Positions 1-64,000 of a stretch of 64,000 bases of DNA are shown here, piece by piece. Positions within the stretch are counted from its first letter, which is position 1, and each line of letters opens with the position of its first letter. The translations under genes were made by a program, and so were the position numbers. Origin of the DNA: Squalus acanthias (lineage: Eukaryota); contig CM059432.1 in NCBI GenBank assembly GCA_030390025.1, forward strand, positions 5,208,001-5,272,000. The letters are read 5' to 3'. The notes under the pieces were generated by a model. The model made no database searches and was not told the origin of the DNA. It saw nothing but the letters and a program-made list of their open reading frames with translations.

Positions 1-3000
1 TCTCTCTCTCCCCGCGATCTCTCCCTCCGCGATCTCTCTCTCCCCGCGATCTCTCTCCCCCAGCGATCTCTCTCTCCCCGCGATCTCTCCCTCCCCACGA
101 TCTCTCTCTCCGCGATCTCTCTCTCCTCGCGATCTCTCTCTCCCCGCGATCTCTCCCTCCCCACGATCTCTCTCTCCGCGATCTCTCTCTCCCCGCGATC
201 TCTCTCTCCCCGCGATCTCTCCCTCCCCGCGATCTCTCTCTCCCCGCGATCTCTCTCTCCCCGTAATCTCTCCCTCCTCGCGATCTCTCTCTCCCCGCGA
301 TCTCTCTCTCCCCGCGATCTCTCTTCGGCGATCTCTCTCTCCCCGCGATCTCTCTCTCCTCGCGATCTCTCTCTCCCCGCGATCTCTCCCTCCCCACGAT
401 CTCTCTCTCCGCGATCTCTCCCTCCCCGCGATCTCTCTCTCCCCGCGATCTCTCACTCCCCGCGATCTCTCTCTCCCCGCGATCTCTCTCTCCCCGTAAT
501 CTCTCCCTCCCCGCGATCTCTCTCTCCCCGCGATCTCTCACTCCCCGCGATCTCTCTCTCCCCGCGATCTCTCTCTCCCCGTAATCTCTCCCTCCTCGCG
601 ATCTCTCTCTCCCCGCGATCTCTCTCTCCCCGCGATCTCTCTCTCCGCGATCTCTCTCTCCCCACGATCTCTCTCTCCGCGCGATCTCTCCCTCCCCGCG
701 ATCTCTCTCTCCCCGCGATCTCTCCCTACCCACGATCTCTCTCTCCGCGATCTCTCTCTCCTCGCGATCTCTCTCTCCCCACGATCTCTCCCTCCCCACG
801 ATCTCTCTCTCCGCGATCTCTCTCTCCCCGCGATCTCTTTCTCCCCGCGATCTCTCCCTCCCCGCGATCTCTCTCTCCCCGCGATCTCTCTCTCCCCGTA
901 ATCTCTCCCTCCTCGCGATCTCTCTCTCCCCGCGATCTCTCTCTCCCCGCGATCTCTCCCCCCGCGATCTCTCTCTCCCCGCGATCTCTCCCTCCCCACG
1001 ATCTCTCTCTCCGCGATCTCTCTCTCCTCGCGATCTCTCTCTCCCCGCGATCTCTCCCTCCCCACGATCTCTCTCTCCGCGATCTCTCTCTCCCCGCGAT
1101 CTCTCTCTCCCCGCGATCTCTCTCTCCCCGCGATCTCTCTCTCCCCGTAATCTCTCCCTCCTCGCGATCTCTCTCTCCCCGCGATCTCTCTCTCCCCGCG
1201 ATCTCTCTTCGGCGATCTCTCTCTCCCCGCGATCTCTCTCTCCTCGCGATCTCTCTCTCCCCGCGATCTCTCCCTCCCCACGATCTCTCTCTCCGCGATC
1301 TCTCCCTCCCCGCGATCTCTCTCTCCCCGCGATCTCTCACTCCCCGCGATCTCTCTCTCCCCGCGATCTCTCTCTCCCCGTAATCTCTCCCTCCTCGCGA
1401 TCTCTCTCCCCGCGATCTCTCTCTCCCCGCGATCTCTCTCTCCGCGATCTCTCTCTCCCCGCGATCTCTCTCTCCCCGCGATCTCTCTCTCCCCGCGATC
1501 TCTCCCTCCCCACGATCTCTCTCTCCGCGATCTCTCTCTCCTCGCGATCTCTCTCTCCCCGCGATCTCTCCCTCCCCACGATCTCTCTCTCCGCGATCTC
1601 TCTCTCCCCGCGATCTCTCTCTCCCCGCGATCTCTCCCTCCCCGCGATCTCTCTCTCCCCGCGATCTCTCTCTCCCCGTAATCTCTCCATCCTCGCGATC
1701 TCTCTCTCCCCGCGATCTCTCTCTCCCCGCGATCTCTCTTCGGCGATCTCTCTCTCCCCGCGATCTCTCTCTCCTCGCGATCTCTCTCTCCCCGCGATCT
1801 CTCCCTCCCCATGATCTCTCTCTCCGCTATCTCTCTCTCCCCGCGATCTCTCTCTCTCCCCGCGATCTCTCTCTCCCCGTAATCTCTCCCTCCTCGCGAT
1901 CTCTCTCTCCCCGCGATCTCTCTCTCCCCGCGATCTCTCCCCCCGCGATCTCTCTCTCCCCGCGATCTCTCCCTCCCCACGATCTCTCTCTCCGCGATCT
2001 CTCTCTCCTCGCGATCTCTCTCTCCCCGCGATCTCTCCCTCCCCACGATCTCTCTCTCCGCGATCTCTCTCTCCCCGCGATCTCTCTCTCCCCGCGATCT
2101 CTCTCCCCGCGATCTCTCTCTCCCCGTAATCTCTCCCTCCTCGCGATCTCTCTCTCCCCGCGATCTCTCTCTCCCCGCGATCTCTCTTCGGCGATCTCTC
2201 TCTCCCCGCGATCTCTCTCTCCTCGCGATCTCTCTCTCCCCGCGATCTCTCCCTCCCCACGATCTCTCTCTCCGCGATCTCTCCCTCCCCGCGATCTCTC
2301 TCTCCCCGCGATCTCTCACTCCCCGCGATCTCTCTCTCCCCGCGATCTCTCTCTCCCCGTAATCTCTCCCTCCTCGCGATCTCTCTCCCCGCGATCTCTC
2401 TCTCCCCGCGATCTCTCTCTCCGCGATCTCTCTCTCCCCGCGATCTCTCTCTCCCCGCGATCTCTCTCTCCCCGCGATCTCTCCCTCCCCACGATCTCTC
2501 TCTCCGCGATCTCTCTCTCCTCGCGATCTCTCTCTCCCCGCGATCTCTCCCTCCCCACGATCTCTCTCTCCGCGATCTCTCTCTCCCCGCGATCTCTCTC
2601 TCCCCGCGATCTCTCCCTCCCCGCGATCTCTCTCTCCCCGCGATCTCTCTCTCCCCGTAATCTCTCCATCCTCGCGATCTCTCTCTCCCCGCGATCTCTC
2701 TCTCCCCGCGATCTCTCTTCGGCGATCTCTCTCTCCCCGCGATCTCTCTCTCCTCGCGATCTCTCTCTCCCCGCGATCTCTCCCTCCCCATGATCTCTCT
2801 CTCCGCTATCTCTCTCTCCCCGCGATCTCTCTCTCTCCCCGCGATCTCTCTCTCCCCGCGATCTCTCTCTCCCCGCGATCTCTCTCTCCCCGCGATTTCT
2901 CCCACTCCACGATCTCTCTCTCCGCGATCTCTCTATCCGCGATCTCTCTCTCCGCGATCTCTCTCTCCTCGCGATCTCTCTCTCCCCGTGATCTCTCTCT

Positions 3001-6000
3001 CCCCGCGATCTCTCTCTCCTGGCGATCTCTCTCTCCCCGCGATCTCTCCCTCCCCGCGATCTCTCTCTCCCCGCGATCTCTCCCTCCCCGCGATCTCTCT
3101 CTCTCCCCGCGATCTCTCTCTCCCCGCGATCTCTCCCACCCCACGATCTCTCTCTCCGCGATCTCTCTCTCCGCGATCTCTCTCTCCGCGATCTCTCTCT
3201 CCTCGCGATCTCTCTCTCCCCGCAATCTCTCTCTCCCCGTGATCTCTCTCTCCTGGCGATCTCTCTCTCCCCGCGATCTCTCTCTCCTCGCGATCTCTCT
3301 CTCCCCGCGATCTCTCCCTCACCGCGATCTCTCCCTCCTCGCGATCTCCCCCTCACCGCGATCTCTCCCTCCTCGCGATCTCTCTCTCCCCGCGATCTCC
3401 CTGTCCTCGTGATCTCTCTCTCCCCACGATCTCTCTCTCCCCGCGATCTCCCTGTCCTCGTGATCTCTCCCTCCTCGCGATCTCTCTCTCCCCACGATCT
3501 CCCTGTCCTTGTGATCTCTCTCTCCCCGCGATCTCTCTCTCCCCGCGATCTCTCTCTCCCCGCGATCTCTCTCTCCTCGCGATCTCTCTCTCCTCACGAT
3601 CTCCCTGTCCTCGTGATCTCTCTCTCCCCGCGATCTCTCTCTCTCCTCGCGATCTCTCTCTCCCCGCGATCTCTCTTTCCCCACGATCTCTCTCTCCCCG
3701 CGATCACTCTCTCCTCGTGATCTCCCTGTCCTCGTGATCTCTCTCTCCCCGCGATCTCTCTCTCCCCGCGATCTCTCTCTCCCCGCGATCTCTCTCTCCC
3801 TGCGATCTCTCTCTCCTCGTGATCTCTCTCTCCCCACGATCTCCCTGTCCTCGTGATCTCTCTCTCCCCACGATCTCTCTCTCCTCGCGATCTCTCTCTC
3901 CCCGCGATCTCTCTCTCCTCGCGATCTCTCTCTCCCCGCGATCTCTCTCTCCTCGCGATCTCTCTCTCCCCGCAATCTCTCTCTCCCCGCGATCTCTCTA
4001 TCGCCGTGATCTCTCTCTCCCCGCGATCTCTCTCTTCCCGCGATCTCTCTCTCCCCGCAATCTCTCTCTGGCCGTGATCTCTCTCTCCCCACGATCTGTC
4101 TCTCTCATCGCGATCTCTCTCCCCCGAGATCTCACTCTCCTCGCGATCTCTCTCTCCTCGCGATCTCTCTCCCCCGCGATCTCTCTCTCCCTGCGATCTC
4201 TCTCTCTCCCTGCGATCTCTCTCTCCTCGCGATCTCTCTCTCCGCGATCTCTCTCTCCGCGATCTCTCTCTCCCTGCGATCTCTCTCTCTCCCTGCGATC
4301 TCTCTCTCCTCGTGATCTCTCTCTCCGCGATCTCTCTCTCCCCGCGATCTCTCTCTCTCCCCGCAATCTCTCTCTCCCCGCGATCTCTCTCTCCCCGCGA
4401 TTTCTCTCTCCCCGCGATCTCTCCCTCCCCATGATCTCTCTCTCCGCGATCTCTCTCTCCGCGATCTCTCTCTCCCCGTGAACTCTCCCTCCCCGCGATC
4501 TCTCTCTCTCCCCGTGATCTCTCTCTCCCCGCGATCTCTCCCACCCCACGATCCCTCTCTCCGCGATCTCTCTCTCCGCGATCTCTCTCTCCGCGATCTC
4601 TCTCTCCTCGCGATCTCTCTCTCCCCGTGATCTCTCTCTCCCCGCGATCTCTCTCTCCTGGCGATCTCTCTCTCCCCGCGATCTCTCCCTCCCCGCGATC
4701 TCTCTCTCCCCGCGATCTCTCCCTCCCCGCGATCTCTCTCTCTCCCCGTGATCTCTCTCTCCCCGCAATCTCTCCCACCCCACGATCTCTCTCTCCGCGA
4801 TCTCTCTCTCCGCGATCTCTCTCTCCGCGATCTCTCTCTCCTCGCGATCTCTCTCTCCCCGCGATCTCTCTCTCCCCGTGATCTCTCTCTCCTGGCGATC
4901 ACTCTCTCCCCGCGATCTCTCTCTCCTCGCGATCTCTCTCTCCCCGCGATCTCTCCCTCACCGCGATCTCTCCCTCCTCGCGATCTCTCTCTCCCCGCGA
5001 TCTCCCTGTCCTCGTGATCTCTCTCTCCCCACGATCTCTCTCTCCCCGCGATCTCCCTGTCCTCGTGATCTCTCCCTCCTCGCGATCTCTCTCTCCCCAC
5101 GATCTCCCTGTCCTTGTGATCTCTCTCTCCCCGCGATCTCTCTCTCCCCGCGATCTCTCTCTCCCCGCGATCTCTCTCTCCTCGCGATCTCTCTCTCCTC
5201 ACGATCTCCCTGTCCTCGTGATCTCTCTCTCCCCGCAATCTCTCTCTCTCCCCACGATCTCCCTGTCCTTGTGATCTCTCTCTCCCCGCGATCTCTCTTT
5301 CCCCACGATCTCTCTCTCCCCGCGATCACTCTCTCCTCGCGATCTCCCTGTCCTCGTGATCTCTCCCTCCTCGCGATCTATCTCTCCACGCGATCTCCCT
5401 GTCTTCGTGATCTCTCTCTCCCTGCGATCTCTCTCTCCCCGCGATCTCTCTCTCCCCGCGATCTCTCTCTCCCTGCGATCTCTCTCTCCTCGTGATCTCT
5501 CTCTCCCCACGATCTCCCTGTCCTCGTGATCTCTCTCTCCCCGCGATCTCTCTCTCCCCGCGATCTCTCTCTCACCGCGATCTCTCTCTCCTCGTGATCT
5601 CTCTCTCCCCACGATCTCCCTGTCCTCGTGACCTGTCTCTCCCCGCGATCTCTCTCTCCCCGCGATCTCTCTCTCACCGCGATCTCTCTCTCCTCGCGAT
5701 CTCTCTCTCCCCGCGATCTCTCTCTCCTCGCGATCTCTCTCTCCCCGCGATCTCTCTCTCCTCGCGATCTCTCTCTCCCCGCGATCTCTCTATCGCCGTG
5801 ATCTCTCTCTCCCCGCGATCTCTCTCTTCCCGCGATCTCTCTCTCCCCGCAATCTCTCTCTCGCCGTGATCTCTCTCTCCCCGCGATCTGTCTCTCTCAT
5901 CGCGATCTCTCTCCCCCGCGATCTCACTCTCCTCACGATCTCTCTCTCCCCGTGACTCTCTCCCCCCGTGATCTCTCTCTCCCTGCGATCTCTCTCTCCT

Positions 6001-8510
6001 CGTGATCTCTCTCTCCCCGTGATCTCTCTCCCCGCGATCTCACTCTCCCCGCGATCTCTCTCTCCCCGCGATCTCTCTCCCCCCGTGATCTCTCTCTCCC
6101 CGCGATTTATTCCTCCTCACGATCTCTCTCTCCCCGCGATCTCACTCTCCCCGCGATCTCTCTCACCCCGTGATCTCTCTCTCCCCGCGATTTCTTCCTC
6201 CTCACGATCTCTCTCTCCTGGCGATCTCTCTCTCCGCGCGATCTCTTTCTCCCCGTGATCTCTCTCCCCGCGATCTCTCTCTCCCCGCGATCTCTCTCTC
6301 CCCGTGATCTCCCTCCTCGCAATCTCCCCTCCCCGTGATCTCCCTCCTCGCGATCTCTCTCTCCCCGTGTTCTCTCTCCCCGCGATCTCTCTCTCCCTCC
6401 CCGCGATCTCTCTCTCCCCGCGATCTCTCTCTCCCCGCGATCTCTCTCTCCGCGCGATCTCTCTCTTCCCGTGATCTCTCTCCCCGCGGTCTCTCTCTCC
6501 CCGCGATCTCTCTCTCCCCGTGATCTCTCTCCCCGCGATCTCTCTCTCTCATCGCGATCTCTCTCTCCACGCAATCTCTCTCTCCCCGCGATCTCTCCCT
6601 CCACGCGATCTCTCTCTCCCCGCGATCTCTCTCTCTCCCCGCGATCTCTCTCTCTCCGCGATCTCTCTCTCCTGGCGATCTCTCTCTCCTCGCGATCTCT
6701 CTCTCCCGGCGATCTCTCCCTCCTCGCGATCTCTCTCTCTCCGCGATCTCTCTCTCCCCCCGATCTCCATCTCCCCGCGATCTCTCTCCCCGCGATCTCT
6801 CTCTCCCCGCGATCTCTCTCTCCCCGTGATCTCTCTCTCCCCGTGATCTCTCTCCCCGCGATCTCTCTCTCTCATCGCGATCTCTCTCTCCACGCAATCT
6901 CTCTCTCCCGGCGATCTCTCCCTCCTCGCGATCTCTCTCTCTCCGCGATCTCTCTCTCCCCGCGATCTCTCCCTCCACGCGATCTCTCTCTCCCCGCGAT
7001 CTCTCTCTCTCCCCGCGATCTCTCTCTCTCCGCGATCTCTCTCTCCTGGCGATCTCTCTCTCCTCGCGATCTCTCTCTCCCGGCGATCTCTCCCTCCTCG
7101 CGATCTCTCTCTCTCCGCGATCTCTCTCTCCCCCCGATCTCCATCTCCCCGCGATCTCTCTCCCCGCGATCTCTCTCTCCCCGCGATCTCTCCCTCCTCG
7201 CAATCTCCCCCTCCCCGTGATCTCCCTCCTCGCGATCTCTCTCTCCCCGTGTTCTCTCTCCCCGCGATCTCTCTCTCCCTCCCCGCGATCTCTCTCTCCC
7301 CGCGATCTCTCTCTCCTCGCAATCTCTCTCTCCCCGCGATCTCTCTCTCCCTCGCGATCTCTCTCTCCTCGCAATCTCTCTCTCCCCGCGATCTCTCTCT
7401 CCCTCGCGATCTCTCTCTCCTGGCGATCTCTCTCTCCCCGCGATCTCTCTCTCACCGCGATCTCTCTCTCCTCGCGATCTCTCTCTCCCCGCGATCTCTC
7501 TCTCCCTCACGATCTCTCTCCCCCAGCGATCTCTCTCTCCCCGCGATCTCTCTCTCCCTCGCGATCTCTCTCTCCCCGCGATCTCTCTCTCCTCGCGATC
7601 TCTCTCTCCCCGCGATCTCTCTCTCCCTCGTGATCTCTCTCTCCCCGCAATCTCTCTCTCCCCGCGATCTCTCTCTCCTCGCAATCTCTCTCTCCCCGCG
7701 ATCTCTCTCTCCCTCGCGATCTCTCTCTCCTCGCAATCTCTCTCTCCCCGCGATCTCGCTCTCCCTCGCGATCTCTCTCTCCTGGCGATCTCTCTCTCCC
7801 CGCGATCTCTCTCTCCTCGCGATCTCTCTCTCCCCGCGATCTCTTTCTCCCTCGCGATCTCTCTCTCCCCGCGATCTCTCTCCCCGCGATCTCTCTCTCC
7901 CTCGCGATCTCTCTCTCCCCGCGATCTCTCTCTCCTCGCGATCTCTCTCTCCCCGCGATCTGTCTCTCCCTCGCGATCTCTCTCTCCCCGCGATCTCTCT
8001 CTCCCCGCGATCTCTCTCTCCCGGCGATCTCTCCCTCCTCGCGATCTCTCTCTCTCCGCGATCTCTCTCTCCCCGCGATCTCTCTCTCCTCGCAATCTCT
8101 CTCTCCCCGCGATCTCCATCTCCCCGCGATCTCTCTCCCCGCGATCTCTCTCTCCCCGCGCTCTCTCTCTCTCCCCGCGATCTCTCTCTCCCCGCGATCT
8201 CTCTCTCCTCGCAATCTCTCTCTCCCCGCGATCTCTCTCTCCCTCGCGATCTCTCTCTCCTCGCAATCTCTCTCTCCCCGCGATCTCTCTCTCCCTCGCG
8301 ATCTCTCTCTCCTGGCGATCTCTCTCTCCCCGCGATCTCTCTCTCCCTGCGATCTCTCTCTCCTCGCGATCTCTCTCTCCCCGCGATCTCTCTCTCCCTC
8401 GCGATCTCTGTCTCCCCGCGATCTCTCTCTCCCCGCGATCTCTCTCTCCCTCGCGATCTCTCTCTCCCCGCGATCTCTCTCTCCCCGCGATCTCTCTCTC
8501 CCCGCGATCT
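1..8510. repeat. 17-bp satellite array, consensus GATCTCTCTCTCCCCGC, with higher-order duplications; continues beyond the left edge
   Basis: Continuous tandem units of about 13-19 bp, nearly all with GATC; strong pyrimidine/purine strand asymmetry; variant units recur at fixed offsets (e.g. 1811 and 2790, 979 bp apart). Confidence 0.97.
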
Positions 8511-8831
8511 TCAGGCTACCCCCACCCCCCACCCCATCCCTGGCGGTCTCACCCTCCTTATCCGCAGCCGAGCTCCGAGCCCCCCCCCCCCCCCGCCACC
8601 GCCCACCACCAACCCCTGACCTTCCCCAACGGCCCCCGCTGCAGCCGTCTACCGCAGGCTTTCCCACCCGGCAGCTGATCAGCCTCTCAATCTGTCAATG
8701 GTGTCAAAAAAATTCCACTGAGGTCCTGCTGCTAAATTCGGCAAGACCCCCGCATTCCCGGCATTTATGGGTTTCCCGCCTGCAAACAGGCCCCCCCCCC
8801 GCCCAGCTCCCTCCCCATAAATATCCGGGCC
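8511..8831. mobile_element. End of a non-autonomous Harbinger-like DNA element joined to the satellite
   Basis: GC-rich segment ending AAATATCCGGGCC, resembling the ends of other MITEs in this window. Confidence 0.45.
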
Positions 8832-9830
8832 ATAGAATCGTACAACACAGAAGGAGGCCATTCGGCCCATTGTGCCTGTGCCGGCTCTTTGGTAGAGCGA
8901 TCCAATTAGTCCCACTCTTCCCCCTGCTCTTTCCCCATAGCCCTGCAAATTTTTTTCCTTTTCAAGTATTTTTCTGATTCCCTTTTGAAAGTTATTATTG
9001 AATCTGCTTCCACCGCCCTTTCAGGCAGTGCGTTCCAGATAATAAGAACATAAGAATTAGGAGCAGCAGTCGGCCATTCGGCCCCTCGAGCCTGCTCCGC
9101 CATTCAATAAGATCATGGCCGATCTTCGAGCTCAACTCCACTTTCCTGCCCGATCTCCATATCCCTTGATTCCCTTAATATCCAAAAATCTATCCATCTC
9201 AGCCTTGAATATAATCAACGACTGAGCCTCCACAGCCCTCTGGAGCAGAGAATTCCAAAGATTCACCACCCTCTGAGTGAAGAAATTCCTCCTCATCTCA
9301 GTCCTAAATGGCCGACCCCTTATCCTGAGACTATGACCCCTGGTTCTAGACTCCCCAGCCAGGGGAAACATCCTCCCTGCATCGACCCTGTGAAGCCCTG
9401 TAAGAATTTTGTATGTTTCAATGAGATCACCTCTCATTCTTCTAAACTCTGGAGAATATAGGCCTAGACTACTCAATCTCTCCTCATAGGACAATCCCCC
9501 CGATCCCAGGAACCAGTCTGGTGAATCTTCGTTGCACTCGCTCTATGGCAAGTATATCCTTCCTTAGGTAAGGAGACCAAAACTGTACACAATACTCCAG
9601 GTGTGGTCTCACCAAGGTCCTATATAATTGCAGTAAGACGTCTTTACTCTTATACTCAAATCCTTTTGTAATAAGGGCCAACATAATATTTGCTTTCCTA
9701 ATTGCTTGCTGTACCTGCATGTGAACTTTCAGTGATTGGTGTACAAGGACACCCAGGTCCCTCTGAACACCAACATTTCCCAATCTCTCACCATTTAAAA
9801 AATACTCTGCTTTTCTATTTTTCCTACCAA
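8832..9830 (-). mobile_element. Two 5'-truncated CR1 LINE 3' ends
   Basis: ORFs 9132..9494 and 9484..9954 contain the CR1 ORF2 C-terminus ([26 protein letters not shown]); tail repeats present. Confidence 0.9.
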
Positions 9831-10490
9831 AGTGGCTTTGCCAGCATAGTGGGATTCCCCATGGTGCAGGGCACCATTGACTGCACCCATGTGGCTTTGC
9901 GAGCACTGCATAACAATCCTGAGATCTTCTGTAACCGCAAAGGCTACCATTCACTTAATGTGTAGTTGGTGTGCGACCACACACAGCGAATCCAGCACTC
10001 TTCCAGCCACCACATCAAGCTTGCGGCTGGCTGGTCGGAGACAAGGGCTATCCGCTCTCCACCTGGCTCATGGCTCCCCTCCGCAACCCCAACACTCCTG
10101 CCCAGCACTCATATAGTGAGAGCAATGCCGCCACCATGAATATCATCGAGCAGACCATCGGGGGGCTCAAGCAATGGTTCCGCTGCCTTGACCGCTCGGG
10201 AGGAGCCCTCCAGTACTCGGCTGAGCGAGGGTCCCATTTCATGGTGGTCTGCCGTATGCTCCACAACTTGGCCATCATGAGGGCCCAGCCCTTGGCACCA
10301 GGAATTGCGGGACCACCTCAGGAGGAGAAAGAGGGAGAGGGAGAGGAGGAGCATGACGAGGAGGAAGATGAGGAGGACGGGGAGGAAGAGGAAGAGAAGG
10401 AGGAACAGGAAAAGAGAGAGGAGGCAATCACTCAATCGGCCTTCTGGAAGGACGGTCCATAATCGCCTCATCAGACTGCGGTTCCAATAA
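9831..10490 (+). pseudogene. Harbinger DDE transposase (HARBI1-like) C-terminal fragment
   Basis: GFPMVQGTIDCTHV, NRKGYHSLNV, GWLVGDKGYP, IIEQTIGGLKQWFRCLD, MLHNLA, acidic tail; stop codon, deletion and frameshifts. Confidence 0.9.
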
Positions 10491-10655
10491 ATTAAACCCC
10501 AGATCCCCGTTGCTCACCACATCCCCATCATTCCATTCCTGTTGCAGGCCATATCACAGCACAAAGCTGAAATGAGACACACCACAAAATAATCCAAACA
10601 GAATTATTACATTTATCAATAATCAGTGAACACATATTTACAACAACAATATTAA

Positions 10656-12447
10656 CTATTCACCCTTGTACAATCCCTTCGTGCCTCTCGTTACTGTGCC
10701 TTTGCCTACTCTAGTGCTCCTATGAAGTGTTGGCCCAGTGGCTGCAGCAGGGCTGGTGGAAGGTTGCTGAGTGTCCGTGTGGTAGACTTCAGATGGCCTT
10801 GCAGGATGCCCTCGACCAGATCTGGGCCTGGAAGGCCCGGCTGTAGACTGCACCACCTCAGCATGGGCAGCAGCAGTCTGGGCTGGCTGGATGACAGGCA
10901 GCGACAAGGGCAATGGCAGAGTGTCAATGGTGGGAGCAGGAATGCTGTCATCCTGAGAGAGGACAGCAGGTTCCTGCTCCACTGACCCACTCCCCCGGGG
11001 CAGCACCTCAGCATCCCTAGCAATCTGTGAAAGCCCTGGTCGACGGTGGTAGGCCCAGCCACGATGGCAGCAGTCAGAGCTTGCGTGGCATCAAGCTGAG
11101 ACTGCATGAGAGCAGTGAGATTGGATGCCACCAAGCATAGACGGCATTACAGCACTAAGATGTTGCGTTGCTTCTGCCTGTGCTGCAATGGAAGCTGCCA
11201 GATCACCCATCACATGCGGCATCAGGTCTGGCTTTGTGCAATGTTGGAGGCGGACTCCTCCACGCTCCTTATCATTGTCGAGAGACTCTCGGGCACCTTT
11301 GCCATTGCACCTATCATCTCCGTGTGCATGCCCATCACCCTTCTTCTAAACGCCTCCCCATCAAGGTCCTCATCTGAGTCCTGTGCAGCAGGACTTGCAC
11401 GCGAACTCGCCCTCCAGGGAGCTGGCCCCCGAGCTACCCTTTCCCTGGCCTTGCTGCAGCCCGCTTGTCCCCAGTGCCTCACCCTGTGCAGATCCCGCTA
11501 CTATACTAGCCTCTAAAGAACGCGTAGTGCCAGTATCTGAGCTGATGTCTGCAGGTGAGACATGCAGTGACGCGGTGTGTTCTTCCTCCTCCTCTTCTCC
11601 CGCCTCGCTCTCAATGGTTCCCTCAGGGACAGGCTGCTCAGCTGCTTGTTCATTATCTGAAAGCATAAAGACACAAGATTCGGGTTAAGGTGAGGGGAGA
11701 GGGGCAGGAAGGGAGAAATGCATGCATACAGCATGATTAGCTGGAAACTGCGTAATGCTTGTGGGGTGAGGGGGAAGTGGGATGTGAGAAGAAGGAGTAG
11801 GGATGAACATACCATTGTTGTCCCAAAGGGGGTCAACGTCACCAGTGGCCACGGCGCCCAGCACCTGGCGCCCAATAATCTGCAGCACTCGATTCTCCAG
11901 CGCAGACAGTGGTTGGGTGTCGGCTTGTCCCCCACCTGTGCGCTCCTGCTCCCTCCTGTTGTGAGCCACCTTAACCTGCAAGAGAAAGGAAAGTGTGTGA
12001 GTGAGTGTGGAGCAATGTGTTTGGGTGATGTGCCTGCCATAGTTGAATAGCTGTCATTGTGTGCAAGGTGTGAGATGTGGGTGTGAGTGTTGGTAGGTAG
12101 AGATTGTTGGTGGGTGAGTGCTGGGGGTGTGGTGCTTTAGGCAGTGTGTGCAGACAAGGTTCAGACGGTGGTATGTAGCATTTGTTGAGGCATTGATTCA
12201 CCCTGACCACTCGAGTGAGGTCATTAAATTTCTTCCTGCACTGCGTGTGGGTCCTGGGGACCACAGTGCTGCCGGAGACCTGCTGGGCTACCTCCCTCCA
12301 CATGGTGCGGAAGACTTGTGGCGAGGACCTCCTGCCACTTGTCGGGTAGAGCGCCGCCCTCCGTCTCTCCACAGCGGACACCAACTCCTCCAATGCTTGG
12401 TCTGAAAATCTGCGGGCTCGCTCCCTGAGGCGTGGATCTGCCATCAT
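10656..12447 (-). pseudogene. Harbinger Myb/SANT-like DNA-binding gene (MSANTD-like), three exons, frameshifted
   Basis: RERARRFSDQALEELV...MWREVA...RTHTQCRKKFNDL; exon 2 HNRREQERTGGG; exon 3 acidic then coiled region; GT-AG introns near 12201-11976 and 11812-11660. Confidence 0.85.
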
Positions 12448-13124
12448 GACACCTGCTTGAGTCGTCTGGCTCCTTGGGCTTGGCCTGCTCCTGCTTGCTG
12501 ACACAGATTCACAGCCAGCAATGCTGAGAATGAGGTCCTGCAGCATCAATGGACCTCCTCTTTAAAACTGGAAAGAGCCTGTAGCAATGATGCCTTACGA
12601 TTAGACTGCACCTGATATTGGTTAGCGCTTTGAGTGTAGCGCCACTGAGCTAGGTCATTAGCGCTTGATTTAGCGCTGCAATCCTTTCTTTGAGCAATGA
12701 GACTTAATTTTGCGTGCAGCGTGATTCATTAGCGCCTGGCGCAAAATCTCAAACTTTTCTGAAGTTACCGCTCATTCCTGGGCTATAATGAATTTCTCCC
12801 CCTAAGATTCTATCTGCCTCATCTTAGCCTGAGCAGATCTTTCCATTCACTCTCATTCTAAATCTCTCATTCTTTCTGCACAGCCCTGCAGAATCCCAGC
12901 TTCGCCTTTGGAGAATCAGTCCTTCCCTTCTCTGCTTCCCATGGTTGTCCGTAAGTCAGCAGGTAAGACTCCGTTGCATCTCCATTTTTTGCTTGCACTC
13001 ACACCCGCAAAAGCTGCTAAAGCCCTCGTTCTCCGTCATTTCTGTCCCTGATTGATAATTGCACCGGTATAAAACTGGAATCCAGAGTTTCTAGGCATCA
13101 TGCTGAAGGCAGAAGAGAATGTAA

Positions 13125-13258
13125 GTGAAAGAGGGCACCACCGACAGTGCAGCACTCCCTCAGCACTGCACTGGGAGTGTCAGCCTAGATTTTGTGCTCA
13201 AGTCTCTGGAGTGGGACTTGAACCCACAACCCTCTGACTCAGAGGAGAGAGTGCTACC
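13125..13258 (-). mobile_element. tRNA-derived SINE head fragment (same family as 44680-45150)
   Basis: Near-identical to the 5' part of the full-length SINE copy; B-box-like GGTTCAAGTCC on minus. Confidence 0.75.
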
Positions 13259-13499
13259 AGAGAAGTCTCTGCACAGGCAGCCTAACCTTGAGTTCTTTCA
13301 GCCTCATGCCATCCTGAAAGAAAGCAGAATCATTTATGTCCATTCCAGCCATCCGATTAGTACTGGGTGGGAACTTCCTCTGCCTGGCTATTGGCTTGTG
13401 GAAAAAGTTTACCAAACTGTGCCAACTAGATCAGTCAAGCCCCTTGAGATGCTCGTCTCCAAAACCAGCCTCAATCATTTGCAAGTTGTATCTGGCTCC

Positions 13500-13760
13500 T
13501 CTTACCTTGCCTGATCTGGTAAGGTCATTAAACTTTTTCTTGCACTGTATTTGTTTTGTGTTGGTGTTCCTGTATGCATGACTGCCCTCGCCACCTCCTT
13601 CCAGTGTTCATGTGCTGTTCTTCCCGATGGTCTGCATCACTCCATTCCAACTGGTGCCTACCTCTTCTGCCTGACTCGCTCCAACAGAATTTCTGCAGCC
13701 GCATCAGTGAACCTCGGGGCTCCCTACCCTCCTGAAGACCTTCCCGGTGAGTCCATGCCC
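13500..13760 (-). pseudogene. Old Harbinger Myb/SANT exon-1 remnant
   Basis: Minus-strand translation gives APRFTDAAAEILLERV, HWKEVARAV, QCKKKFNDLTRSGK followed by a GTAAGA donor; stop codons present. Confidence 0.7.
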
Positions 13761-13789
13761 CTTTAGCTGCTGCATGCCTTTAAATGCTG

Positions 13790-14997
13790 CAACAGATGGT
13801 GTATTTGGATTTTTAGATGGCCTTTGATAAAGTCCCACATAAGAGGCTAGTGTGCAAAATTAAAGCACATGGGATTGGGGGTAATATACTGGCATGGATT
13901 GAAAATTGGTTAACAGACAGGAAACAGAGAGTATGAATAAATGGGTCTTTTTCGGGGTGGCAGGCAGTGACTGCAGTGGGGTACCGCAGGGATCAGTGCT
14001 TGGGCCCCAGCTATTCACAATATATATCAATGATTTGGATGAGGGAACCAAATGTAATATTTCCAAGTTTGCTGACGACACAAAACTAGGTGGGATTGTG
14101 AGTTGTGAGGAGGATGCAAAGAGGCTTCAAGGCGATTTAGACAAGTTGAGTGAGTGGGCAAATACATGGTAGATGCAGTATAACGTGGATAAATGTGAAG
14201 TTATCCACTTCGGTAGGAAAAACAGAAAGGCAGAGTATTATTTAAATGGTGATAGATTGCGAAATGTTGATGTACAGAGGGACCTGGGTGTGCTTGCACA
14301 CCAGTCACTGAAAGCAAACATGCAGGTGCAACAAGCAGTTAGGAAGGCAAATGGTATGTTGGCCTTCATTGCAAGAGGATTTGAGTACAGGAGCAAGGAT
14401 GACTTACTACGGTTATACAGGGCCTTGGTGAGACCACACCTGGAGTACTGTGTGCAGTTTTGGTCTCCTTACTTAAGAAAGGATATACTTGCCATAGAGG
14501 GAGTGCAGCGAAGGTTCACCAGACTGCTTCCTGGGATGGCAGGACTGTCGTATGAGGAGAGATTGGGTCGACTAGGCCTGTATTCACTAGAGTTTAGAAG
14601 AATGAGAGGGGATCTCATTGAAATGTATAAAATTCTGACAGGGCTAGACAGACTGGGTGCAGAGAGGATGTTTCCCCTGGCTGGGGGGTCTAGAACGAGG
14701 GGTCACAGTCTAGGGATACGGGGTAGGACATTTAGGACTGAGATGAGGAGAAATTTCTTCACTCAAAGGGTGGTGAACCTGTGGAATTCTCTACCACAGA
14801 AGGCTGTGGAGGCCAAGTCACTGAGTGTATTTAAGAAGGAGATAGATAGATTTCTAGACACAAAAGGCATCAAGGGGTATGGGGAGAGAGTGGGAATATG
14901 GTATTGAGATAGAGGATCAGCCATGATCTTATTGAATGGTGGGGCAGGCTCGAAGGGCCGAATGGCCTACTCCTGCTCCTATTTTTCTATGTTTCTA
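13790..14997 (+). mobile_element. CR1 LINE, 5'-truncated (RT C-half and 3' UTR)
   Basis: [29 protein letters not shown]; premature stop; CTATGTTT tail. Confidence 0.92.
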
Positions 14998-15726
14998 ACA
15001 GCACGCTGATTCCCACCCGCAACAGACAAACTCCCAAAGAGCGGCGTTCCTAAAACATGGAGCTCACCCCCAGTGTTAAAATTAGGCGGACACCAGGACC
15101 CAGTGGTGGAGCGTAATTCCCACCCACCCACTCAATGGGAAGTGGGCTGACCGGTGGGATCGGTCCACTTTCCATAGGGTGGTGTGGGTGACATGCACGC
15201 CACCCTACGCCCACTCGCCACTCCACTCAATCAGAGAATCTAAGCCAGCGAACCTCGACATGAAAAGGAATGTGTTTGGCTCCTGTGATCAACATGTGTC
15301 CATAAAACAGTCGATTCCGTGCACCGGTTGTTGAAATAATTCCAGGTGATATCTCCAGTTTCGAACCTGACAGCTGAACAGTACCAGAATTTCCCAGCCA
15401 CACCGATTGACGTCAGTGTGGAAACGTTCCCACTACCCCAGCAGCAGGCTCCCGACCTGCGGCCTCCTCTGGAGCACACTCCCCGCCCGACAGGGAGTCA
15501 AGCCTATCAATCAGGCTGGCTTCCGGCCAGGGAACCTGCTGTAAATAAACGACCCACGCTGTGGAGTCAAAACTCCCCAGCATGCGGGGAAGCCCAAATA
15601 CAAAAACCCCCCCCGCCACCACCCCTCACAAAACCCACCCCACTCAAGATCAGGGACCTTCAAGTCCCTTTCAACAACGCAGTGACCTGTAATTTTGCGG
15701 ACAGCGGCGAAGCAAAGCCGCAAAGA

Positions 15727-15746
15727 TCTGGCGACCTCTAGTGGCG
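15727..15746 (-). promoter_or_regulatory. CTCF-like binding motif
   Basis: Minus strand reads CGCCACTAGAGGTCGCCA, close to the CCACYAGRKGGCRC consensus. Confidence 0.4.
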
Positions 15747-15952
15747 AGAAGTTCGGCTTTTCCGACATGCAGTTGAACTCAACGTAATGCAGTGGGAATC
15801 CCCTCGCGCGAGCTGCCGTGACCTCAACAGGCTGTCTAAGCAGCCAATCACAATGCAGAATTCTCGCAGGCAGGGAACCAGGAAATAGAAAGCACTGATA
15901 ATCAATCACCTTTTTAAAAATTTTTGCAGATACTGAAATAAAGATTGGGGCA

Positions 15953-16712
15953 AACACAATGGCCCAAAAATTAGTGAGTGAGCCTTCGTGCGAGGGTAAG
16001 GCTTCCCCGCGATCTCTCACTGCGCGTTGGCTTTTTTATTCCCAGCTCGCACGAACTTGATGTTCTGGACAGCAGCTGTGCAGTGCTTTCGTATCCCACA
16101 GGCGCAGTTAATTCGTGCGAGCTGTGGGATCACGTGACTCAGTTAGAGCCAATGGCAGCACACCATCTTTCATTCATAGCTTTCACAGCACGGCTGTGAA
16201 AGCTATGAATACTATACCCCCCCAAAAGAACAGCTAAACATCAATTAAATTAAAAAAAAACCCCATCACATTAATAAAATAAGTATAGTTAAATAAATTA
16301 ACCACTTTAAACAAAAAATTAAATTTTTGAAATTTTTTAAAATCTTTTAAAAAGTTATAAAAATAAACTTACCTTTCTTTAAAGTCTCTAAAAAAGATAT
16401 ACCTGTTGAAAAAAATTCAAAATAATTCTTAATTAACTGCTTACCTTGTTAAAAGAGGGTCTTACGCCTCCTTTCTTTATGTGTAAAATGTTCCATGCTT
16501 ACCTGCGCGTTCAAAGCACGAAGTGCACTGCGTGCGCGCAGCCTGTAGCACGCACGCGGTTCACCTAGGAACCGCCCCCTTTTGAAATCACCAAGTGCCG
16601 GTTTTCAGCGCATGCGCAGTGCATGCAGAAAACCGGCAATTGGAGACAGAATACGCGAGAGTACACAGTGCGTACTCTTGCGTAGCGGCACTCATTTTTG
16701 GGCCATTGTGTT
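15953..16712. mobile_element. MITE with terminal inverted repeats, nested in an older non-autonomous element (about 15770-17155)
   Basis: AACACAATGGCCCAAAAAT ... ATTTTTGGGCCATTGTGTT; AT-rich core; internal 18-bp perfect hairpin near 16172-16210. Confidence 0.7.
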
Positions 16713-17271
16713 AAGGTCAAAGCTGAAATATCACGAACAAACTCTTAAAAAAACATTTTTTTAAATTAATTTTAAAGTCAAATAATTTTTGAATAAATGG
16801 AGAAATTTGACATTCCGCCAATATAAAGTTCGATTTTCAGGGCCAGAACGGTTGTTTATCAGTAGTTATTACTCAGATTATCGTTAAAAACTCATTTGAA
16901 TGGGTCTAACCTTTCATGGGGTTTCTAACAGTGATATTTGTTCAGAAAACGGGAAGTTTTCGTCAGCTCAGCGATTTCACTGATTGCCAGCCATGGGGGG
17001 TGGGGGGTGGGCACAGCGCAGGCAGTGTCAGAGCAGTGAATGACTGACTGCAAGTTCAGGATTTCCTGTCAGGATGCACGAGTGCAACATCCTGAAGCTG
17101 CGGTCAGTTTCAAACGCTGCCAGTTCACCGTCATCAGGACCGCAAATTCTGAGACAATAGGTGTTAAGTACTGCTAATTAAGCCCCTCTGGCACAGAAAA
17201 TGAACTGAACAGGTTTTAATTGTTGTTGGATATTTTTAAAATGTAAAATTTGAAATTTGAATTTTTTCCTG

Positions 17272-18790
17272 TCTCCCAGGCTGCTGTGTGAGGCAAGGGA
17301 GGAGATTGCAGGGGCTCTGACACAAATGTTCAGATCCTCTCTGGTCACAGGGGAGGTGCCAGAGGACTGGAGGACAGCTAACGTAGTACCATTATTCAAG
17401 AAGGGTAGTAGGGATAAACCAGGGAATTACAGGCCAGTGAGCCTAACATCAGTGGTAGGGAAATTATTGGAAAAAATTCTGAGGGACAGAATTAGTCTCC
17501 ACTTGGAGAGGCAAGAATTAATCAAGGATAGTCAACATGGCTTTGTCAGGGGGAGATCATGTCTAACCAATTTGATTGAATTTTTCAAGGGGGTGACTTG
17601 GTGTGTGGATGAGGGTAGTGCAGTTGATGTAGTCTACATGGACTTCAGTAAGGCTTGTGACAAAGTCCCACATGGGAGACTGGTCAAGAAGGTAAGAGTC
17701 CATGGGATCAAGGGCAATTTGGCACATTGGATCCAAAATTGGCTTAGTGGCAGGAGGCAGAGGGTGATGGTCGAAGGTTGTTTTTGTGACTGGAAGCCTG
17801 TGTCCAGTGGTGTACCGCAGGGATCGGTGCTGGGTCCTTTGCTGTTTGTAGTGTACATTAATGATTTAGATATGAATGTAGGAGGTATGATCAGTAAGTT
17901 CGCAGATGACACGAAAATTGATGGAGTGGTAAATAGCGAGGAGGGAAGCCTCAGGCTACAGGACGATATAGACGGGTTGGTCAGATGGGCAGAACAGTGG
18001 CAAATGGAATTTAACCCTGAAAAGTGTGAGGTGATGCATTTTGGGAGGACTAACAAGGCAAGGGAATACACAATGAATGGTAGGATCCTTGGAAGGACAG
18101 AGGATCAGAGGGACCTTGGTGTTCATGTACATAGATCCCTGAAGGCAGCAGGGCAGGTAGATAAGGTGGTTAAAAAGGCATATGGGATACTTGCCTTCAT
18201 TAGCCGAGGCATAGAATATAAGAGCAGGGAGGTTATGATGGAGCTGTACAAAACGCTAGTTAGGCCACAGCTGGAATACTGTATGCAGTTCTGGTCGCCA
18301 CACTATAGGAGGAATGTGATTGCATTGGAGAGGGTGCAGAGGAGATTCACCAGGATGTTACCTGGGTTGGAGCGTTTCAGCTATGAAGAGAGACTGGACA
18401 GGCTGGGGTTGTTTTCCTTAGAGCAGAGAAGGCTGAGGGGGGACCTGATTGAGGTGTACAAAATTATGAGGGGCATAGATAGGGTAGGTAGAAAGGAACT
18501 TTTCCCCTTAGTAGAGGGGTCAATAACCAGGGGACATAGTTTCAAGGTAAGGGGCAGGAGGTTTAGAAGGGATTTGAGGAAAAACTTTTTCACCCAGAGG
18601 GTGGTTGGAATCTGGAACTCACTGCCTGAAAGGGTGGTAGAGGCAGAAGTCCTCACAACATTCAAGAAGCATTTAGATGAGCACTTGAAACGCCATAGCA
18701 TACAAGACTACGGACCAAGTGCTGGAAAATGGGATGAGAATAGACAGGGCTTGATGGCCGGCGCGGACACGATGTGCAGTATAACTCTAT
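17272..18790 (+). mobile_element. CR1 LINE, 5'-truncated, RT domain still open
   Basis: ORF 17257..18825 carries the full RT motif set (NYRPVSLTS, QHGF, YMDFSKA, GVPQGS, FADD). Confidence 0.93.
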
Positions 18791-19539
18791 GGGGTAAAAA
18801 TTCAGTTGGTTGCGCCTCCCGTTAGCGCCTTAAGAGGGCGCTAATGGGGCGCAAAGCCGCTAACGCCCGGGCGCAGCGATGTTTGCGCCGCTCGGGAACT
18901 TAACTAGAGATTGTGCGGCGGCGCTAAACCTTACCGCTGCGACCACCTGCGCGCGCAGATTGTGACGTCATTCCATGGTGCAATGCCCTTGTGGCGCCCC
19001 GGAGCGGAAATTGAGTGGCGCCCCCTACCTTATCGCCTGGCGCATCCAACGACCGGAAGACTGGAACGCTATCAATCGCTGTGGGGCTGGGGGGGGGGGC
19101 GCTATTTAAAGGGGGCCTCTTCCTGTCTTTTTCTGTGGTTGACATTTTTGCACCACTCGTTCTGAGAGAGAGAGAGAGATTCGGAGAGAGAGAAAGAGAG
19201 ACTTCTGCATTGAGTCAACGCTTTGTGAGGTAGTTTTGCCTACTGATCCTAACAGTTGGCCCCCCCCCCCCCCGCTTTAAGAAGTGGCCGGCGCCAGTGT
19301 GTCTGTGTTCCCTCGCTAACTGGCAGCAGCTGTGCTGCGCTCGCGCTCTGAGTTAGCGCCTCACTGCTCGGCCTTTGCGCCTTAAGACAGGTGTGCAGCG
19401 CCTGATTTAGCGCTCCACTCACCTCCCGGGGCGGTAAAAGTGAAGTTTCCAGTCAGTGCCGATAATTAGCGCCAGGCGCTAATATTTGCGTCCAGACGAT
19501 ATTTGCACCCCAAATGGGGCGCGACCTAATTTTTCCCCC
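18791..19539 (-). mobile_element. Harbinger-derived MITE, copy 1 (inverted relative to copies 2-4)
   Basis: TIRs GGGGTAAAAATTC / AATTTTTCCCCC; 3-bp TSD TAT; largely the reverse complement of 21327-22219. Confidence 0.88.
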
Positions 19540-20048
19540 TATGACTCTATATGACTCTTTTCTCTCCCCTTTCTGTTTCTCTTTCTGGAGCTGACGTGGT
19601 ACTGGGGCCATAATTTGCTCTGTTTCGCTTTTACTTTAAAACACAGGCAACAATTGTGAGGCTCGACTCTCCCAACAGTGACACGGGTTCGTTCCTGCGG
19701 GGGGAGGAGTGCTGAGCGATTTATGGAGTGTGAGATGTGAGGCAAGAACCCGGAGCTGTGGGAATCCCCTGGGCTCAAACCTGCCAATCTCATCCAGCAT
19801 ACTGAAGGACGCTTTGGCCTGGCCGTCCCGGAAAGATTTCCAAAAGGGAAATTTAGGAGCGGCGGGAGTTTCCCCAACTAACCCAGTGAAATAGCAACAG
19901 GAACAGACCGGCGCTCCACAGTCTTATCAGTCTCAGTTTATCTGTCTTGGTTCTTGCTTCTTGTCTTCCAGCTCTCTCTCTTCACTTGTCTTTCCTTCTC
20001 TGTATTTTTTTGTGTGTGTTTTTACACCATTGCTGGCGGTGATCTTGG

Positions 20049-20185
20049 ATGGGAACATTCAGCAGTAATCTCCGGAAACCCACGGGAGAGCAGGGTCAGA
20101 TGGATTTGGAGGGATCTCTGGATTTCGAGTGCCCAGTCTGCCTGCAGGTGCTGGAGAAACCTGTCAAAACACAATGTGGACATGT
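20049..20185 (+). CDS. RNF125: RNF125-like coding exon 1
   Basis: [45 protein letters not shown](V); donor GTGAGT at 20186. Confidence 0.88.
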
Positions 20186-23100
20186 GTGAGTACCGCTTGC
20201 AAACCAGCTAAAGGTCGCGCGAATAAAATTGGGGCCACTCTATCAGATTATGTGCAATTTTTTTTAAAAAACAACTCAATTTGCTTTATGTGTAAGAGCT
20301 GTTTATACCGCAGGGTGACAAATATCTACAACAACTTGTAGTGATACAGCGCCTTTAATGTAGTAAAACGTCCCAAGGCGCTTCACAGGAGCATATCAAA
20401 TAACATTTAACACCCAGCCACATAAGGAGATGATGTGGAGATGCCGGTGTTGGACTGGGGTGGACAAATGTGAGAAGTCGCACAACACCAGGTTATAGTC
20501 CAACAGGTTTATTTGAAATCACAAGCTTTCGGAGCGCTGCTCCTTCATCCTGGTGTTGTGCAACTTCTCATATAAGGAGCTATTAGGGCAGGTGACCGAA
20601 AGCTTGGTCAAAGAGGTAGGTTTTAAGGAGGGTCTTAAAGGAGGGGAGAGAGGTGGAGAGGCGGAGAGGTTTTGGCAGAGAATTCCAGAGCTTAGGGCCC
20701 AGGCAGCTGAAGGCACGGCCGCCAATGGTGGAGCGATTAAAATCGGGGGGCGGGGGGGTGGCGGTGCACAGGAGGCTATAAGCATAGAGTTCTGCTTGGT
20801 GGTGAGATTGGGAAATCTAAGGACATTCCTCACTCACACTGCTGCAACAAACACAGCATAACCTGTTCATTCAACAGGCTGTAACGAGAAGCAATGAGTA
20901 GAATACTCATTAAAATCGGGGATGCTCGAGAGGCCAGAATTAGAGGAGCGCAGATATCGCGGGACGTTGTGGGGCTGGAGGAGATTACAGAGATAGGGAG
21001 GGAGCGAGGCCATGGAGGGATTTGAAAACAAGGATGTGAATTTTAAAATGTTAAAATCGAGATGCATATAATACCAGCTACATTGAAGGGAGGGGATTGG
21101 GAGGAGTGAGTGAGCCAGAAGTGCTGGTAGGAGATTAAAATACATCTTTGGACTTGTTTCCAGAAGGAGATAAAATAACCCATATTGAGGTCAACCTGTC
21201 TAAATCCACAACTGTTAACGAATGATATGGCACAGAAGCAGGCCATTCAGCCCATCGGGTCTGTGCCGGCTCTTTCAAAGAGCTATCCAACTAGTTCCAA
21301 TCCCCCTGCTCTGTCATAGAGTCATGGGGGGAAAAATTAGGTCGCGCCCCATTTGGGGCGCAAATATCGCCTGGACGCAAATATTAGCGCCTGGCGCTAA
21401 TTATCGCCACTGACTGGAAACTTCACTTTTACCGCCCCGGGAGGTGAGTGGAGCGCTAAATCAGGCGCTGCACACCTGTCTTAAGGCGCAAAGGCCAAGG
21501 AGTGAGGCGCTAACTCAGAGCGCTGGTGAAGCTCATGTAATGTCAGTCAGCAATGGAACACACACACAATGGCACGGGCCAGTTCTTAAAGGGGATGGTT
21601 AATCTTGCTTTCCATCCACATCCTGTTCATTGCAGCCTTGAATCTCGGCCTGGAGAGACTTGCACATCAAATGTGCTGGAAAGAACAATGGAGAGTACCA
21701 GGCAAAGAGCTCAGAGTGCAGCTCCCACAGTCTCTGCTAAATCGATACAAGGAATGGCAAATCAAAATGAACCTGCAAAGTGCTGCTCAGTACCCAAAAC
21801 TCCTTCACACAACGTTGAATGTTTCCAGAAGTCTCTCCCTCTCTCTCTCAGAATGCGTAGTTCAAAAATGCCACCAACAATAAAAGGCAGGAAGCGGTCA
21901 CCTTTAAATAGCGCTCCCCCTTTCCCTTCATGACTGTAGAACGCTCCCCTCAACCTGTCGTTGCTAGCGTCAGGCGGTAAGGCAGGGGGCGCCACTCAAT
22001 TTCCGCTCCGGGGTGCCACAAGGGCGTTGCACCATGGAATGACGTCACAATCTGCGCGCGCAGGTGGTCGCAGCGGTAAAGTTTAGCGCCGCCGCACAAT
22101 GTCTAGTTAAGTTCCCGAGCGGCGCAAACATCGCTGCACCCGGGCGTTAGCGGCTTTGCGCCCCATTAGCGCCCTCTTAAGGCGCTAACGGGAGGCGCAA
22201 CCAACTGAATTTTTACCCCATAGAGTCATAGGGGGAGAAATTCAGTATCGCCCCATTTGGGGCGCAATTATCGGCCGGGGGCAAAGTTTAGCGCCTGGCG
22301 CTAATTACCGCCTCCGACTGCAAACTTGACTTTTATCGCCCCTGGAGGTGATTAGAGCGCTAAATCAGGCGCTTCACAACTGCCTTAAGGCGCAAAGGCC
22401 GAGGAGCGAGGCGCTAACTCAGAGTGCTGACGAAGCTCATGTGATGTCAGTCAGCAATGGATCACAGACACAATGGCACGGGCCAGTTCTTAAAGGGGAG
22501 GGTTGATCTTGCTCTCCATCCACATCCTGCTCATTGCAGCCTTGAATCTCGGCCTGGAGAGACCTGTACATCAAATTTGCTGGAAAGAACAATGGAGAGA
22601 ACCAGGGAAAGAGCTCAGAGTGCAGCCCCCACAGTCTGTCTCTTCTAAATTGATACAAGGAAGGGCAAATCAAAATGAACCTGCAAAGTGCTGCTCAGTA
22701 CCCAAAACTCCTTCACACAGCGTTGAATCTCTCCAGAATTCTCTCTCTCTCTCTCTCTCAGAATGCGTGGTTCAAAAATGTCACCAACAATAAAAGGCAG
22801 GAAGCGGTCGCCTTTAAATAGCGCTCCCCCAGTCCCTTCATGACTGCAAAACACTCCCCTCAACCTGTCGTTGCTAGCGGCAGACGGTAAGGCAGGGGAC
22901 GCCACTCAATATATGCTCCGGGGCACTACCGGGGCGTTGCACACTTGACTGATGTCACGATCTGCCGGCGCAGGAGACCGTGGCGGTAGTGTTTAGCGCC
23001 GCCGCAAAATGTCTAATTAATTTCGCGAGCGGTGCAAACATCGCCACGCCCGGGCGCTAGTTGCTTTGCGCCCCATTAGCGCCCTCTTAAGGCGCTAACG

Positions 23101-26100
23101 GGAGGCGCAACCAACTGAATTTTTCCCCCATAGAGTCATAACTATGACTCGATGATAGAGCAGGGAAATTGGAACTAGTTGGATAACTCTTTGAAATAGT
23201 CCTCATAGCCCTGCGAATGTTTCCTTTTCGAGTATGTTCTGCCTACACTTAAATAAGTTCAGTGCTTTTATAGCTTAATGGAATATACTTTTAATTGATA
23301 AAATATCACAATATCCATTTTTTTCTGATTGTGTTTTTTTTTTAAGAATCATTACTTATTTTGAATTGAACAGTGGAGTAGAAATTCGTTCGCGTGTGCC
23401 CATTTTTCGAGCATAGAACAGGAGCAAAGCTTAGCAGTGGGACGCCCACGCTGGGCTACGGGCAACAGCGGCCCTCCAGAACCTCACCCGGGTAGCTCTT
23501 CCGCACGTGTGAGTACAGGCACTAAGTGCTGGCCCAACCCTGTGCTTACTCAATGCCTGCACAGGCACACTTCCAAGTAACTTCACAAACATGTCCATAA
23601 TACAAACATACAAAAATGACGAACAGGAAACCTGTCCCATACAGTGGAACACAGGAAGGGGAGTGACATGAATCTTGTCATTCATGTGGAAATGACTTAT
23701 GAAATAATACTGGGCGGCCTGCTGGTGGCGCTGTCCAGGGAGAGTATAAATACTCGGGCATGGGCCCAGCTTGCTCAGGACATTCTTTAACAGGAACTAG
23801 ACAAGGACACAACTAGATCTCCATGTTGAAAAACAGTTGATTAAAGCTTTGTTTAACGCTTAGACCAAGTGCCTAGTAGTTTTTTTACGTCAGGGAGTAG
23901 GTCCTTCGACCTGTCCCATACTTCTCTTCTTAGGCAGTCCCTCAGAACCGAGGATGACTTGCTTCCACATTAAAAATGAGTTCTCAGGTGACTGATGAGT
24001 CCAATGCGGGACCTACAGTCTCTGTCACAGGTGGGGCAGACGATGGTTGAAGGGGCAGGTGGGTGGGGTGCTTGGGTTGACGTGCGCTCCTTGCGCTGTT
24101 TGCGCTTGGCTTCCGCTTGCTCCCGGTGAAGAGACTCGAGCTGTTCGGCGCCTTCCCGGATGCTTCTCCTCCACTTTGTGCGGTCTTGGGCCAGGGATTC
24201 CCAGGTGTCGGTGGGGATGTTGCACTTTTTCAAGGAGGCTTTGAGGGTGTCCTTGAAGCGTTTCCTCTGCCCACCTGGGGCTCTCTTGCTGTGTCGGTGC
24301 TCCAAGTAGAGCGCTTGTTTTGGGAGTCTCGTATCGGACATGCGGACAATGTGGCCCGTCCAACCTGTCCCATACAGCCATGTTGCAACTGCGCATCATA
24401 ATCGCCAATGCACCAACCACCGATAGTCATATTATCTCAAATAAACAGATCTTTAAAAAAAAAACTCCCAGGCCAGTTCAGGGAAAAAATATATCTGGGA
24501 AATTCCTCTCTGATCACTGAAGGTGATTAAAATGAGTTCTTGGAGACCACAGTGACCACGAGGGGCATCACCCAATACCCCGCCTACCTTGTGTAAGCTG
24601 TGATATGAGCAGCAGCCAGCAACTCGTCCAGCTCTCCTTTTGAACGTTTACAGCAAGACTGCACTCACTGCACGAGCTGGCAATTTCTTCCAGACATCTA
24701 GCCGAGTTCTCTGCTTCTGCAACTTATACACATGTCCCCTGGTTTTCCCTGGACCTATCTTAGTCAAATAGTCTGTCAGCATAAATAGAGGCATAGAATA
24801 TAAAAGCAAAGGGAATCATGCTAGAGCTTTGTAAATCACTGGTTAGGCCTCAGCTGGAGTATTGTGGACAATTCTGGGCCCCACACTTCAGGAAAGATGT
24901 CAAGGCCGTAGAAAGGGTGCAAAGGAGGTTTACCAGGATGTCACCAGGGAATGAGGGACTTCAGTTATGCGGAAAGGTTGGAAAAGTTAGGACTGTTCTC
25001 CTTGGAACAGAGAAGGTTAAGAGGTGACCTAATAGAGGTTTTCAAGATGATGATAGGTTTTGATAGAGTAGACAGAGAAAAACTATTCCCTCTGGTGAGT
25101 GGGTCAATAACCAGAGGTCATAGATTCAAAATTATTGGCAAAAGATCTAGAGGGGAGATGAGGAGAAATCTTTTCACTCAGAGAGTTGTGGGGATCTGGA
25201 ACGCTCGACCTGAAAAGGTGGTGGAAGCTGGTTCCATAGATAGAGTTGGACGGGTACTGGAGGGTGAGGAACTCACAGGTTATGGACTAAAAGCCGGGGG
25301 GTGTGGGACTGAGCACGACGGCTCTTTCAAAGACGGGCCGAGTGGCCTCCTCCTGTGCTGTAAGTTTCTATGATTCTATGAAATATGGATGCGGTCTGGT
25401 CCCTTCATTATGTTAAAGACCTCATCCTAATCTCCCCAAGGTCTCTGCTTTTCTAGAGTAAAAAGACTCAGCTCTCTAAGCTTATTGTGGCAACTAAGGG
25501 CTTTTAAACGAGGTATCATTCTAGTAGTCCTCTGAACCTTTTCCAGGGCCTCGATATCTCCCACCATGTGAGGGGACCAAAAGTGGACACCGTGCCTAAC
25601 CAAGATCTTATAACAGCAACTTGTATTGATACAGTGCCTTTAACGTAGTAAAACATCCCAAGGCGCTTCACAGGAGCGATATCAAATAAAATTTGACACC
25701 GAGATATTCAGACAGGTGACCAAAAGCTTGTTCAAAGAGATAGGTTTTAAAGAGCGTCTTAAAGGAGGAGAGAGAGGCAGAGAGGTTTAGGGAGGGAATT
25801 CCAGAGCTTAGGGCCCAGGCAGCTGAAGGCACGGCTGCCAATGGTGGAGCGATGGAAATCGGGGGATGCGCAAGAGGCCAGAATTGGAGGAGCGCAGAGA
25901 TCTCGGAGGGTTGTAGGGCTGGAGGAGGTTACAGAGATAGGGAGGGGGCGAGGCCATGGAGGGATTTGAAAACAAGGATGAGAATTTTAAAATGGAGGCG
26001 TTACTGGACCGGGAGCCAATGTAGGTCAGCGAGCACAGGGGCGACCACATTATACGAGGCTAGTTTAATGCTTTCAGTTTTATATTGGATCATCCGAGCA

Positions 26101-29100
26101 ATACATTCTGATACGCTAGTTGCTTTTGCAATAATGTTCTGGCACTGGCCATGAACCTTTAGATATTTGAGTACTATAACACTGATGTCTCTTTCCCGCT
26201 CAACACACTTTAGTTTGGACACTGCACGGTATACACATGGTTGGCATTAGCTCTACCCAAGTGTGTAACGCTAAATTTCTCGAAAATAAATGACCTCTGC
26301 CAGACACAGGTCCATTCCCCCATCGCGTCTAGATCGGATTGTAGTTGTTTTTTTCCCAATCCAAGGTTCCAACACTCGCACAAATCCATGAATTTGCAGG
26401 CAGCTCCCCAACGTCTTCATCCAAATCATTGACAAAGATTGTGTCCAATCTGGGCAGCACACTTTAGGAAGGATGTCAAAGCCTTAGGGAGGTTGCAGAG
26501 GAGATTTACTGGAATGGTACCAGGAATGAGGGACTTCAGTTATGTGGAGAGACTGGAGAAGCTGGGATTGTTCTCCTTAGAGCAGAGAAGCTTTAAGGTG
26601 TGACCTGATGGAGGTGTTCAAAATCATGCACTATTTTGATAAGGAGAAATAAATGGGGAGAAACTGTTGCCAGTGGCAGAAGGGTTGGTAATCAAAGGAC
26701 ACAGATTGAAGGTAATTGGCAAAAGAACTGGAGGCAGCATGAATTTTTTACGCAGCGAGTTGTTATGGTCTGGAATGCACTGCCTGAAAGGGTGGTGGAT
26801 GCAAACTCAATAGTAACTTTCAAAAGGGAATTGGATAAATACTTAAAGGGGAAACATTTATAGGACTATGGGGAAAGAACGGGGGAGTGGGACTAATCGG
26901 ATAGCTCTTTCAAAGAGCCGGCACAGGCACGATGGGCTGAATGGCCTCCTTCTGTGCTGCATCATTCTATGATTGTGAAGATCAATGGTCCTATTACTGA
27001 TCTCTGTGGGACTCTACTAGTAACGGTCTTCTTGCAGAACTACTACCGTTGATAATAACCTTTTGCCCACGAGAATGCAATCAATTCCAACCCAAGATTT
27101 GCCAATGCAATCTCACAGGGCTCTGTCTCACAAAGTAGAATTAGATAGAATTTACAGCACAGAAACAGGCCATTCGGCCCAACTGGTCTGTGCCTGTGTT
27201 TATGATACACTCGAGCCTCCTCCCACCCTACGTCATCTAGCCGTCTCTGCATAGAAACAGAAAATGCTGGAAATACCCAGCAGCTCAGGCAGCATCTGTG
27301 GTGAGAGAGAAGCAGAGTTAACGTTTCAGGTCGATGACCTTTCGACATATCTGCATAACCTTCTATTCCTTTCTCCCTCGTGTACTTATCTCGCTTCCCT
27401 TCATTGCTATTCGCCTCAACTAATCCTTGTGGTGGCGAGTTCCACATTCTCACCACTCTTTGGGTAAAGAAGTTTCTCCTGAATTCCCTGTTGGATTTAG
27501 TAGTGACTGTCTTATATTAATGGCCCCTAGTTTCGGTTCGCCCCACAAGTGGAAACATCTTCTCTACGTCTACCCTATCGAACCCCTTCATAATTGTAAA
27601 GACCTCGATCAGGCCGCCCCCCTCAGCCTTCTCCTTTCTAGAGAAAAGAGCCCCAGCCTCACTGTGTCTCTCAAACTTTTCCTTTCAGCTTTTGCCAAGG
27701 CTGCCACCATACAAATTTCACTTTAAATGGTGGAAAATGTCCTTTGTGCCGGGGAGCCATTTCGCAGACGGAGCAATGTGCCACGGACATTGAGAAGTGG
27801 ATGATGACCAAGAAAGGAAATTGCAAAGGATGTGGCACTGAGGTTAGTGAACGAAGAGCAAACGCTTGGTGCTTCGGCTGCGCTTGTCGTGTTCGGGGTG
27901 CGGAATATACGAGTTTTAAACAAACTAGAGGTGATTTCTCGTACTTAGTCTGAGATACTGCAATATATAGAAAGTCTAACACAGCCCGACCGTCGGCATT
28001 ACGGTCTCGCAGCAAAGAGAAGACAAATGTATTCGAGAATTTCGAGCACACCTGAAGACATGGGCACATGAGTCCAGGTGTTCCAGTCCGCCGGTGTAAC
28101 AATGGCCGAGTGGGACCTTCCACCTGCTGGCCGGTTGGGCTTCTGAGCCCGTCCGAATTTCCAACGTTGGAGCCCAACTCCAAGAATCAGGCAGGATCCC
28201 ACGCCATTCAACAAAAGTGTTTTTATTTATTCACGGGGTATGAGTGTCGCTGGCAAGGCCAGCATTTATTGCCCATCACCTAATTGCCCTTGAGAAGGTG
28301 GTGGTGAGCCGCCTTCTTGAACCGCTGCAGTTCGTGTGGTGAAGGTGCTCCCACAGTGCTGTTAGGGAGGGAGTTCCACGATTTTGACCCAGCGACGATG
28401 AAGGATCGGCCGATATATTTCCGAATCAGGTTGCAATGAGGAAAGATTGGATAGGCTGGGGTTGTTTTCCTTGGAACAGAGGAGGCTGAGGGGAGACCTA
28501 ATTGAGGTGTATAAAATTATGAGGGGCCTAGATAGAGTGGATAGGAAGGACCTATTTCCCTTAGCAGAGTGGTCAACAACCAGGGGGCATAGATTTAAAG
28601 TAATTGGTCGGAGGTTTAATGGGATTTGAGGAGAACTTTTTTCACCCGAGGGTGGTGAGGGTCCGGAACTCACTGCCTGAAAGGCTGGTAGAGGCAGAAA
28701 CCCTCATCACATTTAAAAAGTACTTGGATATGCACTTGAAGTGCCGTAACCTACAGGGCTACGGACCAAGAGCTGGAAAGTGGGATTAGGCTGTATAGCT
28801 CTTTGTCGGCCGTCACGTCAAGATGGGCCGAATAGCCTCCTTCTGTGCTGTATATTTCTATGATTCTATGGTGTGTGACTTGGAGGGGAACTTGGAGGTG
28901 GTGTTGTTCCCATGCGCCTGCTACCCTTGTCCTTCTAGCTGGTAGAGGTCACGGGTTTGGAAGGTGCTGCCGAAGAAGCCTTGGCGAGTTGCTGCAGTGC
29001 GTCTGTAGATGGTACACACTGCAGCCACGGTACGCCGGTGGTGGAGGGAGTGAATGTTTAAGGTGGTGGATGCGGTGCCAATCAAGCGGGCTGCTTTGTC

Positions 29101-32100
29101 CTGGATGGTGTCGAGCTTCTTGAGTGTTGTTGGAGCTGCACTCATCCAGGCAAGTGGAGAGTATTCCATCACACTCCTTACTTGTGCCTTGTAGATGGTG
29201 GAAAGGCTTTGGGGAGTCAGGAGGTGAGACACTCGCTGCAGAATACCTAGCCTCTGACCTGCTCTTGTAGCCACAGTATTTATGTGGCTGGTCCAGTTAA
29301 GTTTATTTGCAGTGGAGCTGGGTCGCCCATTGAAGAGGTTCTGAAAAGTTACTTTGGAGCAGCAAGAGTGCCAGACAAAGAGGATCCTAATTGCCCCAAA
29401 AAGTTTCTCATTTCCCAAATGACCAGTTTTCTTAAGGCGCCCCAAGTTACACAGAGTGTACAGAAACAGAGCCATTCGGCCCAACTGGTCCGTGCCTGGT
29501 GTTTCTGCTCCACACGAGTCTCCTCCCACCATACTTCATCTCACCCTATCACCATATCCTTCTATTCCCTTCTCCCTCATGTGTTTATCCAGCCTCCCCT
29601 TAAATAGATCTGTGCTATTGGCCTCAACCACTCCCTGTGGTAGCGAGTTCCACATTCTCACCACTCTCTGGGTAAAGATGTTTCTCCTGAATTTTCTATT
29701 GGATTTATTAGTGTCTATCTTATATTGATGACCCCTAGTTCTGGACTCCTCCACAAGTGGAAACATCTTCTCTACGTCTACCCTATCGAACCCCTTCACA
29801 ATTGTAAAGAGCTCTATCAGGTCACCCCTCAGCCTTCTTTTTTCTAGAGTAAAGAGCCCCAGCGATGTTTTTAAAAAAGTGTTTTCATAACTAACATTGG
29901 AGTTGTAAAATATGCATAGTTTGTGCAAATGAATGCATGCACTTATAATGGCAATTTTTTGTTGGTTTAAAAACAATCTGAATTAATCTAAATGATAACT
30001 GATCTGCTTTGTGCAGTCGTACCTCCTCTTGGGGGCGGGGGGGAGGGTGTGGGGGCAACTCGGCAGAACTGGTGGGAACTCCGCTGGCTGACATTATCCC
30101 GCCGATCCCTCCTCTCCCAGTGATATCCACGGAGAAGGGAAAAGAGTGAAAAGCACCGCCCGCACCCCCCCACCTCGCCGCCACTTCCAGTGGAAACCCG
30201 ATGGACGACAAATGGGTCAGAAATCCGGTGAAACTGAACGCCATCCCGATTTCCACCCCTCCCCTCGCAAATATATCATCATTACACTGAAATAAAGTCA
30301 TGGAAATTTACGGCACGGAAGGAGGCCATTTGGCCCATTGTGTCTGTGCCGGCCGACAAAGAGCTCTCCAGCCTAATCCCACTTTCCAGCTCTTGGTCCG
30401 TAGCCCTGCAGGTTCCGGCACTTCAAGTGCATATCCAAGTATTTTTTAAATGTGATGAGGGTTTCTGCCTCTACCACCCTTTCAGGCAGTGAGTTCCAGA
30501 CCCCCACCACCCTCTGGGTGAAAAAAGTTTTTCTCAACTCCCCTTTAATCCTTCTACCAATTACTTTAAATCTATGCCCCCTGGTTATTGACCTCTGTTA
30601 GGGAAATAGGTCCTTCCTATCCACTCTATCTAGGCCCCTCATAATTTTATAAACCTCAATTAAATCTCCCCTCAGCCTCCTCTGTTCCAAAGAAAACAAC
30701 CCCAGCCTATCCAATCTTTCCTCAGAGCTAAAATTGTGCAGAGTTGGCAACATCCTCGTAAAAATCTCCTCTGCACCCCCTCTAGTGCGATCAAATGGAC
30801 ACAGAATATTGGGGGCCGTTATCTTCATTATTAGTACATTATTTTTGTTTGTAATGTCGCAGCGAGAATAGGGGTCGCGGCGGGGGGGGGGCGCGGGGGG
30901 GCTCCGTACTTAATATGCGCAACAGATTATTTCTTTTAAAGTTTGGCGACGTCATGACAAATGTCTCTGCTTCACCAGTTGTGAGTTTGTAAGGGGTTTG
31001 AGGATACAGAGTGTTGACTTCACTGTCGACTAACTACAGTAAACATACATGACCTTCATGCGGCCTCCAGCCCAAGTATTGGTTATAAGACCAAGATAAT
31101 GATAGGATTTTCTTTTCCAAACCCCCCCCCGCCACCCCGCCAATGTTTTTATTCAATTTCCTAAGAAATGCTTTCAAATAATAAATCTGAGAAACGGCAG
31201 AAAGTGCTACTTGTGTAATGGCAGTGTGGGATCTTATTCAGGTGTGCTTCAGCGACATGAGAGCGCACACGAGGACCTGCTCAAAGTACCAGGCGGACTA
31301 TGGTGTACCCTCTGAAGCCAGCACGCCACGTCAGTCAACACCTGCCACACACGGGTAAGATTCCAACCTGCCGCGAGAACAAAGATAACTAGTCTGTGCG
31401 ATACCAACTGAACACAGATTCACCCAGCCCCTCTGATGGCTCAGAGCCCTACATCCGGAGAAAGTCACACACTCAATCATTAACGGATGGGTACTATGAG
31501 TCCCACTCCCCCCTGCTCTTTCCCCAATAGCCCAGCACATCTTTCCTTTTCTAGTATTTATCCAATTCCCCTTTTGAAAGTTATTATTGAATCTGCTTCC
31601 ACCGCCCTTTCAGGCAGCGCGTTCCAGATCACAACAAGACTTGGAAAACATAGAAAAATAGGAGCAGGAGTCGGCCATTCGGCCCTTCGAGCCTGCTCCG
31701 CCATTCCACATGATCATGGCTGATCCTCTATCTCAATACAATATTCCCGCTCTCTCCCCATACCCCATAGACATAGAACAACTCACTGCGTGAAAAAAAT
31801 TCTCCTCATTTCCACCCGCCCCCCGCCCCCAGATCTTTTGCCAATGAGCTTAAATCTGTGTCCTCTGGTTACCGACCCCCTGCCAGTGGGAACAGTTTCT
31901 CCTTATTTAATTATAAATATTGGGAAGACCGAAGCCATTGTTTTCGGTCCCCGCCACAAACTCCGTTCCCTAGCCACTGACTCCATCCCTCTCCCTAACA
32001 TCTGTCTGAGGCTGAACCACACTGTTCGCAACTTTGGTGTCATATTTGACCCTGAAATGAGCTTCCGACCACATATCCGCAGCATAACTAAGACCGCCTA

Positions 32101-35100
32101 TTTCCACCTCCGTAACATCGCCCGTCTCCGCCCTTGCCTCAGCTCATCCACTGCTGAAACCCTCATCCATGCCTTTGTTACCTCTAGACTTGACTATTCC
32201 AACGCACTCCTGGCCGGCCTCCCACATTCCACCCTACGTAAACTTGAGGTGATCCAAAACTCTGCTGCCCGGGTCCTAACTCGCACCAAGTCCCGTTCGC
32301 CCATCACCCCTGTGCTCGCTGACCTACATTGGCTCCCGGTTAAGCAGTGCCTCAATTTCAAAATTCTCATCCTTATTTTCAAATCCCTCCATGGCCTCAC
32401 CCCTTCTGATCTCTGGAATCTCCTTCAGCCCCACAACCCCCCCGAAATATCTGCGCTCCTCTAATTCTACCCTCTTGAGCATCCCTGATTATAATCGCTC
32501 AACCATTGGCGGCCGTGCCTTCTGTTGCCTAGGCCCCAAGCTCTGGAATTCCCTCCCTAAACCTCTCCGCCTCTCTACCTCTCTTTCCTCCTTTAAGATG
32601 CTCCTTAAAACCTACCTCTTTGACCAAGCTTTTGGTCACCTGCCCTAATTTATCCTTATGTGGCTCGGTGTCAAATTTTTTTTTTGTAACACTCCTGTGC
32701 AGCGCCTTGGGACGTTTTACTACGTTAAAGGCGCTTTATAAATACAAGTTGTCGATGTTGTTTACTTTGTCAAAACCTCGCTCTCTCTATATATATTTAT
32801 ATATAAATTGTACCTATTTATAACTAAGTGGGTTTGTTTTGAAGGAAGTGAGGAGTAACGAGATGTCAGTGTCTGAGTATCAATGTCACAATTAAGCAAA
32901 CAATTTGAACCAGACTGTAAAGGAGAGATTTTCCTGGGTCTACACCGAGGTGCGCTGCGCTTCCTGAGAGAAACAAAAATCAGGAAATTGAGTGGGTTGG
33001 CGTGCACACCCGTACAGCAATAAGAACATAAGAATTAGGAGCAGGAGTCGGCCATATGGCCCCTCGAGCCTGCTCCGCCATTCAATAAGGTCATGGCTAA
33101 TCCTTTCACACTCAGCAGCATTGCGGGGGGTACCGTTATGTCTCACCATTCATTCACTGCAACTCACTAAGCCACTTCCAAAGGTGCACACAAATCTGCC
33201 CAAGAACGTAAAATGTTCAAAATAAAAATTTCAATGTTTGACAGCACATTAACAGAAACTTCACATAAACATTGGCTAAAACACACAAGTGCCTATCCTT
33301 GTGTGTTGTTAGTTGGTATGATTGGACTAGGATGAGGGTGAGTGTGAGGGGTGGCTAGTGAGATGGGGAAGTGATAATGTAGATAGAGAGGGATGGGTGG
33401 AGGTGCAAGGGAAGTTGGTGTGAGTAAGGATGTGCAGGAGTAGGGTAGGGAAGGCAGAGTGATGGGGATGTGATGAGTGGCACAGCAGGGTGAGGTTGAG
33501 TGTGGCTTGGCGGTAACGTTTCGTGATCTACTGAGATCATTGAAAGGTTTGCACCACTGCAGCCTGGTCCTCCTGACAACATCCCTGCTTGTACCCTCCT
33601 GTGCAATATGCAACCAGGCTGCGTTGGTGTCCTGGGGAGGTCTCTTCTGCCCATTGGAAGGGAAGAGATCCTCCCTGTATGCTGTGACTCCCTCCATAAG
33701 CATATGGAGGGAGTCATGGGAGAGCCTGGGTGCAGCCGTGCACCTCTGTACAGTGCTCGTCAGTGTTTGCAGCACCTCAATGCTGGAGAACACTGACAGC
33801 ACAACTGTCCAAGTAAATTTGTGCATGGTCCCTTTAAGGAAACCGGCTGATGACGTGTCATCAAATGACGTCATCAGATCCGCTTCCTCTAATTGGCCGA
33901 GAAACTCGCTGGGCGGGGCTTAACAAGCCCAATCAGGGGAAATTCATTACAGAGGCTGGGGTGGAGCCAGCAGCGAGGCCACGCCCTGCCACCTGACATC
34001 GCCCGCCATGGACCCGCCTGGGTAGGGGAAATCGCGGCTTTTGTTTCAGGTCTGCTGCTGAATGCTGATTCGCATGTGTTCGTTGCTGTTCTTTTATTGT
34101 TTAAACCTGGAATCTAAAAATAATAAAATGTAACATCTTTTTCGACTTTCAAGTTACACGGGACCAAATAGATCGATATACACCTGTCCGTATTGCCAAG
34201 AGAGGAACTATGATGACTGTGGCTTGGTGCAACACTGTTACACAAATCATTATTATGACACACGGCGAGTGGTAGGTGCTTTAATGTCACTTCTTCTTAA
34301 TCTTTATGTTGTTTTTGCGAAAACCTGAGGTCCCATCGCCAGGCTGGATCCTCTCACTGCTCAGCACTGAACCCCCTCCTGTGGTGATGTAGTAAAAACA
34401 TAAGAAATAGGAGCAGGAGTCGGCCATAAGGCCCCTCGAGCCTGCTCCGCCATTCAATAAGATCATGGCTGATCTTTGACCTCAGCTCCACTTTCCTGCC
34501 CGATCTCCATATCCCTTGATTCCCCATGAGTCCTAAAATCTATCGATCAGTCCTGAATATACTCAACGACACAGCATCCACAGCCCTCTGGGGCAGAGAA
34601 TTCCAAAGATTCACCACCCTCTGAGTGAAGAAATTCCTCCTCATCGCAGTCTTAAATGGCCGACCCCTTATCCTGAGACTGTAACCCCCTAGTTCTATGC
34701 CCCCTAGTGAGGCTGGATCCAAAGACAAAGAAAGACAAAGAAAGAAAGAAAGAAAGTAAGGAATATATAGCGCCTTTCACAACCTCAGGACGTCCCAAAG
34801 CGCTTTACAGCCAGGGAAGTACTTTTGAAGTGTAGTCACTGTTGTAATGTAGGAAATGCGGCAGCCAATTTGCGAACAGCAAGCTCCCACAAACAGCAAT
34901 GCAATAATGACCCGATAATCTGGTTTTTTTTGTTATGTTGATTGAGGGATAAATATTGGCCAGGACACCGGGGAGAACTCCCCTGCTTTTCTTCACAATC
35001 GTACCCACGGGATCTTTTAGGTCCACCTGAGGGGGCAGACGGGGCCTCGATTTAACGTCTCATCCGCAGGATGAATGATCCAATGCTTCTTGTGCTGGTT

Positions 35101-38100
35101 GCTGTCTGGCGACCCTGCTGATAATTAAGAGTTACATCATTATGTTTTGAATGTTCTTTAAAATCAAAAAGAAGGCAGTTCAACTGCATTGCTAACTGGC
35201 CCCGGGATGAGCTCCTTTGACAGTTACATATGGAGGCGATTACAGATTGGGAACTCAGAAAAGAAGGTCTGAGTAATTAGAATCTACTTGTAATTCTCCG
35301 AAACTAAAATAGATCTATTACTTTAAAAAAAGAATTAGGTCCTTGTGTTGGGCTGCTTTCTTGTACTTTTTCGTCTCGTTGCTTTAAACGCCAGATTATA
35401 CACGAGCTTAGTTGTAGCAATGCAGGATCAGGACTTTATTGAAACCTTATACTATCCACAACCAGTATGAGAGCTCTGTGAGACATCATGCTTCACGATT
35501 CCAGTGTGAGCTGCTGAACGGTGGTTCACTCACATCTCTTACACCAAATTTCACCTTTGATCAGTACATTCCATGCATACCACCAATAAATCAGAGTCCA
35601 TCAAAGATACATACAAATGACAAGAGAATAACAACAAACATGGGGGGAAAAATTCAGTATCGCCCCATTTGGGGCGCAATTGTCGGCCGGGCACAAAGAT
35701 TAGCGCCTGGCGCTAATTATCGCCTCCGACTGCAAACTTGGCTTTTATCGCCCCTGGAGGTGATTGGAGCACTAAATCAGGCGCTACACATCTGTCTTAA
35801 GGCGCAAAGGCCGAGGAGCGAGGCGCTACCTCAGAGCGCTGGCGAAGCTCATGTGATGTCAGTCAGCAATGGAACAGAGACACAATGGCCCCAGCCAGTT
35901 CTTAAAGGGGAGGGTTGATCTTGCTCTCCATCCACATCCTGCGCATTGCAGCCTTGAATCTCGGCCTGGAGAGACCTGTACATCAAATCTGCTGGAAAGA
36001 ACAATGGAGAGAACCAGGGAAAGAGCTCAGAGTGCAGCCCCCACAGTCTCTTCTAAATCGATACAAGGAAGGGCAAATCAAAATGAACCTGCAAAGTGCT
36101 GCTCAGTACCCAAAACTCCTTCGCACAGCATTGAATCTCTCCAGAAGTCTCTCTCTCTCTCAGAATGCGTGGTGAAAAAAGGCCCCCAACAAAAAAAGGC
36201 AGGAAGCGGTCGCCTTTAAATAGCGCTCCCTCAGTCCTTTCCTGACTGCAAAACGCTCCCCTCAACCTGTCATTGCAAGCGGCAGGCGGTAAGGCAGGGG
36301 GCGCCACTCAATATCCGCTCCGGGGCGTTACCGGGGCGTTGCGCACTCGACTGATGTCACGATCTGCCGGCGCAGGAGATCGTGGCGGTAGTGTTTAGCG
36401 CCGCCGCAAAATGTCTAGTTAATTTCGCAAGCGGCGCAAACAACGCCGCGCCCGGGCGCTAGTTGCTTTGCGTCCCATTAGCGCCCTCTTAAGGCACTAA
36501 CGGGAGGCGCAACCAACTGAATTTTTCCCCCATGCACTTTACTGCTCTAATTATTTTCTTGCTCATAGAAACATAGAAAAATAGGAGCAGGAGTCGGCCA
36601 TTCGGCCCTTCGAGCCTGCTCCGCCATTCAATATGATCATGGCTGATCCTCTATATCAATACCATATTCCCGCTCTCACCCCATAACCCTTGACGCCTTT
36701 TGCGTCTAGAAATCTATCTATCTCCTTCTTAAATATATTCAGTGACTTGGCCTCCACAACCTTCTGTGGTAAAGAATTCCACAGATTCACCAACCTCTGA
36801 ATGAAGAAATTTCTCCTCATCTCAGTCCTAAATGTCCTACCCCGTATCCTGAGACTGTGACCCCTCGTTCTAAAGCCCCCAGCCAGGGGAAACATCCTCC
36901 CTGCATCCAGTCTGTCTAGCCCTGTCAGAATTTTATACGTTTCAATGAGATCCCCTCTTATTCTTCTAAACTCTAGTGAATACAGGCCTAGTCGACCCAA
37001 TCTCTCCTCATACGACAATCCTGCCATCCCAGGAATCAGTCTGGTAAACAGCAGAATAGATACAGAACAGATAGTAAGTGCTTCTACAGGGATATAAAAA
37101 GGAAGAGAGTAGCTAAAGTAAACGTTGGTCCCTTAGAGGATGAGACTGGGGAATTAATAATGGGGAACGGGGAAATGGCAGAGACTCTGAACAAATATTT
37201 TGTATCTGTCTTCACGGTAGAAGACATTAACAACATCCCAATAATGGATAATCAAGGGGCCACAGGGAGGGGGGAGCTAAAGACAATCACTATCGCTAAG
37301 GAAATAGTACTTGGTAAAATAATGGGACTAAAAGACCTAAATTTTGTACAAACTAAGATCAGATTGAACTATAACCCCACATGGTATTTCTACCTGAAAC
37401 TTTGGACTCTTGTCTTGTAGGTCTGTCCTATCTGTGTATCGATGCCATGGGGAGATCCAAATTATTACAGCAGGAACTTTATTGCCCACCTTAGGCTGCG
37501 ACACCAATTTTCATATGATTTCTTCCTGGTAAGTGTAATTTCAAATCGTATTTATATACCGTGGATTGTGTAAAAGTTTTTATTTATTCATTCACGGGAT
37601 GTGGGCGTCGCTGGCAAGGCCGGCATTTATTGCCCATCCCTAGTTGCCCTCGAGAAGGTGGTGGTGAGCCGCCTTCTTGAACCGCTGCAGTCCTTGTGGT
37701 GAAGGTACTCCCACAGTGCTGTTAGGTAGGGAGTTCCAGGATTTTGACCCAGCGACGATGAAGTAACGACGATATATTTCCAAGTCAGGATGGCGTGTGA
37801 CTTGGAGGGGAACTTGGAGGTGATGGTGTTCCCATGCGCCTGCTGCCCTTGTCCTTCTAGGTGGTAGAGGTCGCGGGTTTGGGAGGTGCTGCCGAAGCAG
37901 CCTTGGCGAGTTGCTGCAGTGCATCTTGTAGATGGTGCACACTGCAGCCACGGTGCGCCGGTGGTGGAGGGAGTGAATGTTTAAGGTTCTTTGAATTCAC
38001 CTTGTTTATCATTGTGTGTGGATTCAGAGCATTGAGCAACAATGAATTGACTGCATGTACCCAAGAACACAAACTATGTAAAGTTGTACAAAAGTTACGA

Positions 38101-40138
38101 TTGTCATTTTGTTTCTTACTGATTTTGGAGGAAGGTCTGTGTAAGTCAGCAGTGTAAAATAACCTCAGGAGGTGTATTATTCTGTTTACGGACATACGAT
38201 ACCTGAACCACTTCCTTTATGGAATGCACTGCCTGAGAGGGTGGTGGGGCAGATTCAATCGTAGCTTTCAAAAGGGAGTTAGATAAGTACCTGAAGGAAA
38301 AAAATTTGCAGGGCTACGGGGAAAGGGCGGGGGGAGTGGGACTAGCTGAAGTGCTCTTGCAGAGAGCCAGCACGGGCTCAACGGGCTGAATGGCCTCCTT
38401 CTGTGCTGTAACCATTCTGTGATTCCATGTTAACGACAGTGCCATCAAAATCAAGGCTATGGCAGTCTAAGCAGGCTATCAGTTCTGTAACTGGTGAGTT
38501 CGTAACAGGTCCAGAAACAAAACTGTCTGAGATACCAACTGTGAGCTGTTATACTGGGATTATTTAACAAACAGCTGATAATTTGGCCGTTGGCCTGAGG
38601 GATAATCATAGTCCATGGCGGTGAATGCAGCCTAACTTCGTTTAGACCAGTAGGAGCAAGGTTTCCACAAGAGGAGTAATTTTCTGACCTCGCGATGCCG
38701 GACAGCCGTAGCACACATCAGATACCCGGGCACACACCCGTGATTTCCCGACTACTTAAATTAATGGTCGGAAAATCGTGCACATACCCTGCTAAATTCC
38801 CGGTATGCACCGGCATCGGATGAGTTGGAAAATTATCCCTGCTCTGTTCACTTTAAGATAATTTAGATTAAATCCAGGGTTAAGCGTATGCATTCATTTC
38901 CACAAGCTATGCATATTTCACACCTCCAATGTTAAATATTAAAATGAGTTTTAATACCATTGATCAGGCTGGGGCTCTTTTCTCGAGAAAAGAGAAGGCT
39001 GAGGGGTGACCTGATAGAGATCTTTAACATTATGAAGGGGTTTGATAGGGTAGACGTAGAGAAGATGTTTCCACTTGTGGGGGAGACCAGAACTAGGGGC
39101 CATAAATATAAGATAGTCACTAATAAATCCAATATTGGAAATTCAGGAGAAACTTCGTTACCCAGAGAGTGGTGAGAATGTGGAATCCGCGACCACAGGG
39201 AGTGGTTGGGGTGAATAGCACAGATACATTTAAGGGGAGGCTGGATAAACACATGAGGGAGAAAGGAATAGAAGGTTATGCTGATGGGGTGAGATGAAGA
39301 GGGGTGGGAGGAGGCTCGTGTGGAGCATGAACACCGGCATGGAGCGGTTGGGCCAAATGGCCTGTTTCTGTTCTGTACATTCCATGTAATTCTATGTAAC
39401 AATTTAAACCAGCTAAGCCATACAGACCAGAAGATTGGAGGTTCAATTCCCGGTCTGCACTGAGTTGCATATCTCAGCCAGGATGGCGTTGGGGCACGAT
39501 AAATATCCTCAGCGGACTCCCTGAGCTAGGGAGTGGAAAACTAGCCATGGTTTCCAATCCGGATCACTCACCTTCTATAAAATATGTGTGCATGGACATT
39601 GGCCGAGGACATGATCAGTCTTGATGGGGTTGCTCTCAATCGTCTAACCCACGGGTGTCAAACGTACGGCCCGCGGGCGTGCTGCGCTGCGCTGCGCTGC
39701 GCTGCGCTGCGTGTTTTTAATGTGTGGGAATCCTCTGCGCGCTGCCCATGGTGCGCGAGCCATGGGTGTGCCTGGCGCCGTGGAACACGGCGGCTCAGTA
39801 AAGTGTCTCTCGGCGCTTCGCACTGCGGGTGAGTGGGTGCCGGGGTCGGGACCGGGGCGGGGGCGTTAGCCAGGCGGTGGGTCAGATTGATAATTGGGAA
39901 GCACCCCTACAGACGCTGTTGCCTTTTGTAAAAACCTTTGCTATGGTCAGTGTACAGCAAGAATCTGTGTGTTGAAGCGAGACGGGTGGTAAAAAAACAG
40001 GATAGCGTCTCACCGCATAAATGTTATCCTCAAAACCATTCCCTTTCCTCATTTCAGGAGTACACTCAAGATGAAGAAATCATGTTGCAAAGCGCCATCT
40101 TGGATTACTATCAGTTTTGCGCTCGAAATCCAAACTAA
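20049..40138 (+). CDS. RNF125: RING-UIM E3 ubiquitin ligase, RNF125-like (RNF125/138/114/166 family), 6 coding exons, 236 aa
   Basis: join(20049-20185,27689-27842,31242-31354,34154-34271,37421-37528,40058-40138) = 711 nt; all introns GT-AG with matching phases (2,0,2,0,0); C3HC4 RING, C2HC, C2H2, Di19 finger, UIM-like tail. Family call is firm; RNF125 versus RNF138 orthology is less certain. Confidence 0.85.
20328..21070 (-). mobile_element. L2 LINE 3' fragments, interrupted by insertions
   Basis: Reverse complement of the L2 3' end at 32390-32750. Confidence 0.8.
20430..20570. mobile_element. Collapsed copy of the Penelope-type hairpin element, inserted in L2
   Basis: Matches the left arm of 58960-59194; flanked by duplicated ATAAGGAG. 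Confidence 0.7.
21327..22219 (+). mobile_element. Harbinger-derived MITE, copy 2
   Basis: TIRs GGGGGAAAAATT / GAATTTTTACCCC; flanks ATG/ATA (one mismatch). Confidence 0.88.
22231..23129 (+). mobile_element. Harbinger-derived MITE, copy 3 (tandem with copy 2)
   Basis: TIRs GGGGGAGAAATTC / GAATTTTTCCCCC; TSD ATA. Confidence 0.9.
23930..24350 (-). mobile_element. RTE-clade LINE 3' end
   Basis: ORF 23970..24341 RLPKQALY...[16 protein letters not shown]...[17 protein letters not shown], typical of RTE C-termini. Confidence 0.85.
24780..25380 (+). mobile_element. CR1 LINE 3' fragment within an older minus-strand LINE remnant (about 24470-26430)
   Basis: [29 protein letters not shown] tail. Confidence 0.85.
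25612..26045 (-). mobile_element. L2 LINE 3' end
   Basis: Same family as 31915-32757. Confidence 0.82.
26440..26975 (+). mobile_element. CR1 LINE 3' fragment
   Basis: [17 protein letters not shown]1 3' UTR. Confidence 0.82.
27140..27660 (-). mobile_element. CR1 3' fragment containing a Penelope pseudo-LTR piece (about 27250-27345)
   Basis: CR1 3' UTR homology; insert reads GAAAGGTCATCGACCTGAAACGTTAACTCTGCTTCTCTC on minus (truncated hammerhead-bearing Penelope end). Confidence 0.7.
27689..27842 (+). CDS. RNF125: RNF125-like coding exon 2
   Basis: Acceptor TTTTCCTTTCAG; FCQGC...KCPLCRG...CATDIEKWM...NCKGCGTE; donor GTTAGT. Confidence 0.9.
28220..29310 (-). mobile_element. Second CR1-group LINE family 3' end, interrupted by a + CR1 fragment (28430-28870)
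   Basis: [11 protein letters not shown]...[16 protein letters not shown]; same family at 37580, 40355, 43520, 59275, 60895. Confidence 0.8.
29445..29862 (-). mobile_element. CR1 3' fragment
   Basis: [15 protein letters not shown]...[13 protein letters not shown]. Confidence 0.85.
30295..30790 (-). mobile_element. CR1 3' fragment
   Basis: [21 protein letters not shown]; 3' UTR. Confidence 0.85.
31242..31354 (+). CDS. RNF125: RNF125-like coding exon 3
   Basis: [37 protein letters not shown]; donor GTAAGA. Confidence 0.88.
31915..32757 (+). mobile_element. L2 LINE 3' part
   Basis: [11 protein letters not shown]...[10 protein letters not shown]...[12 protein letters not shown]...LHWLPV; 3' end GTTAAAGGCGCTTTATAAAT. 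Confidence 0.9.
33100..34040 (-). mobile_element. Harbinger remnant with Myb/SANT exon and terminal region
   Basis: ORF 33293..33874 [16 protein letters not shown]...AAWLHIAQ...QWCKPFNDL. Confidence 0.72.
34154..34271 (+). CDS. RNF125: RNF125-like coding exon 4
   Basis: [39 protein letters not shown] (C2H2); donor GTAGGT. Confidence 0.88.
34395..35065 (-). mobile_element. CR1 3' end (34395-34695) and SINE body with (AAAG)n tail (about 34720-35065)
   Basis: Homology to other copies in the window. Confidence 0.8.
35643..36531 (+). mobile_element. Harbinger-derived MITE, copy 4
   Basis: Perfect TIR GGGGGAAAAATTC; 3-bp TSD ATG. Confidence 0.92.
36565..37335. mobile_element. CR1 3' end (minus) joined head-to-head to a + CR1 ORF2 internal piece
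   Basis: ORF 36656..37027(-) and ORF 37160..37420(+) [14 protein letters not shown]. Confidence 0.8.
37421..37528 (+). CDS. RNF125: RNF125-like coding exon 5
   Basis: [36 protein letters not shown] (Di19-type finger); donor GTAAGT. Confidence 0.92.
37580..37990 (-). mobile_element. Second-family CR1-group LINE 3' end
   Basis: [22 protein letters not shown]...WNSLP. Confidence 0.8.
38960..39400 (+). mobile_element. CR1 3' fragment
   Basis: [16 protein letters not shown]; 3' UTR. Confidence 0.82.
39650..39910. mobile_element. Possible hAT-type MITE with (GCGCT)n
   Basis: Begins CACGGGTGTCAAACGTACGGCCCGCGGGC (hAT/Charlie-like end); CpG-rich. Confidence 0.4.
40058..40138 (+). CDS. RNF125: RNF125-like coding exon 6 (UIM-like, stop)
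   Basis: Acceptor [40 protein letters not shown]. Confidence 0.85.
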   Translation, partial: EYTQDEEIMLQSAILDYYQFCARNPN

Positions 40139-41824
40139 TAAACACTTCGAGCAGCAAAATCGCTCACTCCAAAAAAAATTCATGCTTTCCAATTCTTCAG
40201 CTTTTTAAAAGTGAATTCACAATCAAGCATTAAGGCAGCTCGCCCAAAACCCCGATTACTATTCGATTCGCTTCTCGTTGGAAAAGATGACGAAAAGAAC
40301 CTGTGGTTGCGCAAAGAAACATTGTCAATTTCGGAGGAATAATCCCTTCTGATAACCTGTGGGAGCACCTTCACCACACGGACTGCAGCGGTTCAAGAAG
40401 GCGGCTCGCCAGCACCCTCTCGAGGGCGATTAGGGATGGGCAATAAATGCTGGCCTTGCCAGCGATGCCCACATCCCAGGAACGAATTAAAAAAAAATGA
40501 AACTCATGTGGAGTGCCAGTGGAAATTGACTAGTAAATATGTAATCTTAGCAACACGTGCACTTCACTGAAAGCTTAATAAAGGACAAAATTCCAACCCC
40601 CAGCATTCCTTTTGTTCAGGTAGAAACATTGGAACACTGAAGGCACACCCAGCAAAAAAAAACACTATTAACAGCACATTCCCGTCAATGATGAAGGTCT
40701 TTAAGTGTTGGAGCAAGCACCCACTGAATCAGCTGAAAGTCTCAACTAACAGAAGAGCTTGCACTCGGTTCACAGAGATTTTTGCTTTTAATCTGTTATA
40801 TTTACAGTATCTGGCACCGTGCTGACGGATGCGGTCTGTACGGAATTTGAGTTCTCGCTTTGATCATTTTAATCAACACAGATTTAAGATAACTGCCAAA
40901 AAAAAAGCCTGGCGGGGTGGGTGGGGGGGGGGCAGGGCGGGGGGGGGGGGTGCGGGGTGGGGTGGGGTGGGGTGGGGGGCAGGGCGGAGATGACTGAGGA
41001 GAATGTTTTTTTTAACGCAGCGAGTTGGGGTGATCTGGAAGGCGCTGCCTGAAAGGAAGCAGATTCAATAGTCATTTTCGAAAGGGAATTGGATAAATAC
41101 TTAAAAAGGAAAAAATTGCAGGGCTGTGGGGAAAGAGCAGGGGGGAGTGGGACTAATTGGAGAGCTCGGCCAAAGAGGCACGACGGGTCGAATGGCCTCC
41201 TTCTGTGCTGTATGATTCTACGAAAAATATTTGGAGTAAAAGTATGTACTTTCTTTCCCTATTAAATAAATGATATGCATTACGCAGAATCCGTTTGCCT
41301 TTGTGTCTTCTGAAGTTTGTCTGCCCTGTTCATATACACACAGACACCCCTTCCTCCCATTCTCACCCAGCGTGCACTATTGCCCTTGAAAACGCTCTAC
41401 CTAATCATTCTTTTAGGTCTGACAAAGGTTAACTACCAAACACCCATTATAAATAGCAGTAAGATTTGGAAAGCCATTTCAGATTAAAGTTCATACACAA
41501 TTGCTCTGCAAATTGTTCTCTTCAAATGCAGATAAGTAAATAGTGATAAAACGCTTCTAAATATTTTTTAAGATACCATTTTTAAAAGACAGTATTTTAT
41601 TGATGTACATATTGCAGGAAGTTGTTCTACATGCATTGAGCACTATGCACAGTTCTGGTCTCCGAGTGTGAAGGGTGATATTCAAGCATTCGAGACAGTG
41701 CGGAGAAGAGCCACAAGACTGACCCCTCAGAACTGCTCCTGCTTCCCCATGGTGATTTTACCCGATGTGTGGGGGAAACCCCGTTAACGGGTGCAAAACT
41801 GAGTTTCCGCTGCACTTCTGGCAG

Positions 41825-42095
41825 AAAGGGAGAAAGAAAGAACGAGAGACAGAGAGAGAGAAAGAGGGGGGGGAGAGAGAAGAGAGAGAGACAGAGAGAG
41901 AGAGAGAAAGAGGGAGAGAAAGAAGGAAAGAGAGAGACAGAGAAAGAGAGAGGGAGAGAAAGAAAGAGAGAGAGACAGAGAGTGAGAGAGAGGGAGAGAA
42001 AGAAGGAAAGTGAGAGAGACAGAGAGAGAGAAAGAAAGAGAGAAAGAGGGAGGGAGAGATAGAGAGAAAGAAGGGAAGAGAGAAAAGAAAAGAAA
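41825..42095. repeat. GA-rich microsatellite, expanded tail of a minus-strand SINE (42095-42195)
   Basis: Nearly pure purine tract next to GTCTTGCATTTATAT SINE end. Confidence 0.9.
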
Positions 42096-43519
42096 GTCTT
42101 GCATTTATATAACATCTTTCACCACCTCCGGACGTCCCAAAGCGCTTTACAGCCAATGAAGTACTTTTTGAAGTGGAGTCACTGTTGTAATGCCGGAATA
42201 TAAGGAATAGAGGTATATCAGATAGGGCAATGGAAAAGGTTAAATATGTAATAGCACTTTAAACTAAATTACTAAAGTAGGACAGGAGGACACAGTTTTA
42301 AGCTAATTAAAGTCAATTGCGGTCTGGTGTCAGGAAGTTCTACTCCACACAGAGTGATCACTGTATGGAGTAGATTCCGAGGAACGGTGTTGGAGGTGAA
42401 AACCCTGGAATCAGTTCATAAATAATTGGATGTTGAATGGCGGGACTCCAGGATCTCTCTGGATGGCTGTGTTAGGATGGGCCATGTGTAACTATCGTCT
42501 GACCGTGTGATATCCATATTTTTAGAGACCAATCCATAATTTGCACGGTGCTGGCAGGAGAATACATTGGCTATGGCATGAGGTCAATAATTCGGCCCCA
42601 CACAACACCACCACCTGTGGAGGAACGAGCTGGGGTGCATCCCTCCTGATGTTCTAGGAGCAAGGGTGAAGGGCTGGGGCCCCAACCTCAGGTGCCAGCA
42701 GTCAGTCAGGGGCTGCTGAGTGCCCATAGTGCGCTGGCAAAGGTACTCCAGCACAGGGGGGGTGAAGAGCAACGGTGGCACAAGGGTAGGTTGGCAGACA
42801 TTCTATCAGGGCTTTAATGACCCATCTGCCAAACCTTCAGCTGTCGAAACCCTCAGCTCTGGGATTCCCTCCCTAAACCTCTCCGCCTCGCTACCTCTCT
42901 CTCCTCCTTTAAGACTGCTCCTTAAAACCTACCTCTTTGACCAAGCTTTCGGTCACCTGTCCTAATGTCTTCTTGTGTGGCTCGGGTTGGATTTTGTCTG
43001 ATTACGCTTCCGTGAAACGCCTTGGAGCATTTTACAACATTAAAGGCGCTGTGTAAATTGCACAAGCTCCAAGTGCCCTTAGCCACATTGAAAAATGCTG
43101 GGTATCTTCAGCACATCCGGGTATACTTGGAAGCGAACCCTACGCTTGCCCAACGGGGTCACCAAAAAGCAGCGGATGAACGATGAATAAGAGGTGATCA
43201 AGGATGATTACAGGAGATGATCACAGGAGGAGGAATCAGTTGGCGAGATGCAGCGATTGCGTTGGGGAAGGGACGAGAGCGGAACCACATGAGAACAGCG
43301 CTGCATAGATAACCCGTGAAAGAGAAGTGTGCGGCAGAACGGTCAATCTTGTTGAAGGCCTCAGGTGACGGAGAAGGAACAGTGAGCCGCAAAATCCCGT
43401 GGATACAATAAAAGTAATACTTCGATTAGTCTTATGAAACATGGAAACGAACATTTACAATTGAATATACCATTAAGATCAACAACATCCATAAAAATAG
43501 AAATCTCAATTAATAAAGT

Positions 43520-43880
43520 TAGGGAGGGAGTTCCAGGATTTTGACCCAGCGACGATGACGGAACGGAAATATATTTCTAAGTCAGGATGGTGTGTGACTT
43601 GGAGGGGAACTTGGAGGTGGTGGTGTTCCCATGCGCCTGCTGCCCTTGTCCTTCTAGGTGGAAGAGGTCGCGGGTTTGGGAGGTGCTGCCGAAGGAGCCT
43701 TGGCGAGTTGCTGCAGTGCATCTTGTAGATGGTACACACTGCAGCCACGGTGCGCCGGTGGTGGAGGGAGTGAATGTTTAAGGTGGTGGATGGGGTGCCA
43801 ATTAAGCGGGCTGCTTTGTCCTGGATGGTGTCGAGCTTCGTGAGTGTTGTTGGGGCTGCACTCATCCAGGCAAGTGCCGG
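43520..43880 (-). mobile_element. Second-family CR1-group LINE fragment
   Basis: ORF 43506..43901 [11 protein letters not shown]...WNSLP. Confidence 0.8.
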
Positions 43881-44099
43881 AGGCGTGAGAGGATACTGCA
43901 ACTTTACAGAATGGCTGAATTCTTGAAGGTCTAAGGAAGCATTGATTGCTCCTACATGCTTCCCTGCTCAATGTCATTACCTGCATCAATAAAAAAGGAA
44001 GCCATTCTCAATGTGCAACTGACTTGCAACTTGTAGCATGACATCAGAGAGGTGAATGCTTCCCCCGGGGGTTGGCACAATGTCATCAATTTTAAGGCT

Positions 44100-44512
44100 G
44101 AGTGTCAGCTGTGGCTCAGTGGGTAGCACTCTCGCTTCTGGGTCAGAAGGTTGTGGGTTCATAGTCCCACTCCAGACACTTATAGCACAAAAATCCAGGC
44201 TGACACTCCCAGTGGAGTGCTGCACTGTCGGAGGTGCTGTCTTTCCAGTGCAGAGGTTAAACTGGTTCCTCTGCTCTATCAGGTGGACATAAAAATGTTC
44301 CGTGGCACTATTTCAAAGAAAAGCAGGGGAGTTCTCCTGGGCCCTCAATAAACAGATTATCTGGTCATTATCATATTGCTGTGTGAGGCAGCTTATTGGC
44401 TGCCGCGTTTCCTACTTTACAACGGTGACGACACTTCAAATAGTACTTCATTGGCTGTGAAGCGCTTTGAGAGGTCCGGTGGTCGTGATATAAATGCAAA
44501 TCTTTCTTTACA
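44100..44512 (+). mobile_element. tRNA-derived SINE (probably SacSINE1/DeuSINE-like), internally deleted
   Basis: A-box-like TGGCTCAGTGG; L2-like tail ATAAATGCAAATCTTTCTTT. Confidence 0.75.
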
Positions 44513-44679
44513 GCGCCTGCCATCTTCGACACAACAAGAACAGTCTCTGAGTTGGCCTCTGCGACATCAAGCAATGACTGGCCTGCAGTGGCATATTGTG
44601 TGTGCCCTTCCTCACGCACATCGCGAGAAATAAAAAAAAGGGGAGGAGAGCTTAGAATGGGTATCCTGAGGAAACGAAA

Positions 44680-45150
44680 GACTTGCATTTATATAGCGCC
44701 TTTCACGACCACCGGACGCCTCAAAGCGCTTTACAGCCAATTAAGTACATTTTTTTGAAGTGTAGTCACTGTTGTAATGTGGGAAACGCGGCAGCCAATT
44801 TGTGCACAGCAAGCTCCCACAAACAGCAATGTGATAATGACCAGATAATCTGTTTTTGTTCTGTTGGTTGAGGGATAAATATTGGCCCCAGGACACCGGG
44901 GAAAACTTCCCTGCTCTTCTTCGAAATAGTGGCCGTGGGATCTTTTACATCCACCTGAGGGGGCAGACAGGGCCTCGGTTTAACATCTGATCTGAAAGAC
45001 GGCACCTCCGACAGTGCAGCGCTCCCTCAGCACTGCACTGGAGTGTCAGCCTAGCTTTATGTGCTCAAGTCCCTGGAGTGGGACTTGAACCCACAACCTT
45101 CTGACTCGAGAGGTGAGAGTGCTGCCCTACTGAGTCACAGCTGACACTGA
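44680..45150 (-). mobile_element. tRNA-derived SINE, near full length
   Basis: Minus strand GTGTCAGCTGTGACTCAG...GGTTCAAGTCCC...AAAGGCGCTATATAAATGCAAGTC. Confidence 0.82.
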
Positions 45151-45305
45151 AAAATAAACTCACATCACTTTCAGTAGAAGGTGTTTCATGATATGGTTCT
45201 CTAACAATTAATGTGAAGCACAAGAGACTGAGATAAATGAAGACACAGAACATCATTATGAACCCACAGCTGCCTCACAGCCTTCTGGGATGCAATAGTA
45301 ATAGA

Positions 45306-46360
45306 GAGGGGAATTTTAACCTGGTGCAGCGTGTGGGTTTGGGCGCGGGTGGGGGGTTAAAACTGGGGAAATTGACAGTGCGTCGGGAAGCTGGCTCCTA
45401 CCTGTCGACTTCTGCGCTTCACTCCAGCGCGTGAGGCTGCGTGCGCGCAACCCCCTCGGGAGAGTTGGGCTGTCAATTAACATATGTTAATCACTCAATT
45501 AGCGCGATATTTACACAGACTTTTGAGTTTAAGGTCGGGTCCAGGGGTTTCCCGGGCGTCCTGAATCTCGCCAGTGAAAGCAAGGCGAGATCACAGCGGC
45601 AATTGAGGGGGTCGATCCATCTCACGGAAATATGGCAATAAATATTCAATACTCACAGCTTTCTTACCTGTGAGTGGGAAAGGGTTTGATCGCAGTACTT
45701 TGGTTGAGAGCTTACTTACTACACTTTGGAGGTTTGGTCTGTCACATCAGGATGGGTGGCGCTTTGGCTGCCTAAGACTGGACCTCAGATGAGGAGCAAT
45801 ATGACCAGCAGCACCAGCAGCACGCTGGTCACAGACCTGTAGCTGCACAGCAGAAGGGGGAGCAGCAGAGTGGGGTGCAGCTCGCAGGAGGTACTACCAG
45901 CGAAACCGGGTCTACAGGGAGAGGCTGAGTCACCTTGACATGCCCTGCTTGCTGGACCTGGTGGCCAAGCTCTCAAAGTCACCACCGCCCTCAACTTTTT
46001 TTTGCCTCCAGATACTTACAGAGCTCTGCCGCAGACATATCCAGCTTCTCCCGGTCAGCCACCCGAAAGGCACAAGGCAGGTGACTGATGGCTTGTTTGC
46101 CAGGGCCGGCAATGATGTCAGTCGCAAGGGCCGGCAATGATGTCAGCCGCAAGCCACCTCAATGTGCAGCCGGTGTGCAACCACAAATCGATATTTCTTC
46201 AGATGTCCGTGAGGTTCCCAGGGAGCTGCCATGATGCTTTCGGCCTGCAGCAGTCCAAGCTCCCTGACGTCTTTGGACCTGCAAGCGCACTTAAGGGATG
46301 GCTGCTAGGAGACAAGGGACACCCACTTCAAACTTGGCTGATGACACCCGTCAGAAACCC
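45306..46360 (+). mobile_element. Harbinger transposon left end with transposase pseudogene
   Basis: Starts AGGGGAATTTT; HLNVQPVCNH...RFPGSCHDAF...GWLLGDKGHPLQTWLMTP; cut by a CR1 insertion. Confidence 0.8.
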
Positions 46361-49300
46361 ATAAGAAGGGGGGGAAGAGCAGAATAGAAATGTGGTAGTG
46401 ATAGGGGACTCTATAATTAGGGGGATAGATAGCGTCTTCTGCAGCCAAGAAAGAGAATCCCGAAGGGTGTGTTGCCTACCCAGTGCCAGGGTAAGGGATA
46501 TCTCACGGTTGCTGGAGAGGAATCTGGAAAGGGAGGGGGTAAATCCAGTTGTTGTGGCCCATGTTGGAACAAACGACATAGGTAGGAACAGGGAGGAGGT
46601 CTTGCTGAAAGAGTATCAGGAGTTTGGATCTAAATTCAAAAGCAGGACCTCGAGGGTAATAATCTCTGGATTATTGCCTGAGCCACGTGCAAATTGGTAT
46701 AGAAGCAGACAGATCAGGAGAATTAACACGTGGCTAAAGGGCTGGTGTGGGAAAGAGGGGTTCCTTTTTAATGGGACACTGGCACTAGTACTGGGACAGA
46801 AAGGAGCTGTACCGATGGGATGGGCTCCACCTGAACCGGGATGGGACCCGTGTCCCAGCGGAAAGGGTAAATAGGGGGGTGGCAAAGGCTTTAAACTAGT
46901 AAGATTGCGGGGGGGGGGGTGGGGGGGGGGGTGGGGGGGAGAGAGAGAGAGGGATCTACAAGAAACATAACCAGCCTACATATAAACAAAACAGGAAAAG
47001 AGAGCATAGGAAAGAATAAAGTAAGGGAGAACATTGATGGCAAGGGAATAAATAGAGTTATAGAATAGGAGTCTAAAAAGATGGTTAAACATAAAGTGAG
47101 AGGAACTGCTATTAAAAATGAGTTAAACTGTCTGTACAGCAATGCACACAGTGTCCGTAATAAAACAGGGGAGCTGGAGGCAATCATATGTTGCGAGGAA
47201 CCAGACATAGTAGGGATTACTGAGACATGGCTACAGAAAAATCAGGACTGTGAATTAAACATTGCAGGGTATAACATATTTAGAAAAGATAGGGAGGGAA
47301 AAAGGGGAGGTGGAGTAGCTGTACTTATTAGGGATAACATAATGGCAGTAGAAAAAAGTGACACAGATATCAGCAAGACAAAAATAGAATCCATATGGAT
47401 AGAGATAAAAGATAATAAACGATCAATCACACTAATAGGCGTAGTCTACAGACCACCTAATAGTGGAAGGGAGGTGGAGGAAGAAATATGCAGACAAATT
47501 AGGGAAATGAGTAAAAAACATAGAATAATAATCATGGGGGATTTCAACTACCCCGATATTAATTGGACAGAAGAGGTAGGTAAAGGGGATAAGGGAATGG
47601 AATTCCTACAATGTGTACAGGACTCCTTTCTAACCCAATATGTAAAAAGCCCAACAAGGGAGGATTCGCTATTGGATCTAGTAATGGGGAATGAACCAGA
47701 GCAGATAAGAGAAGTAAAAGTAAGGGAACATATAGGCAGTAGTGACCATAATATAATACGCTTTAAGATGATAATTGAGAAGGACAGAAGTATGACGAAG
47801 ACCAGGGTAATAGATTGGAGAAAAGCTGATTTTGAGGGGCTGAGAATAGAACTTGGGGGGAAAAAATGGGCAACAATATTGGCAAAAAATGATGTAGAAC
47901 AGCAATGGGTGTAGGCTTCGCAAAATCCCCCAGAAACTTGAATAGAACCCTAAAGGGGGTGATTTTTGGATCTTAATACGAATTTGGAATGGTGGGACCG
48001 AAATGAAGGAATTTGAGGTCAAAACCTCAGTTTTGAAGTATATTTTGAAAAGGATCAAGGAAGAAATAAAGCCCTGAGGAAAATGACTTTGGATGATAAG
48101 ATACCTTTTTAAAAGGGCCATTGGGTAAACCTGCAGTCACAGAAACACAGGCTGCGGGAAGGGGTGTGGTGAGGCAGTGGACAGCTTTTGGATATTGGGA
48201 CCAAGACAAGCTGTCTGGGAGATGTTTGCACTGCAATCCAACCAAGGAGGAAGAGCCTCATCCAAAACATCACAAACACATTCAAAGATGAATAAACCAA
48301 GACCGCTTTTGAAATCCCCAGGTCCAGACAGGATACTGGAAATCTGAAAACAATTCCTAACAAATAAAACTGCCAGTACACAGTTTCATAGCCCATCATC
48401 CCATCAAAAACCGATTAGCCAAGTATCGACAGGAACAGTTTAACGAGCCCGCCAAAACCTAAGACAAAAGAAGCGAGATTTGGCGCGTAGATAGAGGCCC
48501 TGTCTCAATGGAAGACATCGGTAGCCATCAGGACAAGTTAACACTAAGTTAAAGTCATCAGACTTAACGAGCCCGCCAAAACTTAAGACAAAACAAACGA
48601 GATTTGGTGTGAAGATAAACAGGCCTCAACTTAAACCTAATCACTTTAACGCAAAATCGATTAGGAAAGCAGTTTTGGCGCGAAAAACACAATAGACCTG
48701 AACAGTATAATTGGGGGCCTATTCCCCCAAGAAAAGCGAAGCAAGCGAAGAAAGAGAGCCACACAGGTTCGACACCAGAGCCAAGCAACAAGGAACGAGT
48801 CACAAGAAGAACCTTCGGAAGGCAGGCAGGCCTAAAGCCACGGGCAAGAAGACACGAGGAATCCGAGAGACACTGTGGTGGTGTCTGTTCGAGCCGTGCG
48901 GTTTGTTACAACACTATACTTAAAGTTAGTTCAAGGCTGTCCAGAGAGGCAGTTTCAAGTTAGTAACAGTACCGAGGCACGCAAGGACAACACGCCACAG
49001 TAAGGGGGGGTCATCGACGGACCCGACTGGGAAAAAGGTTCCCAACGCCTCGCAGCAACCAAGGCCCCACGAACCAACCAACACAACGCCACCGACCAAC
49101 CAGATGCGAACCAGGCCGTCGCGACCACCGAAAGACCAACACCAGGGAAAACCGAAGACACACAAGTTTCCACGCTACAAACTATTCCTGACTTACCCCT
49201 GGGTAAGATTTTGCCTTAAAAAACTCTAAACCCTACCTCTAACGAAGAAAATTGGGTACTCACCTGATACAATCCAATACGCACCTTACCGCATCAGCGG

Positions 49301-51482
49301 ACAGACACAAACTGACCTGGAGTGCAGCTGAAGTCTTCTACCACGTCCGGGGTATGGCAGGCCCCAACAACCAAAAACCCCAGTGAACCCCGAAATCGCG
49401 AAATACCTCAACTGTCAAGAACTGTCAAGGAGTGGTGAGCATTATCCCTGGTCCTCTGGAATCAAACCTAGCTAGGCAGTGGGATTGGGAGGGATAAGGG
49501 GTTTTGTATACTGTAATTCTCCCTTGCCTGTACCGTGTGTTCCCCAACCTGTGTTTAAGTATTAAGGGTGTTTTAAGATTGTTTGTGTTGTATCTACCTT
49601 TTCTTGAATAAAAGTTAACGTTCTTTCATCAAAACCTGTTGTCTACTGCACCTTTGTTCACGACCCCTAAATAAGTCCAAGGTCTAGAACCAGGGGAGTG
49701 GGAGCAATTCGAACCGCTCACTGAAGTCAGAGGTGAAGCTGACCCTACAACACCACCCACTACATGGGGAACATTTAAAATGGTGTTCAACAGAGTGCAG
49801 GAAAAATATATTCCGCTAAAAGGAAAGAACAAACGAAAGAATAATGAGACTCCATGGATGAATAAAGCCATAAGGGGACAATTGAGGATAAGGAAAGAGG
49901 CATACATTAAGTACACAGACAGCAGGGGAGTGCATGATAAGAGAGAATACGAAAAGATTAGGAGAGAAGTCAAAAAAACAATTAGGGAGGCAAAGAGGAA
50001 CTATGAAATTAAATTATCAAGGAACATAAAACAAAATAGTAAAATATTTTATCGGCACATCAATAAAAGAAGGAAGGTTGGGATGGGAATAGATCCATTA
50101 AGGGATAGTCAGGATAATACCACAGGTAACGATAGAGAGATGGCAGAAATATTAAATAATTATTTTGCTTCGGTATTTACCAGGGAGATAGAACAGGTGG
50201 ACATGACATTGTATGATGAGATTAGTAATGATATAAGTGCATTTAAAATAAAAAAGGGGATACATTAAATAAACTAATCAAACTCAAAGAGGATAAAACC
50301 CCTGGTTCGGATGGATTGTATCCATGCATTTTAAAAGAATCTAGGGAAGAGATAACAGAGGCATTACTACACATATTTAATAATTCGTTAGAAAAAGGTG
50401 TAGTGCCAGAGGACTGGCGGATAGCTAACGTAATACAGATATTTAAGAAGGGGGATAGAACATGTCCAGGGAATTATAGGCCAGTCAGCTTAACATCAGT
50501 GGTAGGAAAAATAATGGAATCCCTACTAAACGAGAAAATAGAAGAACATCTAGAAACCAAAAATATAATGAATAGTCAGATTTCAAAAGGGAAAGTCTTG
50601 CTTGACCAACCTTAGTGAATTTTTTGAAGAGGTAACAGAGAGAGTAGACAAGGGTAATGCAGTAGATGTAATTTATCTGGATTTTCAAAAGGCCTTCGAT
50701 AAGGTACCCCATAATAGACTGATGAACAAGGTCAGAGAATGCGGAGTCAGGGGACAAGTAGCAGAATGGATTGTTGGCTGGCTTCAGGACAGAAAGCAGA
50801 GAGTAAGGGTAAAGGGTAGCTATTCACAGTGGCAGAAGGTGGGTAGTGGTGTTCCACAAGGATCAGTGCTGGGATCACTGCTGTTCACAATTTACATTAA
50901 TCATTTAGACTTTGGAATCAAAAACACAATATCTAAATTTGCGGATGACACCAAATTGGGGGGGATAGTCAATACTGAGGAGGACTGCAGCAAATTACAG
51001 GAGGACATTGATAAAATTGCAGAATGGGCATATAATTGGCAAATGAAGTTCAACACAGATAAATGTGAGGAATTACATTTTGGTGGAAAGAATAGGGAGG
51101 TCACTTATTACTTGGAGGGTGCGAGTCTAGGTGGGGTAGAGGAACAAAGGGATCTCGGAGTACAAATACACAAATCACTAAAAGTTGCGACACAGGTTAG
51201 CAAGGCCAAAAAAAAAACAACCAAGCACTAGGGTCTATTTCTAGAGGGAAAGAATTGAAAAGTAGGGAAGTTATTCTAAACCTGTATCGAAACTTGGTTA
51301 GACCACACTTAGAGTACTGCGTACAGTTCTAGTCACCATATTATAAAAAGGATATAGAGGCACTGGAGAGGGTGCAGAGAAGATTTACAAGGATAATACC
51401 AGAAATGCGAGGGTACACCTATCAGGAAAGGATGAACAGGCTGGGTCTCTTTTCTCTTGAAAAAGAAGGCTGAGGGGTGACC
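46361..51482 (+). mobile_element. Degenerate CR1 (ORF1 SGNH esterase, ORF2 APE-RT) split by a solo LTR
   Basis: VVIGDSIIRG, HVGTND; EN ORF 47081..47914 (GITETW, YRPP, MGDFN, SDH); RT pieces 49780-51231; frameshifts. Confidence 0.9.
47910..49764 (+). mobile_element. Solo LTR, 1855 bp (Gypsy or ERV1 type)
   Basis: TGTAG...CTACA termini; 4-bp TSD TGGG; removing it restores the CR1 frame QQWGTFK; AATAAA near 49607. Confidence 0.85.
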
Positions 51483-53072
51483 TAAATAGTGGGGGGGAGG
51501 GTTCAGGTGAGCAGAAATTTAAAAAGTCAAAGAGAAAGGAGAAGGCAATAGTGCAGGGTAGCGATAGGGGTAATGATAACCAGAGTATGACAGGAAGGGA
51601 CAGAGCGTCTAAACATAAGAGTGCATCAGAAAGTGAGGTCAGAGTAGGGAAAAATGGTAAAAAGACAAAATTAATAGCTCTTTAACTGAATGCACGCAGC
51701 ATTCGTAACAAGATAAATGAGTTGTCGGCACAAATAGAAGTAAATGGGTATGATCTGATAGCCATTACAGAGATGTGGTTGCAAGGTGACCAAGGCTGGG
51801 AATTTGACATTTCGGAAGGATAGGCAGAAAGGAAAAGGAGGTGGGGTAGCTCTGTTAATAAAGGATGAGATCAGTGCAGTAGTGAGAAATGATATTGGCT
51901 AAGAAGATCAAGATGTAGAATCAGTTTTGGTGGAGATAAGAAATAATAAGGGAAAAAAGTCACTGGTGGGAGTAGTCTCTAATCCCCCTAACAGTGGCTA
52001 CACTGTAGGACAGAGCTAAAATCAACAAATAATGGAGGCTTTTAAGAAAGGTACTGCAATAATCATGGGCGATTTTAATCTTCATATTGATTGGACAAAT
52101 CAAATTGGCAAGGGTAGCCTTGAGGAAGAGTTCTTACAGTGTATTCAGGATGGTTTCTTAGAACAATATGTTGTGGAACCAATCAGGGAGCAGGCTACCT
52201 TAGATCTGGTAATGTGTAATGAGACAGGATTAATTAATGATCTCATAGTAAAGGATCCTCTAGGGAAGAGTGATCATAGCATGATAGAATTTCAAATTCA
52301 GTTTGAGGGTGAGAAAGTTGAGTCTCAAACCAGTGTCCTGAACTTGAATAAAGGCAATTGCAAAGGTATGAAGGCAGAGTTGGCTAAAGTTGACTGGGAA
52401 AATAGATTAAAGGGTAAGACAGTTGATAAGCAGTGGCAGACATTTAAGCAGATATTTCAAAACTCTCAGCAAAGATATATTCCAGTGAGAAGGAAAGACT
52501 CTAAGAGAAGGATGAACCATCCGTGGCTAACTAAGGAAGTAAAGGATGGTATCAAATTGAAAACAAAGGCATACATTTTGCGAAGATTAGTGGTAGGCCA
52601 GGGGATTGGGAATTTTTAGAAACCAGCAAAGGATGACTAAAAAAAAATAAAGAGAGAGAAGATAGATTATGACAGTAAACTAGCAAGAAATATAAAAACA
52701 GACAGTAAGAGCTTGTACAGGTATATAAAAAGGAAGAGAGTAGCTAAAGTAAACATTGGTCCCTTGGAGGATGAGACGAGGGAATTAATAATAGGAAATA
52801 GGGAAATGGCAGAGACTTTGAACAAATTGAGGTGGAGGACTCAAGAGGCGGCGGCGACCAGGTAGGCCCACAGAGGCTTTTAAAGTGCGGGACGCAGTGG
52901 TTGCTGGGTAGGTGATTAATTTTTACCTGTATATAAGTTGGGCGGTTCCTAAACCCGAGACACTACACTTGTAGTGTCCCCCAACCTTCCTCCTCCTCTA
53001 ACCTAAAGGAGGTGAGTGACTATCAGGTAAGCTTTTTTTGTTCTAGTTTAATCTGCAAGTTAGCTGGAGGGG

Positions 53073-53984
53073 ATGGCAGGGGAGGCAGTGAAATGTTCCT
53101 CCTGCAGAATGTTTGAGGTGAGGGACGCCGTAGGTGTCCCTGCTGATTACACCTGTGGGAAGTGCACCCATCTCCAGCTCCTCGAAAACCGTGTTAGGGA
53201 ACTGGAGCTGGAGCTGGATGAACTTCGGATCATTCGGGAGGCAGAGGAGGTCATAGATAGAAGCTTCAGAGATGTAATTACTCCAAAGCATGAAGATAGA
53301 TGGGTGACGGTGAGAGGGGCTAGGAGGAAGCAGTCAGTGCAGGGATCCTCTGTGGTCGTTCCCCTCAGTAACAGGTATACCGCTTTGAATACTGTTGAGG
53401 GGGACGACTTACCAGTGGTAAGCCACGGTGACCGGATCTCCGGCGCTGGGTCCGTACCTGTGGCTCAGAAGGGAAGGGGGGAGAGCAGGAGAGCAATAGT
53501 TATTGGGGACTCAATAGTCAGAGGGACAGATAGGAGGTTCTGTGGCAGCAAAAGAGACTCACGGATGGTATGTTGCCTCCCGGGTGCCAGGGACCGTGTT
53601 TTCAGAATCCTCAAAGGGGAAGGGGAACAATCACAAGTCGTGGTACACATCGGTACCAACGACATAGGTAGGAGAAGGGACGGGGATTTAAAACAGGAAT
53701 TTAGGGAGCTAGGTTGGAAGCTGAGAGCCAGTACAAACCATGTTGTAATTTCTGGTTTGTTGCCGGTGCCACGTGCTAGCGAGTTGAGGAACAGGGAGAG
53801 AGTGCAGATAAACACGTGGCTGCAGGGATGGTGTAGGGGGGAGGGTTTCAGTTATGTGGATAATTGGAGCACATTCTGGGGAAGGTGGGACCTGTACAAA
53901 CAGGACGGTTTGCACCTGAACCAGAGGGGCACCAATATCCTGGGAGGGAAATTTGCTACGGCTCTTCGGGGGGGTTTAAACTAA
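53073..53984 (+). CDS. CR1 ORF1p: CxxC-CxxC zinc finger, leucine zipper, SGNH esterase
   Basis: CSSC...CGKC, LENRVRELELELDEL, VIGDSIVRG, HIGTND, DGLHLN. Confidence 0.92.
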   Translation: MAGEAVKCSSCRMFEVRDAVGVPADYTCGKCTHLQLLENRVRELELELDELRIIREAEEVIDRSFRDVITPKHEDRWVTVRGARRKQSVQGSSVVVPLSNRYTALNTVEGDDLPVVSHGDRISGAGSVPVAQKGRGESRRAIVIGDSIVRGTDRRFCGSKRDSRMVCCLPGARDRVFRILKGEGEQSQVVVHIGTNDIGRRRDGDLKQEFRELGWKLRASTNHVVISGLLPVPRASELRNRERVQINTWLQGWCRGEGFSYVDNWSTFWGRWDLYKQDGLHLNQRGTNILGGKFATALRGGLN

Positions 53985-56881
53985 TTTGTCAGGGGGATGG
54001 GAAAAAGGGCTGTAGTCCACGAGCCAGTGGTGAGTGTAGGGAGGTACTGAGGAGGGTATCAAGGTCGCAGGAATGTACCGGCAGACAGGAAGATGGCTTG
54101 AAGTGTGTCTACTTCAATGCAAGGAGCATCCGGAATAAGGTAGGAGAACTTGGAGCGTGGATTGGTACTTGGGACTACGATGTGGTGGCCATTACGGAGA
54201 CATGGTTAGAACAGGGACAGGAATGGTTGTTGGAAGTTCCGGGGTATAGATGTTTCAGTAAGAGTAGGGAAGTTGGTAAGAAAGGTGGAGGAGTAGCATT
54301 GTTAATCAAGGATAGTTTAACAGCGGCAGAAAGGCAGTTCGAGGGGGATCTGCCGTCTGAGGTAATATGGGCTGAAGTTAGAAATAGGAAAGGAGCGGTC
54401 ACGTTGTTAGGAGTTTTCTACAGGCCCCCAAATAGTAATAAAGATGTGGAGGAAGAAATTGCAAAGCAGATTATGAATAGGTGTGGAGGTCACAGAATAG
54501 TTGTCATGGGTGACTTCAACTTTCCAAATATTGATTGGAACCTTTATAGGTCAAACAGTTCGGATGGGATAGTTTTTGCACAGTGTGTGCAGGAGGGTTT
54601 CCTGACACAATATGTGGATAGGCCGACAAGAGGTGGGGCCACGTTGGATTTGGTACTGGGTAATGAACCGGGCCAAGTGTTTGATTTGTATGTGGGAGAG
54701 CACTTTGGAGATAGTGACCACAATTCGGTAACTTTCACTATTGCAATGGAGAGGGATAGGGCCATACGGCAGGGCAGGGTTTATAATTGGGGGAGGGGTA
54801 ATTATGATGCGATTAGGCAAGAATTAGGGAGTATAAGATGGGAACAGAAACTATCAGGGAAAGGCACAAACGAAAAGTGGAGCTTTTTCATGGAGCAATT
54901 ACTGCGTGTCCTTGATAGGTATGTCCCTGTCAGGCAGGGAGGAAATGGCCGAGTGAGAGAACCATGGTTCACAAAAGAGGTTGAATGTCTAGTCAAGAGG
55001 AAAAAGGAAGCGTATGTAAGGATGAGAAAACAAGGTTCAGTTGGGTCGATTGAGGGGTACAAGGTAGCAAGGAATGAGCTAAAAAAAGAGCTTAGGAGAG
55101 CTAGGAGGGGACATGAGAAGTCCTTGGCGGGTCGGATCAAGAAAAACCCCAAGGCTTTTTACTCTTATGTGAGAAATAAAAGAATGACCAGGGTGAGGGT
55201 AGGGCCGGTCAAGGACAGTAGTGGGAACTTGTGCATGGAGTCAGAAGAGATAGGAGAGGTGATGAATGAATACTTTTTGTCAGTGTTCACCGAGGAGAGG
55301 GGCCATGTTCTTGAGGATGAGAGTGTGATAAAGGTGGATAGGCTGGAGGTGGTAGATGTTCTGAGGGAAGATGTTTTAGTAATTTTGAAGAACCTGAGGG
55401 TCGATAAGTCCCCTGGGCCAGATGGGATATATCCTAGGATTCTTTGGGAGGCAAGGGAGGAGATTGCAGAGCCTCTGGCTTTGATCTTTGGGTCCTCACT
55501 GTCCACGGGGATGGTGCCAGAGGACTGGAGAGTGGCGAATGTTGTTCCTCTCTTCAAGAAAGGAAATAGGAATGACCCTGGTAATTATAGGCCGGTTAGT
55601 CTTACTTCGGTGGTTGGTAAGATAATGGAAAAGGTCCTGAGGGATAGGATTTATGACCATTTGGAAAGGGGCAACTTAATCAGGGATAGTCAACACGGAT
55701 TCGTGAAGGGTAAGTCTTGCCTAACAAATTTGATTGAATTCTTTGAGGAGGTAACTAAGTGTGTAGATGAAGGTAGAGCAGTTGATGTCGTATACATGGA
55801 TTTTAGTAAGGCGTTTGATAAGGTTCCCCATGGTCGTCTCATGAAGAAAGTAAGGAGTTGTGGGATAGAGGGAAATTTGGCCGATTGGATAAGTAACTGG
55901 CTATCTCATAGAAGGCAGAGGGTGGTGGTGGATGGAACATTTTCGGACTGGAGACCAGTTACCAGCGGTGTGCCACAGGGGTCGGTGCTGGGTCCTCTGC
56001 TGTTTGTGATTTTTATCAATGACTTGGAGGAGGGGACTGAAGGGTGGATCAGTAAATTTGCTGATGACACCAAGATTGGTGGAGCAGTGGATGAGGTGGA
56101 GGGCAGTTGTAGGCTGCAAAGAGACATTGATAGGATGCAGAGCTGGGCCGAAAAATGGCAGATGGAATTTAACCCTGATAAGTGCGAGGTGATTCATTTT
56201 GGTAGGGCAAATTTGAATAAGGATTACAGGGTCAACGGCAGGGTTCTGAGGAACGTGGAGGAGCAGAGGGATCTGGGGGTTCATATCCACAGATCTCTGA
56301 AGGTTGCCACTCAAGTGGATAGAGCAGTAAAGAAGGCCTATGGTGTGTTGGCGTTTATTAACAGAGGGTTTGAGTTTAAGAACCGTGAGGTTATGCTGCA
56401 ACTGTACAGGACCTTGGTGAGACCACATTTGGAATATTGTGTGCAGTTCTGGTCACCTCACTATAGGAAGGACGTGGAAGCATTGGAAAGAGTGCAAAGG
56501 AGATTTACCAGGATGCTGCCTGGTTTGGGGGGGAGGTCTTATGAGGAAAGATTGAGGGAGTTGGGGCTTTTCTCTTTAGAGCGGAGGAGGATGAGAGGCG
56601 ACTTAATAGAGGTTTATAAGATGATGAGGGGGATAGATAGAGTGGATGTTCAGAGACTATTTCCTCGGGTAGAGGCAGCTGTTACAAGGGGGCATAACTA
56701 TAAGGTGCATGGGGGGAGATATAGAAGGGATGTCCGAGGTAGATTCTTTACTCAGAGAGTGGTTGGGGTGTGGAATGGACTGCCTGCTGTGATAGTGGAG
56801 TCGGACACTTTAGGAACTTTCAAGCGGTTATTGGATAAGCACATGGAGCACACCAGAGTGATAGGGAGTGTGATAGCTTGA
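53975..56881 (+). CDS. CR1 ORF2p: APE endonuclease and reverse transcriptase, uninterrupted; in the -1 frame relative to ORF1
   Basis: Frame open from 53864; NARS, ITETW, GDFN, SDH; YMDFSKAFD, PQGS, FADD; first in-frame ATG only at 54473. Confidence 0.93.
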   Translation, partial: FKLICQGDGKKGCSPRASGECREVLRRVSRSQECTGRQEDGLKCVYFNARSIRNKVGELGAWIGTWDYDVVAITETWLEQGQEWLLEVPGYRCFSKSREVGKKGGGVALLIKDSLTAAERQFEGDLPSEVIWAEVRNRKGAVTLLGVFYRPPNSNKDVEEEIAKQIMNRCGGHRIVVMGDFNFPNIDWNLYRSNSSDGIVFAQCVQEGFLTQYVDRPTRGGATLDLVLGNEPGQVFDLYVGEHFGDSDHNSVTFTIAMERDRAIRQGRVYNWGRGNYDAIRQELGSIRWEQKLSGKGTNEKWSFFMEQLLRVLDRYVPVRQGGNGRVREPWFTKEVECLVKRKKEAYVRMRKQGSVGSIEGYKVARNELKKELRRARRGHEKSLAGRIKKNPKAFYSYVRNKRMTRVRVGPVKDSSGNLCMESEEIGEVMNEYFLSVFTEERGHVLEDESVIKVDRLEVVDVLREDVLVILKNLRVDKSPGPDGIYPRILWEAREEIAEPLALIFGSSLSTGMVPEDWRVANVVPLFKKGNRNDPGNYRPVSLTSVVGKIMEKVLRDRIYDHLERGNLIRDSQHGFVKGKSCLTNLIEFFEEVTKCVDEGRAVDVVYMDFSKAFDKVPHGRLMKKVRSCGIEGNLADWISNWLSHRRQRVVVDGTFSDWRPVTSGVPQGSVLGPLLFVIFINDLEEGTEGWISKFADDTKIGGAVDEVEGSCRLQRDIDRMQSWAEKWQMEFNPDKCEVIHFGRANLNKDYRVNGRVLRNVEEQRDLGVHIHRSLKVATQVDRAVKKAYGVLAFINRGFEFKNREVMLQLYRTLVRPHLEYCVQFWSPHYRKDVEALERVQRRFTRMLPGLGGRSYEERLRELGLFSLERRRMRGDLIEVYKMMRGIDRVDVQRLFPRVEAAVTRGHNYKVHGGRYRRDVRGRFFTQRVVGVWNGLPAVIVESDTLGTFKRLLDKHMEHTRVIGSVIA

Positions 56882-57612
56882 TCTTGGTCTCGGACAATGC
56901 TCGGCACAACATCGAGGGCCGAAGGGCCTGTACTGTGCTGTACTCTTCTATGTTCTATAAATATTTTGTATCGGTCTTCACGATAGAAGACACTAAAAGC
57001 ATCCCAATAATGGATAATCAAGGGGCTATTGGGAGGGGGGAACTTAAAACAATCAGCATCACTGGAGAAAAAGTACTCAGTAAAATAATGGGACTAAAGG
57101 TGGACAAGTCCCCTGGACCTGATGGCCTGCATCCTAAGGTCTTAAAAGAAGTGGCTGCAGAGATAGTGGATACATTGGTTGCAATCTACCAAAATTCCCT
57201 GGATTCTGGAGAGGTCCCAGCGGATTGGAAAACCGCAAATGTGACGCCCCTATTTAAGAAAGGAGGGAGACAGAAAGCAGGAAACTATAGACCAGTTAGC
57301 CTGTCATTGGGAAAATACTGGTGTCCATTATTAAGGAAGTAATAGCAGGACATTTAGAAAATCATAATACAGTCAAGCAGAGTCAGCAAGGTTTTATGAA
57401 AGGGAAATCATGTTTGACAAATTTGCTGGAGTTCTTTGAGGATGTAATGAGCAGGGTGGACAAAGGTGAACCAGTAGATGTGGTGTATTTGGATTTCCAG
57501 AAGGCATTCGATAAGGTGTCACATAAAAAGGTTACTGTACAAGATAAGAGCTCACGAGGTTGGGGGTAATATATTAGCATGGATAGAGGATTGGCTAACT
57601 AACAGAAAACAG

Positions 57613-58662
57613 AGGGCTGAATTTTGCCAATGGGGAGCTTTTGGAGGCGGGACTCCCACTTGTCGGGTTTCAGTCCCGCCTCCATCAACTTCTGGCCAAC
57701 CCACGCTATTTTCCCTTGATTGACCTTGTTAAGCCCGCCCAGCGGGCTTAGCAGGCCAATTGAGGGGAAGCCGGTTACAGAGAACGTCAGCGTATGACAT
57801 TGCATCTGTCAAAATTTTTAACAGATGAATTGTCATCGTTTGACAGCTCTGTGAAGTCATCCAAGTCATCAATATAGATTGTAAATAGTTGAGGCCCCAG
57901 CAGCGGTGTCCTGTCCAACATCACCCTTTGTTTCTAAATGGGCGCTTTCCAAACTCCAGGAGGCACCTTCACTGTTTGGCTGAAAATCTCCAGAGGGTTA
58001 AATTGGACCGGTTTCTCAGGCGCTACGTGGCCTCCGAAGGCCCCAGATAGCGGGCAGGAAGGGTGCTCTCACTTCCGACCAGATGTGCGCCGCCCGCCAT
58101 ATTGGGTAAGGGCAAACAAGAGGCACCTTTTACCCAGGCCTGAAGCAGGTGTTAGGCCAGGTGCACGTGGGCTCTGATGCCCGCCTCAGGTTCTCACTGT
58201 AACATTGGCTTGCCCCGAGGCAGCCAGCGCCAACGCACCAACCCTAAACACCGCATGAATCAAAACAAAGGTAAGCACTTGCCACAATCACCATGTCGCT
58301 CGTCGCCACTCCTGACCTGGAGATCCCCCCCAACCTCTGACCTCCAGGCCCTCCGTGCCCCCCCCCGATCTCCCGCCCTCTCCCCCGACCACCAATCGTG
58401 ATCACCCTGACCCCTGATTACTCCCTCCACGCCCCCCTGCCCCCCCCCGATGTCTCCACGACCCCCGATCGCAGCCTCCACGGCCCACCTGACCCAACCC
58501 AACCCGCGCGGCCTCCTCCCGCGGTGCCAGCTTCATCACGGTGAGGGCCGAGGATCAATAACTGGGGCTGCTCAGACCACACCATTAGTGCGCGGGGAAT
58601 AACGCTGAGCCAAAGGTGGTGTGGGGGTGGCGGGGGGGGGAAACGTTCCCGAATTTAATCCC
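57613..58662. mobile_element. Rearranged Harbinger-like MITE(s) with CCCCGATC-rich interior and an inverted CR1 piece (57855-57903)
   Basis: Ends GGGGCTGAATTTT / GAATTTAATCCC. Confidence 0.5.
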
Positions 58663-58959
58663 TTAGTTCTTCACAAAGTATCATTCGGCCAAGTTTCATG
58701 ATTTTTGCATAATTCAGGCACATCATGTACTTTAACCATTTGGACTGAGTTCCAATGATAGCTGCTAATAAAAATAAAACATGGAGGAGAGAAAAGAGAC
58801 TCTCGTGACAATACTTAAAAGCAACTCACTTTTTGCAACATATCTCAAAGATCTTTTATGGCACACTGTTTCCATTATCTCCACAGAGCCATTATCTCCA
58901 CTGATAACGCAGCTCTGGCATTGGTGGAAGAGACCGTAAGTTGCATTTCAAATATCGGT

Positions 58960-59194
58960 CATGATGCGGAGATGCCAGTGTTGGACTGGGGTGGACAAAA
59001 ATGAGAAGTCGCACAACACCAGGTTATAGTCCAACTGATTTATTTAAAATTACAAGCTTTCGGAGCTATCGCCCCTTCCTCAGGTAAATTCACTCATTGT
59101 AACTTTACCTGAGGAAGGGGCGATAGCTCCGAAAGCTTGTAATTTTAAATAAATCTGTTGGACTATAACCTGGTGTTGTGCGACTTCGCATTTT
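58960..59194. mobile_element. Palindromic Penelope-type non-autonomous element
   Basis: 91-nt inverted arms 58998-59088 and 59104-59194 (2 mismatches), 15-nt spacer. Confidence 0.8.
59105..59142 (+). ncRNA. Minimal type I hammerhead ribozyme motif (mirror copy on minus at 59050-59087)
   Basis: TTAC-CTGAGGA-A-GGGGC GATA GCTCC-GAAA-GC-TT-GTAA: core boxes, 5-bp stem II, palindromic AAGCTT stem III, 4-bp stem I. Confidence 0.65.
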
Positions 59195-59573
59195 AAATAG
59201 ACACGCTAATGGAAAATGGTGTGATCAGAGTCTGTCATGGACTTGTTAAACGCTCACATATAATCGAACGCCACGTCACACACCATCCTGACTTGGAAAT
59301 ATATCGGCCGTTCCTTCATCGTCGCTGGGTCAAAATCCTGGGACTCCCTCCTTAACAGCGCTGTGGGAGCACCTTCACCACACGGACTGCAGCGGTTCAA
59401 GAAGGCGGCTCACCACCACCTTCTCAAGGGCAACTAGGGATGGGCAATAAATGTTGGGTCTTGTCAGCGCCGCCCACACCCCATGAAATAAATTTTTAAA
59501 ATATATAATTGACATCCCAAATCCTTGATTCTCATTGCCACCGATTATTTGTAACAGCGTGTGAATTTTTTTT

Positions 59574-59731
59574 GTTAATAATTAGGTGAGGCAGGTACCC
59601 AAGTTCCCATGCCTTTCGCTTAGAGGACACCAGCAATCTTCGTTTTTTCTCTCTCACTAGGTTTCTTGCTGTCAAAGCACCTGAAAGCCAAAGTCCTCAC
59701 TGTAATCAACAACTCGAATGCCAAAGTCCTA
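59574..59731 (+). promoter_or_regulatory. HNF1-like site and two HNF4-like sites upstream of the signal-peptide exon
   Basis: GTTAATAATTAGG at 59574; GCCAAAGTCCT near 59687 and 59720. Confidence 0.45.
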
Positions 59732-59763
59732 AATCGCATGGAGATCGATGCACCTCGCTCAGC

Positions 59764-59829
59764 ATGGCTCTCAGCTTTCTCTACTTGTCTTTATGTTCGC
59801 TTGTAATTTCAACAGCTGCACATGCCTTG
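59764..59829 (+). CDS. Probable first coding exon (signal peptide) of a secreted or membrane protein, possibly meprin A beta (MEP1B)
   Basis: AGCATGG Kozak; MALSFLYLSLCSLVISTAAHAL; phase-0 donor GTAAGT; unique sequence; MEP1B follows RNF125-RNF138 in human. Confidence 0.55.
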
Positions 59830-59999
59830 GTAAGTTAACGGCACACAGATAGTGTGGTCTTTCTTTCCAAGTACACAGCTGTTTGTAATGACTAACTAAT
59901 GACCACTTATTTGCACATCTTTGTAAGAGTCAGCAACCCGTTGTGTGTGAAGAAAGGCAAATCCTGTATGTTCACATTACGAGTTGATATCCTGTGGCA

Positions 60000-60480
60000 T
60001 TGCACAGGGGGCTAAAAGGGATTAAATTACGGGGCAAGGCTGCATAGACTTGGCTCGGATTGCCTTAAGTCCCGCAGATTAAAGGGGCGATCTAATCGAG
60101 GTGTTGAAGACGATTAAAGGTGTTGATAAGGTTGATAGAGAGAAACTATTTCCTCTGGTGCGGGGGCGGGGGGGGGGGAGTCCAGAACAAGGGGGCAGAA
60201 CTTTAAAATTAGAGCCAGGCCATTCAGGGGTGATGTCAGGAAGCACTTCTTCACACAAAGGGTAGTTCAAATCTGGAACTCTCTCCCCGCAAAAAGCTGT
60301 TGAGGCTGGGGGTCAATTGAAAATTTCAAAACTGAGATTGTTAGATTTTTGTTGGGTAAGGGCATTAAGGGTTACGGAACCAAGGCGGGTAGATGGAGTT
60401 ACGATACAGATCAGCCATGATCTAATGGCGGAACAGGCTCGAGGGGCTGATTGGCCTCCTCCTGCAGCTATGTTCCAATT
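60000..60480 (+). mobile_element. Old CR1 3' fragment
   Basis: Degenerate RLKGDLIEV / FFTQRVV homology; 3' UTR. Confidence 0.75.
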
Positions 60481-60894
60481 AGGAGTGAGGACAATTATTG
60501 TTTAAAATGGTGATGTTTGTGAATAAAATATCATTTTTTTACACGTTGCCTTTGGACGGAAGGGGCATTGTTTCATTATATAACCTGTCGGCAGAACCTG
60601 CCTCCCTGGTGTCAACTTTTGGTCAATGTTCCGTCTTACTTTCTCTTGGGTGCGCGGTCCCTTTAAGGGGCTGCCCGGCCCATACACGGTTTCGGGCATG
60701 TGCGGAACATTACATTGAGAAAGCCAGTCCCCGGTTGAGGAAACCGGCAGAGAGGTGCCCAGCTGCACCGCCACGCACCTTAAAGAGAACGTTGCTTTTG
60801 GTGTCAACTTGTTACCATTATAAATTGCCATGTCCACATTTCTCATGAGTTTTGTCAATGCAAACATGTCACACCATAAGTACACAATTTTTTA

Positions 60895-61910
60895 AAATAT
60901 ATTCGTTCATGGGCTGTGGGCGTTGCTGGCATTTATTGCCCATCCCTAGTTGCCCTCAAGAAGGTGGTGGTGAGCCGCCTTCTTGAACCGCTGCAGTCCG
61001 TGTGGTGAAGGTACTCCCACAGTGCTGTTAGGGAGGGAGTTTCAGGATTTTGACCCAGTGACGATGAAGGAACGGCAATATATTTCCAAGTCAGGATGGT
61101 GTGTGACTCAGAGGGGAACTTGGAGGTGGTGGTGTTCCCATTGCGCCTGCTGCCCTTGTCCTTCTAGGTGGAAGTGGTCGCGGGTTTGGGAGGTGCTGCC
61201 GAAGAAGCCTTGGCGAGTTGCTGTAGTGCATCTTGTAGATGGTACACACTGCAGCCACGGTGCGCCGGTGGTGGAGGGAGTGAATGTTTAAGGTGGTGGA
61301 TGGGGTGCCAATCAAGTGGATGGTGTCGAGCTTCTTGAGTGTTGTTGGAGCTGCACTCATCCAGGCAAGTGGAGAGTATTCCATCACACTGCTGACTTGT
61401 GCCTTGAAGATGGTGGAAAGGCTTTGGGGAGTCAGGAAGTGAGACACTCGCCACAGAATACCTAGCCTCTGACCTGCTCTTGTAGCCACAGTATTTATGT
61501 GGCTGGTCCAGTTAAGTTTCTGGTCAAGGGTGACCCCCAGGATGTTGATGGTGGGGGATTCGGCGATAGTAATGCCGTTGAATGTCAAGAGGCGGTGGTT
61601 AGACTCTCGCTTGTTGGAGATAGTCATTGCCTGGCACTTGTGTGGTGCGAATGTTACCTGCCACTTATCAGCCCAAGCCTGAACGTCGTCCAGGTCTTGT
61701 ATGCGGGCATGGACTGCTTCATTATCTGAGGAGTTGTGAATGGCGCTGAACACTGTGCAGTCATCAGCGAACATCCCCATTTCTGACCTAGTGTTGGAGG
61801 GAAGGTCATTGATGAAACAGCTGAAGATGGTTGGGCCTAGGACACTGCCCTGAGGAACTCCTGCAGCGATGTTCTGGGGCTGTGATGATTGACCTTCAAC
61901 CACCACAACC
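60895..61910 (-). mobile_element. Second-family CR1-group LINE (RT C-half and 3' end)
   Basis: ORF 61091..61927 [33 protein letters not shown]. Confidence 0.88.
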
Positions 61911-61940
61911 AGATGGCGATGGAGCAAATTTGAAAACAGC

Positions 61941-63545
61941 AGGGGCTAAATTCGATCGCCCCCAAAAACGAGCGCAGGCTAATCATCTGATGCAGGCAGC
62001 ATGTAAACTTTGTGCTGCCTGCTGATTAAAATGATTACAGCGGTGAGGAAGCGCTAAATGCGCAGTTCAGTGGCTCAGTGCCTCAGCAGGGGGCCCAAGT
62101 TCGTGCACTGCTAGCACCACTTAAAGCCAGCCTGCACCACTTAAAGCCAGCCTGCACCACTTAAAGCCAGCCTGCACCACTTAAAGCCAGCCTGCACCAC
62201 TTAAAGCCAGCCTGCACCACTTAAAGCCAGCCTGCACCACTTAAAGCCAGCCTGCACCTCTTAAAGCCAGCCTGCACCACTTAAAGCCAGCCTGCACCCC
62301 TTAAAGTCAGCCTGCACCTCTTAAAGCCAGCCTGCACCACTTAAAGCCAGCCTGCACCACTTAAAGCCAGCCTGCACCACTTAAAGCCAGCCTGCACCAC
62401 TTAAAGCCAGCCTGCACCCCTTAAAATCAGCCTGCACCTCTTAAAGCCAGCCTGCACCACTTAAAGCCAGCCTGCACCACTTAAAGCCAGCCTGCACCAC
62501 TTAAAGCCAGCCTGCACCACTTAAAGCCAGCCTGCACCCCTTAAAGTCAGCCTGCACCTCTTAAAGGGGAGGTGCATTCTGGCTGGAGCAGGTGCTGGAA
62601 GTGTCTGGGGAAGAGAGTGAGCAAGAAGAACACTGACTTATGGTACAACAGGGCAGAGAGCGTGCTCCAAGCTTCTTAGATGCTGCACTGGAGGCCTTGG
62701 TGGGGGAGGTGGACAAGAGGAGAGATGTCCTCTATCCACAAGGGGCCAGGAGGCCCTCCAGATAAACTTGAAGAAGGCACTGAGAGCAGATAGCCCTGGC
62801 AGTCAACACCAGAAGCCAAGCCCCGAGGACCTGGATGCAGTGCTGCAAAAAGTTCAATGACCTCACACGGGTGGTCAAGGTCAGTGAATTCATCTTTAAA
62901 TGCCATATTCCACCAACTGCACCACTAGCCTCACACACTGCTCAATGCACCACCCCTCCATCACTCACCTACCAACAATCTCTAGCAATCACCGCTCATA
63001 CCTCACATTCATAGCTTCACCTCACCCTCACCTGCTTAGCACTGATGCAAGCCTCACACCCACATCTCAAAGCTTGTACACACTGCCAGCTATTCAACCA
63101 TGACAGGCACAGCACCCAATCACATTGAACCACATTCACTGACACACTTCCCTCTCTCTTGCAGGACAAGATGGCTCATAACTGGGGGCAGCTGGGGCTA
63201 CCCGTAGGGAAGCAGACGCGCTTGCATGACCTTAACCTGTTGGAGGAGACGGTGCTGGAGACTATTGGAGTGGCCATCTCTGAGTCCGTGGCCAGCGGCG
63301 GGGCTGAAACAATGCAAGATGACGGGATCCTCATACCTAATCCTCCTCCTCACATCCCACTTCCCCCTCATCCCACAATCTCTTCTCATTTAAAAGCTGC
63401 AGATGGTGTAAGCATGCACCTCTTGCTTTCCCCCCTCCCCTCACCGCAACCCTACGCTTGTGCCTTTCTCCTTTCAGATTCAGATTTCTCCAACAACTGC
63501 AACCTGGCCAGGCAGTGGTGGAGGTGCAGGAACTACAAGAGGAAG
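61941..63545 (+). mobile_element. Harbinger end with Myb/SANT pseudogene (about 62640-63545)
   Basis: Starts GGGGCTAAATTC; MVQQGRERAPSFLDAALEALV...RTWMQCCKKFNDLTRVVK, intron, DKMAHN...; stop codons. Confidence 0.82.
62113..62566. repeat. 20-bp minisatellite (GCCTGCACCACTTAAAGCCA), about 22-23 copies
   Basis: Direct reading; variant units recur every 120 bp. Confidence 0.95.
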
Positions 63546-64000
63546 AAACATAGAAACATAGAAAATAGGTGCAGGAGTAGACCATTCGGTCCTTCGAGCC
63601 TGCACCGCCATTTAATGCGTTCATGGCTGAACATGCTACCTCAGTACCCCATTCCTGCTTTCTCGCCATACCCCTTGATCCCCCTAGTTGTGAGTATTAT
63701 ATCTAACTCCCTTTTGAATATATTTAGCGAACTGGCCTCAACAACCTTCTGTGGTAGAGAATTCCACAGATTCACCACTCTCTGGGTGAAGAAGTTCCTC
63801 CTCATCTCAGTCTTAAATGGCTTCCCCTTTATCCTTAGACTGTGACCCCTGGTTTTAGTTTTCCCTAACATTGGAAACATTCTGCCCGCATCTAATTTGT
63901 CTAAACCAGTCAGGATTTTAAACGTCTCTATAAGATCCCCCCTCATTCTTCTGAACTCCAGAGGATACAAGTTCAGTTGATCCAGTCTTTCTTGATATGT
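63546..64000 (-). mobile_element. CR1 3' end inserted in the Myb gene; continues beyond the window
   Basis: ORF 63641..63970; (CATAGAAA)n tail. Confidence 0.9.

Follow-up and report, generated by a model that had tools for sequence, protein, structure and literature searches.

The ORF2 protein of a shark CR1 LINE is likely to arise through -1 programmed ribosomal frameshifting at a conserved U_UUA_AAC heptamer, a route that would give an ORF1-ORF2 fusion. We reach this reading by comparing the ORF1/ORF2 junction of a young CR1 copy in the window (the whole stretch of Squalus acanthias DNA that was analysed, 64,000 nt) with those of its relatives. The features concerned are these:

52829..56958, + strand: CR1 LINE, full-length young copy (family A), sitting within an older CR1 ORF2
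53073..53984, + strand: ORF1, 303 aa, with a zinc-finger-like N-terminus, a coiled-coil-like stretch and an SGNH esterase
53864-56881, + strand: ORF2 frame, -1 relative to ORF1, stop codon at 56879-56881
53972..53978, + strand: second heptamer G_GGT_TTA, overlapping the next and phased X_XXY_YYZ, found in only 5/10 shark families
53975..53981, + strand: slippery heptamer T_TTA_AAC (U_UUA_AAC), the final two ORF1 codons, phased X_XXY_YYZ
53982..53984, + strand: ORF1 stop TAA, abutting the heptamer (read from the sequence)
53981..54109, + strand: -1 frame linker from slip site to endonuclease, with no AUG and no stop (by frame reading)
53992..54001, + strand: G-tract GGGGG-AT-GGG, candidate 3' stimulator, starting 10 nt past the heptamer
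54110..54721, + strand: APE-type endonuclease domain of ORF2 (PF03372, 1.3e-21)
55562..56281, + strand: reverse transcriptase domain of ORF2 (RVT_1, 4.2e-37)
56882..56958, + strand: 3' UTR, short, with TTCTATGTTCTAT repeats at its end
46890..46899, + strand: junction T_TTA_AAC_TAG of family D, a second and diverged CR1 family, in a decayed copy; an expanded G-tract comes next

The element and its junction

The 5' limit of the family A copy (52829) was set by BLAST against sister copies; its 3' tail was recognised by eye, as was a probable target duplication, AAAT, of 4 nt. The 3' end is an 8-mer-like TTCTATGTTCTAT repeat with no poly(A) and no LTR, which we take to be the CR1-type tail motif. 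Assignment to the CR1 type (esterase ORF1, type IVB) is based on the APE endonuclease and reverse transcriptase (RT), the zinc finger/zipper/SGNH ORF1 and this tail. The zinc finger-zipper-esterase-endonuclease-RT layout proposed in the first-pass annotation was borne out, the last three by domain match (for the esterase, Lipase_GDSL_2 at 1.9e-12 and the ORF1 esterase of PDB 4C1B at 1.5e-42) and the finger (CxxC..CxxC) and zipper (coiled-coil-like heptads) by eye. Family A shares an esterase ORF1 with the ZfL2-1 ORF1p (PDB 4C1B), and its zinc finger/leucine zipper plus SGNH esterase is like the type IVB ORF1 that PMC4120745 describes for the CR1_7 subgroup. Tetrapod proteins are among the relatives of its ORF1. 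A Pfam domain search found no protease or integrase domain in the element. The window's copy has a 15-nt in-frame deletion in ORF1 at 53590; over 53800-54300 of family A, 40/40 scored copies are 100% identical.

In the ORF1 frame, 53970-53984 reads GGG GGT TTA AAC TAA, confirming the claim that ORF1 ends in two phased heptamers. As had also been claimed, a -1 slip enters an intact ORF2: from 53975 the -1 frame reads FKLICQG and runs 968 codons without a stop. The earliest in-frame ATG of ORF2 lies at 54473, deep inside the endonuclease as stated; given that the Pfam match begins at ORF residue 83 (54110), a start there would drop the first 121 codons of the domain. The chance of an in-phase canonical heptamer at one fixed position is 0.15%, and there are 8 of them among the 1,265 codon positions of the family A element, so that a lone heptamer is weak evidence and the weight rests on conservation. 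A further match to the motif in the window, at 42258 (TTTAAACTA), was rejected because it is not at an ORF1 end.

Conservation of the heptamer, phase and leader

Genome-wide, 14,056 ORF1 ends were anchored; 9,028 carry the exact TTTAAACTAR and 9,936 carry any YTN-AAY-TRR 51-57 nt past the anchor, and a control with reversed patterns found 0. Heptamer, phase and stop are conserved in 10 shark families, in a bird-like CR1 and in another vertebrate CR1, although these families are related and the counts hence not independent. In the shark families the modal codons are TTA (10/10) and AAC (10/10), and the preceding codon always ends in T (10/10), though its amino acid is Gly, Ala or Asp. As a synonymous control, three further invariant Leu columns were taken; these use 6, 4 and 4 codons, and mean between-family codon identity at shared residues is 0.56. 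As these synonymous controls vary where TTA and AAC stay fixed, the codon comparison shows a constraint acting at the nucleotide level, beyond coding need. The modal ORF1 stop after the heptamer is TAA for 7 shark families and TAG for 3, and one further locus (L095) has TGA. Of the two heptamers noticed at first pass, U_UUA_AAC is the conserved one; G_GGU_UUA, present in 5/10 families, was rejected as a general slip site. Family D, whose junction lies in the same window, shares only 32-44% (ORF1) and 46% (ORF2) identity with family A.

Further afield, a search with the ORF1 alignment gave no match in metagenome and viral contigs, and a scan for the CCLPGA pattern returned 40 loci from metagenomes, 24 from genomes and 1 from viruses, mostly chance or incomplete. 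Six CCLPGA loci reach the junction: in L121, L091 and L095 heptamer and stop are exact, while L115, L093 and L099 are decayed variants. The sequence of L130 stops just past TTTAAACTG. At the protein level, 52/91 ORF1 homologues have LN as their exact ending, among them named proteins of shark, ray, frog, eel and tortoise, and two stingray gene models read GFKL through into the endonuclease. From a more distant set of the best 150 representatives, 93 had a full C-terminus; 61/93 are Asn-terminal and 32/93 are not. Of these 61, 58 end in LN (48), GN (9) or KN (1), with Q preceding GN in 8/9 and an NNU-codable residue preceding LN in 47/48. These dipeptides, L-N, G-N and K-N, correspond to three top slippery heptamers, GN and KN being known at the protein level only. 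The proteins P0067, P0044 and P0138 had no match in the shark genome at strict E cut-offs, and P0056 returned family A again.

The leader between heptamer and endonuclease varies in length and keeps its phase. Modal distances are 135, 201, 150, 207, 150, 174, 165, 261 and 192 nt in nine shark families, 111 nt in L121 and 183 nt in L095; all modal lengths (111-261 nt) are multiples of 3. Out of phase are decayed single copies (L099, L115, L247, L258) and the four copies of the old family J. The -1 frame of the leader has no stop in 10/11 families or representatives, the other frames having 2-13, and the whole -1 ORF from the heptamer extends over 999 codons in family B and 982 in family C. Just upstream of the heptamer, the -1 frame is closed within 1-5 codons in 8/11 families or representatives, which means that entry into ORF2 has to occur at the junction or beyond it. 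The family A leader lacks Met in 51/51 loci. The modal leader does have a Met before the endonuclease in 9/11 families or representatives, and in family C a UAAUG overlaps the ORF1 stop (ATG there in 7/8 copies); AUG routes thus exist in some families. The position of the leader Met is not conserved, ranging from 4 to 75, and upstream of it the leader is still open, for which the combined chance would be about 1e-10 if families were independent.

Candidate downstream signal and alternative routes to ORF2

The G-tract proposed as a stimulator is conserved: a G5-7 run begins 8-10 nt after the heptamer in 12/12 representatives, a G4+ run starts there in 145/169 exact-motif loci, and family A has runs at 53992-96, 53999-54001 and 54007-09. 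It gives no predicted stable structure in family A. No stable local stem was found across the 12 representatives (z from -0.85 to +0.89), nor any stem-loop or pseudoknot with a strong stem 1 at 5-9 nt downstream (ViennaRNA, which did not model pseudoknots), and folding predicts a two-tier G-quadruplex for just 3/12, family A not among them. An Rfam search gave 3 sub-threshold matches and no conserved structure. A duplex search found no conserved long-range complement of the post-slip sequence, and the 3' tails of family A and of single C and H copies share no helix of the BYDV 3'-end pairing type. According to a passage of PMC3919603, a G-quadruplex 5-8 nt past UUUAAAC can stimulate -1 shifting to as much as about 7%. 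The 8-10 nt spacer of CR1 equals or exceeds the upper end of the usual 5-8 nt.

The main rival is termination at the ORF1 stop and restart on the overlapping -1 codon (in UAAUG fashion, independent of an AUG as has been proposed for L1), yielding a separate ORF2p. We consider it unlikely, though it accounts for the fixed phase (equally expected under restart at the stop), the open leader and the -1 stops found upstream. Human L1 and silkworm SART1 are LINEs with, as in CR1, a bicistronic RNA and rare ORF2 synthesis; they differ in making a separate ORF2p by unconventional initiation in L1 (described in part of PMC5009743) or UAAUG stop-restart in SART1 (likewise, PMC3708506), and are precedents for restart. 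In CR1, UAAUG occurs in family C and a near-cognate AUU takes its place in family A, but the overlapping codon varies over the 169 loci (ATT 63, ACT 37, GTA 23, GCT 13, AAT 10, ATG 9, others 14), so that a conserved AUG of the SART1 type is absent (9/169, modal only in family C). Reinitiation also leaves unexplained the invariant heptamer and the switch among LN, GN and KN together with the preceding residue.

It is quite improbable that ORF2 has a separate message or internal start (through an internal promoter, through splicing to the CAG at 53990-92, or from a CUG/UUG or a leader AUG), the motif then being a DNA or RNA-processing signal. In-frame CUG (54047) and UUG (54098) codons do precede the endonuclease in family A, and the leader Met of most families favours an internal start, but those Met positions are not conserved and the leader is open ahead of them. 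For splicing, a CAG follows the stop in phase in families A, C, E, F, G and I, with donor-like ORF1 sites recognised by eye; against it, families B, D and K have this AG out of phase, and a pyrimidine tract is absent. Contigs of two runs that we presume, as a guess, to be RNA span the junction gap-free, though contigs drop rare forms, and 0/5 of their listed joints have GT..AG ends. We give as little credence to transcriptional or RT slippage on G/T runs that yields in-frame messages, or to the L-N-stop end and F-K-L start being kept for protein reasons only. Slippage would suit the G run before the heptamer, whose length differs from copy to copy in families A and E, and the in-frame read-through of some stingray models, but a homopolymer is absent there in families B, C, D, H and J and in the bird-like element. 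Selection on the protein cannot hold TTA and the T ahead of it constant when the -1 frame closes shortly before them, and the terminal LN is mostly missing from ZfL2-1-like esterase proteins with DGLHP.

A proposed retrovirus-like fusion in CR1

We thus favour frameshifting: as distant relatives keep the heptamer in place and phase, the RT is likely to come from a one-base backward slip. The tRNA-Leu and tRNA-Asn would each slip back one base (UUA to UUU, AAC to AAA), giving the transframe product ...ALRGGLN/LICQGDGK... and the predicted tryptic transframe peptide GGLNLICQGDGK. A predicted 1,269-residue fusion (about 145 kDa) would stand beside the main 303-residue ORF1 protein, their ratio being set in the manner of Gag:Gag-Pol. 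The adjacent stop codon and the G-tract together would cause the pause, the G-tract acting probably not as a Watson-Crick pseudoknot but by binding a protein or folding into a weak G-quadruplex. The support for the fusion already suggested at first pass is comparative: heptamer, phase, stop, open linker and G-tract are all kept.

The C-rich motif of arteriviruses has a spacing of about 10 nt, and the CR1 motif differs in being G-rich, which makes the comparison an analogy only. Arterivirus nsp1beta/PCBP stimulates frameshifting as a protein (passages of PMC5009743, also for the viral systems that follow); a short motif with no structure could likewise act in CR1. Coronaviruses (IBV/SARS) have the identical U_UUA_AAC at ORF1a/1b, in the same phase and with the polymerase ORF in -1; they have a 3' pseudoknot, whereas CR1 has no stable predicted stem, an immediate stop and the G-tract at 8-10 nt. 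Retroviral and LTR gag-pol (Rous sarcoma virus, HIV, L-A virus) fuses, as CR1 would, a structural ORF to RT at low frequency, and ribosomes that do not shift terminate quickly. CR1 differs in being non-LTR: it has an APE endonuclease, the domain search turned up neither a protease nor an integrase, and its fusion would therefore probably stay uncleaved. Dictyostelium TRE5-A and TRE3-A are APE-type non-LTR elements whose ORF2 requires a -1 frameshift (stated in part of PMC5911963); they belong to another clade and host, and CR1 has a defined heptamer conserved across vertebrates. A term search found no frameshift discussion in the main texts of PMC3905857 and PMC4120745. We found no description of CR1 frameshifting in the literature, though key work of 1997-2006 may already suggest one. 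A weak search for a natural multi-copy single-ORF CR1 fusion family found none, with 2 longer proteins matched.

More tentatively, and with slightly less than even confidence, we extend this reading to all vertebrate CR1, from sharks to birds, and to their QGN/SKN relatives. All may make a Gag-Pol-like fusion via a structure-free -1 cassette (heptamer, a stop directly after it, and a G-tract that either folds as a minimal quadruplex or is read by a trans-acting protein), kept for >400 million years with the heptamer switched between lineages (U_UUA_AAC, G_GGA_AAC, A_AAA_AAC). The many identical young copies make a retrotransposition assay feasible for family A.

LINE ORF2 translation is described as unclear in passages of PMC3708506, PMC5009743 and PMC1965478. 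The CR1 cassette is short and lacks a classical structure. If the frameshift reading is true, CR1, a dominant repeat in sharks, reptiles and birds, would set its ORF1p:RT ratio in a retrovirus-like way. A membrane-binding esterase would then be covalently tied to an endonuclease-RT, and CR1 ORF2 proteins whose annotation begins at the first Met would have the wrong N-terminus.

The CR1 element and its ORF1-ORF2 junction

The window holds a copy of the CR1 LINE that we call family A:

52829-56958, + strand: full-length young CR1-type LINE; the host site is an older CR1
53073-53984, + strand: ORF1, 303 aa, with an SGNH esterase (domain search; PDB 4C1B, 1.5e-42 with the family profile)

ORF2 encodes an APE endonuclease and a reverse transcriptase (domain search), and the closest named ORF1 relatives in the homologue search are from sharks and rays, which points to a shark as the probable host. 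All 40 copies scored, out of 1,266 candidates in the 3.7-Gb genome, are 100% identical across 501 junction bases. The esterase of the window copy has a 15-nt in-frame deletion at 53590 relative to sister copies. The 5' end (52829-52877) is a 49-nt unit, present as several tandem copies in sisters L001, L014-L016, L020, L021 and L028, which resemble monomeric 5' UTR promoters; by eye, the AUG-free 5' UTR (52855-53060) shows several sequences resembling splice donors (AG/GT), together with a pyrimidine tract that has an AG. The family A junctions at G000:C8:109813949, 109842880 and 109871777 are identical and lie at intervals of about 28.9 kb, probably through a tandem segmental duplication, and the strongly strand-skewed first 8-9 kb of the window (1-9000; GC skew about -0.63, AT skew about -0.62) are probably one long repeat, either simple or satellite.

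ORF1 does end in GGG GGT TTA AAC TAA, as the first-pass annotation had it, and ORF2 follows in the -1 frame (FKLICQG from 53975) with no stop for 968 codons; its first in-frame ATG (54473) lies 122 codons inside the endonuclease match. A lone heptamer (here U_UUA_AAC, 53975-53981) is weak evidence, because the element has 8 in-phase canonical heptamers in its 1,265 codon positions. Two family A copies (G000:C1:31039614 and C1:30412761) carry one or two extra Gs before the heptamer; with one, ORF1 would run directly into ORF2.

Conservation of heptamer, codons and phase

The same junction occurs at 46890 in a second, diverged CR1 family of the window (family D). Genome-wide, using an upstream anchor string without the motif, we counted 14,056 sites; 9,936 of them have, at the distance expected, a string that could encode Leu-Asn-stop, and 9,028 have exact TTTAAACTAR. 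The first 30 anchor matches, an unselected sample, include 18 exact motifs; most of the others differ by one or two bases or carry deletions. Since copies within one family are not independent, the family is the unit that counts. We sorted 199 junction-bearing loci into families (66 of the 265 fetched had no full ORF1 end and were dropped), and the endonuclease start could be located in 162. In this comparison, suggested from the window sequence, heptamer, phase and stop are kept across the shark families and in two further CR1s, L121 (a bird-like metagenome contig) and L095 (another vertebrate).

Any two of the ten shark families agree at 18-56 of the 61 C-terminal ORF1 residues. Their modal terminal codons are TTA and AAC in 10 of 10, and the preceding codon always ends in T, whichever of GGT, GCT or GAT it is; at three other positions with invariant Leu, 6, 4 and 4 codons are in use. 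The invariance of AAC by itself says little, because invariant Asp and His columns are likewise codon-invariant in sharks. Judged from these codon comparisons, the constraint on the ORF1 end is on nucleotides, not on protein. Of the two overlapping heptamers proposed initially, U_UUA_AAC proved general; G_GGU_UUA, present in only 5 of 10 shark families, was rejected as a general signal. A possible further family (L252, L258) ends in TTA AAG/AAT CAA TAA, with an extra codon and the last heptamer base altered, which seems to be variation or decay.

Nine shark families have modal heptamer-to-endonuclease distances of 135, 201, 150, 207, 150, 174, 165, 261 and 192 nt; L121 has 111 nt and L095 183 nt, and all 11 distances are multiples of three. 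This count excludes old family J, whose 4 copies are all out of phase and show no modal length, and the decayed, out-of-phase single copies L099, L115, L247 and L258. The -1 frame is free of stops in 10 of the 11 leaders, and the other frames have 2-13. In 8 of 11 a -1 stop lies 1-5 codons upstream of the heptamer, and ORF2 therefore cannot be entered from upstream. Family C (L218-L225) looks, from its sequence, like a recombinant: its ORF1 end and junction are like those of families F/G/I (45-47 of 61 residues), its endonuclease is 92% identical to that of family B (L061-L090), and the switch falls within the linker with phase retained. The post-stop G-tract of family D (window 46900-46945; L031-L060) has often grown into long G/GA microsatellites, disrupting phase in many dead copies.

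Outside this genome, 52 of 91 ORF1 homologues have the exact LN end, named frog, eel and tortoise proteins among them. The DNA motif is also present in L121, L091 and L095 (the last with a TGA stop), and two stingray gene models continue through ...GFKL... into the endonuclease, the same -1 geometry. In a profile search, 93 of the best 150 representatives are complete at the C-terminus, and 61 of these are Asn-terminal (48 LN, 9 GN, 1 KN, 3 others); the residue before LN can be NNU-coded in 47 of 48 (background about 0.78), and 8 of the 9 GN ends are QGN. These ends may be peptide shadows of U_UUA_AAC, G_GGA_AAC and A_AAA_AAC, a protein-level prediction for GN and KN; a section of a review ranks these heptamers among the four most shifty (PMC5009743). 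Most ZfL2-1-like proteins that carry DGLHP do not end in this way. CR1 ORF1 and ORF2 relatives under the bacterial names Pseudomonas aeruginosa and Carnobacterium maltaromaticum (P0006, P0233) are probably host contamination of those assemblies.

A candidate stimulator and the route to ORF2

The G-tracts pointed out after the heptamer recur: all 12 representatives have a G5-7 run that starts 8-10 nt past it. Of the 169 exact-motif loci, 145 have a G4+ run starting 8-10 nt downstream; outside family A, 104 of 119 have one that starts within 7-11 nt. The probability of a G5+ start in a given 3-nt coding-region window is about 0.01. Folding predicted no stable stem after the heptamer in any of the 12 representatives (z -0.85 to +0.89); only 3 are predicted to form a two-tier quadruplex. 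An Rfam search gave no match above threshold, and a search for pairing between the post-slip region and the element's 3' end, using tails of family A and of single C and H copies, found no shared helix. A quadruplex downstream of UUUAAAC is described as giving shifting of up to about 7% at 6-8 nt spacing (PMC3919603), and arterivirus frameshifting as stimulated by protein (PMC5009743). Given the kept G-tract, these precedents and the lack of stem, Rfam match or helix, we favour a pause that would come from the stop codon and a factor bound to the G-tract or a weak quadruplex, the least certain step.

Tandem -1 slippage at the heptamer would give ...ALRGGLN/LICQGDGK..., a predicted ORF1-ORF2 fusion of 1,269 aa and 145 kDa. 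The comparative evidence supports -1 frameshifting, as first suggested, and we consider this fusion the best explanation of ORF2 expression, and a quite probable one. Termination-reinitiation at the ORF1 stop would account for the phase as well, but leaves the heptamer unexplained, and the stop-overlapping codon is not conserved, which makes it an improbable route. UAAUG spans the stop in family C; nine of the 11 modal leaders contain Met codons, whose positions (4 to 75) bear no relation to one another, and the leaders of family A and L095 have none. Families with a leader AUG could use both frameshifting and reinitiation.

An internal start or splicing fits less well than -1 slippage, and we regard either as very unlikely. 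Contigs of two probable RNA runs cross the junction gap-free (53622-54164 and 53622-54955) and none of their five listed joints has GT..AG ends, which argues weakly against splicing. Equally slight is the chance that protein-only constraint or polymerase slippage lies behind the junction, again a poorer fit than -1 slippage.

As a class the mechanism is well known, and it has already been claimed for an amoebal LINE; a figure legend states that TRE5-A and TRE3-A need a -1 frameshift (PMC5911963). A section of PMC5009743 attributes LINE ORF2 to novel initiation, and its searched portion (300,000 of 449,034 characters) does not mention CR1. A literature search covering parts of PMC3708506, PMC3905857, PMC4120745, PMC1965478, PMC2951350, PMC4255032, PMC1925062 and PMC8310308, with the original CR1 papers outside it, found no report of CR1 frameshifting. 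A defined, vertebrate-wide, structure-free CR1 frameshift cassette appears to have been undescribed so far; this analysis tested three of its features, the bracket of upstream stops, the spacing of the G-tract and the covariation of LN, GN and KN ends.
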